From the IMG/VR virus record IMGVR_UViG_3300044658_000058, positions 1 through 64,000 of that record: DNA of 64,000 bases. One strand, 5' to 3'. This stretch comes from a virus. Below are positions 1-64,000 of this stretch, piece by piece. Position 1 is the first letter of the stretch. Each line of letters begins with the position of its first letter. The notes beneath the pieces were generated by a model, which saw only the letters and a program-made list of their open reading frames with translations, did not search any database and was not told the origin of the DNA. Position numbers and translations under genes: made by a program.

Positions 1-115
1 ACATAAGCACATCGACCTTATGGTCTTGTGCTTGATCGCATATGCTTTGAACTATCTGGGTTTGTTGTCTTGGGTAGAAATCAAGATGAAGATCTGAAAA
101 GTAGCCTATACGCAA
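1..115 (-). CDS. Metallophosphoesterase, N-terminal part (runs off window)
   Basis: Manual translation from TTG at 115: MRIGYFSDLHLDF...VDVLM; DxH calcineurin-like motif I. Confidence 0.7.
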   Translation of the reverse strand, partial: MRIGYFSDLHLDFYPRQQTQIVQSICDQAQDHKVDVLM

Positions 116-118
116 TTA

Positions 119-382
119 TTAGCCGTTTATTAGGGACAATTCCAATTCTTTGTCGGCATCGCTTTTGTTCTTCCACTTGGTGTAAAGGTCCAAGTAGAGA
201 GCATACAATTCGTTCTGTTTGGAAATATCGTGTTCAGAAAAGAATATACAAAATGTGGGATCAAATGTCAAGTGAATTGATAGCTGACCTAGATTTTTGT
301 CGAGTTTGATGTATGCAACATCTGATAGATTAACGATTGCACACTGCCCATTATACTCTACTTTGATAATATTCGATGCCAT
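119..382 (-). CDS. Hypothetical protein
   Basis: 87 aa ORF with AAGGA SD. Confidence 0.6.
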   Translation of the reverse strand: MASNIIKVEYNGQCAIVNLSDVAYIKLDKNLGQLSIHLTFDPTFCIFFSEHDISKQNELYALYLDLYTKWKNKSDADKELELSLING

Positions 383-448
383 TTACAGTCCTTTAAGTTG
401 CATATTTCTATATATAGCAGTAGATTTTAAATACTTATAAGGATCAAC

Positions 449-622
449 ATGACAATTTCACACAAAGGGCTCTGCCCATGCGAAGATTTTGAATTCTCAC
501 TTCGATATAAAAGTCCATCGGAAGAAGCTGTTCCTCTCTTCTGTCCATTCTGCGGCGTCGGCATAGAACAAGACGAACCGGATACAGAGGACGAAGAAGA
601 CAGCATTTATGACGACGAATAA
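449..622 (+). CDS. Small zinc-ribbon protein with acidic tail
   Basis: Manual ORF MTISHKGLCPC...FCPFCG...DEEDSIYDDE; AAGGA SD; overlaps next start. Confidence 0.65.
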   Translation: MTISHKGLCPCEDFEFSLRYKSPSEEAVPLFCPFCGVGIEQDEPDTEDEEDSIYDDE

Positions 623-1046
623 CATCTGGTTATTCGAAGGTACTGAATTTGGGGAAGACCAAGACGTATCGTCTTACGTCGGCTTCATCTACAAACTCAC
701 GAATCTCGAAACCGGCAAAAAATATATCGGGAAAAAAACTTTCTGGACTCCGAAAGTTTCCCAAAAAAAGAATAAGCAGACTGGAAAGGTCAAGAAAACC
801 CGTACCAAGGTGCCATCAGATTGGCGTGAGTACGTATCATCAAATGACGAAATCAAGGCGGAAGCGGCTTCCGGCGTCCAGTTCAAGAAAGAAATCCTAC
901 ATCTCTGTAAAAGCAAGGCAGAGATGACCTACTATGAAACCAAATTTCAGTTCGAATTCGATGTGCTTCTATCAGACGATTATTATAACGGCTGGATTAT
1001 GTGCCGTGTTCGCAAGGCCCATTTGAAAAGCTTACGAAAGGGGTAA
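609..1046 (+). CDS. GIY-YIG endonuclease (endonuclease II-like)
   Basis: GFIY...KYIG motif, conserved E and YYNG. Confidence 0.75.
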   Translation: MTTNNIWLFEGTEFGEDQDVSSYVGFIYKLTNLETGKKYIGKKTFWTPKVSQKKNKQTGKVKKTRTKVPSDWREYVSSNDEIKAEAASGVQFKKEILHLCKSKAEMTYYETKFQFEFDVLLSDDYYNGWIMCRVRKAHLKSLRKG

Positions 1047-1220
1047 CCCATTCAATCGCTCTATTTCTCTCATAGCGATATGAACTGTAAGGGCTCTTTT
1101 GAACTGGCCTTCATCCTTCAAAGCAGTGCTAAGGTCTTTTAACTGCTTCAAAAGTTCTGCCGTGTTGACAACGGTCGGACGCAAATTCAGAGTATTGGAT
1201 TCAGAGATAGGCATTATCAA
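1032..1220 (-). CDS. Hypothetical protein
   Basis: Overlaps upstream gene in early operon. Confidence 0.5.
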   Translation of the reverse strand: MIMPISESNTLNLRPTVVNTAELLKQLKDLSTALKDEGQFKRALTVHIAMREIERLNGLPLS

Positions 1221-1455
1221 ACTCCGTCGTGATCGGATGATTTAGAACGCATACGAACTCGTCGCCGGGCTTATGAGCGGTGTTCCAGTATTCGAGACAG
1301 GAATCGGCATCGTCATTCACCAGACTGATGACGATTTCCTGTTTGACCTTTAGGACTTGCGAACACTGGCGCACAGACGGCCAATCGAGATAATTGGAGC
1401 GCTTCCAAAACGCACAGGCGTAGTCTCGCAAGCGCTCAATCGACAATTCACTCAA
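1201..1455 (-). CDS. Hypothetical protein
   Basis: 4-nt overlap with upstream ORF. Confidence 0.55.
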   Translation of the reverse strand: MSELSIERLRDYACAFWKRSNYLDWPSVRQCSQVLKVKQEIVISLVNDDADSCLEYWNTAHKPGDEFVCVLNHPITTEFDNAYL

Positions 1456-2000
1456 TCGAAATCATCCTCTTCACCGACCTTAAATACCGCCACAAAGGCG
1501 TTGGCGCAACCCGACAGACCGGTTGACTTGCGACCACCCGTGGTGATCTTGGCTATCGCCGGGAACCAACGAAGTTCCTCATGGAAACCAAGCTGCTTCT
1601 GAACACGGGAAGCCTTGTACCCGGCCACCGGAATCCACTTCCGACCGGCCTTGGCGGCAAGATCATCGGGAAGCCTCCACCGACGAACCTTCGGAGCATT
1701 CCACTGGTCCGGACGGAACGTATCCGCAAACCGGTAGACCTTGGAAGCTACCACATTGCCATCGGCGTCACACAGGACGGGGAACTGATGGTAACCTCCC
1801 GTCTTAAGAAGCTTGACCTTCTCACGATTCAAATCGGCAGTGATGCCGTGTGCCCACTGTGAGAGGAAACCATCCGTGTCACAACGCTGGAAAGATTCTT
1901 CCTTCATTTCCAAAGCCCGACGACCTTCGGAGTCCAACTTGGCAATCTCTGCAAGCTGCTCGGCGCTCGGGGCAGGGGCTTCCGTCAAAAAGGCTTCCAT
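1452..2000 (-). CDS. Hypothetical early protein
   Basis: 182 aa, GAGGGA SD, downstream of sigma70-like promoter. Confidence 0.7.
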   Translation of the reverse strand: MEAFLTEAPAPSAEQLAEIAKLDSEGRRALEMKEESFQRCDTDGFLSQWAHGITADLNREKVKLLKTGGYHQFPVLCDADGNVVASKVYRFADTFRPDQWNAPKVRRWRLPDDLAAKAGRKWIPVAGYKASRVQKQLGFHEELRWFPAIAKITTGGRKSTGLSGCANAFVAVFKVGEEDDFD

Positions 2001-2030
2001 CGATCCCTCTTTCTTCTCTCTACATTCATT

Positions 2031-2058
2031 AATATAATCAGAATTTAGAGAATGTCAA
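2031..2058 (-). promoter_or_regulatory. Early sigma70-type promoter
   Basis: TTGACA-N16-TATATT with TGATTATATTAAT core. Confidence 0.6.
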
Positions 2059-2065
2059 GCGACAT

Positions 2066-2239
2066 TCACCAGAAGCTTTCCGGATAATCGTCTTCTTCGA
2101 TTTCTTCCATGGCCTTTTCGATTTCGTCGGCTTCATCCCGACGATTGTAAGGCTCATAATAGGGGTTTCCAACGCCCTTCTCACGAAAGAGCTTGTTCTG
2201 AAACATTGCCTTGGCAATGGGATTCTTGGAACCACGCAT
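2066..2239 (-). CDS. Small protein, weakly ArfA-like
   Basis: MRGSKNPIAKAMFQNKLFREKGV...YNRR; start reassigned to ATG 2239 after GAGGG SD. Confidence 0.55.
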   Translation of the reverse strand: MRGSKNPIAKAMFQNKLFREKGVGNPYYEPYNRRDEADEIEKAMEEIEEDDYPESFW

Positions 2240-2263
2240 TTCTTTACCCTCAATTGCGGAATT

Positions 2264-2292
2264 CATATAATCAAAATATTTATAGGCGTCAA
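2264..2292 (-). promoter_or_regulatory. Early sigma70-type promoter
   Basis: TTGACG-N17-TATATG. Confidence 0.55.
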
Positions 2293-2312
2293 TAGAAAAA
2301 AAGAAAAATAAA

Positions 2313-2338
2313 AAAGGCCGGGAGAAATCCCGGCCTTT
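2313..2338 (-). terminator. Rho-independent terminator
   Basis: GGCCGGGA/TCCCGGCC stem followed by a long U tract on the minus strand. Confidence 0.8.
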
Positions 2339-2359
2339 CAACATCAAAACGAACCGATC

Positions 2360-3091
2360 TTACGCTTCGATGGTGATTTCCGTCTTGGCTTCACGGATCA
2401 AGTTCGCAACGCCGGTCTGTCCATTCTCTTCAAGAATGGTCAAGGCGATGGCAAGCTTGTCGTTGGCCCGGTCGATGTTCGCACGTGGCGGCATGGAAGC
2501 GGCAAGCTGTACCGGTTCCTCATGCACATTGGTATTCGCCGCCGTTTCGGCAACCGGAGGCGGTGCGGGCTGTTCCGTTACCGGAGCCGGTTTCGGCTTG
2601 CGGTTGTAAACCCGAACTTCGACATGATAGCCGAAGTTTTCCGCAAGCTGGTTGCGAAGCTGGTAGCCGAACGTCTTCATGTTCTTGTCGGCGTCGTTGT
2701 CCACATTGCGATAGATGTTCTGCGCAATGTCGAACATAGTTCTGGCTTCCTTGTCGGTCACCATGATTTCCGGACCCCATTCACGGCCACCGGCCTTGGT
2801 GATCCCGGCCTTGTTCAAGCGGGCCTGAATGCCCTTGGGGAATTTTTCGAGAAACTTCTTGTTTCTGAAAATTGCCAAGGGAAACCGGACAGCCTTCGTT
2901 TCCGGAGCCGGATTGGCATTGTCAGCCTTCGCCGCTGGCTTTGCCTTTGCCGCCTTGGAAGCTTCTGCCTTGGGAGCTTCTGCCTTGGGAGCGGCAACCG
3001 GAGCCGTCTTTTCCGGCGCTCCATTTCCCTGTGCCGCATTGATGGCGGCTTCGGATGTGGACGTACCGGTTTCGTTGTTCAACGTATCCAT
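2360..3091 (-). CDS. Ala/Pro/Lys-rich hypothetical protein
   Basis: 243 aa, AAGGT SD, APKAE repeats. Confidence 0.7.
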   Translation of the reverse strand: MDTLNNETGTSTSEAAINAAQGNGAPEKTAPVAAPKAEAPKAEASKAAKAKPAAKADNANPAPETKAVRFPLAIFRNKKFLEKFPKGIQARLNKAGITKAGGREWGPEIMVTDKEARTMFDIAQNIYRNVDNDADKNMKTFGYQLRNQLAENFGYHVEVRVYNRKPKPAPVTEQPAPPPVAETAANTNVHEEPVQLAASMPPRANIDRANDKLAIALTILEENGQTGVANLIREAKTEITIEA

Positions 3092-3283
3092 TGTTGCACC
3101 TTTCTACTCATTACAAACATTGCCTTTTCAGCAATTTTCGTTCCCCGAATGATTTCGGTTAAGGCGTCATATAGATCGAGCTTTGAACTTTTACAAGAGA
3201 AAAAACAGAAAAATCAATGAGATTCCATTGAGGATTTTAAAAACCCCAATGAAATCAACATCTTAGCACATACAAAATTTTTC

Positions 3284-5227
3284 CTATTTAGCTACCAAAT
3301 CAACGATTTCGCAATTTCCAGCTACGCAAGAAAGCTCTTGGCTACCGCTAGTTTTATCCTCTGTTTCATATTCGGACAACTTTGACCAATCAACATCAGT
3401 CGGCATTCTGGCCAACAGAGCTTCATAGTCTTCCTTGGAACATTCCTGATATGGCGCTTGCTGATATGTGTGATCAGAATGCGGTAGGAATGAAACACCG
3501 CCTACATGATCGAAATTATCGTAAACCCAAGCGCCAACTTGGAACCATTCGTCTTCCTTGACCGTGATGGTGATCGACGGATTGTGTTCCGTCCAGAAAG
3601 TGCGATAGGTTTTCCAAATTTCCAAATGCTGAATAGCCGAGAGCGAGTCTCTAAAAATTGCGTGGTCTGGCGATTTAATGGGAAACGAGAACACATAATT
3701 GTGGTTCGGGTTCATCACATCATCTTCGAAAACGAAGCCCATGTCAACCATCATTTGTGCCAATGGGTCTTTTTTGTCCGCTCTCACGGTACGAATATAA
3801 TATGGAGAATGGCGGGTATGGATACCGGAGCTTGCATCTGTCAACTGTGAGATTGTACCGGAAGGCTTAACCGTGGTGATCGCAGCGGATGCCGGAATTC
3901 CGAGATATCCTGCAAATTCCTCATTGACACGGATGGTTTCAGCTTTTAGTTCCGTCAACCATTCTTCAAGGATGGCGGTTCCCTTCGAACCGTTCATGGT
4001 TTCATTATCCATGATGCCGGTCAGAGAGACGCCTAGCAAACGCTCTTCGTCACAGTTCTGTTTCCATTTACGGTTAATATATTTGAAATCTGTAAGCGTG
4101 GACTGGAATGTTCCCAAAATCGTAGCCAGACGAACTTTACGCTTAAGCGATTCCAGATCGTCGGTAGCACGAACCACTACTTCGGATAGATTGCAGAATT
4201 CATACGGACGAAGGATGATTTCGCCACAAGGATTGACACCCCAATCCTTTCCAACTTCACGGCGACCAATCTTTTCAACCTGTTTGTCGGCTGCAACTCG
4301 ATTGAAGATGCCACGTTCACCAGATTTGGAACGATAAAGAGCAAGCCATTCCTCCATAAAAATGCCAATTTCCGGCTTTTCAGTGTAGGCGGCTGAATTG
4401 TTTGCAATGGCACGTTGTGGATTGACTTCCCACCATTGGCCGGACTTGGCATTGCGCATACGGTCGTCGGAAAGATTCGAAAGAGAAATCAATGCCGAGC
4501 GGCGCACACCACCCACGACCACGATTTGGGCAATCTTGCAAACCAAGTCATGGCATTCGACTGATGTCAGCTTACGTCCGGCTGCGTTTCGGAAAAGGCG
4601 AACAGCAAAGCGGAAAAGGTCTTCCAAAGGACCGGGACCGGAAGAACGACCACCAAAGGTCTTAAGACGAGCACCAGCCGGGCGAAGCTTGGATGTGTCC
4701 CACTTTGGAATCTGTCCACCATAGAGAAGGTGGATAAGCTCTTTCAGAGCCTTAGCCCAACCGAGCTTTGAATCCGATACGACAATGGTTGTATCGGTTG
4801 GAAAGAAGTCGTCTGCGATTTCAGGCAACTTCGAAACAAATTGGCGTTCAACAGAAAAGCCGACGCCAGTACCATTCATGAGAATGTAGAGAATTTCGTC
4901 AAACGCCGTTGTGCGGTCGATTGGCAAGAAAGAGCAATTATAACCAGCAATATTATCACGCTCTAGAGCGGGACCAGCGGTCATAAGGGCTCTCATGGAA
5001 GGCATGACTTCCAAATTCAAAACAGCTTCTTCAAGCTGATTGCGAACCGTACTCACATCGAAATGATGCTTAGTGTTCAAATGGTCCGTGAAAAAATCAA
5101 AATATCTTCCTACGGTTTCGGGCCAGCTTTCACGTCTGTTCTCTGTTTCAAGCCATCTTGAATATCGAGACAGGAAAATAAATTGCTGATAAACGTCCAT
5201 TCCGTAATTATTTTTTGTACTAAGCAT
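3284..5227 (-). CDS. nrdJ: Class II (B12-dependent) ribonucleotide reductase
   Basis: YNCSF, NPCGEI, FCNLSE and TVKPSGT motifs; C-terminal CVAGNC; no beta subunit nearby. Confidence 0.9.
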   Translation of the reverse strand: MLSTKNNYGMDVYQQFIFLSRYSRWLETENRRESWPETVGRYFDFFTDHLNTKHHFDVSTVRNQLEEAVLNLEVMPSMRALMTAGPALERDNIAGYNCSFLPIDRTTAFDEILYILMNGTGVGFSVERQFVSKLPEIADDFFPTDTTIVVSDSKLGWAKALKELIHLLYGGQIPKWDTSKLRPAGARLKTFGGRSSGPGPLEDLFRFAVRLFRNAAGRKLTSVECHDLVCKIAQIVVVGGVRRSALISLSNLSDDRMRNAKSGQWWEVNPQRAIANNSAAYTEKPEIGIFMEEWLALYRSKSGERGIFNRVAADKQVEKIGRREVGKDWGVNPCGEIILRPYEFCNLSEVVVRATDDLESLKRKVRLATILGTFQSTLTDFKYINRKWKQNCDEERLLGVSLTGIMDNETMNGSKGTAILEEWLTELKAETIRVNEEFAGYLGIPASAAITTVKPSGTISQLTDASSGIHTRHSPYYIRTVRADKKDPLAQMMVDMGFVFEDDVMNPNHNYVFSFPIKSPDHAIFRDSLSAIQHLEIWKTYRTFWTEHNPSITITVKEDEWFQVGAWVYDNFDHVGGVSFLPHSDHTYQQAPYQECSKEDYEALLARMPTDVDWSKLSEYETEDKTSGSQELSCVAGNCEIVDLVAK

Positions 5228-5319
5228 AAGTGTCCTTCTTCTTATTATTGTTCATAGGGAGTCTATGTAGCCAACCGAAAATCGGCTACTCTAGAATCCA
5301 GTTCTTTATTGATTGGTGA

Positions 5320-6240
5320 TTAAGAAATATTTTCCCAAGAATCTGGGATATAATTGCCGGAAATCATCTTTCTGTGCTGTTTCCAGCCAAAATAATTCCC
5401 GTGTTGTTCTTGGTTTTCCCAAGCTTTTCGACCAAAATGAGGGTTACCACCGACGACAATTCGTCTATCCGGTGTAGCTTGGTGTTCAGCGGGAGAGGCA
5501 TGAACCGGTGTTGAACCGACAAGATCGTGATAACGCTGAAATTCCTTTTCAAGCGAAGCGTTGCCGTCAAAAGGCGTGTAGCTCACACGGGCACAGCGGG
5601 CGACAGAGAGCTTGATCGCTTCCGAGATACCGTTATCACCGGGCTTGACCACACTTCTTCCAACATAAGCTTGACGTTCATTCAACGTCACATATGGAAG
5701 GTGCCATTCGCCATGCTTCAAAAGCTTTGGTGTCGAGCCATTACGGGCTTCGATGATCTTCTGTGCCAATAGCTCTATTTCGGGTTGTGCGTCTTCATGA
5801 TCACGCAACCCGTCAAAATTGGCCCAATGTGTGGAGGAAAGAAGAGCGTCCACATACATGAACGGTTCGATAATGCGACCGGCCCATTGCTTGTGAAGTC
5901 CAAGCTCAAAAAGAAGTTCAGCATAGTTGGCAGCGGCCAACGCCGCTTGACGCCATATGCGTTCAGCTTCGGCAGCATCTTCCGGATGCATAGGTTCGGA
6001 AGACTGCATCCCCGGTTTGTTCTTCTGCCATTTGAGAGGCACGACCGGGTTGTTGATAATTTCTTGAATGAGTTTCTTGGTAGGGACAGCCCTAGTAGAG
6101 CGGGCGTTACGAGAGAATTGTCTGTGAGTATTGAATTCCGCCAGAATTAATCGGGGAAATCTTAATTGTAGAGTGGTAAGTCTAATGCCTTCGTCTGATA
6201 TACTATCTTCGATGACTTGCGCCGAAATTTCCGTTTGCAA
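5320..6240 (-). CDS. thyX: Flavin-dependent thymidylate synthase
   Basis: EFNTHRQFSRNARSTR motif; HASPAEHQA. Confidence 0.88.
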   Translation of the reverse strand: MQTEISAQVIEDSISDEGIRLTTLQLRFPRLILAEFNTHRQFSRNARSTRAVPTKKLIQEIINNPVVPLKWQKNKPGMQSSEPMHPEDAAEAERIWRQAALAAANYAELLFELGLHKQWAGRIIEPFMYVDALLSSTHWANFDGLRDHEDAQPEIELLAQKIIEARNGSTPKLLKHGEWHLPYVTLNERQAYVGRSVVKPGDNGISEAIKLSVARCARVSYTPFDGNASLEKEFQRYHDLVGSTPVHASPAEHQATPDRRIVVGGNPHFGRKAWENQEQHGNYFGWKQHRKMISGNYIPDSWENIS

Positions 6241-7264
6241 TTTCTAATTTTTTCCAGTCTGAAAGTTTTAATTTTAGAGTCATGCCTCGGAATGTTCCAT
6301 CATCAATAAATTTCTTCACCTTTTCAGGGGCAATAATGCCATCACGAATGTTTTCATTGAAATCTTTCTTCAATGCTTTATTCGATGGCCAAACAAACAT
6401 CGGGTAACCGGCATCCGCCGTCTTATCGATGCGTTTGATTAGTTCTTTGTTACGGGGCTGATTATCAAAAATGACAACAGTCTGTTCTTTTGGTATGATT
6501 TGTCCAACTTTGGAGAAATCAGCACCAGAAACCGCAATCGCATTGTCCATAAACATGGAATCGAAAGCGCCTTCGAACGTATAGACTGTTTGTCCCACGT
6601 TAATGCGTTCAAGATTGAAGATCAACGGTTCATCGTCCGATCTTCGAAGCATAATATAACGGAGAGGGGAAGGCTTGATCGCACGTGCAGTGACGCCAAC
6701 CAATTCCTTCTGTCTGTTGTATATAGGAATTACGATTCTTGGCTCATGGCCAAATTTCGTATCATCATATCGGCCCGGAAACAGCGTCGATATGGCCTTC
6801 ATATCATCAGTGTAATACAGACGATCAAACCAGACGAACGGTATCTTTCGAGATTTGAGATACTGATAGGCGTCGTGATGTTCATCGAGTCTGGATATTT
6901 TCGTCGCCAGACGATCAATAGAACTTGTTCGCAGGGAAAAGAAGGCATCGGTAGCTGACTTTTCAGTCTCTTCCTCTAGCTTTTCTTCTTCCTGCTTATC
7001 TCGGAACTGTTCAAAACGATATTCTCTATACAATATCGGGTTGACATGTTCCAACAATGTGGAAAAATACATGCCCGCACCGCAATTGTGACAGGCATAC
7101 TTGTATTTTTGTCCTCTTAGGTAGATATATCCTCTGGCACGACGCTTATTGGTCGCAGAATCACCGCATATGGGACACGAGAATTCCCATACATTGTTTT
7201 GTTTTTTCTTGAAGTTTCTAACGGATGAAGATAGAAGAGCGATATATTTTTGTTCAATCCACAT
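6203..7264 (-). CDS. 61: DNA primase (gp61-like)
   Basis: CPICGDS...CHNC zinc finger; EGAFDS and DNQPRN TOPRIM motifs. Confidence 0.92.
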   Translation of the reverse strand: MWIEQKYIALLSSSVRNFKKKQNNVWEFSCPICGDSATNKRRARGYIYLRGQKYKYACHNCGAGMYFSTLLEHVNPILYREYRFEQFRDKQEEEKLEEETEKSATDAFFSLRTSSIDRLATKISRLDEHHDAYQYLKSRKIPFVWFDRLYYTDDMKAISTLFPGRYDDTKFGHEPRIVIPIYNRQKELVGVTARAIKPSPLRYIMLRRSDDEPLIFNLERINVGQTVYTFEGAFDSMFMDNAIAVSGADFSKVGQIIPKEQTVVIFDNQPRNKELIKRIDKTADAGYPMFVWPSNKALKKDFNENIRDGIIAPEKVKKFIDDGTFRGMTLKLKLSDWKKLEIANGNFGASHRR

Positions 7265-7273
7265 TATCCAGCG

Positions 7274-7302
7274 ATCTTATCAGGATTAATGTGGATTGTC
7301 AA
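7274..7302 (-). promoter_or_regulatory. Sigma70 promoter for primase overlapping a 12-bp inverted repeat
   Basis: TTGACA-N17-TAAGAT; IR at 7255-7266/7287-7298. Confidence 0.65.
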
Positions 7303-7310
7303 TGAAAATT

Positions 7311-8516
7311 CTAAACGGGCTCATAAATCTTGAGCCAATCGAGGATCATATCACATGGAAACACGGCATCCGAAGTTGGAGAGCCGGGCCATGAGCCACC
7401 CATAGCGATATTCAGAAGAATATACCAAGATTGTCCCGGCGATCTATTTTCCATGACGATTGTTTTTACACCATCGAAATCGAAAATAATTTCTTCATCG
7501 GTTATGCTTATTCCGTACACATGAAAATCTGTCAAATCCGTTACATTAGGGATACCAAGCAATCTGATATCGAGAGGATATCCAAGTGCCAGTGGTGAAT
7601 TGGTTGTGGAAGTCCAATGTTGTGTAGAATAGTATGTCCACGCATTTGCATTCGAATTAATCGGCCATTCCATCATATCGATTTCTGGTGGCCATGCTCC
7701 ATTAGTCGGCATTAGCCAAAATGCTGGCCAAGCACCACGCTTGCCAAGCACAGGCATGGCCAGACGACATTCTACACGACTGCCGGGAGCGGCGGTTTTG
7801 AGCGTTCTCGACGTGATCATGGATGCCGTGTAATTCCACGATCTATTGCTGTATGTTAGAGGCGTAGTCAATTTCTCGGAACGCAACACACGCTTTCCGT
7901 TAACGACTGGAAAAGGATTCGTACCGGGGAACACGACCGGATCGGCATAAAGACCCAATTCCTTGTTTCCGTCCTGTGTTCTGCCATGTGCCGGGCGTGA
8001 TTGCCAACATGGAGTCCCATCCGGAAGGAAGCCAGTGTCACTAAACTGGAAACCGTTTACAAAATCCGTTTGGAATGCGAGCTTGTAACCGCTGGAAACG
8101 ACTTGTTGTGGGTTTAGGCTGAACGTTATCCACCCACTCGATTTCGCCACGGATGCCCCTGTGATCGCTTTCAAATAGACTTCGATAGTCTTGCCTTCGG
8201 CATTATTACCCCTAAGCTGGATAACAATTTCTTGTTCGGTCTTATCGCCCGGCTGGAAAACGAAGCCGCCATTAGAGGCGATGTAGTTGGTTCCTTGATT
8301 GGTGCCGGTTCCATTACGTGTCTGGAATGAGCCTATGACGGTATCACGTGGTGTGCCGGTCAAAGAAAGCTTTAGACGGGCTTCCGTAGCAGTTGGCAAT
8401 ACGGTAACGTCAGCCAATGAGATTGTAATGGGAGCGACGGAATCGGTAAGGAAATCCATCAGTCTCGGGTTAATCTCTATCAATTTACGGGTATCTGTGG
8501 AGGCGAGACGTTTCAT
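7311..8516 (-). CDS. GH16 glycoside hydrolase with N-terminal Calx-beta-like domain
   Basis: WPAFWL...WPPEIDMME (EXDXXE catalytic motif), DFHVYG, LNIAMGGSWPG. Confidence 0.85.
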   Translation of the reverse strand: MKRLASTDTRKLIEINPRLMDFLTDSVAPITISLADVTVLPTATEARLKLSLTGTPRDTVIGSFQTRNGTGTNQGTNYIASNGGFVFQPGDKTEQEIVIQLRGNNAEGKTIEVYLKAITGASVAKSSGWITFSLNPQQVVSSGYKLAFQTDFVNGFQFSDTGFLPDGTPCWQSRPAHGRTQDGNKELGLYADPVVFPGTNPFPVVNGKRVLRSEKLTTPLTYSNRSWNYTASMITSRTLKTAAPGSRVECRLAMPVLGKRGAWPAFWLMPTNGAWPPEIDMMEWPINSNANAWTYYSTQHWTSTTNSPLALGYPLDIRLLGIPNVTDLTDFHVYGISITDEEIIFDFDGVKTIVMENRSPGQSWYILLNIAMGGSWPGSPTSDAVFPCDMILDWLKIYEPV

Positions 8517-8593
8517 GAGAGAATTCCTTATGTTGGGAGATATAATTGTTTATAGCATTTCAGAAACAACGATGGTGCATGGAATAAAAACAA

Positions 8594-8647
8594 AAAGACC
8601 GCTGATGTTTCAGGGGATTTCGATCCTGTCTAACATCAGCGGTCTTT
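8594..8647 (-). terminator. Long hairpin terminator after tRNA-Ala
   Basis: 16-bp perfect IR AAAGACCGCTGATGTT; U-rich tail on minus strand. Confidence 0.7.
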
Positions 8648-8650
8648 GAT

Positions 8651-8723
8651 TGGAGCCAGTGAGATTCGAACTCACAACCTTTACCTTGCAAGGGTACTGC
8701 TCGCCCAATTGAGCTATGGCCCC
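8651..8723 (-). tRNA. tRNA-Ala(UGC), CCA not encoded
   Basis: Cloverleaf GGGGCCA/TGGCTCC with G3:U70; anticodon TGC; TTCGAAT T-loop. Confidence 0.92.
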
Positions 8724-8766
8724 GGCACTCGACTACATGCCGAGTGGCGGATATGTCTCATGGGTT

Positions 8767-8774
8767 TATTTATA
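8767..8774 (-). promoter_or_regulatory. T4-type late promoter
   Basis: TATAAATA upstream of tRNA-Ala. Confidence 0.55.
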
Positions 8775-8945
8775 CCGCTTGACGTGAAAAGTCAAGCGGT
8801 ACTTTTATTTTTCTACCACAACGGTTTCAGTTTCGACAACCACAATTTTGTGTGCCATTACATAATTGGATACATTAAACAATGCTATGGCGATTAAAAG
8901 GCCAGCGATCACCACATAGACTGGCTTTGCAATGATCTTCATATC

Positions 8946-9161
8946 TTATTTCATAATTCCCTGAAAGAATGTTTTGATAGAGTCCCAAAACATGAACAGA
9001 GAAATAAATCCACCAATGGCAACCAAAATAACATTACGAAAATATTGCCCAAGCCACCCAAGGGCTTCCTGTTTTCTAATCATGTCTCGCATGATTTCAT
9101 AATCTTTCCGAGGAAGTTTAACATCGATGATTTCATCATCTCTGTTGATATCGTCTGCCAT
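8946..9161 (-). CDS. Small membrane protein (holin/antiholin candidate)
   Basis: One C-terminal TM segment; next to spanins. Confidence 0.55.
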   Translation of the reverse strand: MADDINRDDEIIDVKLPRKDYEIMRDMIRKQEALGWLGQYFRNVILVAIGGFISLFMFWDSIKTFFQGIMK

Positions 9162-9176
9162 AATCGGTGAGCCCCC

Positions 9177-9512
9177 TTATTTCTTCTTTTTTAATTCTTC
9201 TGTTGTTGGTAGTGTTCCTGTTAATTGTTGATCACGAAAACGAATTGCATCCCCTAAAAATCCATGCCTCTTGGCACAAATAAGCAAACTTTCTCTGTCA
9301 ACGCTCCAATAATATTCCACTTCCGCCCTTGTCAGAACTCTTTCCGGTATCTGGACTGGCAAATTACATTTCTTCAAAAGTGAGGAGTCGATATTCCCGA
9401 TAATAGGTTTTCCCGGTGATAGATCGATTGGACCTTGCGGACCTGAACACTCCGTAGCACCCATGGAAACCATAGTGGCTATCGCTATTCCGAATACTGT
9501 TGCTATTTTCAT
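9177..9512 (-). CDS. Putative o-spanin lipoprotein
   Basis: Signal peptide followed by Cys, Pro-rich region, CxxRH; follows i-spanin. Confidence 0.65.
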   Translation of the reverse strand: MKIATVFGIAIATMVSMGATECSGPQGPIDLSPGKPIIGNIDSSLLKKCNLPVQIPERVLTRAEVEYYWSVDRESLLICAKRHGFLGDAIRFRDQQLTGTLPTTEELKKKK

Positions 9513-9865
9513 TATCGTATTCCGTTCAGTCTTTTTGCAGCTTCGGCAGACAAGCCGGTTTCATTCGCATCCGGAGCCGCCAAGGCCAACAATCTGTTCC
9601 GTTCTCTCAAATCCGCCAGTTGCTTTTCAGCTTCGTCCATTTGTTCGGCAAATTTCTTTTGTTGTTCTTCTGCCGCACGGTTAGCCGCAATCTGACGATT
9701 CATTTCAATGGTAGCTTGTTTTTCGATTTTCAGATTAAGCTCTGCAATAGCCGCTTCTGATTTCGAATTCGCAGTGTCATAGCCTACAGAGTACGACTTA
9801 ACGATCACCAGACCGAGAATTACAGCACCAGCGACCGGAGCAACCCAACTTGGCAATCCAAACAT
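9512..9865 (-). CDS. Putative i-spanin
   Basis: N-terminal TM, GY motif, long coiled coil. Confidence 0.7.
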   Translation of the reverse strand: MFGLPSWVAPVAGAVILGLVIVKSYSVGYDTANSKSEAAIAELNLKIEKQATIEMNRQIAANRAAEEQQKKFAEQMDEAEKQLADLRERNRLLALAAPDANETGLSAEAAKRLNGIR

Positions 9866-10245
9866 TATTCTGTGTCCTCTTTCTTACCGTCTGGAATCTG
9901 ACTTGGCTGTTCAGTGTCGGCAGGCGGTGTATCGTCTTCCGAGCTAGTTTCATCAGTTCCCAAAGTTTCATTCTGTCTATTCAGAGCCGACATATAGTTT
10001 TTGTCGTCCCAAGTCGCACCAAACACATATTGTCCAATTAAAGTCACTCCACCAGCAATCAATGCGATGGATACTTGTTGGTATAGGACAGTATCTTTAT
10101 TGAAAAAGATAATCCATGATATCCAAACGAGAATAGCGACTAAAGCCAGATCAAGTCTTAGTCGCCTCTTAGCCCAAGGTCTTGGGGTAATTCTCTCTAT
10201 ATGTGAGGCTCTTTTTTTAATGTTTTTATTCTGATTCAGAGCCAT
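9865..10245 (-). CDS. Two-TM membrane protein, holin candidate
   Basis: PWAKRR, two TMs, YVFGATWDD. Confidence 0.6.
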   Translation of the reverse strand: MALNQNKNIKKRASHIERITPRPWAKRRLRLDLALVAILVWISWIIFFNKDTVLYQQVSIALIAGGVTLIGQYVFGATWDDKNYMSALNRQNETLGTDETSSEDDTPPADTEQPSQIPDGKKEDTE

Positions 10246-10276
10246 TTCAACTTCCTAATAGTACCTTATTATGTAC

Positions 10277-10284
10277 TATTTAGA
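10277..10284 (-). promoter_or_regulatory. Late promoter
   Basis: TCTAAATA upstream of lysis genes. Confidence 0.5.
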
Positions 10285-10291
10285 AATCGTT

Positions 10292-10690
10292 TTACCTTAC
10301 CGCCAACGTAGGGTCTGGACTCATAAAGTTCTTCTTTCGCATGACTGTCTTGGCAACGATTTCCATCATTCTTTTGACAGGGTTCCATTTGAACACAACC
10401 GGAGAGTTAACATCCGTTTGCATGTCTTTTAGAACAGCTTCCGATGAAGGTTTCATGAATTTCATCTTGTTGCCAAACTTTTCGAAAGCAAGTCTGAATA
10501 GACGATTCAATTCAGCAAGAGTGATTTGAGTCTTATTACGAGCGTCGTTAACACGTTCCCAGAAATGTTTGGTGAAGCTAACATCCATATTAAGTGTATT
10601 GAACAATCTATCGAGGTAGTGTTCTAGAGATTTCAGAGAATCCCATGAAATTGGAGCGGCTTGTTCTGTAAGATATTCTTTAAATCTCAT
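10292..10690 (-). CDS. Putative internal head protein
   Basis: N-terminus MRFKEYLTE resembles T4 internal-protein capsid-targeting sequence. Confidence 0.7.
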   Translation of the reverse strand: MRFKEYLTEQAAPISWDSLKSLEHYLDRLFNTLNMDVSFTKHFWERVNDARNKTQITLAELNRLFRLAFEKFGNKMKFMKPSSEAVLKDMQTDVNSPVVFKWNPVKRMMEIVAKTVMRKKNFMSPDPTLAVR

Positions 10691-10692
10691 TT

Positions 10693-11082
10693 TTAATACC
10701 CGTGTCTCTTTTGACCCTTTTCATCCGTCCAATGAATATTTGCGGATGGTTTAGGTCTGTTCTTCATTGCTTCATGTTCTTCCGGACGCATACGCTTTGG
10801 CATCCCACGGCGCATAACTTCCGCTTCCAATTCATCACGACGCTTGCGAGTTTCATCTGTGTGATCTTTTTCGGAGATATTGTTATGTTTGGCATATTCC
10901 GATTTTAGGAAATCTCGGGCATAGGTGCGAACATGATCCTTCGGATTTCTAGACGTGAAGCCGCCCCCTGTGAAATTCGTCTTAGGCGCTTCCATCTTCT
11001 TTTCCGGTTCCGGAGCGGGGGCCGGGGCAACTTTGCGCTTGAATGGGTTCCATTCCGTAAGATATTCTTTGAACGATTCCAT
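10693..11082 (-). CDS. Putative internal head protein
   Basis: MESFKEYLTE leader; basic. Confidence 0.7.
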   Translation of the reverse strand: MESFKEYLTEWNPFKRKVAPAPAPEPEKKMEAPKTNFTGGGFTSRNPKDHVRTYARDFLKSEYAKHNNISEKDHTDETRKRRDELEAEVMRRGMPKRMRPEEHEAMKNRPKPSANIHWTDEKGQKRHGY

Positions 11083-11591
11083 TAAATGATCCTCTGCGTC
11101 ATTGCGTTCATCGACATACGACGGCGCAACATGTTCTTTTTTACCTTTTTCGGATTGGCAGGCGGATTGTCATCCAAGCCAGCCATTTGCGATGCGTCAC
11201 CAACCGAATTCGTAGGGGCCATGGGAGCATCTTCCGTCAACATGGCTTGTGCTTCCTCGAAATAGGCTTGCATTTTCTCCCACAAAACATCATCATCGCT
11301 TGGGTCTAGCTCTTCCCCTTCACGTAATAGCATTATAGCGGCAGCGTATGAGGCAATGCGGGACTTCCCGCCCGGAACTTTCCCCAACAATTTCTTCAAA
11401 TTCAAAAGCAGAAGATCATACATTTTGAATGACCGATTCTGGACTTCTGTTCTCTTTTTCTTATCGACTATAATGTTCCCATCGGCGTCTATAACGCCGG
11501 TTTTGTAAGCATTCCACTTTTTGAACGGCGTAACTAAACGTCTAATGAAAGAATACAATAGAACGGAATCAAATACGCTGAGCGATGCCAT
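11082..11591 (-). CDS. Conserved T4-like hypothetical protein
   Basis: FIRRLVTPF..W.AYKTGVIDADG pattern seen in T4-like phages. Confidence 0.7.
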   Translation of the reverse strand: MASLSVFDSVLLYSFIRRLVTPFKKWNAYKTGVIDADGNIIVDKKKRTEVQNRSFKMYDLLLLNLKKLLGKVPGGKSRIASYAAAIMLLREGEELDPSDDDVLWEKMQAYFEEAQAMLTEDAPMAPTNSVGDASQMAGLDDNPPANPKKVKKNMLRRRMSMNAMTQRII

Positions 11592-11987
11592 TTATTTTAG
11601 TCTTTCCTCTTCCATTCTTCTAAGTGCCTTCACCACGCCATGATCAATGATGATTTCTTTTGTATCAATTATCTGTTCGTTGATGAAGATAAGTTCTGGC
11701 AAAAAGCCGATATACATCAAAAACGGTGCCAAACAATCATGATATTCAGTCAATTTGAAAAACAAAAGTCTTGTGCAAGCCTTCGACTCGAAAACATTGT
11801 AGAGAACAACAAGATGGTTCAAAATCAATCGTTCTCTTAATACACCTTTGTTCTTATATGCATAGAACAGTTTCTTCAAATACTTAATTCTATTCAGGTC
11901 TTCCAAAAATTCCTCTGGTGAGAGACAATTTGGATTATCATAAAATTTAGCCGCATAGAATGCGAAATTCGGTTCATTCAAAATCAT
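11592..11987 (-). CDS. Conserved T4-like hypothetical protein
   Basis: YDNP...EF.EDL.RIKY...ERLILNH..LYNVF. Confidence 0.75.
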   Translation of the reverse strand: MILNEPNFAFYAAKFYDNPNCLSPEEFLEDLNRIKYLKKLFYAYKNKGVLRERLILNHLVVLYNVFESKACTRLLFFKLTEYHDCLAPFLMYIGFLPELIFINEQIIDTKEIIIDHGVVKALRRMEEERLK

Positions 11988-12712
11988 TATAGATTACGCT
12001 TATTCCCAATGGCATCTCCATATGCCGTTAATAGTTTCAACACAACTTTCAAAGGCAAATCAATTACAAGAGATGACATCTTTATATTCGGATCAAGCAG
12101 TACAGAAAACAACCATCTATGATGACCATCGATAATGTATCCGTCCGAAGTGGAAATCATGAAGCTGCTACCAACGGACTTAGCCCATTCGGCGGGTTCA
12201 GAAGACATTCCGATTTCCAACGCCTTGTCGAGATAAATTTGCTGTTGAATAGGCTTCAAACTTCCCGCTGCAATGAGCTTGGCCGAAAATTTGACCACAT
12301 CATCCGATACCTTTCCATCACGAAATCCATTGGTCAAAAATTTCTGAGCAGCGACTCCGGACAGTCCTTCCGGAAAAGGATTCTCTGGGTCTGTTCCCTT
12401 AGCAAATGGCTTCTTAATATCCAAAGCGCCTCTTGCAAGGCGCTGTTGAAGTTGGAAGGCATCAACACGACGGATAACCGGCATGTCTTTTCGTTTCGTA
12501 TGACCGAGCTTCGCTAAGTTCTGTGCCAAGGCATAGTTATGAGCAAAATTTGGAAAGAGCTTCTTTGGTGATTTGGTGTGATTGCGATGATAGATCGTAT
12601 TCGCAACATTCATTGCTGTTTGCACAGGCGTTGAAACGATTTCATAATGTCCTGCATCAGCACCGCCACCGGTTGGCTTTTGATACTCTAAAAGAAACTC
12701 TTTGAAACCCAC
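11987..12712 (-). CDS. ParB/Srx-fold protein with capsid-targeting-like leader
   Basis: IIDGHHRW motif; MGFKEFLLE N-terminus. Confidence 0.7.
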   Translation of the reverse strand: MGFKEFLLEYQKPTGGGADAGHYEIVSTPVQTAMNVANTIYHRNHTKSPKKLFPNFAHNYALAQNLAKLGHTKRKDMPVIRRVDAFQLQQRLARGALDIKKPFAKGTDPENPFPEGLSGVAAQKFLTNGFRDGKVSDDVVKFSAKLIAAGSLKPIQQQIYLDKALEIGMSSEPAEWAKSVGSSFMISTSDGYIIDGHHRWLFSVLLDPNIKMSSLVIDLPLKVVLKLLTAYGDAIGNKRNL

Positions 12713-12722
12713 GGCAATTCCT

Positions 12723-13136
12723 TTAGAATGAAGAGAGTGGTATTCTCTTGATACTATTAGTTGTGTTATTTGATACCCTTATATATAAGTAGTTGGCATC
12801 ATAGAACAATTTACCCGGATCAATACTTGTCACAGAAGAATTGGAAGGGGTCAAAGTTTGCTGAATAACAATACCATTTGCATTGAATGTTGTTGCTCCA
12901 AGGGTGGATGGGCCGCTTACATTCAATTTCTGAACGCCGGTATTACCAAGATTTGTCTGACCAGTAACAGTCAACACCTGTGAAATATTGGTGTTGCATG
13001 GAATGTTACCAAACAGAGTATTCAAAGATATCTGTTTACCAGTTGGTGTTCCCGTGGTATCGACAATAACGTAAAGAACGTTAAGGCCATATGGAATTGT
13101 TGCTGTTTCTAGTTCTGTTACTTTCTTCGATGGCAT
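12723..13136 (-). CDS. Putative virion structural protein
   Basis: KKVTEL N-terminus; YDANYLYI...KRIPLSSF C-terminus typical of fibre/decoration proteins. Confidence 0.6.
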   Translation of the reverse strand: MPSKKVTELETATIPYGLNVLYVIVDTTGTPTGKQISLNTLFGNIPCNTNISQVLTVTGQTNLGNTGVQKLNVSGPSTLGATTFNANGIVIQQTLTPSNSSVTSIDPGKLFYDANYLYIRVSNNTTNSIKRIPLSSF

Positions 13137-14471
13137 TTAGCAACCCTTGTTCTTTTTCATCATAGCCTTTGCAAGTGCCATGCCTCTTTCACGTTTTCCA
13201 ATGGTTCTATTGGCTCTTGAACGTGCCTTGTCATCGTCGAGATAATCTGCACCGCCACGATCAATGTGAGCGTTGGCCTTGGAAATCCATGCTTTCTTGT
13301 CGTAATTGGTCATGGTCTGTGCTGACAATTCGTCAAGTCGTTCGACTTCTTCTTTCAAGCCGTGATATTCTTTCCAACGGTTCAAATGACGATCAAGCTG
13401 GCCCTTTGTGTCACCATGACCGGGAGCCATGATGCCATTCTTTTGCTTATTGCGAGAATGCCAGCTTTCCGGAGCACCCTTCTGTTGCCATACATGAACC
13501 TTGCCGCCTGTAGTTGGATGTTCATATGTGTGGGCAGGAAAATCGTGATCACGACCGCCAAGGCTCTTTTCAGTGTGTGAACCCTTGTAGACATAGCCAT
13601 GCGAAGCAAGAACCTTATTGAACTTATGCTTTGGTTCAGTTTCTTCGTTCAGTTCGATTTCCTCTTTGTGGAGGATTTTCTGTAGAACAGCGCCAGCTAC
13701 ACGCTTTCCAGCTTCCTTGGAACCATATTCCTTGGCAGCTTTCGCAGCGACTTTCTTGAAGTTCAGACCGGGCTTGCCAATGTCTTCACCCTTTTTGAAT
13801 TCTTCCAATGGCTCAACAGATTCAGCAAGCTTCGAAACGATGTTCGCTACTTTCTTGTGTGGAACGACATGGCCACGATAGTTTTCCATCGAAGCACGAA
13901 CGCCGTTTGTTACCAAGCGATACTTTTTGCCGCCATGAGAAACAACATGTTCTGACCAGCCATCATGACGCTTCTGTGTGGCACCAGCATGAATTTTCTT
14001 TAGATATTCCTGTGAATCTTCATTCAACATGGAAAGTTCGCTTTCCAGACGTTCAACCTTCTCTTCCAAAGTTTCCTTACGGGCCGGACGCCAGTTGCGC
14101 TTGCCTTGATTTGTGAGAATGGATGCAATAGAGTCGGTTGACTCATTGATGATCAAAGGTTTCTCTTCCACCTTGTTCAGGCGAACGGTCGAAGCGATTT
14201 CTCTAAGGCTCTTTTGTGGAGCCTTGGTTTCAGTGATGATCGGAGCCGCAGGCTTCTTTTCTTCCACAATTTCCCATGGGGCTCTCTTTGGAGTCAAAGC
14301 AGATGCCACACCGGAAATGTCCTTGACGGTTTCCTTTGTTGGTTCCTTGTAGGCAGCAAGGCGAGAGGCAAGCTCTTCACTGATTACCGGTTCATCCTTC
14401 TTAGGACGTGCAGTTTCCAGAAGCCCTTTCTTAAGAGCTTCTGCCAATTTATCTTTGCCTCTGTAATTCAT
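13137..14471 (-). CDS. Putative head/core polyprotein with multiple gp21-type cleavage sites
   Basis: Repeated [ILV]xE sites; EEIELNE and EEVERLDELS linkers between basic modules. Confidence 0.65.
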   Translation of the reverse strand: MNYRGKDKLAEALKKGLLETARPKKDEPVISEELASRLAAYKEPTKETVKDISGVASALTPKRAPWEIVEEKKPAAPIITETKAPQKSLREIASTVRLNKVEEKPLIINESTDSIASILTNQGKRNWRPARKETLEEKVERLESELSMLNEDSQEYLKKIHAGATQKRHDGWSEHVVSHGGKKYRLVTNGVRASMENYRGHVVPHKKVANIVSKLAESVEPLEEFKKGEDIGKPGLNFKKVAAKAAKEYGSKEAGKRVAGAVLQKILHKEEIELNEETEPKHKFNKVLASHGYVYKGSHTEKSLGGRDHDFPAHTYEHPTTGGKVHVWQQKGAPESWHSRNKQKNGIMAPGHGDTKGQLDRHLNRWKEYHGLKEEVERLDELSAQTMTNYDKKAWISKANAHIDRGGADYLDDDKARSRANRTIGKRERGMALAKAMMKKNKGC

Positions 14472-14483
14472 TTGTGCCTTTCC

Positions 14484-15062
14484 TTAGACGATTACGAACG
14501 TCGAAAGTGTATTAGAAACCGTGGCTGAAATGTTTGTGTTAACGGTTTCGGTCGTGCCAGAGAACGTGCTGTACACCTTCGCCTGTGCAGTGTTCGATAG
14601 ATTCTGTGCCTGAATTTTATATGTACCGGCAGTTGCTACCTTGAACTTGAATACCAATGTATTGTTGGCATTTGTGATCGAAGCCTTATTGGTGTTCGAT
14701 GTTGCAACTACGTTGTTTCCGCCAGCGGTGTTCGCTACAGTCAAACGGAACGGAGAGGCCGACGCACCGATAGAAAGTTCTTCTGTGAACACGACGTAAG
14801 CGAAATTCACCTGATTTTTCTTAAGAGCCGTGCCACCAGTCGTGTTGGCAACATAAACCTGTGCAACCTTTGGCTTACCCATAAGGGCATCGCTAGGAAG
14901 ATTACCGATGGCTACCAGCGGTTCATACTTGTTTCTAACGTTACCATGAACGTCGGTGTATGTGATTCTGCGAGTCCAACCGAACTTGGTTGCGACGATA
15001 TTTCTTTTTTGGTCCTGTGACACATAAAGTGGCACCTTACCAGATTTGTTCCAAAGTGACAT
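14484..15062 (-). CDS. Virion structural protein (MSLW family)
   Basis: Start reassigned to MSLWNK at 15062; late promoter upstream; beta-rich. Confidence 0.65.
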   Translation of the reverse strand: MSLWNKSGKVPLYVSQDQKRNIVATKFGWTRRITYTDVHGNVRNKYEPLVAIGNLPSDALMGKPKVAQVYVANTTGGTALKKNQVNFAYVVFTEELSIGASASPFRLTVANTAGGNNVVATSNTNKASITNANNTLVFKFKVATAGTYKIQAQNLSNTAQAKVYSTFSGTTETVNTNISATVSNTLSTFVIV

Positions 15063-15114
15063 GTATTTGATTCCCTTTTCGTTTTTTAAACTACTCAACA
15101 TGATGTAGACCCAA

Positions 15115-15122
15115 TATTTATA
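15115..15122 (-). promoter_or_regulatory. T4-type late promoter
   Basis: TATAAATA. Confidence 0.65.
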
Positions 15123-15133
15123 AAAAATGGGTA

Positions 15134-15162
15134 TTGACATGAGAGGCGGGAATCGTCATATT
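15134..15162 (+). promoter_or_regulatory. Sigma70-type promoter
   Basis: TTGACA-N17-CATATT. Confidence 0.55.
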
Positions 15163-15185
15163 TGGGTAAATAAAGGATTATATGA

Positions 15186-15875
15186 ATGAAGCTTTATCAC
15201 GGAACGAATGAAACGGTAGCGAGGGTGGCCCTTACCGAAGGGCTCAAACCCCGTTCCATGACCAAAGCATCGAATTGGAAACACACGGTTCTGTCACATA
15301 AGGATATGATCTATCTGACAGATACCTATCCTCTTTATTTCGCCTTGAATTCCATTCAGGGAACGGAGCGGGCGGCTGTCATAGAAATTGACACCGACAA
15401 GCTGCTTCCTTGGGAATTCATGCCCGACGAGGATTACCTTGAACAGGCGACACGCAAAACCCCCGATGATCCCAAGACCGATTGGGACATGAAAAAGCGC
15501 AATCGCTGGTATCGTGCAAGATTGCAACAGTTCTCGGGATATTGGGAAGAGTCGTTGAAACGACTTGGAACGTGTGCCTACCACGGTATAATCGGTCCAC
15601 AAGCGATCACTCGGGTAGCGTTCATCGACTACAAAAAGCAATCGGTCTTAGCCATGAGAGGAATGGACCCATCCATTTCGATTGTGAACTTTGGCCTTTG
15701 TTCAAAAGATTATCAACATCTCATTCCGTGGCTGTTCGACGGCACATATGAGCCGACAGAGCGGGACGGGATGCTGATGAAACTTGGGTTTCCTTCCACC
15801 AAGGAAGTTCTTGAAAAGGAAGGTAGAGCGGGGATTTCAATCGAAATTCCAAATTTGAAAAAGGAAGACGCATGA
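15186..15875 (+). CDS. ADP-ribosyltransferase-fold protein
   Basis: LYHGT...GLKP...IYLT...YFA...AVIEID...PDED. Confidence 0.6.
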   Translation: MKLYHGTNETVARVALTEGLKPRSMTKASNWKHTVLSHKDMIYLTDTYPLYFALNSIQGTERAAVIEIDTDKLLPWEFMPDEDYLEQATRKTPDDPKTDWDMKKRNRWYRARLQQFSGYWEESLKRLGTCAYHGIIGPQAITRVAFIDYKKQSVLAMRGMDPSISIVNFGLCSKDYQHLIPWLFDGTYEPTERDGMLMKLGFPSTKEVLEKEGRAGISIEIPNLKKEDA

Positions 15876-16594
15876 AAATGAGAAATTTTGGATTAGCCGT
15901 GGCAGCAATTGCGCTGCTTACGGCAGGCAACGCCTATGCGGCTGATGCCATTGTCGAACAGCCGGTTGTGGCAACGACCTATGATTGGTCGGGACTCTAT
16001 GTCTTGGGTGAAGGCGGCTATGGTTGGGGAGATTCCGATCATGAACACCAGAACGTGAACACGTTCGGTGGACCGGGCGGCACCTATTCCAATGACGGCA
16101 ATGGCTTCGTCGGCGGCGTTGCGGTCGGCTACAATGTGGCATTCACCAACGGTTTCGTGATCGGCGTCGAAGGCGCAATTCGTTCCGGCCAAAAACTGGA
16201 TGATGGCGGCGAGTTCGAAATTTATCACAACTCGACCACGACCAAATCGAAATATGTGGCCACGGTCGCCGGACGGGCTGGATATGCATTCGGAAGCTTC
16301 CTGCCATACGTCAAGGCGGGTTGGGCCGGGGCAGATGTGGAGTCGACCCAGAATTACCATCCGGTCGGCCTTCCAGAAACCACATGGAGCGATTCCAAGT
16401 TCCTGAACGGGTTCGTGGTCGGGGCTGGCGTCGATTATGCCGTGACCGACAGAATTTTCGTCGGCGTCGAATACAACTACGTTGACTTCGGCAAGAAAAC
16501 GTTCGAAGGGCTAGACTCCAACGGGACGCTGACAAAGATTTCCGGCAATTTGCGGGAACAAACCGTTATGGCACGGGTTGGTATCAAGTTCTAA
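15872..16594 (+). CDS. Omp25/RopB-family outer-membrane beta-barrel protein
   Basis: Signal peptide AYAAD, YDWSGLY, GRAGYAF, GAGVDYA, C-terminal Phe. Confidence 0.88.
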   Translation: MKMRNFGLAVAAIALLTAGNAYAADAIVEQPVVATTYDWSGLYVLGEGGYGWGDSDHEHQNVNTFGGPGGTYSNDGNGFVGGVAVGYNVAFTNGFVIGVEGAIRSGQKLDDGGEFEIYHNSTTTKSKYVATVAGRAGYAFGSFLPYVKAGWAGADVESTQNYHPVGLPETTWSDSKFLNGFVVGAGVDYAVTDRIFVGVEYNYVDFGKKTFEGLDSNGTLTKISGNLREQTVMARVGIKF

Positions 16595-16669
16595 GGTGGC
16601 AACCTAGAACAATGACCGTTCGGTGATATTTGAGCCTCCCTCCGCTCATTATCACCGGACGGTTATAAA

Positions 16670-16834
16670 ATGGTGAATGACATGAAATATGATTACAAAC
16701 GTGTTCTGAAAAGGCTCAATCGGCCCGTAGGGTTTGAAATCGAAACAATGACCGGTGGCATTCGTTTCACGCCACCAGCTTGGTCATGGTTGGTTCTGTA
16801 TGCGATACTTCTCGCATGTATATGGATGAAATGA
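16670..16834 (+). CDS. Small membrane protein
   Basis: Manual ORF MVNDMKYDY...WLVLYAILLACIWMK. Confidence 0.4.
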   Translation: MVNDMKYDYKRVLKRLNRPVGFEIETMTGGIRFTPPAWSWLVLYAILLACIWMK

Positions 16835-16858
16835 AAAGGGGCTCGTTAGAGCCCCTTT
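16834..16858. terminator. Bidirectional terminator
   Basis: AAAAGGGGCTC-GTTA-GAGCCCCTTT between convergent units. Confidence 0.7.
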
Positions 16859-17028
16859 CTTCTAATGGTCATGACACGTTCCACCAAATCTTTGGCAGAC
16901 GGATGAATGATCACCGAGTCTGGCTTGGTCTGAACCAAGTCCTGCTTGTCTTCCTTGGAAAAATCCTTGAACGATTGTTCCTTGTCAGATTTTTCCTTGG
17001 CTGGCTGATATGGTTTGTTCCCGAACAT
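16846..17028 (-). CDS. Small hypothetical protein
   Basis: AAGGG SD; contains SFKDF. Confidence 0.5.
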   Translation of the reverse strand: MFGNKPYQPAKEKSDKEQSFKDFSKEDKQDLVQTKPDSVIIHPSAKDLVERVMTIRRKGL

Positions 17029-17057
17029 TTCAAAATTTCCCTTACTGTTTCATATAT

Positions 17058-18266
17058 TTAGTGAAATAGCTTGTTCATTGACTCTTCGTCGGGAGCCGGG
17101 AGCTTCTGACCGTTGGAAAGCGTAACGTTCGTAAAGCGGGTCGGGTATTGGAAGAACGGCGTTCCAAGGTGAGAAACCTTGTAGATCGTCTGACTGTACA
17201 CCGTGAAGCGAGCGCCATCCTTAAAAGTCACCAGAAGTTCGTTTTCCAGATGACCGCCGTTCAGACGGTTGTAGATGATGTCGATCTTATCCATGTTCTG
17301 CTTTTTGTCCACAATCGCACCAAGCTTGGCGGTGTTCTTGCTCACAAAGCCTTCAAGGATCAAATTCACCGTGCGCACAGCATCGGCATGGCAGATTTCT
17401 TTCCAATTATCCTTTTTCTTGGTGTGCAGCTTCGACGGACGGTTCTTTTCCGTAAAATCGATGCAATCCTGAACAAGCTGGCCAGAGCCATTCGGTGCGG
17501 CCATCCACCAAGAGATGCCGGAACGCTTGGTTTCTTCCTTGACACGTTCAAGCGCCTTGGCTTTCACATCCGGATCATTTCTCTTTAGATGATAGCGAAT
17601 GTCCTTTTCGGCGTTCGTCTTTTCCATCTGTTCCACGAGCTTGTCGATGTTATCGAATGCCCACGTCACTTCCTTGACGTTCCGTTCCTCGAAATACTTT
17701 TCGTAGGTCGGACGAACCTGTTCCACCAGCTTCCGGAGAATTTCGGTCATGCGCTTGGCGGCACCATGTGAAACCATCGCCTGAAACTGTGCCTTTGCCG
17801 CTTCCTTCTTTTCATCCGGCTTGCGGCCCGACTTGATATAGTTCTTAAGCTCTTTCAGCATGTCGGGGAAGGTCTGCATCCCGGCGAGCAAGGCATAGGC
17901 TTCCGGAAATTCGTTCTTGAAAGGCGTGATTTCCTTGAAGGATTTCTTAATGCCAACCGGGCTTTTGTTCAGCCAATAAACGGCATTGAATTTCTGACGG
18001 TCGGGGTGTTCATGGGGGATGGCGAGATATTTCTTCGAAACCGTCTGTTCCATCGCCTGCTCCCAACCACGGGAGAAACCATAGGAATACAAATCCTTGT
18101 ATTCGGCGTTATAGATATCCTTGGTTTCGATACCCTTCTGAAAAAGGTCAATCGCCTTAAGATACTGTTCCTTCTCCCGGCCTTCAAGATATTCGGCTGG
18201 TTTGCGATATGCATTCCAGTCATATCCGGCGCTCTCAATAAGGAAAGATTTGAAACTCATGGTCAT
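17058..18266 (-). CDS. Putative internal (ejected) protein
   Basis: MSFKSFLIE leader; 402 aa. Confidence 0.7.
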   Translation of the reverse strand: MTMSFKSFLIESAGYDWNAYRKPAEYLEGREKEQYLKAIDLFQKGIETKDIYNAEYKDLYSYGFSRGWEQAMEQTVSKKYLAIPHEHPDRQKFNAVYWLNKSPVGIKKSFKEITPFKNEFPEAYALLAGMQTFPDMLKELKNYIKSGRKPDEKKEAAKAQFQAMVSHGAAKRMTEILRKLVEQVRPTYEKYFEERNVKEVTWAFDNIDKLVEQMEKTNAEKDIRYHLKRNDPDVKAKALERVKEETKRSGISWWMAAPNGSGQLVQDCIDFTEKNRPSKLHTKKKDNWKEICHADAVRTVNLILEGFVSKNTAKLGAIVDKKQNMDKIDIIYNRLNGGHLENELLVTFKDGARFTVYSQTIYKVSHLGTPFFQYPTRFTNVTLSNGQKLPAPDEESMNKLFH

Positions 18267-18754
18267 CCCTTCTTTTGATTCTTTACCACGATGGTATCAA
18301 CTGTCACCTTAAAGTCGGGCAAACCTACTTTGGAAATCAAAGGCTTGCCCTTGTAGCTATAGCTCACTGAAAGATGCGGTTTCCATTCTGGCCATGAATC
18401 CTTAAGGCCCGTTGTCTCGTATATCTTCCTTATATTAACAAGATCGTGAGTTTTGTCAATTAAAATTGTCGGCACGTTCTTTTCTTGACCCAAAAGCTCG
18501 AACCGCAAAAATTTCAGTTCAATAGGATCAATAGAGAACGTGCCGTTAGCTACGTATTTTTTGTTATCTGAATAGAATACTGTTATATGAAAATCGAAGT
18601 CGGAAGGATCAATATCCTCCCCTGAAAAAGATTTAGTGATATTAAAACCGGATGCAATACACCATTCTCTCATTTTCTTTTGAGAGTCATCCGATAGAAT
18701 TAACGAAACATATTTTTTGTCGTAGTTGTCTAAGAAATGTTTAAACGATAGCAA
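18263..18754 (-). CDS. acb1: 2H phosphodiesterase, Acb1/T4 57B-like anti-CBASS nuclease
   Basis: Two Hx(T/S) motifs: FHITVFYS and WKPHLSVSY; about 160 aa. Confidence 0.75.
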   Translation of the reverse strand: MLSFKHFLDNYDKKYVSLILSDDSQKKMREWCIASGFNITKSFSGEDIDPSDFDFHITVFYSDNKKYVANGTFSIDPIELKFLRFELLGQEKNVPTILIDKTHDLVNIRKIYETTGLKDSWPEWKPHLSVSYSYKGKPLISKVGLPDFKVTVDTIVVKNQKKG

Positions 18755-18760
18755 TAAGTA

Positions 18761-19093
18761 TTATGCTTTCTCGGAGTCTACCATCTTGACGTGAGGGAAG
18801 CCGCCGTGTTGTTTGCCAAGCTTGATCGCTTCCGCCTTGTCGTCATGTGATCCGAGAACCTTGCCGGTTCCGCAGTGCACGATGCGATAACGGTTCAACA
18901 TAGTTTCATCACGTTCCATCATAATCATGGACCTTTCTTCCTTGAAAAGTTTGCCAAGAGCTTGTTCTTTCTTACGCTCTAGGCGGTTGTCGAGATTTGT
19001 TTGAAGCATGTCGGTGTGGTTCTTCAACCCTTTGATTTGACGCTTCAAAGATTCGATATGTGGGTCTTTTGCAGCACCCGGAGTATTGGCCAT
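18761..19093 (-). CDS. Hypothetical protein
   Basis: 110 aa, AAGGA SD. Confidence 0.6.
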   Translation of the reverse strand: MANTPGAAKDPHIESLKRQIKGLKNHTDMLQTNLDNRLERKKEQALGKLFKEERSMIMMERDETMLNRYRIVHCGTGKVLGSHDDKAEAIKLGKQHGGFPHVKMVDSEKA

Positions 19094-19113
19094 ACAAGAG
19101 TCCTTTTTTGACT

Positions 19114-19683
19114 CTATTTAGCGAATTTCAAATTGTTGAATAGATACTCATGTGTATCGGGAGATATCGTATCTGGCAGACCAGCCCGGAACATTTCTTC
19201 ATTTCCTTCTTTCGCCCATTTGCGCATTTGCGTGGAGGACAGGGTTTCGATGAAATCGGATGCTTCCGGATTGCGCTTGCCGCCAGAAATGGCGGAGAGT
19301 TGGATTGGAAATGGCGATTCCGCAGCATAGATCGGGAGCATTCGCTTGAAGTCGGCCAAACGATCTTCACCAATCACAAGCACAGCCGAGTCGTATTCTG
19401 CATCGACAATGAAGCTCACCACGTCACAGAAGCGCCGGAACATGAATGTCATGTCACCAAAGGCTTCTTTCAGGACCAAAAGTTTATTGAAATTACCCAA
19501 CGGGTATTCATTCAGGCTCTTTGGTTGTGACGTGAACACATAGCCGTCACATTCATTCTCTCTGGCCAACTGCTTGACCATGTTGACAATCTTCTGATGC
19601 CCACGATGTGGAGGCTGGAATTTACCCCACGTATAGAAGAGCTTAGACAAAGGCCGGAACCTCATTCCAGATTGACATTTCAT
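19114..19683 (-). CDS. HIGH-family cytidylyltransferase-like protein
   Basis: GKFQPPHRGH, GEDR and LSSTQMR motifs. Confidence 0.8.
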   Translation of the reverse strand: MKCQSGMRFRPLSKLFYTWGKFQPPHRGHQKIVNMVKQLARENECDGYVFTSQPKSLNEYPLGNFNKLLVLKEAFGDMTFMFRRFCDVVSFIVDAEYDSAVLVIGEDRLADFKRMLPIYAAESPFPIQLSAISGGKRNPEASDFIETLSSTQMRKWAKEGNEEMFRAGLPDTISPDTHEYLFNNLKFAK

Positions 19684-20503
19684 TTGGAATTTCGAGCTTG
19701 GCCGATTCCAGCATTTCCTTGGTTTCTTTCAGAATGGATATCCATGTCTTTTGATCGCCACGATGACGATAGAAGTATCTGAAAAAAATTTCGAATGTGG
19801 TTTCGAAGGAATCCAACTTCACCATTAGAGTTTCAGAGTTACACGGAACGAACTGATTTATAGCCGTCCAGAAATCAAGCGTGATCGGTACTTTCTCAAT
19901 TGTATTGAAGCGCTTGGCCACTTTTGATTTGGTCTGAACCATGAAAACAAGACCGTCGTAAAGGTCCAGATGCTTGCGGGTTCGAACAATCCAATCACCA
20001 ACGTAGTGTTCTTTTTGGGAACATACTTTCACCATCGCCATTAGAAGAATATTGCGATGTGCGCCCTTGTACTTTGATTCCTCAAATGGAGAATGAAACA
20101 TCAAACGTGACCAGTTAAAATCACGTGAGCGCATGAAGTCAACTTGGTGCCATAGTTCGGTTACCGGATTCCGCAGCATTACAGAATAGCACTGATTTGT
20201 GATCTTCTTTATGCCATCCGTGGCCATATCATCCCTATGGATGAAAGAGATAAAAGTATCCCAATAATGGTCTTCCTTCGCTTCAAGAACAAAGTCCAAG
20301 TCATTATATTGATCTTTTGTGGAAAAATATCCAGCGGAACCTACCGGATATACAGAAAATGGTTCCACTGCGTTCATGATCAGCTTGACAAAATCGGCTT
20401 TATGCTCATGTGCAAGGGGGACCGTCCCCTCAAAGACGTTGCCGCCCATGGGTCTATCGTTCTCTGTTGAAGTTTCTTGCGGAAAATTTAATTCTATCCA
20501 CAA
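19643..20503 (-). CDS. Pol-beta/PolX-superfamily nucleotidyltransferase
   Basis: MGGNVF, GSAG...NDLD, QVDFM, YKGAHRN. Confidence 0.65.
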   Translation of the reverse strand: MWIELNFPQETSTENDRPMGGNVFEGTVPLAHEHKADFVKLIMNAVEPFSVYPVGSAGYFSTKDQYNDLDFVLEAKEDHYWDTFISFIHRDDMATDGIKKITNQCYSVMLRNPVTELWHQVDFMRSRDFNWSRLMFHSPFEESKYKGAHRNILLMAMVKVCSQKEHYVGDWIVRTRKHLDLYDGLVFMVQTKSKVAKRFNTIEKVPITLDFWTAINQFVPCNSETLMVKLDSFETTFEIFFRYFYRHRGDQKTWISILKETKEMLESAKLEIPNEMSIWNEVPAFV

Positions 20504-21359
20504 GCTTAATCAATCTATCGCCAGTGTCAACCACAATTCCTTCATCAAACTCACCTTTTTCAGGAACAATATCGGAAATGTAATGTACCGAATCCAGAAC
20601 CCTATCTTTGAATCGAGCTATCTCTTTGTAATAGCTGATTACTCTTTGCCATTCGGTCGCATAGGTTCCAATATGACGCTTCATTTTATCATTCTGTGCA
20701 TGATCATAAAAATCATCTAGATATAGATCGAAGTGACCATTGCGAACGCATGAATTGACCCACTTTTTGAAGGCATCCTTTTGAGCGCTGGTGAGCCCGT
20801 CCGTGTTGTCTACATCTGGACGGAAATCGGCCCGATAGCTGATACCGGGCATCGTATCGAACATGACCATATGGAAGGTCTTTTCCATCCAGTCATCTCG
20901 ATAGTTGTACGGCTTTCCGTCCCGTGTGTGCATGGCCACACCAAGCGTTACGTCTTCTCGACCACCCAGATAGGCGTAGCGAACCGTATTGGCTTGGAAT
21001 GTGCGATTGTTGCGGTCCATATCGCCGCAGAACATAAGATCGCCGCCAAGCGTATGACCTTTCAGAAGCGGTTCGGAATCATGGAATACCAAAAGCAAAA
21101 GCGCCATCTTGGTTGCCAAGGATCGGTCTTTAATCCGGTCATAGACTTCCTGTGGCGAATGATATAGCTCGGGCTCTTTCTTTAGATAGCCATTCTTGAA
21201 TGCTATCCATGAACCCTTGGCGTCTTTGCCAACGACAAAGGATGGATTGCCATCGTATTTGAGGGAAAGAGGAAATTTCTTCTCTTCAATGCCTTTGAGA
21301 ACGGCATTAACGTCAACACCATTCTCAAAGATCAAATCTTCAAGGTGACAAATTCGCAT
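20454..21359 (-). CDS. Conserved ligase-like (KxDG) protein
   Basis: HLED, KYDGNP, GDLMF, EGIV, IKLVDR..FS..NF. Confidence 0.65.
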   Translation of the reverse strand: MRICHLEDLIFENGVDVNAVLKGIEEKKFPLSLKYDGNPSFVVGKDAKGSWIAFKNGYLKKEPELYHSPQEVYDRIKDRSLATKMALLLLVFHDSEPLLKGHTLGGDLMFCGDMDRNNRTFQANTVRYAYLGGREDVTLGVAMHTRDGKPYNYRDDWMEKTFHMVMFDTMPGISYRADFRPDVDNTDGLTSAQKDAFKKWVNSCVRNGHFDLYLDDFYDHAQNDKMKRHIGTYATEWQRVISYYKEIARFKDRVLDSVHYISDIVPEKGEFDEGIVVDTGDRLIKLVDRIKFSARNFNRER

Positions 21360-21547
21360 TAAAGCTTACAACCACAAGAGCAATTACAAGGCGGATTGGC
21401 CCGGACTCCGTCAAGGTAGCCAATTTGCTGGCCTTGATCGTATGCCTTTTTAGCCACTTCCTTGAAAGATAGGTGGAGCGCACCACCAACATTTTTGAAA
21501 GCTTCGTAATATGTTTCTTCCCACCATTTTTCAAATTCGTCTTGCAT
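21359..21547 (-). CDS. Small hypothetical protein with C-terminal Cys cluster
   Basis: Likely start MQDEFEKWW. Confidence 0.45.
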   Translation of the reverse strand: MQDEFEKWWEETYYEAFKNVGGALHLSFKEVAKKAYDQGQQIGYLDGVRANPPCNCSCGCKL

Positions 21548-21548
21548 T

Positions 21549-22139
21549 TTACTCCATATTGTATGTTGAATCGTTGGCAGATTTCTTAAAAAATTCATAT
21601 AGATAGGGATCAGTCGCTTGCACTTTTTCCATCTTGGCCGTGACCACATCGTGGATGGCCGGTAGGCTTAGCGTGGCTTCTGTTTCCCATGGGAGCATGG
21701 CATACAAATCATACTGCTTGTCTTTATGGAACCTGACCAAAGACGACAGAGGCATATAGAATTGATGATCCCAATAAACAGCATTGTTGATACGATCAAT
21801 GTAGAACCCGTCTTCCAAAAACTGTTTAACATGAACAAGTTCGTGAGAGAGAGTCGAAACCATAGTCTTTAGCTCACCAGCATAAACTATGATATTGAAA
21901 CGACCCCTCATGTATTGATCAGTGAAACCATTCGTATCTTTGTAAAGGGCATCTGATTTACTCTTCAAATAGATGTGAACTACAACATTCTCATGTTTTT
22001 CTTCTAGAATTGTTTCGAGAAAAAGTCTTGTATAACAAACCAATCCGTCTTGCTGCAATGGAGTACAGGATTCGGGATCACACAAATCCGTGACTGTTAT
22101 CAAGTAGTTGGTTCCATAAGCACAAAAGCTGGTGTCCAT
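21549..22139 (-). CDS. Zincin-like metallopeptidase
   Basis: HELVH..Q and PWETEA motifs. Confidence 0.65.
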   Translation of the reverse strand: MDTSFCAYGTNYLITVTDLCDPESCTPLQQDGLVCYTRLFLETILEEKHENVVVHIYLKSKSDALYKDTNGFTDQYMRGRFNIIVYAGELKTMVSTLSHELVHVKQFLEDGFYIDRINNAVYWDHQFYMPLSSLVRFHKDKQYDLYAMLPWETEATLSLPAIHDVVTAKMEKVQATDPYLYEFFKKSANDSTYNME

Positions 22140-22276
22140 CCTTCAAATCCTATCCCGTCTTTCAGACGGCGGTAGAAACTATTTGCTTCATCATGAGTTT
22201 TGAATGACTTCATGAGATTTCCGGAAGCAAGTTCCACAACATCGAAAGTATTTTGCTGTTTTTGGAGTTTATACAT
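22100..22276 (-). CDS. Conserved small hypothetical protein
   Basis: Likely start MYKLQK; GIGFEGWTPAF C-terminus. Confidence 0.55.
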   Translation of the reverse strand: MYKLQKQQNTFDVVELASGNLMKSFKTHDEANSFYRRLKDGIGFEGWTPAFVLMEPTT

Positions 22277-22550
22277 TTTCAAGCACCGGTTTCTTTGTTG
22301 CAACGAAATCTTCGACCTTTATTGGTTTCAATGGCCGAAACCGCCAAGTTCTATACCAAAACTCGGTTTGCTGTTCGTCGGGTGGAAATTCCTGCAATGA
22401 GATGCATGGTTCTTCGAACGAATGTCCGTCATAGGCAGCGACAGTGTAGACGGTTCCTTTTTTAGGTTCCTCTCTCAATTTCCCATCTTTGACAAGCCAG
22501 TTCTTATCATTAATACAAAGAACATGCTGATTACGTTGGTAGACCATCAT
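22269..22550 (-). CDS. Hypothetical protein
   Basis: 4-nt overlap with upstream gene. Confidence 0.6.
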   Translation of the reverse strand: MMVYQRNQHVLCINDKNWLVKDGKLREEPKKGTVYTVAAYDGHSFEEPCISLQEFPPDEQQTEFWYRTWRFRPLKPIKVEDFVATKKPVLENV

Positions 22551-22834
22551 TCTTCCATAAAGGTTGGGACTTCAACGGTTTCGGTGCAGTTCTTACCACA
22601 TGAACTTTGCCACGATGTGGTCGTGGTTCCTCCACATTTGACGAAATAGATGTTCCTATCTCCGTCATTGAGCTTATAGACAGTGCAGCCATCGACAACA
22701 GCGAGGACGCCACCACTAACACCCGGATTCCGAGTTTCAGAACTTTTGATCACATCCGCACCGCAGCCGGTTAACAGAAGGATTGAGAGCGTTGCGAATG
22801 CAACATAGAGTTTTTTCATAGTTTTTCTTCCCAA
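22547..22834 (-). CDS. Lipoprotein
   Basis: Lipobox LTGC; DGCTVY motif. Confidence 0.7.
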   Translation of the reverse strand: MGRKTMKKLYVAFATLSILLLTGCGADVIKSSETRNPGVSGGVLAVVDGCTVYKLNDGDRNIYFVKCGGTTTTSWQSSCGKNCTETVEVPTFMEE

Positions 22835-22988
22835 CTTACAATTGCAGAGAATTTGCGGTCTTCCGGTATCATGGTTAGATGTGCTTTCTTCACTCTTAGA
22901 AGTTCGTATTTCACATTTTTCAGAGACAAAGTTCGAAGAAGTTCAGTCAAATTTGTGTCGTTCGGTTTAAAGATTCTTGTGCAGTACA

Positions 22989-24389
22989 TTAGCTAAAATT
23001 CAGGTTATGAAATTTTGATTGTTGTTGTGACAGTTTGTTCGGTGCAGCCGTATTTGCGGTCTTGCTTGTCGAAGGCGTGATCGCCTCTTGAATTCCCTGT
23101 AGAGGGTCATCAAGATCATAATATCGCATCTTCGGAATATCGACGCCAACGAAGAACATTGGAATATTGTTCTTATGGTCGTATCGAGACTTTAACTGCT
23201 TGATAAGCAATAGGTTCTGTTTCGCCAATTCTTCTGTGGAGATAAGAGCCGCCACAAAGTCAGCGGTAAAGTTGATGCCGAAGGCTTCCGATGTATCATC
23301 GATATCCGGATTCGAATTAGCGTGACCGCCACGATTGAACTGTGATGCCGACACAATCGGCACATTCATTTCCACACCAAGGCCCCGCAACTCTTCGGAA
23401 ATGGCCTTATAATAGGTGTTGGTGTTCGATATCTGTCCTGCTTTGAAGCGAGTAGATATCAAAATGTTCAGGTAGTCAACATAAATTATGTCCGGAACGA
23501 AATGTTTTTTCAGGAGAAGTTCATTCAACAAACTTCTAATATGAGTAACCGACGCCGACGACGTTGGATATTCCTTGACGATCAGCCTTCCATGTGTTTT
23601 CTTTTTGGCACGGGCGATTCTATCGTCAAAGTAGCTCTTTGAAATCGTTTGAAGATTCTTGATTTCGATATCGAGAACGTTCGCATCGATACGCTTCGAA
23701 ATCTCTTCTTCCTTCATTTCGGCAGAAATATAAAGAACATTTTTGCCATCCATGAGGTTGTTCGCCGCCATGTTGCACATGGCCAGCGATTTGCCGACGT
23801 TCGTACCAGCCAAAAGCAGGTTGAGTGTCTTTTTCGAGAACCCGCCGTTTGTCACCTTGTCGAGATAGGCGATACCGGTCGAAATTTTTTCCTCTTTCCG
23901 GTTGTAATATTCGTATCGGTCGTCAGCGTTTTCGAAATAGTCATGACCAATGGTCGTGTCGAAACCCACGGCCAAGGCATTGGATAGGATATCAGGAATT
24001 GCGCCCTTGGCCTTATCCTTGCTCTTTCCCTCATAGATCAGGATGGATTCGTGCAGAGCGAGTTCTAGAGCCCGATCTTTGCAAAACTTTTCGGTTGTGG
24101 TCAGAAGCCACTCAATTTCCGGAGCCTTGATATCCTCTTTGACCGAATTCATGACCGAGTCGATATCAGAAAATGTATCTTCCATGATCGTGTTGTCATT
24201 CGACATTTCGATCATGAGCGCTTCGACTGTCGGTGGATTATTGTAGTTCTCGACGTAATCTTTGATATGCTTGAAGATCGTTTGTTCACCCTTGGAAACA
24301 AAGTATTCCTGTTTCAGGAATGGAGTGACACGTCGCATATAATCATCATTATCAATCAGACTTTTGATGATGATTTCAGATACTTGCAA
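22989..24389 (-). CDS. 41: Replicative DNA helicase gp41
   Basis: AGTNVGKS Walker A, VDYLN, SQFNR; TTG start. Confidence 0.95.
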   Translation of the reverse strand: MQVSEIIIKSLIDNDDYMRRVTPFLKQEYFVSKGEQTIFKHIKDYVENYNNPPTVEALMIEMSNDNTIMEDTFSDIDSVMNSVKEDIKAPEIEWLLTTTEKFCKDRALELALHESILIYEGKSKDKAKGAIPDILSNALAVGFDTTIGHDYFENADDRYEYYNRKEEKISTGIAYLDKVTNGGFSKKTLNLLLAGTNVGKSLAMCNMAANNLMDGKNVLYISAEMKEEEISKRIDANVLDIEIKNLQTISKSYFDDRIARAKKKTHGRLIVKEYPTSSASVTHIRSLLNELLLKKHFVPDIIYVDYLNILISTRFKAGQISNTNTYYKAISEELRGLGVEMNVPIVSASQFNRGGHANSNPDIDDTSEAFGINFTADFVAALISTEELAKQNLLLIKQLKSRYDHKNNIPMFFVGVDIPKMRYYDLDDPLQGIQEAITPSTSKTANTAAPNKLSQQQSKFHNLNFS

Positions 24390-24485
24390 ATTTTTACCTT
24401 CTTCTTATTATTGTTCAGACAAATAGAATCCCTACCGGTTGCCCGGTAGGGTTAAACATTTTAAAATGTTGGGAGAAAAAGCAGC

Positions 24486-25574
24486 TTATTCGGCTGAATT
24501 GTCTTCCAATGTACCATCTTCTTCGGATTCTGTCAAGACCATATCCTGTGAAGTGGAACCAAGACTGAAATGCGCCTTAGCGGCAACTTCGATCTTTTCA
24601 AGAATATCCGGTGTGAAGTACTTTGTAGGTTCTTCGTTGATATGCTTTTCGAAGTGCTTTGAACCATCCGGCCACTGATATTGTGTCGAAACTTTCTTCA
24701 CAACACCGCCTGTGACAGCCAATGGCAGCAACCCATAATAGCGGTCCACACCACGTTGGAAGTGGAGCTTGATTGCGACCTTGCGCCCTTCACGGGAGAA
24801 GCGGGACTTTTGCACGTTCACATGGATGATGTTGCCATCATGAATGGTTACGTCCTTGCCGCCTATCTTGACCTTTTCAGTGTCCTTTTCCTTGGCCAGA
24901 CCAAGGATTGTCGAAGCGGCGTATTCCAGACCGCCACCACCCGCCATTTTTTGCGGCGCACCATAGCTCATGATGTCGGTATATGAGTGGGCGCACACGA
25001 ACATAGGAATATTCAGTTTACCAAGCTTCTGTGTGGCCGTACGGAACAACGAACGAACGCCTTGCTGTTTGGTCATGTCACGGACTTCCTTGCCGTTCAA
25101 ACCATCCGTATCTTCCTTGATCGATGGCAACATGCCAAGCGAGTCAAGAACCATGATGACACGCTGGCGCTTGTCTTCCGGCAGAGCGCCATAGGCGTCT
25201 AGAAATTTGAGCGCTTTCGTCTTGAATTCTTCAATTGTCGCCGGTTGCTGAATGAACACTCGATCCGGATCAATGTCACGACGGAGCAAGAAATCTTCAT
25301 CAATGGCAAATTCGGTATCGAAAAAGAGCGCCTGTGCTACAGGATCATTCTGCAAAAGGGCTTTAACGGCTGACATAGCCAAGTAGGTCTTGCCTACACC
25401 CGCCTTTGAGTGGACGGCGGTAATTCTGTTATTTGGGATGCCGCCATAAATCGATGTGGAGCAAGCGGCGTTTAGAATATAAGAACCGGTGTCTAGAAAC
25501 CCGGTAGTGACGACTGGACCAGAATATTCCGGGTCAGCCTCTTGAATAAGCTTAAGAAAGGACTTGTCCTTCAA
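24486..25574 (-). CDS. uvsX: RecA-like recombinase UvsX
   Basis: GVGKT, FDTE, LDSLG; start reassigned to TTG 25574 after GAGG SD. Confidence 0.92.
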   Translation of the reverse strand: MKDKSFLKLIQEADPEYSGPVVTTGFLDTGSYILNAACSTSIYGGIPNNRITAVHSKAGVGKTYLAMSAVKALLQNDPVAQALFFDTEFAIDEDFLLRRDIDPDRVFIQQPATIEEFKTKALKFLDAYGALPEDKRQRVIMVLDSLGMLPSIKEDTDGLNGKEVRDMTKQQGVRSLFRTATQKLGKLNIPMFVCAHSYTDIMSYGAPQKMAGGGGLEYAASTILGLAKEKDTEKVKIGGKDVTIHDGNIIHVNVQKSRFSREGRKVAIKLHFQRGVDRYYGLLPLAVTGGVVKKVSTQYQWPDGSKHFEKHINEEPTKYFTPDILEKIEVAAKAHFSLGSTSQDMVLTESEEDGTLEDNSAE

Positions 25575-25705
25575 AATGTATTTCCTCTTAGTTGTATGTG
25601 TCGTGTGTGAAATGTCGTTAATTTTATGTCGCCCATTTCTGTGAAGCGACATAAGTATTTAGACAGCACGACCAACTAAGAGGATTAGTCAGTTTCCTTT
25701 ATTTA

Positions 25706-25969
25706 CTACCGTGTAAGTGCTAAAAATTCCTTAATTTTCTTTTCGAGTGTTTCTGTTCTATTTGGCCAATAGATATAGTCATCTGCCCCTGTGGAGTGGA
25801 GATTGGCCAAGAGAGGCATGATTAACTCTTCGATCTTTTTCAAACGCTCTTTATACTGTTCAATTGTCTCGGTCTGTTCCTTCACCACACTTTCTTGTGT
25901 GGTGGAGAAACCAAAATCGTTTTGTGCAGAGTAGCCTTTGATGATAGAATCAATATCTGAAACTGACAT
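25706..25969 (-). CDS. Conserved hypothetical protein
   Basis: DFGF...IYWPNR pattern. Confidence 0.7.
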   Translation of the reverse strand: MSVSDIDSIIKGYSAQNDFGFSTTQESVVKEQTETIEQYKERLKKIEELIMPLLANLHSTGADDYIYWPNRTETLEKKIKEFLALTR

Positions 25970-28500
25970 TAAACCCAGAGTCCTTCCAATGTGGTGATTT
26001 CTTCGTCACGCCAACCGATAACCTTGTTCATCGTCTGGACTGGACCTAAGAAAGTTTTCTCGAATTGCGTGTCGTAATCTATGTATTCGTCTAAACCGAA
26101 TTCCGGAGGAAGCGAACGGGGCGCACAGATAACATTCTCACCAATTGGATTTGGAAGTTTCAGATAGCAATATTTAATCTTTTCGCCTTCAAAGATTGGC
26201 TCAGCTTCCATCAGACCATGCTTGGCAAGGTGATGGTTGTAGAGCAATGCGCCACGAACATGCATAGGCACGGCTACACCCTTGGTACGGTTGTATATGA
26301 AGTTGCGATCACCATATTTGTCCAATCCCTTGCAACCTTTGGGAGCCGCAATTTCTTCGAAAGGAAGAGTGTAGAATTCTTCCCTTACCTTCTGGACAAA
26401 TTTCCGCATTGTCGCCTCGTCTTCTTTCAAGACAATGGCATAGTACTCTTTCAGTTTGTTACGGCAGAATTCCGGAGTGGTTGTCTTGACGCCTTCCAAA
26501 CCGGTGATTTCGATGGATGGCTTATCATACTTAATCTTTTCATTCGCCAGAACGTGATAGAGATATCTCTTCTTAGCCTGAATGACCATCGTATCGCAGA
26601 TTTTCTCTTGCTTCATGAAGAGCTTATCCTGATACGAGTTCATCATCACACCGACTTCCTTGAAGGCGGCATCTAGAGCAACTTTCTGAATCTTTTCTTC
26701 TGCGAACTTAATCAGGAAATCGACAATTTTGTCTGTGTCGGTCAAGCCAAGTTTTTGAATGAACGGATCGAAGTTCACGATGCACGAATCGGTATCGGAA
26801 GCGATAACCCAATCCAGATCGAAACCGGTGATTTTGTTCATATAACCATTAATCGCTCTTTCAGCGGCCTTAATGATCATCTGCCCAAATTTGGTGATAG
26901 ATTCCGCTATGCGAAGATCATAGAAACGGAAGCCCTTGTTTCCGGAAGCGCCATAAAGCGCATTGATGGAAATTTTCTTGTTCTGTTGAAACACATCATA
27001 TTTCAGAACATCGCTTTCGAGCTTCGCAATCAGCGCCTTGTCTTTAGCGGCTTTGGCGTGTTGCAAATCGTCCTTGGCGGCGTTCATCAGCTTCTTATAT
27101 TTTTGGCGGTCGTCAAAGAACGATTGAACGATTTCCACCATGAAGGAAGTGAAGTTGCGTGTGAAGGTCACTCCGGACGCCGACATTGAAAGATTGTTGT
27201 CTTTCAGGTATTGTTCATAGCCATGCGACTGCCCCATAAGCAGAGCGTCAAGGGATACATCCAACGTCTCACGAATGGTATCCGGGCCGATGTTGGCTTG
27301 AAGATAGATCGATGGGTACAGGGACGTGATGTCGAAGCCCATGACCCATTTGTGGCGCTTGGGTTCCGGTTCTTTGACCAGAGCGCCCATGAACTGTCCT
27401 TCGTCGCCTTCTTCCTCGATTTTGGTAATGGGAACGATGATATCCCGATCTTTGAGATAACCATATATGATGGAGTCCCAAAGCTTGGTCGGCATGAAAC
27501 ATTCCGACATATTGATCTTGGCAGAATATGCCATATTGTAGATCAACCGCAGAATGTTCAACTTCTTTTCCATTCGTTGAACAAGGTTGGCGTCTTTGAT
27601 GTTATACTCAAAGAACAGTTGCGGGTTCTGTTCATAGAGCCCGGCAAGCGAACCATAAGCCTTATAGTCCACCTTCTTTTCGCCAAGAACGACGTGCGCA
27701 ACGGTATCGAGCTTGTTATCGTCCGGATTCAATGACGGCGGACGGAACTTTTTAAAGGCAAGCAGATAGTCAAGATCGATGATGCCATAGATATCGAAGA
27801 TTTCGATTTCCTTGCCACGATAGGACTTGATCATACGTGGTTTGATGATCTTCCATGGCGACAGGCGCTTGGCCCATTCCCAACCCAGAACGTTCGTGAT
27901 GCGGCGCACCAAATAGGGCAAGTCGAATGCAGTCGTATTCCAGCCGGAAACGGCATCCAAGGCGAGCTTTTCCCACGCCTTGACGAAATGCCGAAGCATT
28001 TCATATTCGTTCTCAAACCAGAAAAATGTTGTGCCCTTTGGAGCCTCAAAGTCCTTCATGCCCCAAAGGTAAGTTTTTTCGCCTACCACCAGACCGATAG
28101 CGGTAATTTCTTTGGTGGCTTGGCCTTCCGGAGAGTGACCACCCTTGGAATCGGTTTCAATATCGAGAAAGCCGGTTTTAATCAGGCTGTCATCGTATTC
28201 AATTTCGTCTGGAAATTCTTCATGGATGAATGCATTGACCCAATTCTGTTGTCCATAAACATCAAAATTGGCAGCGGGAGCGAAAGTTTTGAGAAAATCA
28301 CGGGCCTTGGAAATCGAAGCGAATTTCATTGGCGCAAGGCCAACACCATGGTACGATTTACGAATGGCGCTGGTGCCTCGGGCAGGCGTGAATAGAGTTG
28401 GCTGGTATTTCAGGCGCTTCTTAAAAGGCTTGCCGTCTTGGTAACCACGAATAAGTATGTCATCGAACTGCTGTTCGACTTTCGTATAAAATGTTGGTAT
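25969..28500 (-). CDS. 43: B-family DNA polymerase gp43 (probable ATA start)
   Basis: DIET exonuclease motif, SLYPSI, K..INALYG, DTDS; frame extends 57 codons upstream of ATG 28329 (FYTKV...ILIRGY...YQPTLF) to ATA 7 nt after GGAG. Confidence 0.93.
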   Translation of the reverse strand: MPTFYTKVEQQFDDILIRGYQDGKPFKKRLKYQPTLFTPARGTSAIRKSYHGVGLAPMKFASISKARDFLKTFAPAANFDVYGQQNWVNAFIHEEFPDEIEYDDSLIKTGFLDIETDSKGGHSPEGQATKEITAIGLVVGEKTYLWGMKDFEAPKGTTFFWFENEYEMLRHFVKAWEKLALDAVSGWNTTAFDLPYLVRRITNVLGWEWAKRLSPWKIIKPRMIKSYRGKEIEIFDIYGIIDLDYLLAFKKFRPPSLNPDDNKLDTVAHVVLGEKKVDYKAYGSLAGLYEQNPQLFFEYNIKDANLVQRMEKKLNILRLIYNMAYSAKINMSECFMPTKLWDSIIYGYLKDRDIIVPITKIEEEGDEGQFMGALVKEPEPKRHKWVMGFDITSLYPSIYLQANIGPDTIRETLDVSLDALLMGQSHGYEQYLKDNNLSMSASGVTFTRNFTSFMVEIVQSFFDDRQKYKKLMNAAKDDLQHAKAAKDKALIAKLESDVLKYDVFQQNKKISINALYGASGNKGFRFYDLRIAESITKFGQMIIKAAERAINGYMNKITGFDLDWVIASDTDSCIVNFDPFIQKLGLTDTDKIVDFLIKFAEEKIQKVALDAAFKEVGVMMNSYQDKLFMKQEKICDTMVIQAKKRYLYHVLANEKIKYDKPSIEITGLEGVKTTTPEFCRNKLKEYYAIVLKEDEATMRKFVQKVREEFYTLPFEEIAAPKGCKGLDKYGDRNFIYNRTKGVAVPMHVRGALLYNHHLAKHGLMEAEPIFEGEKIKYCYLKLPNPIGENVICAPRSLPPEFGLDEYIDYDTQFEKTFLGPVQTMNKVIGWRDEEITTLEGLWV

Positions 28501-28524
28501 GTGGGGACTCCGAATGAATGGTCT

Positions 28525-28553
28525 AGTATATAGATTTTCGCCATGGGAGTCAA
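28525..28553 (-). promoter_or_regulatory. Sigma70 promoter of gene 43
   Basis: TTGACT-N17-TATACT. Confidence 0.7.
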
Positions 28554-28566
28554 GCGAAACAATCTA

Positions 28567-28594
28567 TTGACTTCTATAGAATTTTGATTATATT
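28567..28594 (+). promoter_or_regulatory. Divergent early promoter
   Basis: TTGACT-N16-TATATT; shares TGATTATATTAAT with the 2031-2058 promoter. Confidence 0.6.
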
Positions 28595-28616
28595 AATCCC
28601 GAATATGGAGAATACC

Positions 28617-28799
28617 ATGACGGAAAAACCGAAAGAGATTTGTGCATATGACCCTTCTTTCGTCACGGGCGAATGGTATCGTCTAAGAGATGAAGGCGAG
28701 TACATATCGAAAATTCATTCCCGAAAAATCAAGCGCCGCAGGCTGTATTGGTTCAGGATCGGCAAGGATGAACCAAAAACAAAAATGAGAAAACGATGA
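28617..28799 (+). CDS. Hypothetical protein
   Basis: Likely start MTEKPK after GGAG SD. Confidence 0.5.
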   Translation: MTEKPKEICAYDPSFVTGEWYRLRDEGEYISKIHSRKIKRRRLYWFRIGKDEPKTKMRKR

Positions 28800-29206
28800 G
28801 ACGAAATGATGTTGTCATGATCGCCAAACCAGATTTGTACCGTTTGTACGGGCGAGTCGTTCGGATTATTGGCGACAAAGCTTTATGGATTTGTTGCGGA
28901 TTGCACATCCATCTTACACCAATTTCCATGCTCGAAAAAGTCGATTATGTCGGCACATGGGAATGGGCAAATGATTCCGAAAACGGGATGGTCAACTATT
29001 ATTATAAAGACCAATCTTTGCCCGGTTGGCCTGATTTTTCACGACCGCCACGTTGGCGGCGACCGGTTCGCTTTCAATACATGCCGACTTTGCGCAAACT
29101 CAAACAGATGGCTACTCGCTATCATAAACGCAATGTCTGGAAAACGCCTCTTGACTATGAATATCTGACAAGAGAGGATGACCCATCATTTCAGGAGGCG
29201 GAATGA
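28796..29206 (+). CDS. Hypothetical protein
   Basis: ATGA overlap. Confidence 0.6.
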   Translation: MRRNDVVMIAKPDLYRLYGRVVRIIGDKALWICCGLHIHLTPISMLEKVDYVGTWEWANDSENGMVNYYYKDQSLPGWPDFSRPPRWRRPVRFQYMPTLRKLKQMATRYHKRNVWKTPLDYEYLTREDDPSFQEAE

Positions 29207-29370
29207 AGACGAAGATCGAGAGGCAGATTGAAAAGGCACTTGAATGGATGAAGAATCATCCCGAGAAAGGCCCGTCCGTCGCTGAACGGGCCGATCAAGC
29301 CTCTTGGCGCTTCCATGTAGATACCCAAGACCTTTTGGAAGCTTGGAGAATAAGAAACGGAGGCAGTTAG
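29203..29370 (+). CDS. Hypothetical protein
   Basis: Manual ORF MKTKIERQIEKALEW...; GGAGG SD; ATGA overlap. Confidence 0.55.
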   Translation: MKTKIERQIEKALEWMKNHPEKGPSVAERADQASWRFHVDTQDLLEAWRIRNGGS

Positions 29371-29383
29371 CCTCCGTCCTTTG

Positions 29384-29497
29384 TTATTCTGCCGGTGTGG
29401 TTGGCGGCGTGGTGCCACCATCCTTGGCAATGAACTTCTTGTAGACATACCAGCCAGCGGCCACTACGACTACGAGAATTACGATATCCAAAAGCAT
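29384..29497 (-). CDS. Small single-TM protein
   Basis: Manual ORF MLLDIVILVVVVAAGWYVYKKF...; AAGGA SD. Confidence 0.55.
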   Translation of the reverse strand: MLLDIVILVVVVAAGWYVYKKFIAKDGGTTPPTTPAE

Positions 29498-29512
29498 ATT
29501 CTTGTCCTTCGA

Positions 29513-29929
29513 TTAGAGGTTGAGTACTTTCTTTACATCTGCCGGTCGGTACAAGTCCGATTTCATGACTTTGCCAAGATCATTGTAGATGACCTTGCCG
29601 TCTTTATCGAGTTTGGACATGTTGGAAGAATGAACTTCCGCAAATACCTTATCGATATCGATTCCAAAATCAACGGCCATTCCATAGCAGACATATAATA
29701 GGTCCGCAAGCTCTTTCGCAAGGGCAGGAATGTTGATTTCTTCCGTTCCCACGGAATTGATATGCGGATCAAGTTCCGCCATCAATTCATTGTACTCTTC
29801 CGCAATGAGCTTCTTTCTAAGAAGCACGGATTTGAGTGTGGGAACGGTCGGAGTTTCATTTTTTAGAAGATTGAAAACTTCATGGAATTCAGCAACTTGC
29901 TCGAAATTGGTCAAGCAGCTTGATCCCAA
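29513..29929 (-). CDS. MazG-like NTP pyrophosphohydrolase (PRA-PH family)
   Basis: EEYNE, KELADLLYV, EVHSSNMSK, GKVMK. Confidence 0.85.
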   Translation of the reverse strand: MGSSCLTNFEQVAEFHEVFNLLKNETPTVPTLKSVLLRKKLIAEEYNELMAELDPHINSVGTEEINIPALAKELADLLYVCYGMAVDFGIDIDKVFAEVHSSNMSKLDKDGKVIYNDLGKVMKSDLYRPADVKKVLNL

Positions 29930-30114
29930 TACAATTCTTCGTCTTCCTGAATCGCTTCAAGAGGCGAATAGTCTTCATTGTAATAATCGTCCCAATTTTC
30001 GGCAGCGCCGTAGCGGTCGATTGTTTCTTCTGAAAAGCCGTAGGTTGTTCTCATGATTTCATAGAGTTCGCTCAGCCATTCAGCATAATCTTTTGTGCGC
30101 AGAGTGGTAGTCAT
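29911..30114 (-). CDS. Acidic hypothetical protein
   Basis: Likely start MTTTLRTK overlapping the regA stop. Confidence 0.5.
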   Translation of the reverse strand: MTTTLRTKDYAEWLSELYEIMRTTYGFSEETIDRYGAAENWDDYYNEDYSPLEAIQEDEELYWDQAA

Positions 30115-30563
30115 TAAGAATTTGCCTGTTTTGATTTTCCGATGGTATACTTTGCCGTCAAGGTCCAATCCTTCTTTTCCTTGTAGGAAATAACCTTGAT
30201 CTTCCCAAGAGGACAGACCGGCTCTTTTGTCTTTTCGGGTTCAACGATCTTGATCAAACCCCACTGTGCCAAGAGATTGGCAATCGCATTGCGGCGGGCT
30301 AGATCGTCTTCCGAGAAATTCGTTGGCTTTCCGTCCAACAAAAACATTTCCTTGAAATGAACCAAGGCATATTTTCCCTGCTTATGCAGGATATGACAAG
30401 ATTGAAACAATTCTTTCTTGGTAGAAGATGCCGAAGCCACACCAATTCTGGTTAGAGTTTCCTTTACTTTCAGGAAATTATCCGGTTCGGGTAGTTCAAT
30501 CCAGACGAAATTTTCAGTTACATTACTGTAATCTTTTTGTTCTGTTGCATTCTCTGTAGTCAA
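30114..30563 (-). CDS. regA: Translational repressor RegA
   Basis: FLKVKETLTRIG, QSCHILHKQG, VHFKE. Confidence 0.95.
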   Translation of the reverse strand: MTTENATEQKDYSNVTENFVWIELPEPDNFLKVKETLTRIGVASASSTKKELFQSCHILHKQGKYALVHFKEMFLLDGKPTNFSEDDLARRNAIANLLAQWGLIKIVEPEKTKEPVCPLGKIKVISYKEKKDWTLTAKYTIGKSKQANS

Positions 30564-30573
30564 TATTAAGTCC

Positions 30574-30948
30574 TTACTTCGCTCCCCCTTGGTCGAGGGA
30601 ATCCATTAAATTTTTCAATTCAGTTTCAGTCAATATATCCATAATTTCCACCGCCCTATCGTAGCGAATGCCAAGCCTTTGCGCCAAGAGAACGATATCA
30701 GCGTCCCTTTGCGGCTTGACCCACTTACTAAACCGACGTTTCTTCGACGTGGCATAGTAAAGGAATTCATAATGTTGTTTTGCAGGGATTTCCGGACACA
30801 TGTTCAACTCGTTAGCGAGGAAGATGGTGTCCGGAAAAAAAGAAAAAGCTTTGTTGATAATGTACTCTGAATAATCCTTTTTGTCAATATCTTCGTTGAA
30901 GGAATATTCCTTATCATTAATGCTCTTGACGAAATCCCACGGGCTCAT
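30574..30948 (-). CDS. 62: Clamp loader small subunit gp62
   Basis: IINKAFS, ANELN, KRRFSKW; synteny. Confidence 0.9.
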   Translation of the reverse strand: MSPWDFVKSINDKEYSFNEDIDKKDYSEYIINKAFSFFPDTIFLANELNMCPEIPAKQHYEFLYYATSKKRRFSKWVKPQRDADIVLLAQRLGIRYDRAVEIMDILTETELKNLMDSLDQGGAK

Positions 30949-31877
30949 ACGAAACAGTCAGCCATTATTTCTGTGAGCATCGCAGCCGTGTTTATTTCAC
31001 GGTTCGATACGAACGCATTCTGATAATCGTACTTCGACAGAATGAGAATGAGATACGGAATTTTCTCGGGCTGGATTGCAGCCGGAATTTGGTTGTACAA
31101 ATCCTGAATGAACAATGAGAAATCCAGATCGGCGTTTTCCGCAACCCATGTGCGCATGTCAGTGAATTTCTGACTTTTCAGAATCTTGATTACGTCAGCC
31201 GCACTAGACTTTTGCGACAGAATGCCAGCGTCAATAGGGCCGGTTTTGGCATACTTTTGAAGCTGATTGATCGATTTCCGAAGATCGGGAAAATTCTTGC
31301 TGATGAGCCCGGCAACTGCCTTAATATCAAATTCGACGTTCTCTGCCACCAGAATGTCACGTACACGGCGCACGGCACCTTTCAGAAGCTCAGCTTTTTC
31401 ATCAGCCGGAAACACGAAATCGATGGTCGCACAACGGCTCTTCAAAGGATCGATGATGCGGTTCGAAAAATTGCATGTTAGAATGAAGCCGCAATTCACG
31501 GAAAATTCTTCCATGAAATTTCGCAGCGCCGGTTGGAATGAATTCGGGTTCAAATAGTCAGCTTCGTCAAGAATCACCACCTTGCGAGAGTTGCCGAATA
31601 CCGAAATGGTGGATGCATAGGTCATGATGTCGTTGCGCAACGTATCGATGCCGTTTTGCAGAGAACCGTTGATGACCTTGTAATCGAGCCCCATTTCTTG
31701 GCACATCGCCTTGGCGACGGTCGTCTTACCTGTGCCAGACGGGCCGGTAAGCAACAGATCAAGCATTTCGCCGCTGGCCACAATGCCAGCGAATTCCTTC
31801 TTAATATGAGCAGGCAACACGCAATCTTCGATGCGATTCGGCCTATATTTTTCAGTCCACTTTACATGTTCAAGCAA
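30945..31877 (-). CDS. 44: Clamp loader large subunit gp44
   Basis: WTEKYRP, GPSGTGKT, DEAD, SRC. Confidence 0.95.
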   Translation of the reverse strand: MLEHVKWTEKYRPNRIEDCVLPAHIKKEFAGIVASGEMLDLLLTGPSGTGKTTVAKAMCQEMGLDYKVINGSLQNGIDTLRNDIMTYASTISVFGNSRKVVILDEADYLNPNSFQPALRNFMEEFSVNCGFILTCNFSNRIIDPLKSRCATIDFVFPADEKAELLKGAVRRVRDILVAENVEFDIKAVAGLISKNFPDLRKSINQLQKYAKTGPIDAGILSQKSSAADVIKILKSQKFTDMRTWVAENADLDFSLFIQDLYNQIPAAIQPEKIPYLILILSKYDYQNAFVSNREINTAAMLTEIMADCFV

Positions 31878-32564
31878 TTATAAATCTCCGGAATGGTTCG
31901 CTTCGCTCGGAATAATGTACTTCAAATCCATATTCTTGGATGTGAACGTCAATAGTTTGTTTTTGGAGATAGCTACGTCGTATGAATGCATCAAAATTTT
32001 TAAATTTTCGACTTTGACGACATAACGGAATTTTTGATCAGTCTCACCAATCCTGTAGCTCATGCCATCCTGCATCCCGGCCTTGGCCGAAGCACCTTCC
32101 GACATCTTCACGGTCTTCACATAAATAGCCTCGCCATCGGCTTCGATGGAAAGCTCTTCATGCGAATAAAGGCTAACTGCCTTCATGATTGTTTTGAGAT
32201 TTTCAGCCGTGAATTCGAAAGAATAAATTGTCTCTGCCACATTCAGGTTTTTATCCTTTGGTGGCCAGACAAACAGTGATGGATTGCAATAACGATATGT
32301 CGCTTTGTGTGAGCCTTCCTCTATCGTTACCTTGGTATCGTCAAAGGATAGGTCCGGCTCTTTGAAGAGCGAGAGAATACCAAGGAACATTGGCAGATTA
32401 TAAATGCCGCAGTCCCTTGGAAATTCCTCTTTAACGTTCGCTTCCGCATACACCACGTTTAGAGGCGTGATGATGCGTTGGCGGTGCCCTTCAAGGAACA
32501 TTATAGATTGGTTGATAGTCGAAAAATTCTGTAGAATTTCTACAGTTTCTTTAGATATTTTCAA
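31878..32564 (-). CDS. 45: Sliding clamp gp45
   Basis: MKISKET..IL.NFSTINQSI; synteny. Confidence 0.92.
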   Translation of the reverse strand: MKISKETVEILQNFSTINQSIMFLEGHRQRIITPLNVVYAEANVKEEFPRDCGIYNLPMFLGILSLFKEPDLSFDDTKVTIEEGSHKATYRYCNPSLFVWPPKDKNLNVAETIYSFEFTAENLKTIMKAVSLYSHEELSIEADGEAIYVKTVKMSEGASAKAGMQDGMSYRIGETDQKFRYVVKVENLKILMHSYDVAISKNKLLTFTSKNMDLKYIIPSEANHSGDL

Positions 32565-32567
32565 TAC

Positions 32568-33080
32568 TTATTTCTTTTCCAGTGAAAAATGATATAGAAG
32601 AATCAAATAATGAATGGCCTTCAAAATATCTTTTGGATTATGACCTTCCTTTTTACCATACCTTGCTGTATATTTCAAGACATTTCCTTTAAGGAAGTCA
32701 TATGAATCCGAATTCGACATGATGAATTCGAGCGCCTGAATGCCGTCTTTCTCGGAATAATGCGCTGTATAAGTCGAGTCGATATAATCCTTGATCTTAT
32801 CGAGGATTGCGCCTTCGTTAAACTTGTAGATCACCAAAGGTGTCGGCATTTGAATATACGGAAAATGCGCAATACCGTCTTGAATCGGAATTGTGCCGGT
32901 TAGCGTTTGGTTCGGGTAGACCGTGCCAGCCGCCGTATCAACCGGGTACGGGAAGCCTGATATCGCCGTTGTCGTCTGGAATGACGCATTGGCGATCATA
33001 GAGCTTGGGTATCCCTGAATTGACGTTACACTCAATTGGTTGTTATTAGCCGAAAGATCGGTAATTTTCGATTCAGCCAT
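32568..33080 (-). CDS. DUF3310-like protein
   Basis: YIDSTY..HY...GNVLKY..RYGKK...DILKAIHY. Confidence 0.7.
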   Translation of the reverse strand: MAESKITDLSANNNQLSVTSIQGYPSSMIANASFQTTTAISGFPYPVDTAAGTVYPNQTLTGTIPIQDGIAHFPYIQMPTPLVIYKFNEGAILDKIKDYIDSTYTAHYSEKDGIQALEFIMSNSDSYDFLKGNVLKYTARYGKKEGHNPKDILKAIHYLILLYHFSLEKK

Positions 33081-33925
33081 TATTTCAACCCCTTCACTTC
33101 TTCCTTGTCGGCAGTTGGGCTCATACCCGTAGCAGCGACCGCAGGAAGGTTACCGATGAACTTGGTTGTTCCAACGTGATGGACGTTCATCCATGGGCAA
33201 AGGGTTACGTTAATGCCCATCTTTCTCGATTCTTGACAGAAGAAATAATCTTCCGAAAGGTGCCGTTCATTGACGATAGGGTCTTGAAAATAAGCCATGA
33301 TGCGGCGATCACCGTCAAAATTCTTCGACCGCACGTGGTCTGGCTTATACAGGAATTGTGGACGTTGATCATTCCAGACTTCGAAGATCGAACGATTGAT
33401 AAGCATGAACCCGGTTCCGATTTCCAGAACGTCAATCGGTTCGTCGATCTTGTATTCGCCATCCTTGGTCGGATTGAACACAAAGTCGCCCGCATAGTTG
33501 TCGAGAACAAACGGATTCTTGTCAGCGTATCCTAGTTCGACCGCTCGCTTGACCTTTTCCCAAGCAATCGACTTCTTTGGATAGGCAGCGCCTATGATAC
33601 CTTTCGAGGGGTCGTTCTGGGTGATTTGAAGCATCCCAAAAACGTCCATTGGGTTGAATTCAATGTCCGAATCAATGAACAACAAATCCGTAAACCCAGA
33701 ACGCATGAATTCATCAGCGCTGTAATTTCTTGCTCTCGTAATGAGAGACTCGTTGAATAGAGCGAAAAAGGTATTCTTGATACCATATTGGGTTAGCAAA
33801 CCCGTCAAATCGAGAACGGACTTCATGTAAAAGCCCGAATTGCTTCCACCATACATTGGTGTTGCAATGAAAACAGAACGATTTGCAGATAGTGTTTCTA
33901 CATCGATATTAATTTTAGTGTTCAT
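33080..33925 (-). CDS. GT-A fold glycosyltransferase
   Basis: IATPMYGG, ESLITRARN, FIDSDI (DxD), LSEDYFFC. Confidence 0.75.
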   Translation of the reverse strand: MNTKINIDVETLSANRSVFIATPMYGGSNSGFYMKSVLDLTGLLTQYGIKNTFFALFNESLITRARNYSADEFMRSGFTDLLFIDSDIEFNPMDVFGMLQITQNDPSKGIIGAAYPKKSIAWEKVKRAVELGYADKNPFVLDNYAGDFVFNPTKDGEYKIDEPIDVLEIGTGFMLINRSIFEVWNDQRPQFLYKPDHVRSKNFDGDRRIMAYFQDPIVNERHLSEDYFFCQESRKMGINVTLCPWMNVHHVGTTKFIGNLPAVAATGMSPTADKEEVKGLK

Positions 33926-33937
33926 TAATTCCCTTGG

Positions 33938-34828
33938 TCAATATGCATTCCATGAACCTAGTACATCTTGTCCATCCTCACTGTTTTCATTATCAATAGA
34001 TTCTTCCGCAGCTTCATACTTTAGCTTGAAGTTATCGAAAAATCCGTCTCTGGTGCCTGCATCAAAGCGGCTAAGACAAAGCATTATTGCCTTATCGACA
34101 TCTTTCCAGATGCCGAAAGCTTTGATCATTTGTACGAGTCGTCTTGTGGAAATCGTATGCTCTATCATCCCATTCTCATGGGATTTGCGGGCGTCGGCGG
34201 CAAACTGGACTAGAGCTTTGATTAGATTTTCTGTATTTTCGATCTTAAAATATTTTGCAACATTTGTCAATATCTTTTTTTCGGTTTCAGCATCCGGATA
34301 GCCGCATTCCATAGTGACCGGAAAGCGTTCCAGAAAAGCTTCATTCAGAACTTGGGTTCCCACGAATGCGCCTGTGCTATCGCCCGTTCCCTTGGTGTTG
34401 GCCGTGGCAAAAATCTGGAAACCATCCTTGGGCATGACCCATTCGCCGGTTTTCTTCATCAGATAACCCTTGCCTTCAAGGATGCTCTGTAAGCACATAA
34501 TCAGCATGGGAGAAGCCAAGTCGATTTCGTCAAGCAAGAGGATGCCGCCAGCCTCCATAGCCGCCAGCACCGGGCCTTTCTCGACTAGGGTGTTGCCGTC
34601 CTTAAGACGCATACCACCAATCATGTCGTCTTCATTGGTTTCGAAGGTGACATTCAGGCGGAAATATTCTCTCTGTGCAACGGCACAGATATGTTCAATG
34701 GTTTCAGTCTTACCACAACCGGATAATCCGGTAAGCAAACAAGGATAGAAAAAATTAGACTTTAGAAGAGTAGCACAATCATCATAAACACCGAATGGAA
34801 TGAATAGGGGATTTACTTTAGGTATCAA
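33938..34828 (-). CDS. CobS/MoxR-like AAA+ ATPase
   Basis: GLSGCGKT, LLLDE, ATANT, AFLERF. Confidence 0.85.
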   Translation of the reverse strand: MIPKVNPLFIPFGVYDDCATLLKSNFFYPCLLTGLSGCGKTETIEHICAVAQREYFRLNVTFETNEDDMIGGMRLKDGNTLVEKGPVLAAMEAGGILLLDEIDLASPMLIMCLQSILEGKGYLMKKTGEWVMPKDGFQIFATANTKGTGDSTGAFVGTQVLNEAFLERFPVTMECGYPDAETEKKILTNVAKYFKIENTENLIKALVQFAADARKSHENGMIEHTISTRRLVQMIKAFGIWKDVDKAIMLCLSRFDAGTRDGFFDNFKLKYEAAEESIDNENSEDGQDVLGSWNAY

Positions 34829-36504
34829 ATTGAACCACCAAAAACTGCCATTCTATCTGTCAAATCGTCGATAAAAACTCTTGGATTGTTCTGCATTAGT
34901 TGATTCCCAATGAAGAATGCTCCAGTACACGTGTCTGTTTCTTTATATTCATATTCATCACCGTGAACTATATGATATGCCCACACATTTGAACCGGTCC
35001 TGTGACGGAGAATCTTCATCAATGGTCCTACGGAATTTCTAGAACCCAGAAAATTTTCGCACATATCAACCATATAATTAGATTTCAAATCGGTATAATT
35101 ATCGCCATAGATCGTCGCTGTACATCCTCCATCTGTGATGAAGATCGTATTCATCACATCGATCCGTTTTGTTTCCATAAAATCCAAAACCATAGTTTTG
35201 GCATAGTGGATTGTGGAGCTTAACGGAGTTCCAGACTTCAATTTCTTGCGTTTCAGACGGAGTGTCTTAGCCAGAATTGTCTTGGCTGAGTCCGTTGACG
35301 ACATGAGCGGAACCAACCCAAACCCGCATTTTATGAGTGCGCATTCGTGTGGTTCATCCTGAAATCCATAAGCCTCAAACGGCATTGACAGTTGCTTACA
35401 AAACAAGGTCAACAAATAAAGATGTTCGACCACATTTTTCCAGACTCCAGACATGGAACCCGACATATCAACATAGATAATGAAACCATGATTCTTCTGG
35501 CGATCTATGATCATCCGGCGAAGCATAACGTCATCATTATATTTGTAGGAATGCAACTTAAGAGGGTCGAGCATTCCCGTATCCGCCATCAGATTTCGGG
35601 CATAGAGGCGACCGTTTTTCTTTCTTTGAAACAGAGAAACCATCCTATTGATAAGATAGCGGCCCGGCAACGCTGTTTCTTCGTCGGGCAACTCTGCTTC
35701 GAAAGAAAAATCTTTCGTCAAAATTTTTCTGTAATTGGAATCAGGAACATCAATATGACCACGATTGAACCATGAGTTCGTTTGTTGGGTTTCGATAACA
35801 GCTATCTTGACGCCAAGCTTTTCCAGAGTTTGGAGAGTTTTAACTCCCTTTTCACCTTCAAGATCGCCATCGAAAACACCAAGAGTTAGAACCACATCTT
35901 CATCGGAAGACTGTTCTTCCTGTGGCAATTGTGCGAAGAAATCGTCTGCAATCTCTTCGATTTGGGCAAACGTCTTTGCAGCATTTGTCCGATCAATCCA
36001 AACTTGTTCCTCTGGCGTGAATGTCAAGCCATACGGATTACCAATTGGCGTGGTTTTGAAGTACAAATTCAGGCGATTAATCAAGCTCATGGCTTGCGCC
36101 GCTGCTAAATCGCCTTGCAATTCCCAAAGATCAAGATTGTATATAAGTTCGTGAACACCTTCGGCATACCATTTCTTCATGCCGACATAGCGTTGTGGCA
36201 TCAGCCGGTCAATTCTAGCATCCTCAAAAACGTTCAGAATGTCTCGATATACAGCCCGTTGGTTTTTGGGACGACTCCGGATAGCTCTAAGCCAGTCTTC
36301 CGCTGGCGTGAAGATAGCATGAGAAATTTCGTGACAAAGAAGAAACCGCTGCAATTTCCTCGTACCGTCCCACGCTGGTAGATATAGCGTTCTGGTTTCA
36401 AGGTCAAAGCAAGCAGTTTCTAGTTTGGAATCTATCGAAACTCTAATGTTCTCTTGTGCTAGTACATTCGAGAAAACATTAGCATATTCAATAGAAAATT
36501 TCAT
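34825..36504 (-). CDS. CobT-like metallopeptidase plus vWA protein
   Basis: HEISH, EDARI, DMSGSM MIDAS, ITDG. Confidence 0.8.
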   Translation of the reverse strand: MKFSIEYANVFSNVLAQENIRVSIDSKLETACFDLETRTLYLPAWDGTRKLQRFLLCHEISHAIFTPAEDWLRAIRSRPKNQRAVYRDILNVFEDARIDRLMPQRYVGMKKWYAEGVHELIYNLDLWELQGDLAAAQAMSLINRLNLYFKTTPIGNPYGLTFTPEEQVWIDRTNAAKTFAQIEEIADDFFAQLPQEEQSSDEDVVLTLGVFDGDLEGEKGVKTLQTLEKLGVKIAVIETQQTNSWFNRGHIDVPDSNYRKILTKDFSFEAELPDEETALPGRYLINRMVSLFQRKKNGRLYARNLMADTGMLDPLKLHSYKYNDDVMLRRMIIDRQKNHGFIIYVDMSGSMSGVWKNVVEHLYLLTLFCKQLSMPFEAYGFQDEPHECALIKCGFGLVPLMSSTDSAKTILAKTLRLKRKKLKSGTPLSSTIHYAKTMVLDFMETKRIDVMNTIFITDGGCTATIYGDNYTDLKSNYMVDMCENFLGSRNSVGPLMKILRHRTGSNVWAYHIVHGDEYEYKETDTCTGAFFIGNQLMQNNPRVFIDDLTDRMAVFGGSI

Positions 36505-36878
36505 ATAGCCTTTTTGAAATCCTCTGCGAAAGACTTAAGTCTTTTTATAGATATCACACGTTCTTTTCGGTTACGTAGTTCCTGTTCAACTTTCGCCAAA
36601 GCATCTTTACGTTCACGATCAAGCTTTGCAGTTTCCCATACAAAATCATGAAAATCTGGATCGAGTTTGATCTTTTCGCTATTGAAAACACGTCCACCAT
36701 TTGTCCTAACAACAGTAAACATATGAGTATCTTCTGAAACAGTAACATAAGTATTTTCGTAATAGATGGTGGCATGACTTCCACCAAAATCTGTTCCTTT
36801 TACAGTATTTTGAATGCAAGTATTCACCAATTCATCATAGATTTTCTGTTGTTCTTGACGATATTCTTCGCCTGTCAT
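36501..36878 (-). CDS. Hypothetical protein
   Basis: 4-nt overlaps at both ends. Confidence 0.6.
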   Translation of the reverse strand: MTGEEYRQEQQKIYDELVNTCIQNTVKGTDFGGSHATIYYENTYVTVSEDTHMFTVVRTNGGRVFNSEKIKLDPDFHDFVWETAKLDRERKDALAKVEQELRNRKERVISIKRLKSFAEDFKKAI

Positions 36879-37414
36879 TTACGTAGTCCCATTAGTTTGT
36901 TTGTTGAATACATGATACCTGTGCGCTTAGCACACTTCCGAACCATCATATCGACTTTGAGTTTCGAGAAACCAGCAAAGAATGGTTTGCCATCGATATG
37001 ACACATTTCGTGTTGAATGATACGGGCGGTCAAACCAGAAAGCGTGGCTTCCTTTTCCTCGCCGCTGACTGTCTGGTACTGGACCGTGATTGTCTTTGCC
37101 CGTTCAACCTTGGCAATGAGGCCGGGGAAGCTCAAACACCCTTCCTCCATCAAATCCGTTTCTGTGGACAAGGATTCGATCTTTGGATTGAACATCGGCA
37201 TGATCGATCCGGCGTCACGACCATTGCCGAATACGAAAACGGAATATGGAATGCCGATTTGGTTGGCAGAAAGGCCATAACCCTTCATTTCCGACAATGC
37301 GCTTTTCAACGTCTCGAATAGCTCATGAGCGTTCTGTGTGGCGAAATCGAACGGAATTGTGGGAATATAAAGGATAGGATTGTCGGAAGCGACTAGATCG
37401 GATTTGTTGGTCAT
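36875..37414 (-). CDS. def: Peptide deformylase
   Basis: GLSANQ, EGCLS, QHEMCH. Confidence 0.92.
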   Translation of the reverse strand: MTNKSDLVASDNPILYIPTIPFDFATQNAHELFETLKSALSEMKGYGLSANQIGIPYSVFVFGNGRDAGSIMPMFNPKIESLSTETDLMEEGCLSFPGLIAKVERAKTITVQYQTVSGEEKEATLSGLTARIIQHEMCHIDGKPFFAGFSKLKVDMMVRKCAKRTGIMYSTNKLMGLRK

Positions 37415-37584
37415 TCTTTGTACCTTTCTATCGCCCGTATTGCGGCTCGGGCTTCGTCTTTAAATTCTTTCCAGAGTTCGCATCGTGACGAATCTTCGGA
37501 ATTGCAAATCAGGCAGAGTCGCTTGTTGATGGTCTTGCCAGCCGCAAGACATATCTCACGACTGACTAACTCCACTTTCGACAT
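37411..37584 (-). CDS. Small Cys-containing hypothetical protein
   Basis: Manual ORF MSKVELVSREIC...CLIC...ARAAIRAIE; ATGA overlap with def. Confidence 0.55.
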   Translation of the reverse strand: MSKVELVSREICLAAGKTINKRLCLICNSEDSSRCELWKEFKDEARAAIRAIERYKE

Positions 37585-38347
37585 GGCGATATCTCTCTTC
37601 GATTCGGAGCGGATTGCTGCGAACCATGCGTGTCCGGATGACCGGTTTTGTAGGATGATGTTCGAAAGGAATAGTCGCCAATTCCTTCAAAGTCAAGTGC
37701 CTTTCTTCCGTGACACGGGTAATTTCGGTTCCTACTCGGAAACAGGCAGCATGTTCTTCAAAGAAATCAATGCCAAACGCTTTGATCATTTCCAACTTTT
37801 CCTTTGTGGTCTTTCCCATAAGTTTGGAGTGGCCAAAAAGGAAATGTGCAGCCGATTGGACGGAATTTTTAAAGGCGTCTTGTTGCCTCCAAAGGATCAT
37901 ATTGTTGGCTTCTTCCATGGTCGGAACGTTGATAATTCGGCAATCAAACGATGGAATCGTTTTTGGTGGCTCGCCAAAATATGAACAATAAGCAAGCGTG
38001 AATTTGGCGGCACACATCGCCGCTAGGACCGATGCGAGCTTCTGAATCTTGCCATCGAACATGAACTGCGATAAACCGTGACACGGTTCCCAAATCAGCG
38101 AAATTTCATCTGACTGTGTGTACCCAAGGACAGCCTTGGTTTCATAGGCCAGATATTCGGTCGTATCCTGCATACAGGCGGACATGTCACGGTCAAATGG
38201 CCGCTTCATTCTCCGGGTAAAACTAGAGAATGAACGACCATCCAAACGAGCATAAACCGGCAGAGATGTATCAAGCTTCTGTTCCGTGAAAGGTCTTTCA
38301 TAAGCCTTCATGCGGTCACCGAAGTTGTCGTGGTGTTTTGTACTCAT
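37556..38347 (-). CDS. tRNA(His) guanylyltransferase-like 3'-5' polymerase (Thg1-like protein)
   Basis: RLDGRSF, QSDEISL, FDGK.QKL.S, FDCR, WRQQDA. Confidence 0.9.
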   Translation of the reverse strand: MSTKHHDNFGDRMKAYERPFTEQKLDTSLPVYARLDGRSFSSFTRRMKRPFDRDMSACMQDTTEYLAYETKAVLGYTQSDEISLIWEPCHGLSQFMFDGKIQKLASVLAAMCAAKFTLAYCSYFGEPPKTIPSFDCRIINVPTMEEANNMILWRQQDAFKNSVQSAAHFLFGHSKLMGKTTKEKLEMIKAFGIDFFEEHAACFRVGTEITRVTEERHLTLKELATIPFEHHPTKPVIRTRMVRSNPLRIEERYRHVESGVSQS

Positions 38348-39327
38348 GTATACTTTGTTTCAACTTTATCTGGCCATAGAGGATAGTTCACATCTTTATA
38401 GTGACGTTCATAATAATCTGGTCCATAATAAGTTTGATCTTTACTCTTCCATTCGTTATGGAATATTTCGTTGATTTCCTGTTGCGTCAAAGTGAAAGCA
38501 TCTTGCTCTTCTTTTGTCGCATGGAAATAATAATGCCGGTCACCATATGGGATTTCTGGCATCGGTTCATCCGATGCGGTGATGATCGCTTTGTCACTTA
38601 GTTTTCTGGCGAAATTGTAGTGGCGATAATTCGGATCGTGTTTAGACAGATAAACAAAAACCAAATACGGTTGCTTATTCTGTTCGATGAAATAATGGGT
38701 ATTTCTTGTGGCACCATATCCATAGTAGAATTTTTGCGTTTTGTTCAACGGATCATTTTTATCCACATCACGATATGTGAGAGATGAAACATAGAATGTC
38801 CCGATATATCGGCCATTGACGGTAGGCGATTCCACCATGTCACCGACTTCAAGCTTTTTGCGCTCTGGTGGAGCGAGGAAAGTCAGATAGCGTTCATCGT
38901 TTACGGAAATCAGATGGTTGATTGCACCGATGCGGCCCCAAAGAAATTCACCTTGGATTTCGCCTTTCAGGAAATCATTGTGGTTCAGAAGGTCGGAAAG
39001 GTTGTGAGCGGTGATTTCAAGCTGGAAACCACGAGGATCATTGATTCGGAACCATTTGTTTGAGGTTTCATATCGAGATACTGAATGATCGAAGCGAAAG
39101 CCTGACAATGGCTTGTTTTCGAGCGTGAGTGCTTCTAGGCGCTTGTCCGGCTCATTGGGATGATACAGAGCCCAATTCCAGTGCTTGCCAGCCCATTGGT
39201 CTACCGTCTCTTTGCGCTTCTGTGCAGCGGAATCGGTTCCATCCGGAACCGCAAAACCAAGAACGTCGCCATCGTGTTCAACTTTACGACCGACGTAAAG
39301 TTGTTTCGGAAAATTACAAATTTCCAC
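38344..39327 (-). CDS. Conserved phage hypothetical protein
   Basis: LGFAVP...KRKETVD.W, I.DPRGFQLEI..NL. Confidence 0.7.
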   Translation of the reverse strand: MEICNFPKQLYVGRKVEHDGDVLGFAVPDGTDSAAQKRKETVDQWAGKHWNWALYHPNEPDKRLEALTLENKPLSGFRFDHSVSRYETSNKWFRINDPRGFQLEITAHNLSDLLNHNDFLKGEIQGEFLWGRIGAINHLISVNDERYLTFLAPPERKKLEVGDMVESPTVNGRYIGTFYVSSLTYRDVDKNDPLNKTQKFYYGYGATRNTHYFIEQNKQPYLVFVYLSKHDPNYRHYNFARKLSDKAIITASDEPMPEIPYGDRHYYFHATKEEQDAFTLTQQEINEIFHNEWKSKDQTYYGPDYYERHYKDVNYPLWPDKVETKYT

Positions 39328-39354
39328 TCAAAAATCCTGATTGTGTGATTAAGG

Positions 39355-39430
39355 CGGGCGTCCTCACCAAACTAGACGAACCCGGCCATAGCGTTGTGGC
39401 CCGGTATGGGATTCGAACCCATGTTTCCCG
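39355..39430 (-). ncRNA. Circularly permuted tRNA-like unit 2
   Basis: CGGG-AAAC-ATGGG TTCGAAT CCCAT-ACCGGGCC-A, linker, then GGCCGGGT-TCGTC TAGTTTGGTGAG GAC-G-CCCG. Confidence 0.75.
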
Positions 39431-39439
39431 AGAATTCAG

Positions 39440-39514
39440 TAGGGCGTCCTATCCGCTAGACGACCTCGCCCATAAATGGTGGGCGAGGGCTGGATTCGAA
39501 CCAACGTTTCCCTA
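39440..39514 (-). ncRNA. Circularly permuted tRNA-like unit 1
   Basis: TAGGG-AAAC-GTTGG TTCGAAT CCAGC-CCTCGCCC-ACCA, linker TTTAT, then GGGCGAGG-TCGTC TAGCGGATAG GAC-G-CCCTA. Confidence 0.8.
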
Positions 39515-39521
39515 AGCTTTA

Positions 39522-39550
39522 TATATACGACTTTTAGAAAGAAATGTCAA
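39522..39550 (-). promoter_or_regulatory. Sigma70 promoter directly upstream of the permuted tRNAs
   Basis: TTGACA-N17-TATATA; predicted +1 near 39514-39516. Confidence 0.65.
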
Positions 39551-40163
39551 CTCTTTTTTGATAAAGTGCATCACCAAAAATATGATATTTTTCTAAATCG
39601 ATTTCTTTTCTCACAAAGCCATGTTTTTCCATGAAGGCATCCACGGTGGCAACAGAAGCACTATTTTCATACATAACTTTTCGCCACACTTCCAATAGAA
39701 TATATTTAATGTTTTTAAGAGTTTCTATTCCACCATTCAAAACAAATAATTCATATCCTTGAACATCTATAACAAGAGTATTGTATATCATTTCATGATC
39801 GATGAAATATTCGTCTAAAGATGTTTGTAATATAGATTTTGGCGTAAACGATCTTTCTGGATATTCTATTAAATGATTAGTAGGTTTTAAAATTGAACTA
39901 GAAACACCATTTTTGCTTGACTCAAAAATGGTGACCGTTGAAGTTTTATCACCCAAAGCAATATTTTCAGCGATCATCTGTGGATATGGCTTTATTGTGT
40001 CCAAAAGTTCCTTGAATGGTCCTTCAAGAGGTTCAAACAATAGTACAGGAACATCTTTTTTCGCATAGAATGGAACTTCCTGTCCAATATGAGCACCGAC
40101 ATGAATTACGCCGGTGACATCTTTTCCAGACAGGTACATTTCCGCCGCTGTATCGTCTGCCAC
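39534..40163 (-). CDS. FkbM-family methyltransferase
   Basis: HVGAHIGQE, FEP, IDVQGYELFVL.G. Confidence 0.85.
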   Translation of the reverse strand: MADDTAAEMYLSGKDVTGVIHVGAHIGQEVPFYAKKDVPVLLFEPLEGPFKELLDTIKPYPQMIAENIALGDKTSTVTIFESSKNGVSSSILKPTNHLIEYPERSFTPKSILQTSLDEYFIDHEMIYNTLVIDVQGYELFVLNGGIETLKNIKYILLEVWRKVMYENSASVATVDAFMEKHGFVRKEIDLEKYHIFGDALYQKRVDISF

Positions 40164-40171
40164 GATAATTC

Positions 40172-40501
40172 CTAATTATTTGCTGTTGGGACGTTTTTGG
40201 TTGGAATATAGATCGGATAATCTAGATTTGGTTTTTCGTGCCTTTCTAAGCCTTCAAGAGCAGATATAATATCTTTTGAATTCTTTGGTGTTAGATTACC
40301 CAACAAAGCTTTTGCTGCTTTGTACAGATTCTCGTCATCGAGAATTTTACAATTTGCCAGATCAATAATATTTCTTGGATTTTTAAGAGACTGCGATGCC
40401 CACGCTTTCTCTTTATTTGAATTTACCAATATTGTCCATAAAACAGCTACCTTCTCATTCAAATCTTCTATTTGTTCTTCTAATTCTTTTATCTTATTCA
40501 T
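40172..40501 (-). CDS. Hypothetical coiled-coil protein
   Basis: AAGGT SD, ATG start. Confidence 0.55.
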   Translation of the reverse strand: MNKIKELEEQIEDLNEKVAVLWTILVNSNKEKAWASQSLKNPRNIIDLANCKILDDENLYKAAKALLGNLTPKNSKDIISALEGLERHEKPNLDYPIYIPTKNVPTANN

Positions 40502-40513
40502 CTATTTAATACC

Positions 40514-41332
40514 TTATGCAAAATCAGTTGAAGAACTGGCTACTGTCATGTTAACGAGTGTCCAGTTTATGTTGTTACCTGAAGAATCAGAACCCAATGT
40601 TGTAACAGAAGAATTATCTTCAAAACGAAGATAGAAACCCTTTGCGCCAAAAGTTCCTGTATATTCAATCGGCTCACTTAACGTAGCAAAATCAGAGGGC
40701 GTGAGTTGTTGTCCGTCAACAAAAATGAATTCATCCAATAGACCATCATAAAAGCTACCGGAAGATTCATCACGACCTATAACAGTGACAGAATAATTAT
40801 TATTAATAGACGCATTAGCATTTAGAGTATAATCTATGTTTGTACTGAACGATGTAATTTCTGTTCCGTCAACATATATTCTAGTTCTCAAAGATGCTGT
40901 AGATTGTGAAGTGTCAATAGCTACAACCAAATGATGCCAAGAAGAATCTACACCGAAAGAAGCAGTACTTTCTTTCCTCATAATAAACGACCCAGATAAT
41001 CTATCTATGACAAGTAGTTTATCCAGATTATCGAATCCTATAAAGAATCTATTATTCGTATCTGTTCCAGATGTGAATATTCTTTGAAAACTGGCACCAG
41101 ATTCTCTTTTGAAAAACGTGCTAATCGTAAATGTTTTTCTTGAAGTTCCTCCGGCCCCCCAAGATAGGGTCAAACACTGTGAACTTGACGATTCAAAATC
41201 AAGACTTCTTGTGTTAAATGGTTCCAAAAGACCTAAAAAGTCCCCAACGCTTACAAAGCTAAATGTCCCATCACTTTGAAGAATATACAAGTAATCGTTG
41301 TTGGTCGGTGTTATAGAGGGTATGGTTGGAAT
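40514..41332 (-). CDS. LamG/concanavalin-A-like domain protein (virion-associated candidate)
   Basis: TFTIS..KR, WHHLVVA.D, FVDGQQL.P.DF, FG..GFYL.F, DSSGN; start may be ATT 41332 or TTG 41290. Confidence 0.75.
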   Translation of the reverse strand: MPTIPSITPTNNDYLYILQSDGTFSFVSVGDFLGLLEPFNTRSLDFESSSSQCLTLSWGAGGTSRKTFTISTFFKRESGASFQRIFTSGTDTNNRFFIGFDNLDKLLVIDRLSGSFIMRKESTASFGVDSSWHHLVVAIDTSQSTASLRTRIYVDGTEITSFSTNIDYTLNANASINNNYSVTVIGRDESSGSFYDGLLDEFIFVDGQQLTPSDFATLSEPIEYTGTFGAKGFYLRFEDNSSVTTLGSDSSGNNINWTLVNMTVASSSTDFA

Positions 41333-41373
41333 TGTACTAGTTCCTTATGTCGTTTCTACTTCTAGTATATATC

Positions 41374-43086
41374 TCAAAAGGAATCCATTGAAGAAAAATT
41401 ACCTTTTTTCACCACTTTCATAACCCGGTCAAAGTTATCCACCATGTTCTCACGATGAGAGATGACGATGATGTTGGTATCTTCACCCATAGAGCGCAGG
41501 ATTTCGAACACATATTTGATACCATCTTCGTCCAGAGAGGAGTCACCAACTTCGTCAAGGATCAATAGATTAGTGGCCATGGAATTCTTCTTTTTTGCAA
41601 TTTGCCGCCAAGCAAAAAGAATAGCCAAATCAATGCGCTGCTTTTCACCTTCCGAAAAATTTTCATAAGAGAAATCATCCCGGTAACGAGATTTGATCGA
41701 CTCTTGAAAATTTTCGTCCAGATTGAAGCTCACATAGAAATCCATAGCAGACAGATATTCGTTAATAAGCTCATTCATATAAGGAATGTAGCGCTGTACG
41801 ATAGCCGTCTTTAGGCCGGTGTCTTTCAGCATGAGCGCCGCCACGTTTTCGACTTCACGTTCATTCATCAACTTCTGTTTCGTTGCGAAATATTCTGTGA
41901 CTAGCTTACGAGCCTTTTTCAGATTGGCCTTGGTGGCTTCCTCTTGCGTGGCATCTAGGTCATCCACCAAATCAGTTTCCAGTTTGGCGATGAACTTGTT
42001 GTTGATGTGGACGGAGGATTGAAGCTCGGATATCCTACGATTGGTTCGGTCAAGAGCGTCGATAACCGCAGCCTTCTTTTCCAACGTTTCGGCAATCTGG
42101 GTTAGCTTCGCCTTTTCGGTGGCGATGCTTTCTAACAATGGCTCAAACGCCGTGGTGTGATTGTGAATTTCTTCGGCCTTGAAAGTTCCGTCGATGCTCT
42201 GTCTACATGTCGGACAATGGTCGTTTTTCTCATAGAAAGCGACACGGGTTTTGTGTTCCCGCACCTTTTGTTCCATGGTCTGGGTGAACGACTCTATCGT
42301 CTTCTGCTTTTCGACAAGCTTGGCAAACTTTGCCTTTTTGTCGTCAAGAGTGTCCTTTTCCGTCAGAAGCTCCGTTATTTGCTTCTGTGTCATTTCGTTC
42401 TCACCAAGCAGACGGTCAATTTCAGAACGGGCACGGTCCTTTCGATCCTGTTTCTGTTTATTGATAGATTCAAGAAAGTCTTCATTCATTTTGACTTTCT
42501 CTTGTTCGATCTTCAAGAATCCTTCTATCTCTTTAAGGTGTTCCCGGTTTTCTTCTTGCTGTTCTTTTAGCAAAGCATTCATTCGAGAAAATACAGAGAT
42601 ATCAAGCAAATCTTCGATGATTTCACGACGCTGTTGCGCCGTCAAACGCATGAAAGGAACGTAATTGTTCGATCCGAGAACGACAATCTGCTTGAAAGAA
42701 TTGAAGTTCAAGTTCAGAACATTCTCTTCGATATATTTCTGATAATCCTTAGACGAAGCCGACTGGTTAATCAATGTTCCGTCCATATAGATTTCGAACA
42801 CGGCAGGCTTAATGCCACGTCGGATCATGTAGGTTTTGCCCTTCGTCTCGAATTCGATTTCTACCAGAAGATTCTTGCCATTGATGGAGTTCACCAATTG
42901 CGGCTTATTGATCTTGCGGAAATCCTTGCCGAACAACGCAAAAGTCAGCGCTGAAATCATGGTTGATTTGCCAGCGCCGTTTTGTCCGATGATCAATGTT
43001 CTTGGGTGTGAACTTAAGTCTATTTCGACGGGATCATTGCCGGTAGCGAGAAAATTTTTGTATAATAGACGTTTAAAAATTACCAA
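41374..43086 (-). CDS. 46: Recombination endonuclease subunit gp46 (Rad50-like)
   Basis: GQNGAGKS, CPTC hook, FSEGE, LILDE. Confidence 0.95.
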   Translation of the reverse strand: MVIFKRLLYKNFLATGNDPVEIDLSSHPRTLIIGQNGAGKSTMISALTFALFGKDFRKINKPQLVNSINGKNLLVEIEFETKGKTYMIRRGIKPAVFEIYMDGTLINQSASSKDYQKYIEENVLNLNFNSFKQIVVLGSNNYVPFMRLTAQQRREIIEDLLDISVFSRMNALLKEQQEENREHLKEIEGFLKIEQEKVKMNEDFLESINKQKQDRKDRARSEIDRLLGENEMTQKQITELLTEKDTLDDKKAKFAKLVEKQKTIESFTQTMEQKVREHKTRVAFYEKNDHCPTCRQSIDGTFKAEEIHNHTTAFEPLLESIATEKAKLTQIAETLEKKAAVIDALDRTNRRISELQSSVHINNKFIAKLETDLVDDLDATQEEATKANLKKARKLVTEYFATKQKLMNEREVENVAALMLKDTGLKTAIVQRYIPYMNELINEYLSAMDFYVSFNLDENFQESIKSRYRDDFSYENFSEGEKQRIDLAILFAWRQIAKKKNSMATNLLILDEVGDSSLDEDGIKYVFEILRSMGEDTNIIVISHRENMVDNFDRVMKVVKKGNFSSMDSF

Positions 43087-43831
43087 TAGTATGCTTCTCT
43101 ATTCTATCAATTGCAGCATTGTAATAGGTTTCATCACGTTCAATACAAATCCATCGTCTTTTAGTATTAATTGCTGCAATAGCTGTTGTACCGGAGCCAG
43201 CCGTGTTGTCCAAAACAATAGCATTTTCATTTGTATAAGTTTTGATAAAATATTCAAACAATGAAACCGGTTTTTGTGTTGGATGAATAATATTTTTAGT
43301 GGTCTGTGATGGAAAATCTATTATTCTTTTTGGGTTCAAACCATCGACTTTTCTACCGACATCTGGCTTTATACTAGATTTTCCAACTGTATCTGTATTT
43401 CTGTCTCCGTTGGTATGTCTTGTAACATATGAACCGGGCCTCAATTGTTTGTTATACACACATTGTTTTCTATAAAACACAGCAACATCTTCATAATCCA
43501 ACATGGGCATTCTGTTGGCATTTAGAGAACCTGTGAATTTATTGACTTTATTCCACACCCAACAATATTTGAAATCTTTTACGTTAGACATAATTAATGC
43601 AGAGGTAAACGGTTGGCTTGCCGTCAAAACAATTGGAGCTGCCTCCTTAGAAATTCTGTAGTATTCTTTCCACAATTCATCAAAAGGTATAATTGCGTCC
43701 CATTTACATTGCGTGGTTCCATAAGGAAGATCACAAAGCACCATATCTATACTATTATCAGGCAGTTTTGCCATTGCATCAAATGTGTCTGCCTGATAGA
43801 AAATTCCATTATCAAATTTTTTGTAAATCAA
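43073..43831 (-). CDS. N6A/N4C DNA methyltransferase (beta class)
   Basis: DLPY, HPTQKP, DNTAGSGTT. Confidence 0.9.
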   Translation of the reverse strand: MIYKKFDNGIFYQADTFDAMAKLPDNSIDMVLCDLPYGTTQCKWDAIIPFDELWKEYYRISKEAAPIVLTASQPFTSALIMSNVKDFKYCWVWNKVNKFTGSLNANRMPMLDYEDVAVFYRKQCVYNKQLRPGSYVTRHTNGDRNTDTVGKSSIKPDVGRKVDGLNPKRIIDFPSQTTKNIIHPTQKPVSLFEYFIKTYTNENAIVLDNTAGSGTTAIAAINTKRRWICIERDETYYNAAIDRIEKHTIGNF

Positions 43832-44109
43832 GAGTTTTCTTCAATCCATGTCAGAAAATACTTCACCAATTCATTGTACAGTCCAGCGTATTCATCACGA
43901 AATGGGATTTCCGGATACACTCTTCTGACAAGAGTTATAACAACCCACGACGGATGGTCCATCAAAAGTTCATAGACATGTATTCGAGCATTTTCATCAT
44001 CTACAAGCGTCTGGAAAAGAGCATGTTCCGTCCACATTCTTGGATTGGAATGAAAATGGGTGTCAGCATGTATCTTGTCGAGTACAGCCTTGTATTCTTC
44101 AAATGTCAT
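43828..44109 (-). CDS. Hypothetical protein
   Basis: 4-nt overlaps at both ends. Confidence 0.55.
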   Translation of the reverse strand: MTFEEYKAVLDKIHADTHFHSNPRMWTEHALFQTLVDDENARIHVYELLMDHPSWVVITLVRRVYPEIPFRDEYAGLYNELVKYFLTWIEENS

Positions 44110-45164
44110 AATTCTAACTCATTGGCTTTTTGATACAGATTCGTGAACAGACCCAAAAGCTTATCCTTTCGGACTGTCAACTTTTGGTCTGAATTCTGAA
44201 TGTATCTGGTAATGAATGTAAGGGTATCTTCTATTTCGAAATTGCCGTCTTCCTGACTGCTTTCAGTCCGGAATGCGGGTTCCTCCACCACGATAACGTT
44301 AGCGGCATTGGTCTTGTTCAGACGGTCCAGATACTTTTCGAAATTGACTGGATTGGTCTTGTTTTTGACCACTACTTTGATATAGGAATTGTCGATAACG
44401 GATGTATCGAGTTCCTGTTCGCCAGCCGAGTCATCATAGCTTAGCTTTTTGAACAGCTTATACGGATTTTCGATAAAGTCAATGGTCAAAGTTTCGGTAT
44501 CGAGAACATGGAAGCCCTTGGCCACGTCGTGATCTGCCCACGTCATTTCGTATGGTGTTCCAAGGTACATGATGCCGTTGGAATATGATTTGAAATGGAA
44601 ATGGCCAGAGAACACAGACAGGTAGGCATCGAAGATCGACCTGTTCAAGCCATGCTCCGCCGGACGACCACGCAACATTTCGTAGCCTTGAATTTCCAGA
44701 TGGCCCATGATCACTTTAGCTTTCGCTTCTGCGATCATTTCCATGGTGAGTGCCTGATTCTCTGGTGTAATCCATGGAACCATCAAAATTTTTAGGTCAC
44801 CGAACGTCTCATAGGTCGGTTCGGAATAGATCGTGAAATTGTAATCCTTCAAAAGCAACATTGGCGAGTTGACAGCCAACGTGTTCCGAAAAAATGAAGA
44901 GTGGTTCCCAAGGATGATGCGAAGATCGATATTCCGCTCTGCGATCTTGTCGAAATACATCTCACGGGTCATTTGGAGGGTCTGAAAGTTCACGTATTTC
45001 CGGCGATCAAACGTGTCGCCAAGATCAATCACGGTTTTGATGCCGTGATTGTCCAGATACGGGAAAAAGATATCGTCATAGAACTTTTTGTGATAATTCA
45101 GAAGCACCAAGGAGTCGTTTCGGACTCCAAAATGCTGGTCTGTAATTAAAGCCAGCTTGGTCAA
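44106..45164 (-). CDS. 47: Recombination endonuclease subunit gp47 (Mre11-like)
   Basis: DQHFG, GDTFD, GNH, SGHFH. Confidence 0.95.
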   Translation of the reverse strand: MTKLALITDQHFGVRNDSLVLLNYHKKFYDDIFFPYLDNHGIKTVIDLGDTFDRRKYVNFQTLQMTREMYFDKIAERNIDLRIILGNHSSFFRNTLAVNSPMLLLKDYNFTIYSEPTYETFGDLKILMVPWITPENQALTMEMIAEAKAKVIMGHLEIQGYEMLRGRPAEHGLNRSIFDAYLSVFSGHFHFKSYSNGIMYLGTPYEMTWADHDVAKGFHVLDTETLTIDFIENPYKLFKKLSYDDSAGEQELDTSVIDNSYIKVVVKNKTNPVNFEKYLDRLNKTNAANVIVVEEPAFRTESSQEDGNFEIEDTLTFITRYIQNSDQKLTVRKDKLLGLFTNLYQKANELEL

Positions 45165-45743
45165 TTAGTCGTCCAAATCCAATTTCGTCTGGTCACTCTT
45201 CTTTGTGACCTTCTTTTTCTTCTTCTCTACAGACGCCTCAAACTTTTCAACGAACAAGTTCATGTTCTCACGGGCACCATCAGAGTACTTCACCATGCTG
45301 TTATTGCCACCATCCGTTCCGGATTGCGTTTCCGAAGTTCCAAGGAAAATTTCAGTGTTTTCAATCGATTTGAATTTGGTGTACAAATACTTCTTTTCCT
45401 TCTCAATGCGACGAAGGAAAGCATACCAAGAAATCTGGGTGAAGTATGAGAACGGGGATGTAGACTTTTCGGGATCGAAGTTGTCGATATATTGGATGCA
45501 GTTAATGATGGCATCCGAGACAAGTTCGTCACGGAAAGGATATTTCTGAAACTGATGTAGGTGAGAAAGCTTTTCAGCAATATCCCACAAGCACTTTCCA
45601 ATGTAGTCATTGACCGCTGGCTTAGGCTTGCCTTGTTCTTTGGCAATCTTGACCGCAGTCGCATATTTCGTCATTTCAGTATAGAATTTTTTGTTATCTA
45701 CATAATGTTCAGCGTCTTTGTTGTTATTCTTCTTTGCTTTCAA
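45165..45743 (-). CDS. 55: Late sigma factor gp55
   Basis: HYVDNK.F, NFDPEKS..PFSYFTQI...AFLRRI.KEK. Confidence 0.95.
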   Translation of the reverse strand: MKAKKNNNKDAEHYVDNKKFYTEMTKYATAVKIAKEQGKPKPAVNDYIGKCLWDIAEKLSHLHQFQKYPFRDELVSDAIINCIQYIDNFDPEKSTSPFSYFTQISWYAFLRRIEKEKKYLYTKFKSIENTEIFLGTSETQSGTDGGNNSMVKYSDGARENMNLFVEKFEASVEKKKKKVTKKSDQTKLDLDD

Positions 45744-46075
45744 TGTAAATTTTTACTCTTTTCTTTTTGCTGGTCCTTCAATTGTTCATGATAATCCGCA
45801 AGACGGTCATAGGCATCAGCGGCTTTGCTATGGTATAGTTGCCCGAGAATGACGTTCGGGATAACGTTAAATAGAATATCGGCTTTGCAAATCACTATAG
45901 ATTGGTCAATGCCGTATGGAATAGCCGGTTGGATAGACATTCCCATTTGTTCACCGGTATCAACAATTATTACATCCATGACGGAAGTCAGAAGCATATA
46001 AGTATCATCTTCCGATTCTTTCATGCCTATAATAGTTTCGCCGCTTTTCAGACGGATGTATAGGACTCGTCTTAT
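45740..46075 (-). CDS. Conserved Sm-like protein between uvsW and 55 (probable ATA start)
   Basis: Frame extends upstream of ATG 46024 to include YIRLKSGETIIG; ATA overlaps the uvsW TAA. Confidence 0.65.
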   Translation of the reverse strand: MRRVLYIRLKSGETIIGMKESEDDTYMLLTSVMDVIIVDTGEQMGMSIQPAIPYGIDQSIVICKADILFNVIPNVILGQLYHSKAADAYDRLADYHEQLKDQQKEKSKNLH

Positions 46076-47562
46076 ATTTTTGTCGGAAGCTTGGCTTTGT
46101 AGATTTTGTATTTTAGACCTTCCTTGGCATAAATTTTCAGCCGTTTCTCAAGGTGTGTATATGTATGATTTTTTCTATCTTGGTGACGAAAATCGTCTGC
46201 CAAATCAAACAGGGTCACATGGTCCTTTTCCTTGCCACGGCGGAGGCCACGGCCAATGGATTGGAGATTACGAACTTTTGATTTGCTTGGGAAAGCGAAT
46301 ATCATATAATCGAGATTAACAATGTTAATACCACGACTATATGTTCCATATGAAGCGACGATAATGTTGTTTCGTCCGGCTTCTGTATCCTCTCTGATTA
46401 CTTCACGGTCGGCAACCGACACATCTCCGTAAACAAAATGAACTTTCTTGTTTTTGTCGTTTCTTTCCAGTATTTTATCATACAATATTTTACCATGTTT
46501 GTCAACATAATTGTAAAATACAAGAACATTACCGGGCAAAGATTGCGCCAAGTTTGCAATGAAATTATTGCGTTCTTCGTTCCCTATAAGGAAAGCTACT
46601 TCTGTTTTGTACTCTTTGTTTGCCTTCTTTGCGAAGTGCTGGCGCACTTCATCTTCATAGCTGAACACAATCACTTTTAGGGTAAGCTCGGAAGAGAACT
46701 GACGGTCGATCATCTCACGTGTTCGGATGAACTGCTTGATCGGCCCAAACAGACCGGTCAAAACCAATTCGTGAAGATCGACCTCATCGATAGTGCCAGT
46801 GAAACCTAGACGGATATGGGCGTCCGTGAGAACATCCATGATTTTCCGGATCGAAGCGCCCTTAGCTTCATGGGCTTCGTCCACCAACACCGCCTCATAG
46901 CCTTGAAACCAACGCTTGGTTTGGTTTATGGCCGACTGCCACGTGGTGATGACGATTCCATTCAGATTGGTTTTCTCGAAACCTTCATAAACACGGGAGC
47001 ATTCAGCTTCGACATTCCAGCTTGAATCTAGGCTTGAATAGAATGCAAAATCCTTGTACATTTGTTCCACCAGCGCTTTCGATGGAACAATCAGCATTAT
47101 TTTACATTTGAAATAACGAATGAGCGAATAGATCGCCAACGATTTGCCCGAATTGACGGCAGAGAGTGCCAGCATCCGTTTTTCACGGATGGCATGTGCA
47201 ATAGTCGCAAGCTGGTAGTCTCGGGCTTCGATTCCTTCCGGCAAATTCAGAGTTTTTAGAAAATCTTCCGCTTCCTTGATCGAAAACGAAGCCTGTGAGT
47301 CGTCAAAATGGACGTTGCACTGATAGCCACGTTCTTCACAGAACACCTTGACGTGGTTTAGCAGACCGTAATAAAGCGTTTTGTCTTGGAATTTGTATAG
47401 ACGAATTTTTCCATCCCAAATTTTAGCTTTATATTTTGGACTGTGCACCGCATTGGGTGCCATGAAAGTGAAAAATTCCCAAAGTTCTTTTTCTACCCCC
47501 GCCGTACTTCTAATTCTAAGATACGTGTTGTTGTGGTGGTAGACATCTACTATCGTGGTGAT
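46072..47562 (-). CDS. uvsW: SF2 helicase UvsW (non-canonical start)
   Basis: NSGKS, DEAH, GFTGT, QSIGRGLR; UvsW-like N-terminus (NTYLRI...ELWEFFTF) lies upstream of ATG 47463. Confidence 0.92.
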   Translation of the reverse strand: MTTIVDVYHHNNTYLRIRSTAGVEKELWEFFTFMAPNAVHSPKYKAKIWDGKIRLYKFQDKTLYYGLLNHVKVFCEERGYQCNVHFDDSQASFSIKEAEDFLKTLNLPEGIEARDYQLATIAHAIREKRMLALSAVNSGKSLAIYSLIRYFKCKIMLIVPSKALVEQMYKDFAFYSSLDSSWNVEAECSRVYEGFEKTNLNGIVITTWQSAINQTKRWFQGYEAVLVDEAHEAKGASIRKIMDVLTDAHIRLGFTGTIDEVDLHELVLTGLFGPIKQFIRTREMIDRQFSSELTLKVIVFSYEDEVRQHFAKKANKEYKTEVAFLIGNEERNNFIANLAQSLPGNVLVFYNYVDKHGKILYDKILERNDKNKKVHFVYGDVSVADREVIREDTEAGRNNIIVASYGTYSRGINIVNLDYMIFAFPSKSKVRNLQSIGRGLRRGKEKDHVTLFDLADDFRHQDRKNHTYTHLEKRLKIYAKEGLKYKIYKAKLPTKI

Positions 47563-47564
47563 AA

Positions 47565-48008
47565 TTACATTCCCGAATAATATTTTTTGATTTCAATCCA
47601 ATTTTTGATATCGTTACCACGGCAGTATCTTAAATATTCAACGATTTCTTTGCAGTAGAGCATGAATTCTTCTGCATTTTCAACTTGGTTCATGAGCGAT
47701 GTGTACATAGGATCGGCCTTTGCCATCTTTTCGGCTTGATCCTTGGTTTTTGCGATGTATGGGCTCTTCGCTGTTCTTTTCAACTCTTCAAGATAGATGC
47801 CTTGAAGGTAATATCCTTCCAACCAAAATTGGACAGTTTCTTTTTTGCGAAGAAGCGCTTTATATGTAAGCCGGTATGTGGATAGAATTTTTCCATATTT
47901 CTCATGAAGCATATTGCCTTTAGCGGCATCCTCTGTCATGAGATTGGGATCATTGTAATGAATAGTACTGTCTTTAGCGTATTCGTCTCTAAGTTCTTCT
48001 AGTGTCAA
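47565..48008 (-). CDS. uvsY: Recombination mediator UvsY
   Basis: MTLEEL...KDS.I, HEKY, IKNWIE; synteny. Confidence 0.8.
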   Translation of the reverse strand: MTLEELRDEYAKDSTIHYNDPNLMTEDAAKGNMLHEKYGKILSTYRLTYKALLRKKETVQFWLEGYYLQGIYLEELKRTAKSPYIAKTKDQAEKMAKADPMYTSLMNQVENAEEFMLYCKEIVEYLRYCRGNDIKNWIEIKKYYSGM

Positions 48009-48032
48009 ATGCGATTCCTAAGTTTATCTTCA

Positions 48033-48061
48033 AATATACATGAAAAAGTACTGTAAGTCAA
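48033..48061 (-). promoter_or_regulatory. Sigma70 promoter of uvsY
   Basis: TTGACT-N17-TATATT. Confidence 0.65.
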
Positions 48062-48275
48062 TTTGTGTCAAGTCTTTTCTCGAAAAAAGATTCATTGTAG
48101 AATCAAACACTTAGTTATATTTCGAGTATATTGTAACAATTCGTGATTTGACTCTTTATTTCAGGCATATTATGGTCTGTCTTTATAACCATAGAGTCTA
48201 ATAAAAGAATCATTAGATACAGCTTCGCTGTTCGAGCTTTGCTCGAATGTCTAGTAAATCTCTAATATGATTCAG

Positions 48276-48800
48276 TTACACAAATTCATACCAGTCGTAC
48301 TTGAATCCGACTGTCGCTGATACGACTCCTTTTTCGGTAGTGTCCATATCAATGCCTGTAAGGCTAATTGGCATCATGTTACGGAAAGTGATATTGATGT
48401 TTGGATTCGAAGAGTTCGTTAGCGAGAACAAAGTACCATCAGATGTCACATTGTAACGTTCTGTTACATTCAGACGCTTTGCTTCAAACTCTTTGAACTG
48501 GTCTGTTGTCTGTGGAGCGGTGATACCAACCATCCAATTGAATATTTCTTTGTAGTTGGTCAAATCTTCCGATACACGGAATGATAGAATCAAATCTTCA
48601 TAATACAATTTGGTGGCACCAACGTTGAAATAGTTAAGAGGATTGTGGAGAACTTTCGGTTCGAAAGAAATGCCGGGTAGATTCGCACGGAAACAGAAAA
48701 ATTCTACATTCTTGGCTTCATGAAGCACGAATTTGAATTTGTCTGCATAAAGTGGATTGACGTTTATGGGTACAATCGGTGGACGTTCGATATCGGCCAT
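48276..48800 (-). CDS. 3: Tail completion/sheath stabilizer gp3
   Basis: NPL...F.F, ANLPGI, YEDL...F.VSEDL.NY.EI.NW; late promoter at 48845-48852. Confidence 0.85.
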   Translation of the reverse strand: MADIERPPIVPINVNPLYADKFKFVLHEAKNVEFFCFRANLPGISFEPKVLHNPLNYFNVGATKLYYEDLILSFRVSEDLTNYKEIFNWMVGITAPQTTDQFKEFEAKRLNVTERYNVTSDGTLFSLTNSSNPNINITFRNMMPISLTGIDMDTTEKGVVSATVGFKYDWYEFV

Positions 48801-48863
48801 TTTTCTTATTGACATTCCCGAAAAAATTGATATGAGTATGTCCGTATTTATAAGGAATAACCG

Positions 48864-49034
48864 ATGAAGCCCAAGGATCACGTCAAGGTACTCACTTCCA
48901 TCGCCATGCCCGATACGGTTGGCGTCGTGAGAGAGATAACCAATCAGGGACGTGTGGTTGTGGAGTTTTCAAACAACCGGGTTGGCTTCTACACCTTGGG
49001 TTCCGACGAATTCGAAATCGTAAAGGAAGCCTAA
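48864..49034 (+). CDS. Small hypothetical protein
   Basis: Manual ORF MKPKDHVKV...; AAGGA SD. Confidence 0.55.
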   Translation: MKPKDHVKVLTSIAMPDTVGVVREITNQGRVVVEFSNNRVGFYTLGSDEFEIVKEA

Positions 49035-49041
49035 ATATTAG

Positions 49042-49119
49042 GCCCATGTAGGCCAATCGGTTAGAGTCGGCGGACTTAAAATCCGTACAGTGTGGGTTCG
49101 AATCCCACCATGGGCACCA
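49042..49119 (+). tRNA. tRNA-Leu(UAA), short variable arm
   Basis: GCCCATG/CATGGGC stem, anticodon TAA, ACCA end. Confidence 0.88.
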
Positions 49120-49134
49120 ACAACGGAGAATATA

Positions 49135-49356
49135 ATGAAATTGCGAATTCATATCGGCTGTAAACATTCCGATATGTCGTGGATTCAAATCGAAGATGAA
49201 CAGAACGACGTTCTTTTAGACCACGATGGTTACGGAACAGGTCTTGGTTCTCTGTCATCAGGCGATTATATGGAATTCGAGATTGACAATGATACAGGAA
49301 CCATCTTAGGATGGAAGCCTATCACTCTTGAAGAAATCAAAAACTTCAAAAAATAA
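49135..49356 (+). CDS. Conserved small hypothetical protein
   Basis: HDGY...GDYM.FEID.DTG.I.GW; GGAG SD. Confidence 0.65.
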   Translation: MKLRIHIGCKHSDMSWIQIEDEQNDVLLDHDGYGTGLGSLSSGDYMEFEIDNDTGTILGWKPITLEEIKNFKK

Positions 49357-49362
49357 CATTTT

Positions 49363-49440
49363 CGCCCGTTAGCTTAGTTGGTCTAAAGCCCTCTGCTCAT
49401 AACAGAGTGATCGTCGGTTCGAATCCGACACGGGCAACCA
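49363..49440 (+). tRNA. tRNA-Met(CAU), initiator-like acceptor (C1xA72)
   Basis: CGCCCGT/ACGGGCA-A-CCA; anticodon stem CTCTG/CAGAG; anticodon CAT. Confidence 0.88.
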
Positions 49441-49443
49441 AAT

Positions 49444-49539
49444 TCCTCCGTTACGGACTCGTGCCGTCGCTTGGAGCCCCCTATATTTTTACCGGTCGGA
49501 TAGGGCACCGTTCAATTCGGGAAACGGAGGAGTCGACCA
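49444..49539 (+). ncRNA. tRNA-like structured RNA of unknown type
   Basis: 9-bp closing stem TCCTCCGTT/AACGGAGGA, internal hairpins, CCG-TTCAATT-CGG T-arm, downstream ACCA. Confidence 0.5.
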
Positions 49540-49555
49540 TTTTCAAAAGGAAAAC

Positions 49556-49885
49556 ATGACGACTTCGCCTTGGGCTAATTTCCAGCCCCCACAAGAACCA
49601 CAATCTGAATTCAAACCGTTCTTCTATGGGTTCGGTTCCAAAGAAATGAAAGAGCGGTTTCTAGCGAGAAATCAAGAGCTTAAAGAGAAATTGGAGCAAG
49701 CCAGCGTCCCAATTCTCGTCATTATGACATACTCAGTCGTTGACGTTCTGGTCGTGTCGTATAGGGACGATACCGACACAATCTGGATTGATCCTGAAAT
49801 TCCGGACGGTTTTTTCCGAATGTATCATGGCGATGATGGCAAAGCCGGTTTCAAAGAATTTAACTTTGATGAAAAACGGGATTGA
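49556..49885 (+). CDS. Hypothetical protein
   Basis: AAGGA SD. Confidence 0.6.
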   Translation: MTTSPWANFQPPQEPQSEFKPFFYGFGSKEMKERFLARNQELKEKLEQASVPILVIMTYSVVDVLVVSYRDDTDTIWIDPEIPDGFFRMYHGDDGKAGFKEFNFDEKRD

Positions 49886-49888
49886 ATT

Positions 49889-50080
49889 ATGGAAAAAGTT
49901 ATATATTGTCAGGAAATCAAGGCAGATGAATCCAGAAATTTGCCTATATATAGCAGAACCGTTTGGGAAGAGCCTTATTACGAACATGGCGATTCTTTTA
50001 ACGGTCGAGCGCTTCCTGTTTTGGTCGCCGCTGCATCGATAGCCGCTCTGATTTCCATCTTTTTGATGGCTGTTATCTGA
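49889..50080 (+). CDS. Small membrane protein
   Basis: C-terminal TM. Confidence 0.5.
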   Translation: MEKVIYCQEIKADESRNLPIYSRTVWEEPYYEHGDSFNGRALPVLVAAASIAALISIFLMAVI

Positions 50081-50087
50081 ACATTAA

Positions 50088-50164
50088 TGGAACGTAGCTT
50101 AGTCTGGTAAAGCCCCCAACTGATAATTGGGAGATCAGTGGTTCAAATCCACTCGTTCCAACCA
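50088..50164 (+). tRNA. tRNA-Ile(GAU)
   Basis: TGGAACG/CGTTCCA stem, anticodon GAT, ACCA end. Confidence 0.9.
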
Positions 50165-50196
50165 TTTAATTCATTGACATTCTCATATTATCCTAT

Positions 50197-51039
50197 ATGT
50201 TTCGGAAAATTATCCGAACACAAGGATTCGATATGGTAGACATCGCCCCTGAATTGGAGCCCGTCGATTATTTTGCCGACGTTAAGGCTAAGCTAATTGA
50301 AGCCAACAAAGATGACTTGGCAAACCAAGTCGGCGTTTTGCAAGCGCAAATCGTTCTGGCCAACGAAATCGGTCAGAAGGCTTTCCTTCACAAGCTGTCA
50401 TTCGCCTATAAGACCATCGAGAAAGAAATCCAAGCCATTGCTGGTGGCTGGAATCGATACGTCCTCGAAAAGGACATCAAAGCTTTCATCGACAAGGTGA
50501 CACCGAAGCACTCCGTCAAGATCATCGAATTGGAGCGCTTCCCACGGGCTATCCCGGTCGAAGTTTTGGAAAAAATCAAAGCCGCACAGGCGGCAAAAAT
50601 TTTCGACAATTTTGTGGTGGTCTTCACCGATTTCACAGGCTTGACACATTCCACGGTTCAAACCGAAACGGAAAAGAAGGTCATTGCCCGCAACAAAGAC
50701 CCAATCGTATTCGGCTATTTCACATCGCCTGAAACTGGAATTCGCTATGACAAATTCTATTTCATTGCTGATTGGGTCGATGAATATTGCGATCTGGATT
50801 TTTCCAAGCTTATCGAGCGTATGACGGAACTTGGGATCAAAAATCCCGTTCACGACCTTGATATCGATCCGATCATGGTTTCCAACATTGTGGAAACGGC
50901 TATGAAAGATATGATCGAAAAGTCGTCGCCAAGGAATTGGTCTGATAGCGTTAGAGTGGTCGAGAGAGAAATTCCAGAGAAGGTCAGCGTTTTCCAGAAA
51001 ATCAAAAATTTCATCGTTGAAAATGGGAAAATCGGCTGA
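50197..51039 (+). CDS. Conserved phage hypothetical protein
   Basis: VKIIELE.FPR.IP, KDPI.FG, FIADW.DEYCDL; real start may be ATG 50233. Confidence 0.75.
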   Translation: MFRKIIRTQGFDMVDIAPELEPVDYFADVKAKLIEANKDDLANQVGVLQAQIVLANEIGQKAFLHKLSFAYKTIEKEIQAIAGGWNRYVLEKDIKAFIDKVTPKHSVKIIELERFPRAIPVEVLEKIKAAQAAKIFDNFVVVFTDFTGLTHSTVQTETEKKVIARNKDPIVFGYFTSPETGIRYDKFYFIADWVDEYCDLDFSKLIERMTELGIKNPVHDLDIDPIMVSNIVETAMKDMIEKSSPRNWSDSVRVVEREIPEKVSVFQKIKNFIVENGKIG

Positions 51040-51527
51040 TGGAACACCTTCCCGAAGAAATCGACCTGACATTTGGTCGATTGTTTTCAACGGAATGGAA
51101 CGACAAGTTCGATAACGTTCGTCGGTATATAAACTATACCGAGGATGTTGGTGAGCTATACAATTTGACTGGCCAATTCCGGATGTTGGAAAATCTTACA
51201 TTCGTCATCACACCACATCCATGGGCCGAAACGATCTTCAAAAAAGATTTGTGGGATCATGATAGCAATCGAGATGCATGGTTGTGGACGTATCAAAGGT
51301 TTTTTGGCGAATATCCGTCTATGACAGAGGAAGAAAAGCGATCTTCCGAGTTGATGTACTATGAAATGTACGACGGAAAAACTTGTGAGTATTGTGTTAA
51401 CACTATTGACTTTTTTACAAAGAGTCGATACAGTGGTATGTGTAACATCTGCACGGAACGTGAAGACTATATAAGAAAGCACGGCTTCTTTGCAGAAGAA
51501 ATCTTAGATACTCCATGGTTGGAATAG
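51039..51527 (+). CDS. Hypothetical protein with C-terminal Zn finger
   Basis: CEYC...CNIC. Confidence 0.6.
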   Translation: MEHLPEEIDLTFGRLFSTEWNDKFDNVRRYINYTEDVGELYNLTGQFRMLENLTFVITPHPWAETIFKKDLWDHDSNRDAWLWTYQRFFGEYPSMTEEEKRSSELMYYEMYDGKTCEYCVNTIDFFTKSRYSGMCNICTEREDYIRKHGFFAEEILDTPWLE

Positions 51528-51528
51528 C

Positions 51529-51999
51529 GTGAGTAAGGACATTATAATGGGATCACCGGAAGTAACAAGAGACAAGGCCGCAGTTTTTGACAAGCTGCTT
51601 GGCAAACGTTTGGAAGAGATTATCGACAAGATCGGTACGCTTGGAAATCTCTCCAATCCGTACAACTATACATTCACCGAAGAAAAATGGGAAGACGCCT
51701 TTAAAAGGCTTGACGCTTCCGTGGCGGCGCTGAAAGAACGTGCTGCAAAAGGTTTGAGGGACCAACCGCTTGTTGGGACCGGTCGCCGCAAGAAAGATGC
51801 ATCGCCGGACTCTGGCACTGAAACCGCTCCGGTACAATCCGAAGAACAGCCCGGTGACACCGGCACAAGCCCGTCATTGGCGGAAACGACTTCGGCTCTG
51901 GTCGATGAAGCGAGCGAAGCGGCCAAACAGGCACAACGGGAAGAAATGGAACGTATCGAGAAAGAGGATGTTCCTGACTTCCTGAAAAAGAAAGCGTAA
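51529..51999 (+). CDS. Hypothetical protein
   Basis: LGNLSN..NY motif; C-terminal VPDFLKK. Confidence 0.65.
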   Translation: MSKDIIMGSPEVTRDKAAVFDKLLGKRLEEIIDKIGTLGNLSNPYNYTFTEEKWEDAFKRLDASVAALKERAAKGLRDQPLVGTGRRKKDASPDSGTETAPVQSEEQPGDTGTSPSLAETTSALVDEASEAAKQAQREEMERIEKEDVPDFLKKKA

Positions 52000-52038
52000 T
52001 GTTCGACCACGCTATTTCTTAAAGTCGCATACATTTCG

Positions 52039-52076
52039 AGGGGTTCACTGGCGGAAGCTGGTGAGCCCCTTTTTTT
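52039..52076 (+). terminator. Rho-independent terminator
   Basis: GC-rich stem followed by T7. Confidence 0.8.
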
Positions 52077-52120
52077 CATAAATATTACATGTACTTCCCT
52101 CCTACTAAGAAAGGCTATAT

Positions 52121-52879
52121 TTGGCACTATTTAAGTATATTGTAAATGGTATTAAAACTCTTACAATAATCGGCCTTATTGCATTAACGACGTACCCATA
52201 CTATCAGAGATATCACGATATTCCGATCACGACTAATATAAAATCAACAGTCGCTATCGAAAATAGAATGATCATAACCGATCCCAAAACTGGCGAACAA
52301 CAAAGAGGCGCAGCGGTTGGGGCCGGTGTTATTATAAACAGTCAGTTCATTTTGACTGTTCAGCATCTAATAAACGACAATCCTAACGGCGACAAGAAAA
52401 ATAACTTCATCGTTCACACAAACGATGAAAGAAGCATCGAAGCAGAGCTTTATTCCGTGACGAAACAAAAGCTAAGCTCGGGTGAGACTGTAGATTTGAT
52501 GGTTCTCAAATTAGCTTCGCCATTGGAAGGTTATCCCGCAGCAAAATTCTCTTGTGTCAAGCCGCAAATTGGAGATTCTATTCACACAATCGGCACTCCA
52601 CAAGGATTCCCATTCATGATTCAGTTTGGTAACGTCGCAAAATTGAGATTACCAAAGGGAGATGCTTTGGATGACCGTTATGTTGTGGATATGAGTATAT
52701 TCCATGGCAATTCCGGTGGCCCTGTTTTTGATTCTCATGGTTTTGTCGTCGGCCTTTCTGATGCCATTCTCTATTGGGAAGACGAATTCGGTAAACATCC
52801 TTCGCCAATTGCTTTGATCATGTCGCCGGTCGATATGTGCAATTTCATGGATAGCCTGAACATAAAATATTCCGCTTGA
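52121..52879 (+). CDS. Membrane-anchored trypsin-like serine protease
   Basis: LTVQH, DL, GNSGGP catalytic triad; N-terminal TM; late promoter CATAAATA at 52077. Confidence 0.85.
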   Translation: MALFKYIVNGIKTLTIIGLIALTTYPYYQRYHDIPITTNIKSTVAIENRMIITDPKTGEQQRGAAVGAGVIINSQFILTVQHLINDNPNGDKKNNFIVHTNDERSIEAELYSVTKQKLSSGETVDLMVLKLASPLEGYPAAKFSCVKPQIGDSIHTIGTPQGFPFMIQFGNVAKLRLPKGDALDDRYVVDMSIFHGNSGGPVFDSHGFVVGLSDAILYWEDEFGKHPSPIALIMSPVDMCNFMDSLNIKYSA

Positions 52880-52904
52880 CAACTCTCTAATTACTCATTA
52901 TATG
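52876..52904 (+). promoter_or_regulatory. Early promoter
   Basis: TTGACA-N17-TATATG. Confidence 0.6.
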
Positions 52905-52931
52905 AGGGAAGTAATGAGAGGGAGTTGACGG

Positions 52932-53123
52932 ATGTATTTGGCACCGGTCGTTGTTTCGCAGAATTTCCACCACGGGTACAAGGTGGAGTTCGAAACCGGC
53001 AAACGTCTTCGGACGCTGGTGGATGAAAATTCGGACGATCTTTCGCAGGCACAGGCCCGGAAGCTTGTCCACACGCTCGAAAGCCACGGCCACAAGGCCG
53101 TGTGGCTGGTCGAAGGCGAATAA
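52932..53123 (+). CDS. Hypothetical protein
   Basis: GGGAG SD. Confidence 0.6.
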   Translation: MYLAPVVVSQNFHHGYKVEFETGKRLRTLVDENSDDLSQAQARKLVHTLESHGHKAVWLVEGE

Positions 53124-53196
53124 GGAATGAACATGCACAAGAAAGACCCACGTTTCTCCGTCGATTAAGCAGTCTAACGCTTAATCGGAGAAATAA

Positions 53197-53730
53197 ATGA
53201 CTATCACTGTTAAATCCACCAATGGGCGGATTTGGACTTTCGATTCTCTTGAAGACGCTGTTGTCAAGATGAATCGTGAATTTCCTATTGCCAATTTGAA
53301 GTACGGTTCACTTCGTTGGTATTCCAAGACCTATGATTTCCACTTTGGTTGTGGCGATTACGTTGTTTATCGTGACGAAATCGGCATTATCCCTGTGTGG
53401 CGAATCAAGGAAGCTTTCTATAATCTTCCTCTTGAAGTTAGAGAGCCAACATATTGGTACTGGCGTTGGCGCAAAGCTCACGCCAAGCCAGAACACTTCC
53501 GTAAGTATCCTGTCCCTCACACCGGTTCTCGCCGGTACGGTCATGACCGCCGAATCCGTACTCTGAATGAGTTGAAAGCTGAATGTGCTTTCGAACTGGA
53601 CGAAGATGTTGTGGACTACAAAATCAAGCGCCGGGCACGATACATTCCGGATGATAGAGAGGATTACGTCACCTATGTTCCTCGCTGTCACAACTGGAAA
53701 AAGTTTCGTCGCCATCAATGGAAGGGTTGA
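53197..53730 (+). CDS. Basic hypothetical protein
   Basis: PVPHTG...RT.NE...NWKK.R..QWK; preceded by SD-containing hairpin. Confidence 0.7.
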   Translation: MTITVKSTNGRIWTFDSLEDAVVKMNREFPIANLKYGSLRWYSKTYDFHFGCGDYVVYRDEIGIIPVWRIKEAFYNLPLEVREPTYWYWRWRKAHAKPEHFRKYPVPHTGSRRYGHDRRIRTLNELKAECAFELDEDVVDYKIKRRARYIPDDREDYVTYVPRCHNWKKFRRHQWKG

Positions 53731-53754
53731 CTTAAAAACGAATCTCGCTACAAG

Positions 53755-53878
53755 GGCAATGGTCGGTTGGCTTCTGAACCCCAACGTCCCCCGCAGGGAG
53801 CCACCGATGCAGTGACATGAGTACCATCTGATTTTCGCCTCGGCTGTCAGATGTGGAAAATGTCACTGCTTTTGTTTT
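53755..53878 (+). ncRNA. Candidate small RNA (two long hairpins)
   Basis: TTGACT promoter at 53727; stems 53763-53807 and 53809-53869, then a U tract. Confidence 0.45.
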
Positions 53879-53966
53879 AAGGTACAAATATGCGTCATAA
53901 AATTTTCGAGAATGTGATTCGAAAATTTTACGAAGAAACAGCGCCAGATTGGTTGACAAGAACCGA

Positions 53967-54278
53967 ATGAGCTACAAACTGTTTTTGGATGATGAAAGAA
54001 ATCCTGTTTCCCCGAACGAATGGAAGATCGCCCGTTCCTTCGAAGAAGCTTGTCGGCTTTTTGATGAATTCGGAGCGCCGTCCTTCATCAGCTTTGACCA
54101 TGATCTTGGACAATCGCTTAGCGGTTACGACTACGCAAAATGGCTTGTCGATAAGGATCAAGATCAAGACTTCCTGACAGAGGAATTTGCCTACTATGTT
54201 CATTCTCAAAACCCGATTGGGAAACAGAACATCGAAGGGCTTTTGGATACTTATCTAGGAATGAAGTTCAGCCGTTGA
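53967..54278 (+). CDS. Cyclic-phosphate-processing receiver-fold protein
   Basis: LFLDDERNP, ISFDHDLG, GYD, VHSQNP.G. Confidence 0.75.
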   Translation: MSYKLFLDDERNPVSPNEWKIARSFEEACRLFDEFGAPSFISFDHDLGQSLSGYDYAKWLVDKDQDQDFLTEEFAYYVHSQNPIGKQNIEGLLDTYLGMKFSR

Positions 54279-54285
54279 GGGCTAC

Positions 54286-54447
54286 ATGCGAACATTTTTA
54301 TCTCCAAAACACAGAATCAAGGCAGAATTTGAAGATTCTTTATATAAGAAATTGGAGGAAAAGCTTGGTGTTGAAGAGATGAAAAAGCAGATAGACGATA
54401 TCCTATCTGCACTTGACGACAAGGCTGATGCATCATCCAAAGTATGA
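54286..54447 (+). CDS. Small hypothetical protein
   Basis: Manual ORF MRTFLSPKH...; GAGG SD. Confidence 0.5.
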   Translation: MRTFLSPKHRIKAEFEDSLYKKLEEKLGVEEMKKQIDDILSALDDKADASSKV

Positions 54448-54625
54448 TCCCATGACCGTCCAATTTGAAAAATGTAAGCCAGATTGCCCCGAATGTGGTG
54501 GTAACCAACATATTGGTGGTGATACGGAATCGCTATGGGCTTGCACAATTTCTGTGAGGCGGTATCGGAAGGCGATAGACGAAGCTGAAAACGAAAAGGG
54601 GAACCGAAGTTCCCCTAATGCTTAG
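54428..54625 (+). CDS. Small Cys-rich protein
   Basis: CKPDCPECGG. Confidence 0.45.
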   Translation: MHHPKYDPMTVQFEKCKPDCPECGGNQHIGGDTESLWACTISVRRYRKAIDEAENEKGNRSSPNA

Positions 54626-54753
54626 TTTGCGTCCTGATTGCTATTGCCACCGGCATGGTCGCCAACGGCAGGAACATCAACTGGACCGTTACCGCAAGCA
54701 GCAACGGAAACACCAATAACAACAAGCATAATTGCAGCAAAAATTGCCTTCAT
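54622..54753 (-). CDS. Small lipoprotein
   Basis: Manual ORF MKAIFAAIMLVVIGVSVAAC (lipobox); GAGG SD. Confidence 0.6.
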   Translation of the reverse strand: MKAIFAAIMLVVIGVSVAACGNGPVDVPAVGDHAGGNSNQDAN

Positions 54754-54798
54754 TTGATTTTACCCTCTTGGTTGTATAAGACGATTTGTTCGTCTGTA

Positions 54799-55518
54799 CT
54801 ATTTATCTATTTTGGAAGCTCTGTATCCTTTGGAATGGCCATATCGGATAAGATTGGCGTGACTAACGTCATTGGCTTTGCCCCAAGCGTTAAGGCTGGT
54901 GATTTCCTCTTGGTGCCCGTCTGGATAAGTAATCAGCCATTTTGACGCCATAGATTTGGAAATTTTATTTTTCCATTCCTCTGAATGCTTTTTGCCTCGA
55001 TTTGCCTCATGCATCTTGGCGACGTTTTCACGATTGACATCAATTCGGGTAGCGGCAGAATCACGCAACTTTGCCTTGGTTTCTTCGGACATGGCTTTCC
55101 CTTTATTCCAAGGGACGTAATCTTTTTTCGCTTCACGCATTTTCTGTTTGGCTTCCTCTGTGTGTTTCTTTCCATAAAATGGGTTGTCTGGACCGGAGAA
55201 AGATGGAGGACGGCAGTCGATAAGATGATTCAAAAGAATGCCATGGAAATCATAGTTCAAGCGGCCATATGTCCGAATTAGCTCTGCTTCCATATCATAA
55301 GCTACACTTTCTTCAAGATTGTCTTGAAGAATTTTTATCTCTGGGTCTTTGCCATATAGTTTGCGAATCTTCGCTATTCGTCCGTTGAGCCGTTTGTTAT
55401 GGCAATATTCTGGTTTGTCGGTAAGATGTTGCTTGTAACGATTACCGGTTCCTTTGCCAATATATAAAGGTCGGTCAGAATTTGGATCGATAATGGCGTA
55501 TACGTAGTATTTGTTCAT
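54799..55518 (-). mobile_element. Free-standing GIY-YIG homing endonuclease with NUMOD3-like repeats
   Basis: YVY...YIGKG.G.R; repeated GKKH(T/S)EE.K.K; own late promoter at 55545-55552. Confidence 0.75.
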
Positions 55519-55562
55519 TTGAGTTCCTTATGAATTACTACGTGTATTTAGCACAAAAGTAA

Positions 55563-55578
55563 AGGGGCCGAAGCCCCT
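55563..55578 (-). terminator. Terminator after gene 23
   Basis: AGGGGC-TTCG-GCCCCT plus U tract. Confidence 0.8.
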
Positions 55579-55616
55579 GAACTTGATTTTTGTCTTTCTT
55601 TGGTTTACACCAAGTT

Positions 55617-56996
55617 TTAGACAAGATTTTTTACGACAAAACCTCTGTAATATGAGTTCTTCTTGTTCACGTGGATAGCGCCGTCCGCTGCCGATGTGGC
55701 GAATGGGTGAGCAACCATGCCGTAACGTGTCTTGAAGCCAATCTTAGGCTGGAAAGTATCCTGACCTACGGCACGGTACATCTGCAATGGGATGTATGGG
55801 CAGTAGAACATACCGGCGTCGAATGACGAAGTACCCTTGTAACCAACTACGGCAATCTGATTGCCCGCAGAAGAGTTCGCATATGGGTCAATGTAAACCT
55901 TGTACTGGCCGAACAGAGTACCAGCGAAGGTGTTACCAGTGTCGTCAACTTCAAGAGTTTCCTTCTGCATTGCAGACTGGTAGTCGAGATAGCCAGCCAT
56001 ACGGAAGGCAGACGCTACGTCTGACGAGCAGAGAACGAAGTTACCCTTACCACGACGGGTTGCCTTGGCAATGGCGTTAGCTTCACGTTCGATCTGGAAC
56101 AGAAGACCCTTGAACTTTTCAACCATCCAACGACCGTTTGAGTCAACGTCAAGGTCGTAATAACCAGCGGTCGCTACGTTGTCCTGTGCACCGATTGTAG
56201 CGGTTGCATAGATGGAACGGATAACCTGACGGTTAATTTCGGCAAGAATTTCCGAAGAAAGGATGTTCGAAAGTTCTGTTTCAGCGTCCAAACCGTGCAC
56301 GGCCTTCAAGTCCTGTGCAAGTTCGTGTGAGTATTCAGCCTTCAAAGCACGGGACATTGCTGTCACCGAAATCTTTTCAATGCTGAATGACATTTCTTGG
56401 AACTGGTTAGTTGAGTTAGAACCCAGACCTTCCGCAGTTGTTCTTGTCATACCGGTAGCGAATGTGTAAGCAGTGTTACCAGTTGTGATAAGCAACGTTG
56501 GGTCAGTACCAGTCTGCGCACCACCAACCGAAGTCAACTGTGCAGTGTTACCCGCAGCCGAAGCCGACCAGTTAGTTAGAGGTTCGTTGAAGAGAGCTTC
56601 CGTACCTGTCTGATTCTGGTAACGAGAACGCAACGCAAAGATCAAACCAGTAGGCAATGTCATTGGCTGAACGCCGCAAAGATCGTAAGCGATCAAGTTT
56701 GGCATCGAACGACGGATCAACGAAATCAACACAGGGTCATAAGTATCGATAGCGCCGTCACCAGCGTTCGAAGAAGATGCACCCATAGAGTTTGTTGGTG
56801 AAGTTGGAGCCGCTTCAAGCAAGTAAGTCAAAGACTGAGTCTTGTCACGGGCAACCGTTTCCATGTTGGCCTTCAACTGATTTTCCAGAAGAATCGCAAC
56901 AGTCGAACGACGGTGCGAGTCTCTGATCTTTGGAAGGTCTTCATGGTCAAGGACCGGAGCCCACTTTTCCATCAATGTATTGATATCGTATTCCAT
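55617..56996 (-). CDS. 23: Major capsid protein gp23
   Basis: KWAPVL, DPVLISLIRR, GVQPM, EILAEINR, FQPKIGFKTRYG. Confidence 0.98.
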   Translation of the reverse strand: MEYDINTLMEKWAPVLDHEDLPKIRDSHRRSTVAILLENQLKANMETVARDKTQSLTYLLEAAPTSPTNSMGASSSNAGDGAIDTYDPVLISLIRRSMPNLIAYDLCGVQPMTLPTGLIFALRSRYQNQTGTEALFNEPLTNWSASAAGNTAQLTSVGGAQTGTDPTLLITTGNTAYTFATGMTRTTAEGLGSNSTNQFQEMSFSIEKISVTAMSRALKAEYSHELAQDLKAVHGLDAETELSNILSSEILAEINRQVIRSIYATATIGAQDNVATAGYYDLDVDSNGRWMVEKFKGLLFQIEREANAIAKATRRGKGNFVLCSSDVASAFRMAGYLDYQSAMQKETLEVDDTGNTFAGTLFGQYKVYIDPYANSSAGNQIAVVGYKGTSSFDAGMFYCPYIPLQMYRAVGQDTFQPKIGFKTRYGMVAHPFATSAADGAIHVNKKNSYYRGFVVKNLV

Positions 56997-57032
56997 TTTT
57001 ACTTTAATCTCCTGTTAGGAATTCTTTAATAT

Positions 57033-57040
57033 TATTTAGC
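57033..57040 (-). promoter_or_regulatory. Late promoter of gene 23
   Basis: GCTAAATA; the same or a related motif occurs at 58330, 60641 and 63008. Confidence 0.65.
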
Positions 57041-57042
57041 AA

Positions 57043-58290
57043 TTAGCGATTTTTACGAAGAGTCTTGGTCATAGAAGCTGCAATTACCTGACCGACTGGA
57101 TTTACATCCTTAACCGGAGAGGCATCTACTTCTTCTGTAATCACAACAGGTTCATCGTCGGCATCAATAGAAGTCTTCTTCACGTCCTTAGCGAAATAAG
57201 ATTCTTTCAAATCTTTAATCTGGCTAACGAAATCGTCTTCGTCTTCGAATTCAATGCCTTCTGCGAGCATAACTAGACGTTCTTTCTGATTTGCAGAAAG
57301 ACCATCAACATGTTCCATTACCAATGCAGTCTTCTTTGACTCATTAAGTTCGTTTGCAAGAGCAACGTTCTTATTGATTTCTTCGTCAAGAGAAGCTTCA
57401 AGTGTGCCAACACGGGCCACAAGTTCTTCAACAATATCTACTTTTTCATCTGGAATTTCGATATAGTGTTCTTCGAACAAGTTCTTCAAACCAACAAGGA
57501 ATGATTCAGCAATTTCGGTACGAACGTTAGACTGAATTTCAACCTTATTTTCTTCAAGCCATTCAGAAACAACCTTATCAAGGTAGTCGTCCATCTTTTC
57601 TACAAGATTTTCGACGAATACTTCCTGATCTTTTTCGTTCTGTTCAAGAATCTGTTCAACAACTTCCGAGATAACTTCGTTAGCAGCCGCAATTACAGCA
57701 GTTTCGAAGATATTCTTTGTCTTTTCTTTGAACGATTCGGTCAAATCTTCCTTGCCAAGCAAGGCTTCAAGGTGTTCAGCAACGTCCAAATCTTCCTTGG
57801 TTACTTTGCGAACCTTGATATCAACTTCGTTGCCGCCGTTGTCATCAGAATCATCGTCGTCGCCTGAGTCGTCATCCGAGCCCGCTGCATCGGCTGGCTT
57901 CTTGATCTTGACTTCCTTACCGGCGTTGTCGTCATCCTGTGAATCGTCGTTGTCATTATCCACATCATCGTTCATGTCTTCATCGGCATTACCTTCACCG
58001 ATCACAGAAGCTTTATTCTTCTGCTTGAATTTCTTGTGGTTGATGTCTTTCTGATTGTCGTTCTTTGCAGCGTCAATACCAGCTTCGATCTTTGAATTGT
58101 CAGCGGCTACGTTATCAACGTCGCCCGGAAGGTCTGGACCAGTTTTCTTAAGGTCTTTCTTAGCTGGAACGTTCTTACGCTTGTCGAAAACAACTTCTGG
58201 AACTTCCGAAACCTTGTCGTCTGACTTGAAAGCTTCTTCAAGAGCCTTTTCTTTTACTGACTTTTTGATTTCATTCAAAAGCTTTGACAT
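57043..58290 (-). CDS. 22: Prohead scaffold gp22
   Basis: FKEK...IFETAV, DDYL, EW.EEN, GLKNLFEEHYI..P, KESYF. Confidence 0.92.
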   Translation of the reverse strand: MSKLLNEIKKSVKEKALEEAFKSDDKVSEVPEVVFDKRKNVPAKKDLKKTGPDLPGDVDNVAADNSKIEAGIDAAKNDNQKDINHKKFKQKNKASVIGEGNADEDMNDDVDNDNDDSQDDDNAGKEVKIKKPADAAGSDDDSGDDDDSDDNGGNEVDIKVRKVTKEDLDVAEHLEALLGKEDLTESFKEKTKNIFETAVIAAANEVISEVVEQILEQNEKDQEVFVENLVEKMDDYLDKVVSEWLEENKVEIQSNVRTEIAESFLVGLKNLFEEHYIEIPDEKVDIVEELVARVGTLEASLDEEINKNVALANELNESKKTALVMEHVDGLSANQKERLVMLAEGIEFEDEDDFVSQIKDLKESYFAKDVKKTSIDADDEPVVITEEVDASPVKDVNPVGQVIAASMTKTLRKNR

Positions 58291-58355
58291 GTTAACTGTA
58301 TTCTCCTAGAGAGTGATAATTTCTTGTTTTATTTAGCAAACAGAGTATTTTACTG

Positions 58356-59000
58356 TTAAGATTTGAGAAACTTAGAAAAAGCGTTAAGGAACTGCTTTTC
58401 ACGAAGCTCTCTGTTCTTCACTGTTTTGATTGTCTGAATTTCTTCAACAATACGTTCTTTCTTCTGCCATTCGACGCCATCGAAAATCCATTCGACGCCT
58501 TCAACCAATGACTCGACAAAGCATCCCGGTCCCGATGGTTCGGCCACGATATCAACTGTCATGAGCTTGAAATCCGGCTGAACGACTTTGAGGCCATTCG
58601 ATTCCTTGATCGAACCAAGGCCACGGCTGGACACGCCAAGGCGAATACCTTCGTCAAGGAAGGTCTTTGCGATCTTGCCGCATGGGGTATCGAGAATCTT
58701 CGCCTTGCCGAACACGATGTTTTCGTTCATCGTCAACTGAGTGATGATGTGCGATACACGGTCGAGATTAAGGGTTGGGTTCGATGGATGACCCAATTCG
58801 CCCATGGCACGATTTTCAGAGATAATCTGTGCGTAACGGCCCAACTCACCTTCAAGAACAGAACGTGGGTAAACACGCTTGTTTCCATTCAAAGTTTCTG
58901 CAACCATGAATGGACCTTTAATGAAGTATTGTTTGATCCCGTCTTTTTCTTCTTTCAGAAGTTCGATAGATTCGTTAAGTTCTTCGGTAAGTAAAAGCAT
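58356..59000 (-). CDS. 21: Prohead protease gp21
   Basis: GELGHP, VSH, GVSSRGLGS, DIVAEPS. Confidence 0.95.
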   Translation of the reverse strand: MLLLTEELNESIELLKEEKDGIKQYFIKGPFMVAETLNGNKRVYPRSVLEGELGRYAQIISENRAMGELGHPSNPTLNLDRVSHIITQLTMNENIVFGKAKILDTPCGKIAKTFLDEGIRLGVSSRGLGSIKESNGLKVVQPDFKLMTVDIVAEPSGPGCFVESLVEGVEWIFDGVEWQKKERIVEEIQTIKTVKNRELREKQFLNAFSKFLKS

Positions 59001-59006
59001 TCTTGT

Positions 59007-59483
59007 TTAGCAACTCTTTACGTGTTTATCCCACTCTGTTTCTTTCGGAGTGGCTTTCATGATCATATTTTTCCATGAGCGATCTTTGTCCGCAGCGGAA
59101 CGACGCTTTTTGTTAACAACGAAGGTTGTGAAAGTCTTACCTTTACGAGAAGTCGAGATAGTGTGAGCGCCCATGTCTTCTGAAACCGGCTCTACTTCTT
59201 CCTTTGCAACTTGCTTATTGCCCGAGGACATTGTAGAAACAGCCTTCTTATTCTTGATCTTTTCAGGAGTTTTGTTCTGAATGTTATCTTTGATATTGGC
59301 GTTAGCAAAAGCTACTTTGTCTTCGTCTCTATCTGCTTCTGTACTTTCTTCGAATACTTCTGGTGCAACTTCGGAAGCAACAGCTTCACAAATGTTGCTT
59401 GCCTTTTCAGCCAACTTAGCTCTTACGTCATCGAAAAATTTAGATGGTGCGCCTTCCATAAGGCTGATAAGTGATTTCTTCAT
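59007..59483 (-). CDS. Prohead core protein candidate
   Basis: Lies between genes 20 and 21; LME and EEVEPVSE sites. Confidence 0.6.
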   Translation of the reverse strand: MKKSLISLMEGAPSKFFDDVRAKLAEKASNICEAVASEVAPEVFEESTEADRDEDKVAFANANIKDNIQNKTPEKIKNKKAVSTMSSGNKQVAKEEVEPVSEDMGAHTISTSRKGKTFTTFVVNKKRRSAADKDRSWKNMIMKATPKETEWDKHVKSC

Positions 59484-59488
59484 TGTTA

Positions 59489-60616
59489 TTAATCCTTTGT
59501 TATTTTATCTACAGCTTTCGCCATGTATTTTCGACGTTGCCAACTCTTTTCAAAGAACTTGTCAGCCAACTTACTGTCCTTTTCGCCTTGCTGATAATTG
59601 GCGTAATTTTTATTCTTTATTTCATCACGCACACGATTTGCACGATCACCATAGCGACCGGTAGCCGCTGATCGTGTTGCTACATCGTGAGAAGCTTTCT
59701 TGATATAGTCGCCAAGTTTAGCTTTCGACAATTCGTCAAGCTGTTCTACTTCCTCTTTTACTGGCTTCTTTGAACCACCATGACCTTTCAGCAAAGAATG
59801 AATAAGTTTGCTTTCTTTCTTACCAATACGGCGACCGGCTCTATTCGATGACTCGATAGATTTGTTCACTGCATCTGCATTGTATTCGGCTTCTTCTAGT
59901 TCAATCTCTTCTTTTACTGCCTTATTTTTTCTACCAAGAGTATTGAGTCCTTTTACTCTATTCGAGAATTTCTTATCTGTGTTGTGACTTTTACCGTCAT
60001 AACGAAGAATTTGAGTTTCTGCATGATCTTTATATTTTGCCAATTTTTCTTGTGACAATTCGTCAAGCTGTTCTACTTCCTCTTTGACAGTCTTCTTTTT
60101 GCCAGAGAAAAGAGCTTTAAGCTTTGCACGACGTTCTTTCCTCTTTTCCTGTGCTTTTTCATAGGAATCGACGCCTGAACCATAAAAATTTGTTGCGACC
60201 GCAATGTCTTTCATCATACCTTCGTCAATGCTTTCAGAGCGAAGCGCACGTTCGTTGGTCGTGTATGTCTTGCCGACAAAATTTGTGTTCTTTGGACTCT
60301 TCGAAGCAGCGAAGTCGTTCAACTGATTGTAGGCGTCACGATCATCCGGACGCTTGATGTTTTTGATACGAGCGTCTTTCCTCTTCTTTGGCTTCGTTAC
60401 ATCACCGGTTAATTCATCCGTATCATCTTCGACCGAAACGTTATCGAGATGTTGCTTCATCATGGCCTTGTGGCCGGGAGTCATTTCGTTCAGGAGAGAT
60501 TCCGTAAGATTTTCTGCCATATCCGCAATGACGGACTCTGCCTTTTCTGTGAGAGAATCGGTCAATGGGGTGAAATCACCCTTCAACAAATCGAGAATGT
60601 TTTGTGTTTTGATCAT
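59489..60616 (-). CDS. Prohead core (gp67 position) polyprotein
   Basis: Core-like N-terminus, then modules separated by KEEVEQLDELS (twice) and KEEIELEE. Confidence 0.7.
   Translation of the reverse strand: MIKTQNILDLLKGDFTPLTDSLTEKAESVIADMAENLTESLLNEMTPGHKAMMKQHLDNVSVEDDTDELTGDVTKPKKRKDARIKNIKRPDDRDAYNQLNDFAASKSPKNTNFVGKTYTTNERALRSESIDEGMMKDIAVATNFYGSGVDSYEKAQEKRKERRAKLKALFSGKKKTVKEEVEQLDELSQEKLAKYKDHAETQILRYDGKSHNTDKKFSNRVKGLNTLGRKNKAVKEEIELEEAEYNADAVNKSIESSNRAGRRIGKKESKLIHSLLKGHGGSKKPVKEEVEQLDELSKAKLGDYIKKASHDVATRSAATGRYGDRANRVRDEIKNKNYANYQQGEKDSKLADKFFEKSWQRRKYMAKAVDKITKD
59727..60085. repeat. 32-bp perfect direct repeat (59727-59758 and 60054-60085)
   Basis: GACAATTCGTCAAGCTGTTCTACTTCCTCTTT; 28/32 copy at 13324-13355. 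Confidence 0.9.
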
Positions 60617-60660
60617 TTAAGTATCCTATATTGTTCAAAATATTTATGAAAATAAGGATT

Positions 60661-62364
60661 TTAGCTAAACCATCTCTGCTTTGGGTTAGCGTTGTCCTCT
60701 TTGTCGTCGGAACCTTCATCCATGCCGTCTTGGCCCGGCATTCCACCAGCATCTTGACCGGCTGGACCGCCGAATTGATCACCACCACCGAAGCCGCCGC
60801 CGAATTGGTCACCGCCGAAGCCTCCATCCATACCCATGCCGCCGCCGAAGCCTGACATCTGGTACTCGGGCTCTTCATCAATTTCTTTCTTGATTTGAAT
60901 CCATTCTTCTTCCGACATGCGAAGTACGTTGGTACGAACCCAAGTCTGTGAATAGAATTTACCGATATACGGTTCGATATCACGCAAGTTTGATATGCGA
61001 GATTGCATGATTTCGCCTTCTTTCAATTCGGTAAAGAAGTTGTTTTCATGCCATGTGATGATAATGTCGTCTTTATACTTGTCCCATTCTGTTGAAGTTA
61101 GAATGGATTTCAAAATCAACTGGTCGCCAAGAATGTCTAGAAATACTTCTGCGAAACGTGAACGGAGGCGATTTACAAAATCGGAAAATTTCACTTCATC
61201 ACGGGAAATTTCGGATGGACGCCCAATATTGAAACCACCTTCTGAATCGAGGCGGCCAATTGGAACTTCCAAGGCTTCGTAAAGCTTCTTTTTGAAGTAT
61301 TCAACGTCGGTAATCTGACCAAGATTTTCACCGGCTGGCAGAGTTTCGACAGTCGTTCCCTTACCGTCACGTTGTGGGAACCAAAAATCTTCCAACATGG
61401 TGGCAATACGTTTGTCATCTGAAACCTGTCCTGTTTCCGGATCGAATTTCAGCTTCTTATTGTGCTTGCGCATGATTTCAGCCACATACTGTTCGGCTTT
61501 CATCTTCGGCAAGTTGCCAACTTCGATATTGAAAATTCTTCTTTCTGGTGCACGGGCGATACGATAGATGACCACGGCATCTTCCATCATGCGGAGCGTG
61601 TTGTACGCCTTGATCGCCTTATGAAGATTTGAGAGGATCATCGTGTTGTCGTTATTGCGAATGCCCGAGTGGACATAGGTAATCGAGTTTGGGGAAATCG
61701 GAATACCCTGTGGATTCTTACGGTTCACCCCTTGACTATTGTATACGAAGTATTCGATATACTTTTTGTTTACTTCCAAACTATTGGTGATAATGTTGGC
61801 GTAGCTTGGAACACGCTTGTTGTTCTTTACAAGCTCTTTAACTTTTTTGATTTTACGTGGATCAACATTACGGAGTTCATAGATTCCGTTTGTCGGATCA
61901 TTTTCGTCGATCATTTTATGATAATAGATACGACCATCCACATACCATTGGCGGAAAATATTGTAACAATCTTTCTTGAAGTTCATCATCTTCAAGATGG
62001 CATCAAATTCCTTTTTGATGGCGTGACGAGTGTTTTCCCCGATATCGATCTTTTGCGTATCAATATCGACTGGACCAGTAGGAGAAGTATAGTCAAAGGC
62101 TTCATTGATGATGTCTTGGATAGCCTTGTCTACTTCCTGTTGTTCGGAAAGAAGTCTATATTTGGAGATAAGAGCGGCTTCATCGACGGTAGAATTGTCG
62201 AGAGCAACGCCATAATTGTAAAAACCAGATGCATTGGAACCAATTTCCAATGCACCATCGTTATCATTCTTTTCGATAACTTGAAGTGTTGACGCTTCAC
62301 GTATCCTACGTTCTTCGTCAACACCTTTATTCAGCTTATAGCCAAAGAATCTATTCATTACCAT
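60661..62364 (-). CDS. 20: Portal vertex protein gp20
   Basis: WYVDGR, DPRK, EDAVVIYRIARAPERR, MLEDFW. Confidence 0.97.
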   Translation of the reverse strand: MVMNRFFGYKLNKGVDEERRIREASTLQVIEKNDNDGALEIGSNASGFYNYGVALDNSTVDEAALISKYRLLSEQQEVDKAIQDIINEAFDYTSPTGPVDIDTQKIDIGENTRHAIKKEFDAILKMMNFKKDCYNIFRQWYVDGRIYYHKMIDENDPTNGIYELRNVDPRKIKKVKELVKNNKRVPSYANIITNSLEVNKKYIEYFVYNSQGVNRKNPQGIPISPNSITYVHSGIRNNDNTMILSNLHKAIKAYNTLRMMEDAVVIYRIARAPERRIFNIEVGNLPKMKAEQYVAEIMRKHNKKLKFDPETGQVSDDKRIATMLEDFWFPQRDGKGTTVETLPAGENLGQITDVEYFKKKLYEALEVPIGRLDSEGGFNIGRPSEISRDEVKFSDFVNRLRSRFAEVFLDILGDQLILKSILTSTEWDKYKDDIIITWHENNFFTELKEGEIMQSRISNLRDIEPYIGKFYSQTWVRTNVLRMSEEEWIQIKKEIDEEPEYQMSGFGGGMGMDGGFGGDQFGGGFGGGDQFGGPAGQDAGGMPGQDGMDEGSDDKEDNANPKQRWFS

Positions 62365-62413
62365 AGAGGATGATATCCTTTTTTATTTAACTATATTGAA
62401 TATATAGCTAATT

Positions 62414-62974
62414 TTAGATATCAGTACCGCCAGCGAAGCCAGTTGTGCTTTGATCACCAGATGTCCAGTAGTCAACGGAGAACGTCACCGGATAGCTGAT
62501 AACGTCATCCTGTCCCCAATCCATGCCGATAGCACCAACAGAGATAGGCCAAATACCGTTGAACTTGTATTCACGAAGAACGTTGCCATTCTGTGAGTAC
62601 AAAGTAACGTCAGCAATAGACTTGTATAGAGTCTGTTCAGAAGTTGGGAGTCTTCTAATGTTGCCAATTGGAGAGTTGATTGAGTTTACCCATTCTTCCA
62701 TTGCGTTACGGATCAAATGATCTTCATCACCAATGATTGTAACTTCCCAATCGGAATAGTTCTGGGTTACACCAGCAACCTTGATCGCACGACCGAAGTA
62801 ATTAACCGCAATAGGGTTTGTGTCCTTCTGTGGAACGTTGGTTGCACGGCAAAGGAATGGAAGAACCGAGTCAGCCTGTCCGTTTACCGGGTTGGTGATT
62901 TTCACCTGAAAGAGGTTCGTTCTTGCGCCACCATAACGGAGAGCCGAACGGAATGAGTTGATATTAAAAGCCAT
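62414..62974 (-). CDS. 19: Tail tube protein gp19
   Basis: GGARTNLF, YFGR.IK.AG, WP..VGAI..DW. Confidence 0.93.
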   Translation of the reverse strand: MAFNINSFRSALRYGGARTNLFQVKITNPVNGQADSVLPFLCRATNVPQKDTNPIAVNYFGRAIKVAGVTQNYSDWEVTIIGDEDHLIRNAMEEWVNSINSPIGNIRRLPTSEQTLYKSIADVTLYSQNGNVLREYKFNGIWPISVGAIGMDWGQDDVISYPVTFSVDYWTSGDQSTTGFAGGTDI

Positions 62975-63023
62975 GGTTAACTCCCAAGTTTCTTATTATT
63001 TTACTTATATTTAGACGAAAAAA

Positions 63024-63046
63024 GGCTGGTGCCAAAGACACCAGCC
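63024..63046 (-). terminator. Terminator between genes 18 and 19
   Basis: GGCTGGTG/CACCAGCC stem plus U tract. Confidence 0.7.
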
Positions 63047-63103
63047 CAAGGTTGTTAGTCTATATTCTTCTTATTATTGAAAGTATTTAGACTAACCAAT
63101 TTA

Positions 63104-64000
63104 TTACTCACCAAACTTGCCAACGATTTCTTCGAAGGCCACACCGGTACGTGTTGCGATGAAGTTCAAACGAATGAATTCAGCTACACGGGCTGGCTTA
63201 ATGTAAATGTCACCTACCATTTCGTTGCGGTCGATAACTTCTGGTGTGTTGTTTGTTTCGTCACAGACAACTTTGAAGTCATAGATGCCACGACGGCCCT
63301 GAATGTCACGCAAGAATGGTTCAACCATGTTGCGGAACTGTGCACGTGTGAATTCATCGTTGAATTCGAACAACTGGTAACGAGACGCCTTCGCAATCGC
63401 CTTTTCGAGAACGATGAACAGACGACGGACGTTGATGCGGTCGAACGCCGATGGCTTCGAAAGCAATGTCTTCTGTCCGAAGAGAACTGTTCCATCACCG
63501 GGGAATGTCGCCACCGGATTGATGTTGTTCTTGTAGAGCGTGTCACGGTCGGCCTGACGTGGGTTCCAAGCAAGCTTGATCACGTTCTTGATCTGGCCAC
63601 GGTTGAAACCGGCAGCGGCCCACCAAGGATCACGGTCTGTGTCGGTCTTAACGTGAAGACCGGCAATGTCGCCGTTCATTGGAACATAACGGTACAAATC
63701 GTTGTAACGGTCGTACTGCCATTTCCAGTTGTTATCCAAAGCAGCATATGAAGTAACAGGCAGAGTATTTCTGTATGTTACGATATCCGCAGCTTCGTCA
63801 CCCTTGTTATTTACGGCATATGAACGTGGTGGAGACAAGAATGCAACACAGTCCAAACGAACTTCGCAAATGTTGTTAATGATGTATGTTGCCAATGTCT
63901 GTGTAGCGTCCGAACCAATAAGGATCGAGACTTCAACGTCTTCCGGAGAAGCAAACATTGAGTAACCACGAATCTTTTCCGAATTTCCGATGGTTGTTCC
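63104..64000 (-). CDS. 18: Tail sheath protein gp18 (C-terminal part)
   Basis: AGFNRG, SAFDRINVRRLF, FEFND..TR, NNTPEVIDRN. Confidence 0.97.
   Translation of the reverse strand, partial: GTTIGNSEKIRGYSMFASPEDVEVSILIGSDATQTLATYIINNICEVRLDCVAFLSPPRSYAVNNKGDEAADIVTYRNTLPVTSYAALDNNWKWQYDRYNDLYRYVPMNGDIAGLHVKTDTDRDPWWAAAGFNRGQIKNVIKLAWNPRQADRDTLYKNNINPVATFPGDGTVLFGQKTLLSKPSAFDRINVRRLFIVLEKAIAKASRYQLFEFNDEFTRAQFRNMVEPFLRDIQGRRGIYDFKVVCDETNNTPEVIDRNEMVGDIYIKPARVAEFIRLNFIATRTGVAFEEIVGKFGE

Follow-up and report, generated by a model that had tools for sequence, protein, structure and literature searches.

Circularly permuted tRNA mimics of YrlA design head a protein X and Thg1-like gene cassette in a T4-like soil phage

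What are two tandem tRNA-like elements, each with its 3' half placed ahead of its 5' half, doing in front of a protein-coding cassette of a phage? The sequence analysed here (the window) is a stretch of 64 kb from the record IMGVR_UViG_3300044658_000058, whose whole-genome record (G000) is 85% complete. Its source is a T4-like soil phage; the sequencing runs containing the stretch are of soil, rhizosphere and root DNA, and no RNA run was found among those listed. The original prediction described two permuted tRNA-like genes broken at the anticodon loop, which would be processed into two-piece RNAs acting as decoys or, after ligation, as functional tRNAs. The architecture of the units, their conservation, their relation to known permuted RNAs and the genes that they precede are considered in turn.

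The two units and their fold

On the minus strand the order of the elements is promoter, 6 nt, unit 1, the spacer CUGAAUUC, unit 2, 26 nt containing AGGA, and then the GTG of an open reading frame of 327 amino acids (protein X), which is followed by a gene for a Thg1-like protein (TLP). The contigs named in this list (L002, L006, L134 and X7) are described in the next section.

39522..39550, minus strand: sigma-70-type promoter TTGACA-N17-TATATA (TTGACA 39550-39545, TATATA 39527-39522), from the sequence
39440..39514, minus strand: unit 1, permuted tRNA(Glu)-like cloverleaf (RNAfold; model R1, 79.8 bits; pairing)
39514-39510, minus strand: unit 1, 3' strand of the closing stem
39509-39506, minus strand: unit 1, AAAC
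39505-39489, minus strand: unit 1, T arm
39488-39481, minus strand: unit 1, acceptor 3' strand
39480-39477, minus strand: unit 1, ACCA
39476-39472, minus strand: unit 1, linker TTTAT
39471-39464, minus strand: unit 1, acceptor 5' strand, then TC
39461-39446, minus strand: unit 1, D arm, then G
39444-39440, minus strand: unit 1, 5' strand of the closing stem
39432..39439, minus strand: spacer CUGAAUUC between the units, single-stranded (counterparts: ACGAAUU in L134, CGAAAUUUU in X7)
39354..39431, minus strand: unit 2, permuted tRNA(Glu)-like cloverleaf (RNAfold; model R1, 71 bits; orthologues in L134, L006 and L002 with compensatory changes)
39431-39427, minus strand: unit 2, 3' strand of the closing stem, then AAAC
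39422-39406, minus strand: unit 2, T arm
39405-39398, minus strand: unit 2, acceptor 3' strand
39397-39394, minus strand: unit 2, ACAA
39393-39388, minus strand: unit 2, linker CGCTAT
39387-39380, minus strand: unit 2, acceptor 5' strand, then TC
39377-39360, minus strand: unit 2, D arm, then G
39358-39354, minus strand: unit 2, 5' strand of the closing stem
38344..39327, minus strand: protein X, 327 aa, GTG start 26 nt past unit 2; directly 3' of the RNA in four lineages
37556..38347, minus strand: Thg1-like protein of the bacterial 5'-end-repair type (Pfam PF04446, 8e-28; phrog_4717)

The sequence reads in the order that had been claimed, 3' half and then 5' half on the minus strand. The end points given originally for unit 1 (39514-39440) are correct, whereas those for unit 2 (39430-39355) lie one base off at each end, the true limits being 39431-39354. 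The acceptor strands of unit 1, GGGCGAGG/CCTCGCCC, pair at 8/8 positions and its closing stem, CCCTA/TAGGG, at 5/5; those of unit 2, GGCCGGGT/ACCGGGCC, pair at 7/8 with one G.G, and CCCG/CGGG at 4/4. The pairing counts of the original prediction were therefore reproduced, as was its statement that the non-permuted reading does not pair: the 5' half of unit 1 and the 3' half of unit 2 match at 4/8 acceptor positions, and cross-unit combinations overall at 4-5/8.

Both permuted cloverleafs are present in the minimum-free-energy structure of the whole stretch (RNAfold). They share a grammar comprising a T arm with the core GGUUCGAAUCC, acceptor strands of 8 nt, ACCA or ACAA, a linker of 5-6 nt ending in UAU, then UC and a D arm of the form GUCU...GG...GGAC. 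The 8-bp acceptor stem is capped by the ACCA/ACAA loop and the cloverleaf is closed by the “anticodon” stem; in the modelled fold the chain thus ends at the anticodon stem, with the anticodon loop absent and the acceptor stem closed by a loop. The nucleotides of an L-shaped, tRNA-Glu-like core are in place (U8, A14, G15:C48, G18G19, U13.G22, a 4-nt variable loop and the T loop UUCGAAU). No tRNA in native order was called at the units by ARAGORN or by Rfam, for which the best score was 25.3 bits (RF00005) against a threshold of 29, and in a permissive scan the weak tRNA match must delete the acceptor. The Rfam scan of the window at gathering thresholds gave four ordinary tRNAs, none of them at the units.

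The promoter lies at 39550-39522, which bears out the original claim that it leaves no space for an upstream 5' half; transcription is predicted from its position to start 2-4 nt upstream of unit 1. Four matches to TTGACA-N16-18-TATA occur in the window where 0.39 are expected, and the promoters upstream of the units in L002 and L134 are nearly identical to that of the window. Given the preference of RNase E for RN↓WUU, the spacer between the units is a candidate site for RNase E-type cleavage.

Between an SbcC/gp46-like gene and the promoter of the RNA (39534-41290, minus strand) lie genes for an FkbM-type methyltransferase, a 109-aa open reading frame and a lectin-like Laminin_G_3 protein. 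The SbcC-like gene of L002, L006 and L134 is immediately upstream of the promoter, and this block therefore looks like an insertion. L006 has about 190 nt of non-coding sequence (L006:2588-2780) between the promoter and its single unit, at the place of unit 1 in the window; this gave no Rfam match and no similarity to the other sequences fetched, and it could accommodate an open reading frame of 25 codons.

Conservation of the permuted fold

Used as queries, both downstream proteins led to three related viral contigs and a further contig from ENA. Four lineages carrying six units were compared: the window with two, L002 and L006 with one each, and L134, an independent ENA contig, with two in tandem as in the window. 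The covarying homologs in related phages that the original prediction had called for thus exist, and they support pairing within each unit. In the six units the acceptor is paired at 7-8 of 8 positions and the closing stem at 4-5 of 5. Across their alignment 96.2% of cells are paired and both sides have changed in 11 of 22 pairs; sliding the partners brought pairing down to 30-57%. The L134 orthologue of unit 1 illustrates this, with stems that differ in sequence and still pair. It is clear from these compensatory changes that each unit is self-complementary with covariation, as proposed. An outer acceptor G:C followed by A is invariant (6/6), the linker ends in UAU ahead of G in every unit (6/6), and the “augmented D helix” features of tRNA-Glu (U11:A24, U13.G22 and the 4-nt variable loop) are invariant across the units. 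X7, a contig of another study, has a 5' half of the unit 1 type (D arm and closing strand) preceding unit 2. At 39485 a variant from the same sample as the window (C to U on the unit strand) turns a G-C pair into G.U.

A larger set was obtained with a pattern of T loop, 26-32 nt and D arm, the reverse of the tRNA order, which gave 95 distinct viral matches. Ordinary tandem tRNAs accounted for 70 of them; in about 21 of the remaining 25 the acceptor strands pair across the loop, and the capping loop in these is often N-CCA with an AU linker ending UAU↓G. The resulting 21-unit alignment has 88.7% of cells paired; its covariation score is 0.56, compared with 0.17 after shuffling, and 0/500 shuffles reach it. 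There is some ascertainment bias on the acceptor stem, from which the T and closing stems are free. The fold goes beyond chance, since compensatory changes maintain it in six units of four lineages and the covariation of the 21 units is above that of the shuffles. A covariance model built from this alignment gave only two high scores in G000 (79.8 and 71 bits, the next best being 27), and it found one unit each in two complete relatives.

The third-best match of the model in the genome, at 49404-49461 on the plus strand (27 bits), comprises the 3' part of a tRNA-Met and a tRNA-like element after it; this looks like a dimeric-tRNA type and not a further permuted unit. No match to the locus was found by blastn against annotated phages, and an RNA pattern specific to the subfamily had no exact match over metagenomes.

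Could the units nevertheless be remnants of ordinary tRNA genes in decay, the scar of a recombination event or an artefact of assembly? Their parts clearly stem from a tRNA-Glu-type gene, as such an origin would predict, but we regard this explanation as scarcely credible. All four helices are kept by compensatory changes in the six units, which rules out decay; the layout recurs in independent assemblies and studies, and the tandem pair of L134 together with X7 from a separate study rules out an assembly artefact. Further, the promoter is conserved, and the natural variant keeps its pairing.

Relation to known permuted RNAs

Permuted tRNA genes of Cyanidioschyzon merolae, other algae and archaea resemble the units in that the 3' half is upstream and a short intervening sequence connects the acceptor ends; in the algal and archaeal precursors RNase P and a 3' nuclease open this sequence. 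Their termini pair as a bulge-helix-bulge, and they are circularised and become normal decoding tRNAs with conserved anticodon loops; in the units both the bulge-helix-bulge motif and a conserved loop are absent. A genuine permuted tRNA gene, with circularisation or ligation uniting its halves in a decoding 8/5 tRNA, would fit the results of rearranging the halves in silico, where all six units were called as tRNAs by ARAGORN and, as anticipated, a cloverleaf was called only then; it would also fit the encoding of CCA in three of the six. The region where decoding would take place tells against it. The nucleotides that follow the 5' half in orthologous units are CU-GAA, AC-GAA, CU-UAA, CU-UUA and CU-AAU, giving would-be anticodons of GAA, UAA, UUA, UAA and AAU, and U33 is lost in unit 1 of L134. 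To describe the units as broken at the anticodon loop was therefore an overstatement, as no conserved anticodon loop is left. Nor do the flanks form a paired splicing or circularisation motif, and a search of the 85%-complete record yielded neither an RtcB nor an Rnl2-type ligase; to our knowledge bacteria have no splicing endonuclease for the permuted-tRNA route. A decoding role is very unlikely on these grounds. Because neither U33 nor the anticodon is conserved, both of the functions first suggested, ligation into a functional 8/5 tRNA and a decoy for anticodon-loop nucleases, are unlikely. A decoy aimed at proteins that recognise the tRNA body or the acceptor end keeps a low probability.

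A second permuted RNA is encoded by the phage itself. Just past the end of the window (G000:C1:66376-66720) ARAGORN finds a circularly permuted tmRNA with the tag DNDNFVPLAVAA and a promoter TTGACA-N17-TATAAA. Its junction consists of an acceptor strand, ACCA, a 34-nt linker ending in AAUAU and then G; the junctions of the units are of the same style (...ACCA-linker-UAU↓G) with a shorter linker. Two-piece tmRNA, of Alphaproteobacteria and of the phage, shares with the units the T arm, acceptor 3' strand, ACCA, linker ending in UAU and 5' strand with G, and it matures into two base-paired pieces. It differs in its G3.U70 alanine identity pair, tag frame and pseudoknots and in lacking a true D stem, whereas the units have a full D arm and none of these tmRNA features. 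Consistent with this, ARAGORN called no tmRNA at the unit locus, where the acceptors are without G3.U70. Since the permuted tmRNA is of the alphaproteobacterial type, an alphaproteobacterial host is indicated, and because the junction grammar matches, the likely host already matures such precursors.

The closest known design is that of YrlA-type Y RNAs. These occur close to Ro60 in over 250 bacteria, and in phages as well, and their effector domain is this module (Chen et al. 2014, PMC4201824); it has been likened in print to circularly permuted tRNAs and reported in phages (PMC4201824; Wang et al. 2018, 10.1101/312249). The statement that there was no phage example of a permuted tRNA-like RNA does not hold in view of these reports. 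YrlA and the units have in common the T arm, the loop-capped acceptor stem, the D arm, an anticodon-like closing stem and the absence of an anticodon loop, as well as the retained tRNA tertiary nucleotides, occurrence in phages and tandem pairs (YrlA/YrlB). The Rfam YrlA model (RF02553) aligns to the T arm, capped stem and D arm of unit 1, at 16.9 bits against a gathering threshold of 69. The units differ from YrlA in several respects: the closing stem, of just 4-5 bp, begins where transcription is predicted to start, the D arm follows tRNA-Glu (GUCU/GGAC) and departs from the Rfam consensus, the acceptor is of 8 bp with the invariant outer G:C then A, the genes alongside encode protein X and a Thg1-like enzyme, and the Ro60-binding helix is absent, with no flanks of the GGUUAUCG...CACUUGCC type seen in Ro60-encoding phages. 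What flanks the units is the predicted start (2-4 nt), a spacer of 7-10 nt or the start codon of X, and the Ro60/Rsr-binding helix, which in Y RNAs is built from the 5' and 3' ends, is missing.

The protein is missing also. TROVE (PF05731) gave no match in G000 (85% complete) or in G005 and G006 (both 100%), while the controls and the phages of the Y-RNA type were positive. TROVE/Ro60 is present and Thg1 absent in three complete phage genomes whose module is of the Y-RNA type; in the three genomes carrying a window-type module (two of them 100% and one 85% complete) TROVE is absent and a Thg1-like gene lies near the module. Large phage contigs whose modules are flanked by GGUUAUCG...CACUUGCC, which form a Ro60-type helix, likewise have TROVE/Ro60 and not Thg1. 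It is rather probable that the units are the permuted tRNA-like module of YrlA-type Y RNAs, as an offshoot independent of Ro60. The design itself is known; what is new here is the context, in which the Ro60 gene and the Ro60-binding helix are absent and the order RNA, X, TLP is conserved.

Related modules were seen elsewhere. Sinorhizobium phage Phosso (PV764938.1) has two unannotated small RNA genes, each running from promoter to terminator, at about 24.1-24.6 kb (L151:2640-3110); they hold the permuted module inside GGUUAUCG...CACUUGCC flanks, a TROVE protein is encoded at about 290 kb, and they are probably Y RNAs absent from the GenBank annotation. Permuted modules derived from tRNA-Glu, with N-CCA loops, occur in tRNA arrays of large phages in eleven contigs (L009, L015, L019, L020, L021, L039, L047, L051, L079, L095 and L106); none of these reaches the Rfam YrlA threshold, and where the genome is complete, TROVE genes accompany them. 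A tRNA array with a capped permuted module also contains an Rfam tRNA-Sec match of 49.4 bits against a threshold of 47 (L092:3663-3746, minus strand).

The maturation of YrlA offers a guide to that of the units. RNase P cleaves the YrlA of Mycobacterium smegmatis, whose stem has 7 bp, both in vitro and in vivo, and this RNA acquires a CCA end (PMC4201824), though most YrlA RNAs are thought to remain closed (10.1101/312249). Both the architecture and the two-piece maturation therefore have a precedent. Like the units, the M. smegmatis RNA has a full-length acceptor stem and a capping loop that RNase P can open, its two pieces mimicking a CCA-ended tRNA; unlike the units it is bound by Rsr/Ro60 and has its CCA completed after cleavage, whereas the units, known from sequence alone, have an 8-bp stem and encode ACCA/ACAA. 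Determinants for RNase P can be read in the units, namely a 13-bp acceptor/T stack, a U before the predicted cut and the ACCA tail. Each unit would be transcribed from the host-type promoter and fold into a tRNA-Glu-like body, whose acceptor loop host RNase P would cut at ...UAU↓G; 3' trimming or CCA repair would then yield an acceptor stem of 8 bp that bears an ACCA tail. The product would be a two-piece RNA of tRNA shape, as for M. smegmatis YrlA and two-piece tmRNA. Judged by these analogies, RNase P opening with trimming or CCA repair to a two-piece RNA is about evenly balanced between likely and not, since the 8-bp stem departs from the standard substrate and unit 2 and L002 encode ACAA. 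The processing by host RNase P and trimming proposed originally is thus made plausible by M. smegmatis YrlA (PMC4201824) and by the phage tmRNA.

Protein X, the Thg1-like protein and the role of the RNA

Protein X matched nothing in Pfam, NCBIfam or the protein atlas; its N-terminal domain matches PHROGs of unknown function. The family counts 3,239 cluster representatives at E <= 0.001, mostly from phages, with a conserved N-terminal domain of about 190 aa and variable C-terminal parts, and ten of its longer members showed no Pfam domain. A fold model (pLDDT 74.6) found nothing in the PDB at E <= 0.001 with Foldseek; VIA-align placed residues 154-265 against small SH3/Sm-like barrels at Z of about 5, which is in the range of noise, and structure searches of the predicted model revealed no recognisable RNA-binding fold. 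The TLP, a predicted 3'-5' nucleotidyl transferase, has that of B. thuringiensis as its best solved relative (4kgk, 1.7e-30); the metal-binding motifs RxDG and SDE align between the two, and the catalytic motifs are intact. Enzymes of the TLP subgroup are described as repairing the 5' ends of tRNAs, to which they add nucleotides 3'-5' against a template (PMC3061083).

The start of the TLP gene overlaps the stop of X. The TLP adjoins X in L002, L006 and L134 also, and the order RNA, protein X, (small open reading frame), Thg1-like is kept in the four lineages even though X drops to 33% identity (in L006) and the upstream genes differ; the Thg1-like gene lies two genes 3' of the RNA in G000 and in two complete relatives. 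As the four lineages are related T4-like phages, this linkage amounts to about one independent observation, and the conserved order may reflect shared ancestry. The units are absent from distant protein X loci in metagenomes; tRNA genes lie within about 3 kb in 4 of 11 other X loci, a weak hint. A general linkage of Thg1 and the mimic was considered and rejected, since in five other annotated Thg1-encoding phages the model matches are not beside the Thg1 gene. In L002 the unit and X are separated by a stretch of CCUCCUU and by a strong intrinsic terminator, GCAGCCC...GGGCUGC and then U5 (L002:3929-3990), both of which are absent in the window, L134 and L006; co-transcription of the RNA with X is therefore not universal.

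What, then, might the RNA do? The evidence at the locus for a Thg1/TLP substrate is the adjacency of the genes and the outer G:C pair, which is invariant and looks, from the alignment, like the G-1:C73 pair made by Thg1-family enzymes. The RNA would be a dedicated tRNA-shaped ligand of the co-expressed TLP and X, as substrate, product-mimicking regulator or scaffold, and these two proteins would occupy the place that Ro60 has in Y-RNA particles. That the RNA is a dedicated ligand of TLP and X, replacing Ro60, is a possibility we put forward tentatively, at somewhat short of an even chance. A narrower version, in which the two-piece RNA opened by RNase P is the natural substrate or cofactor of TLP and X in a new phage ribonucleoprotein, seems unlikely; such a particle would build or mend the eighth, G-1:C73-like pair on the mimic, or use the mimic as a guide for the enzyme while an alphaproteobacterial host is being infected.

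Two other roles have to be weighed against that of a ligand, and each is improbable, a little more so than the ribonucleoprotein just described. The units could be a cis-acting leader of the operon of X, TLP and def. In one form of this idea they serve as tRNA-like punctuation, and cutting by RNase P sets and stabilises the 5' end of the mRNA that follows; in another they are an autoregulatory site through which X or TLP, by binding, controls its own expression. The run from unit 2 to the start of X without a terminator in the window, L134 and L006, over a gap of 26-33 nt that includes the Shine-Dalgarno sequence, agrees with this, as does the overlap of the X and TLP genes, and the L002 terminator between RNA and X could act as an attenuator. 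Yet every nucleotide of the tRNA-core tertiary contacts is kept, beyond the needs of a processing signal, two complete copies are retained in three lineages, and the L002 unit resembles a self-contained gene from promoter to terminator. A leader function does not exclude a Ro60-independent mimic. Alternatively, the units could act independently of the neighbouring genes as a decoy or sponge, a tRNA-Glu-shaped body without an anticodon soaking up a host factor such as a tRNase that attacks the acceptor stem or T loop, a defence protein that senses tRNAs or an enzyme with specificity for the core of tRNA-Glu; as the anticodon loop is absent, classic anticodon nucleases would not be the target. 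The “augmented D helix” features of tRNA-Glu, invariant in all units, speak for a sponge, the promoter is of an early, host type, and the duplication in some lineages would raise the dosage. However, no candidate target was identified, and a sponge leaves unexplained both the invariant eighth G:C with its A and the fixed place ahead of X and TLP.

Whichever role applies, the units are a genuine, conserved tRNA mimic of YrlA design, duplicated in the lineage of the window and heading a cassette of X and a Thg1-like protein. The locus touches two questions, what bacterial-type TLPs do in vivo and which partner the tRNA-like domain of Y RNAs has. Because permuted tRNA mimics exist without Ro60, searches anchored on Ro60 miss such RNAs. 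In this phage lineage the Y-RNA design has been reduced to a bare tRNA-like module ahead of a TLP and a protein of a large family, a compact three-part system in which both questions are directly testable.

Follow-up and report, generated by a model that had tools for sequence, protein, structure and literature searches.

Of all phage proteins, those inside the head arrive first in a new host. To our knowledge, almost nothing is known about the contents of T4-like capsids, other than DNA, beyond the T-even phages. T-even IPI, IPII, IPIII, and Alt each carry a CTS that ends in (L/I)-x-E and is removed by gp21, with diverse cargo behind it. Processing of the T4 CTS is blocked by an Asp at the processing position. 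In T4, positions 4 and 7 of the CTS serve targeting and positions 8 and 10 processing, and gp21 recognizes L/I-X-E and cuts after the Glu (PMC9026906). The internal-protein cargo set varies between related T-even phages (PMC3012670, PMC9026906), and Ip1-3 are injected and inhibit restriction of the GmrSD type (PMC12373910). T4 gp67 and gp68 are each cut by gp21 into several fragments (PMC9026906). In giant phages, including phiKZ (the gp175 substrates), 201phi2-1, and SPN3US, many internal head proteins are likewise processed at short Glu-ending motifs (PMC9026906, PMC5694885, PMC7411985). Targeting peptides, gp21 processing, diverse internal proteins, and core proteins that are cleaved many times are all, then, already known.

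The window we analyzed is the first 64 kb (64,000 nucleotides) of a 153-kb IMG/VR viral record, with an estimated completeness of ~85%. Its source is an uncultured T4-like phage in which a gene that we call X lies between the portal and head protease genes, within a minus-strand head block of the T4 type, gp19-gp20-X-Y-gp21-gp22-gp23 (Table 1). A preliminary description of this DNA had presented X as a core-protein polyprotein in which a core-like N-terminus precedes five basic modules. The open reading frame is as described there, and its position agrees with the core-protein claim, as X occupies the prohead-core slot; the same gp20-gp21 slot holds genes 67 and 68 in T4. A candidate late-promoter box, CATAAATA, lies 24 nt 5' of the X ATG, with AGGA next. 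No curated Pfam domain in X scored above its gathering threshold, the best signal being a sub-threshold one to Vir_act_alpha_C (19.4 bits versus a cut-off of 22.4). Scans of X, Y, and the N-core against PHROG and Pfam returned no usable family match, and a tblastn search with Y against cultured phages returned no match.

Table 1. Features of the head block, of gene X, and of a second modular gene in the window.
Feature	Position (nt)	Strand	Basis or remark
Tail tube gp19	62414-62974	-	Position and similarity to orthologous loci
gp20 portal protein	60661..62364	-	PF07230, E 2.2e-156
Late-promoter-like box CATAAATA	60641..60648	-	7/8 match to the T4 late-promoter box TATAAATA; read from sequence
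Gene X, candidate modular prohead-core polyprotein, 375 aa	59489..60616	-	Leader, N-core, modules D, A, B, C
Leader, residues 1-44, acidic, helical, ends LLNE	60485..60616	-	Common to Y and the third gene of L002/L004
N-core, residues 45-132, ends SIDE	60221..60484	-	Best-conserved part among orthologs
Module D, residues 133-186	60059..60220	-	Homologous block in L004 X, residues 173-230
32-bp perfect direct repeat, copy 1 (KEEVEQLDEL)	60054..60085	-
Module A, residues 187-242	59891..60058	-	Block DNA identity 79-85% with relatives
Degenerate linker KEEIELEE at end of module A	59891-59914	-
Module B, residues 243-295	59732..59890	-	Free-standing counterpart in Rhizobium phage RHph_Y1_11
32-bp perfect direct repeat, copy 2	59727..59758	-
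Module C, residues 296-375, net +10, helical hairpin	59492..59731	-	AF2; 725-cluster family
Gene Y, 158 aa	59007..59483	-	X-type leader, one EEVE linker
gp21-type prohead protease, Peptidase_S77	58356..59000	-	Pfam E 1.2e-26; phrog_207 E 1.9e-65
gp22-type scaffold protein	57043..58290	-	PF25623, E 5.5e-57
Major capsid protein gp23	55617-56996	-	Part of head block
P0001, second modular gene, 444 aa	13137..14471	-	Linkers KEEIELNEE and KEEVERLDELS; divergent C-type end module

Each boundary in X ends in an (L/I)-x-E-type motif, with the boundary Glu at residues 44 (LLNE), 132 (SIDE), 186 (KEEVEQLDE), 242 (KEEIELEE), and 295 (KEEVEQLDE); LS follows both KEEVEQLDE linkers and A follows KEEIELEE. 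These are the boundaries that the preliminary description had drawn, and its term "basic" holds for modules D, A, and B (pI 9.1-9.3, net charge +2 to +3) and for module C (pI 9.9, net charge +10), but not for the second piece, the N-core (45-132), whose pI of 8.0 is close to neutral, nor for the acidic leader (pI 4.1). AF2 predicted helical modules for full-length X, with the linkers appearing as low-confidence segments (pLDDT <50 at 172-188, 223-237, and 277-293). The predicted leader helix spans residues 16-44 and stops at E44, and residues 61-131 of the N-core are mostly without regular structure. The N-core has 54 invariant columns across 7 orthologs.

A leader of ~47 residues ending in (L/F)-x-E is common to X, Y, and a third gene, as aligned in the related contigs L002 and L004, and an HMM search of this phage's own genome found the leader only in X and Y. 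The third leader-bearing gene carries a D-like cargo in L002 and a phrog_23785 domain in L004. The leader showed no similarity to T4 gp67 in hhalign, whether as a single sequence or as a 4-sequence profile (probability 0.35% and 0.93%), and neither X nor Y had an HMM or profile match to gp67 (phrog_1064) or gp68 (phrog_1049); for gp68, X, Y, and the N-core gave no match at E<=1. There is a weak transitive chain to gp67, in that the Y homolog of L026 matches phrog_14164, and L058 and L084 match both phrog_14164 and phrog_1064. X begins MIKTQNILDL, within the 44-residue leader, and lacks the IP-type CTS pattern (10-19 residues, with aromatics at 4/7, L/I at 8, and E at 10). No open reading frame of the 153-kb record fits the IPIII-type CTS pattern.

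We compared X with its orthologs (P0003-P0008). Seven close homologs share the leader and N-core and then differ in module content and order. For two X homologs, the surrounding viral contigs (L002/L003 and L004) are fully syntenic with the window, and the order gp19-gp20-X-Y-(Z)-gp21-gp22-gp23 is the same in the window, L002, and L004. The portal proteins of these relatives are 95% and 80% identical to that of the window and the capsid genes 94-97%; across the compared loci, the flanking portal and capsid proteins are 80-97% identical. The order of parts is N-D-A-B-C in the window, N-C-A in L002, and N-new-D-new-A in L004; elsewhere it is N-A-x-C (P0004), N-A-C (P0005), N-z-C (P0007), and N-B-w-C (P0008). 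Module C closes the array in the window but opens it in L002 X, with 85% protein identity between the two, and module A, the second module in the window, is last in both L002 X and L004 X. Gene Y also varies: in L002 its EEVE linker has taken in an additional C-like module, and in L004 Y has a different insert.

The blastn homology blocks within X stop at nt 384/388, 531, 639-644, 695, and 868, which correspond to linkers, and every homology breakpoint mapped in X and Y falls at a linker. DNA identity in the blocks is 75-85%, near the 78-81% of the N-core. Because the module blocks are as similar as the N-core, the modules were rearranged within the lineage rather than freshly imported. The preliminary description had suggested an exchangeable array and proposed aligning orthologs; that comparison, of the window with L002 and L004, revealed orthologs varying in module content and order, with breakpoints in the linkers. 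These alignments show modules reordered, inserted, and deleted between close relatives and thereby support module exchange by recombination at linker tracts.

The two KEEVEQLDE linkers of X are encoded by a perfect 32-bp repeat comprising 10 identical codons plus 2 nt of a Ser codon. This repeat, noted in the preliminary description, is real, as is the near copy reported in the gene at 13137-14471 (KEEVERLDELS, 13329-13349, 3 mismatches in 21 nt). Such a match occurred in 0 of 100 shuffles. Identity drops to 81% over 68 nt in the repeat flanks, and modules A and C, which lie downstream of the two copies, are otherwise dissimilar. Across the module family, exact intragenic repeats of >=18 nt occur in only about one-third of genes, and inspection of their translations indicated that nearly all encode linker peptides; one gene, in L049, carries a fresh duplication with exact repeats of 113-118 nt.

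The further suggestion that the linker serves as a recombination handle stands only insofar as breakpoints fall at linkers; the identity of linker DNA is not specially maintained across the family. Codon sharing between paralogous intragenic linkers has an observed/expected ratio of 1.22, compared to 1.39 at the adjacent module start, and we therefore make no claim of special linker conservation at the DNA level for the family as a whole. With no more sharing in the linkers than in module starts, we see no sign of selection for DNA identity, and the recombination handle looks like a by-product rather than a selected feature. A conserved Glu/Lys-rich peptide encoded by two-fold codons automatically yields near-identical tracts of 20-30 nt, and tracts of this length suffice to start an exchange. 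In X, we interpret the perfect 32 bp as what a recent conversion or junction event left behind.

It is possible, although we lean against it, that the 32-bp identity does nothing in itself, being left over from a conserved peptide written in biased two-fold codons or from one recent local gene conversion, with modules turning over by illegitimate or short-homology recombination. The strong codon bias of this phage, in which GAA accounts for 86% of Glu codons, is in keeping with this explanation, as are the family-wide codon sharing and the modest fraction of genes with exact repeats noted above. However, the probability that the same peptide would be written with 10/10 identical codons under this phage's codon usage is only ~7e-4, the repeat includes the rare codons GAG (14%) and GTA (18%), and both the placement of all mapped X and Y breakpoints at linkers and the concentration of exact repeats in linker-coding DNA speak against it.

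Module C belongs to a large family. A phmmer search with this module recovered 725 clusters at 50% identity (E<=1e-3), or 215 at E<=1e-10, in proteins of 102-1379 aa that carry one to eight copies each. The signature of the family extends over ~80 residues, LS-x-x-TL-x-x-Y...ASHD...KSWKRR-x-GI-x-KA-x-DKLTK, with an acidic (L/I)-D-E before it; module C (296-375) fits this signature and matches the family HMM with an E of 1.2e-39. The module is 60-70% identical across many phages from many environments, and the family has so far been found only in T4-like phages. It overlaps phrog_5709, and its cultured carriers include Caulobacter phage Cr30 (gp064), Prochlorococcus phage P-TIM68 (gp159), and P-RSM6 (CPXG_00114). 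In literature searches, we found neither a description of the module family nor a virion proteome of Cr30 or another carrier. With 40 homologs, AF2 predicted module C to be an antiparallel two-helix hairpin (pLDDT 88), with helices at 12-48 and 55-88 of the 89-aa query and the eleven linker residues as the sole weak part. When this model was compared with the PDB in Foldseek, the matches were all generic helical hairpins with E >=1. Mediator Med11/22, the seryl-tRNA synthetase arm, and AcrA were among these, and we drew no conclusion from them.

The second modular gene in the window, P0001, resembles Cr30 gp064 and P-TIM68 gp159 in one module only (pairwise E 0.001). We considered whether it might be their positional equivalent, as both of those genes follow a cytidyltransferase, but found no support for this, as the gene upstream of P0001 has no such match.

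Several features of the family point to the capsid. In P0183, P0199, L042, L058, and L084, module C follows the N-terminus of a phrog_1064 (T4 gp67) protein (E 3e-5 to 2e-10), and in P0114 it lies ahead of a full gp22 scaffold protein. An IPIII-type start, M[KR]x[FYWL]xx[FYWL][LIV]xE, is present in 33 of 281 family proteins (12%) but in 0 of 219 control open reading frames; MKKFKEFINE is an example, and T4 IPIII itself (MKTYQEFIAE) fits the pattern. T4-type head genes were present in the flanks of 21 of 80 viral module loci, with the module mostly in the gene between gp20 and gp21, and Gp23 was encoded in all five other module-bearing contigs tested (5/5). Many other carriers are encoded on their own, at a distance from the head cluster, and start with an IP-type CTS. 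Still other family proteins have just 7-24 residues before the motif, as in ...LNE followed by LSKKTL. Cr30 gp064 and P-TIM68 gp159 share this layout of short N-terminus and motif; in Cr30 gp064, an 8-residue peptide ending in LAE precedes ISKKTL.

Taken together, we consider X most likely to be a protease-processed prohead-core cargo polyprotein of a T4-like phage, and we hold this reading with fair, though not high, confidence. X is probably a reshufflable array of cargos for the capsid interior. The main rival concerning the function of the peptides is that they are expelled scaffold debris. According to this alternative, X is cleaved but only builds or sizes the core, its fragments are expelled before packaging, and the modules are assembly parts that are never delivered. 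The slot shared with T4 genes 67 and 68 would suit such a role, as fragments of T4 gp22, gp67, and gp68 mostly leave the head (PMC9026906), and so would the N-core being the best-conserved part of X, the fusion of module C to gp67-like and gp22 proteins, and the strong conservation of module C, which is what a structural part might show. However, the modules are dispensable and permutable even though the capsid genes of the relatives are nearly identical, which would be odd for parts that set head geometry. The many carriers far from the head cluster, with their IP-type CTS, resemble the retained internal proteins of T4, and the net charge of module C favors its staying on DNA. We regard a purely scaffolding role as unlikely.

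The proposal that X is a cargo polyprotein also includes cleavage at the linkers. Over 337 module starts, at sites anchored on downstream residues only, P1 was Glu in 336 (and Asp once) and P3 was Leu, Ile, Val, or Met in all 337, with P2 mostly Asp. The motif also precedes first modules placed directly after N-termini of 7-24 residues. In this phage's gp23, LLE followed by AA occurs at the position of the T4 gp23 propeptide cut. The pattern at P1 and P3 fits the T4 gp21 motif L/I-X-E (PMC9026906), and the conserved linker looks like a head-protease cutting site. Alternatively, as the acidic stretch and LS-KK-TL-GSY are conserved as one unit, they might cap the N-terminus of the domain structurally instead of marking a site for processing. 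In addition, P1' is Leu or Ile here, compared to Ala at the T4 sites checked, and the density of (L/I)xE in X is 1.9 per 100 residues versus 4.1 in gp22.

Those same three observations would fit an uncleaved X, an internal or DNA-binding protein resembling beads on a string in which EEVEQLDELS is a spacer or helix cap and (L/I)-x-E is incidental, but we find this quite improbable, as the preference for Glu at P1 and an aliphatic P3 is stricter than a spacer requires, the motif also follows N-termini of 7-13 residues where nothing needs spacing, the CTS- and gp67-type N-termini of relatives imply exposure to the protease within the prohead, the linker is predicted with low confidence by AF2, and a stand-alone module B begins at the predicted cut. 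This counterpart of module B is an unannotated 42-aa open reading frame in the gap between two annotated genes of RHph_Y1_11 (L006 4992-5120; tblastn E 2e-4, 61.5% identity), which begins M-AEYN..., with AEYN being the residues right after LEE in X. Searches for module B among 25-81-aa proteins and in the ESM Atlas returned no match.

If X is indeed a processed cargo polyprotein, we envision the following course of events. During head assembly, the 44-residue helical leader shared with Y would bring X into the scaffolding core. The gp21-type protease would then cut after the Glu of the (L/I)-x-E that ends the leader, the N-core, and each module, a step that we infer from relatives as well as from the motif. 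The products would be peptides of ~53-88 residues, of which several are basic and helical. Module C would most likely stay with the packaged DNA as a charge-neutralizing or DNA-organizing internal peptide, and it may enter the host along with the DNA. At the DNA level, the near-identical acidic peptide before each module, written in codons of low degeneracy, leaves short near-identical tracts at every module border, and recombination at these tracts has reordered, inserted, and deleted modules, as the comparison of close relatives shows.

The strong conservation and basicity of module C seem better suited to a general DNA-associated or housekeeping role than to an arms-race effector. Effector roles like those of T4 Ip1-3 could fall to the variable cargos, with module B, the phrog_23785 domain, and, in relatives, DUF3008 and EF-hand-like pieces as candidates. 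A broader and, to us, doubtful proposition is that non-enteric T4-like phages share a cargo system in which a polyprotein has protease-site linkers that double as crossover points and some cargos are co-injected effectors. Such a system would span phages with soil, freshwater, and marine hosts that exchange, accumulate, and rearrange cargos across genes and genomes. Module B, found on its own in the early region of an unrelated Rhizobium phage, would be one example of its host-takeover or anti-defense effectors.

We found no description in the literature of a multi-cargo polyprotein with a repeated linker, of demonstrable module reshuffling between close relatives, or of this large, unnamed module family, so far seen in T4-like phages only. 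The locus and its 725-cluster family would provide a rule for finding cargo: a leader or CTS, an (L/I)-D-E linker followed by LS, and a module. They also suggest a polyprotein route by which several cargos could be packaged at fixed stoichiometry. The locus also illustrates concretely how domains are shuffled at a recurring linker, and cultured carriers exist (Cr30, P-TIM68, and P-RSM6). Should module C prove to be a DNA-condensing core peptide freed by a maturation protease, a parallel in principle would be the protease-released basic core peptides of adenovirus.

Among known systems, X resembles T4 gp67 and gp68 in lying in the same slot between genes 20 and 21 and being expressed with the head genes. 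T4 gp67 has a helical N-terminal part and a charged tail, and gp68 has a very basic tail at its end, features that are also reminiscent of X; moreover, module C of other phages is fused to genuine gp67-family N-termini. However, X is much larger (375 aa, compared to 80 and 141 aa for gp67 and gp68) and has a conserved N-core, four permutable modules, and a repeated linker, none of which is found in the T4 proteins. The giant phages are similar to X in having several sites per protein and paralogous families among their processed head, inner-body, and ejection proteins, but they belong to another lineage with a different protease motif context, and their proteins lose propeptides and have not been portrayed as strings of small, interchangeable modules separated by a recurring linker.

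The unannotated phrog_5709, the family of Cr30 gp064, has the same module type and linkers as X, although X itself had no PHROG match to it at E<=0.01 and the genome location of Cr30 gp064 differs from that of X; literature searches found no functional or virion data on this family. Finally, the T-even internal proteins carry one cargo per gene, whereas X carries several in one frame, each with its own predicted site. The leader of X is 44 residues long, compared to 10-19 residues for the CTS of T-even internal proteins, and the dominant cargo, module C, is highly conserved, whereas T-even internal-protein cargo is hypervariable.

Changes in the module arrays, and putative cargo other than modules A to D, are evident in several relatives of the modular prohead-core polyprotein candidate. 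One related gene (L049 4621-6414) contains exact intragenic repeats, 118 nt and 113 nt long with a spacing of 167 codons, a sign that a unit of two modules was duplicated in tandem very recently. DUF3008 (PF11450) occurs as a further module in the arrays of four related proteins (P0029, P0093, P0099 and P0106) and at L010 3518-5134, which is CPXG_00114 of phage P-RSM6, a basic protein of 538 aa that carries DUF3008 as its N-terminal unit and whose gene adjoins that of the small terminase. The third leader-bearing gene of the syntenic contig L004 (7705-8148) carries cargo matching phrog_23785 (E 4e-12), a folded domain serving as putative capsid cargo, in this one relative only.

Module B also exists as a free-standing copy, an unannotated 42-codon gene of Rhizobium phage RHph_Y1_11. 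It takes up the whole interval from EVC30_092 to EVC30_093, with an overlap at either end. Many proteins with module C, the basic helical hairpin, contain an EF-hand-like loop, D-x-N-x-N-G-K-[IV]-D-x-x-D-F, within a conserved N-terminal region, and a second type has D-A-D-I-D-N-D-G-D loops. The motifs suggest that these loop-bearing parts are possible Ca-binding cargo or targeting parts.

At L087/L088 5632-6459, a module-C match follows the protease gene and forms the N-terminal part of a probable scaffold gene, as in P0114, a relative with module C ahead of the gp22 scaffold. In the window, the N-terminus of gp22 (MSKLLNE) has LLNE in common with the end of the polyprotein leader, and a long acidic insert rich in Asp, Asn and Ser (residues about 100-165; 57750-58000) precedes its T4_CASP domain. 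The window portal protein ends in a long low-complexity tail rich in Gly, Met and Asp (GFGGGMGMDGGFGG...; 60661-60840), which is kept, at varying length, in the syntenic contigs L002 and L004.

Upstream of P0001, the second modular gene of the window, lies ORF 14484-15140, with a perfect TATAAATA at 15115-15122 (-), 18 nt within its listed start. The true start of this ORF may be further downstream than listed, and the ORF and P0001 may be late genes.

Stand-alone module B, loop-bearing module-C carriers and other window genes
Feature	Location or carriers	Strand	Match
Module B gene, RHph_Y1_11	L006 4992-5120 = MN988558.1 about 58052-58180		
Module-C carriers listed for conserved EF-hand-like or second-type N-terminal loops	P0011, P0014, P0035, P0139, P0146; L014, L037, L045 and others		
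Outer-membrane beta-barrel protein	Window 15872-16594	+	PF13505, E 2e-19
Calx-beta and glycosyl hydrolase 16 protein	Window 7311-8516	-
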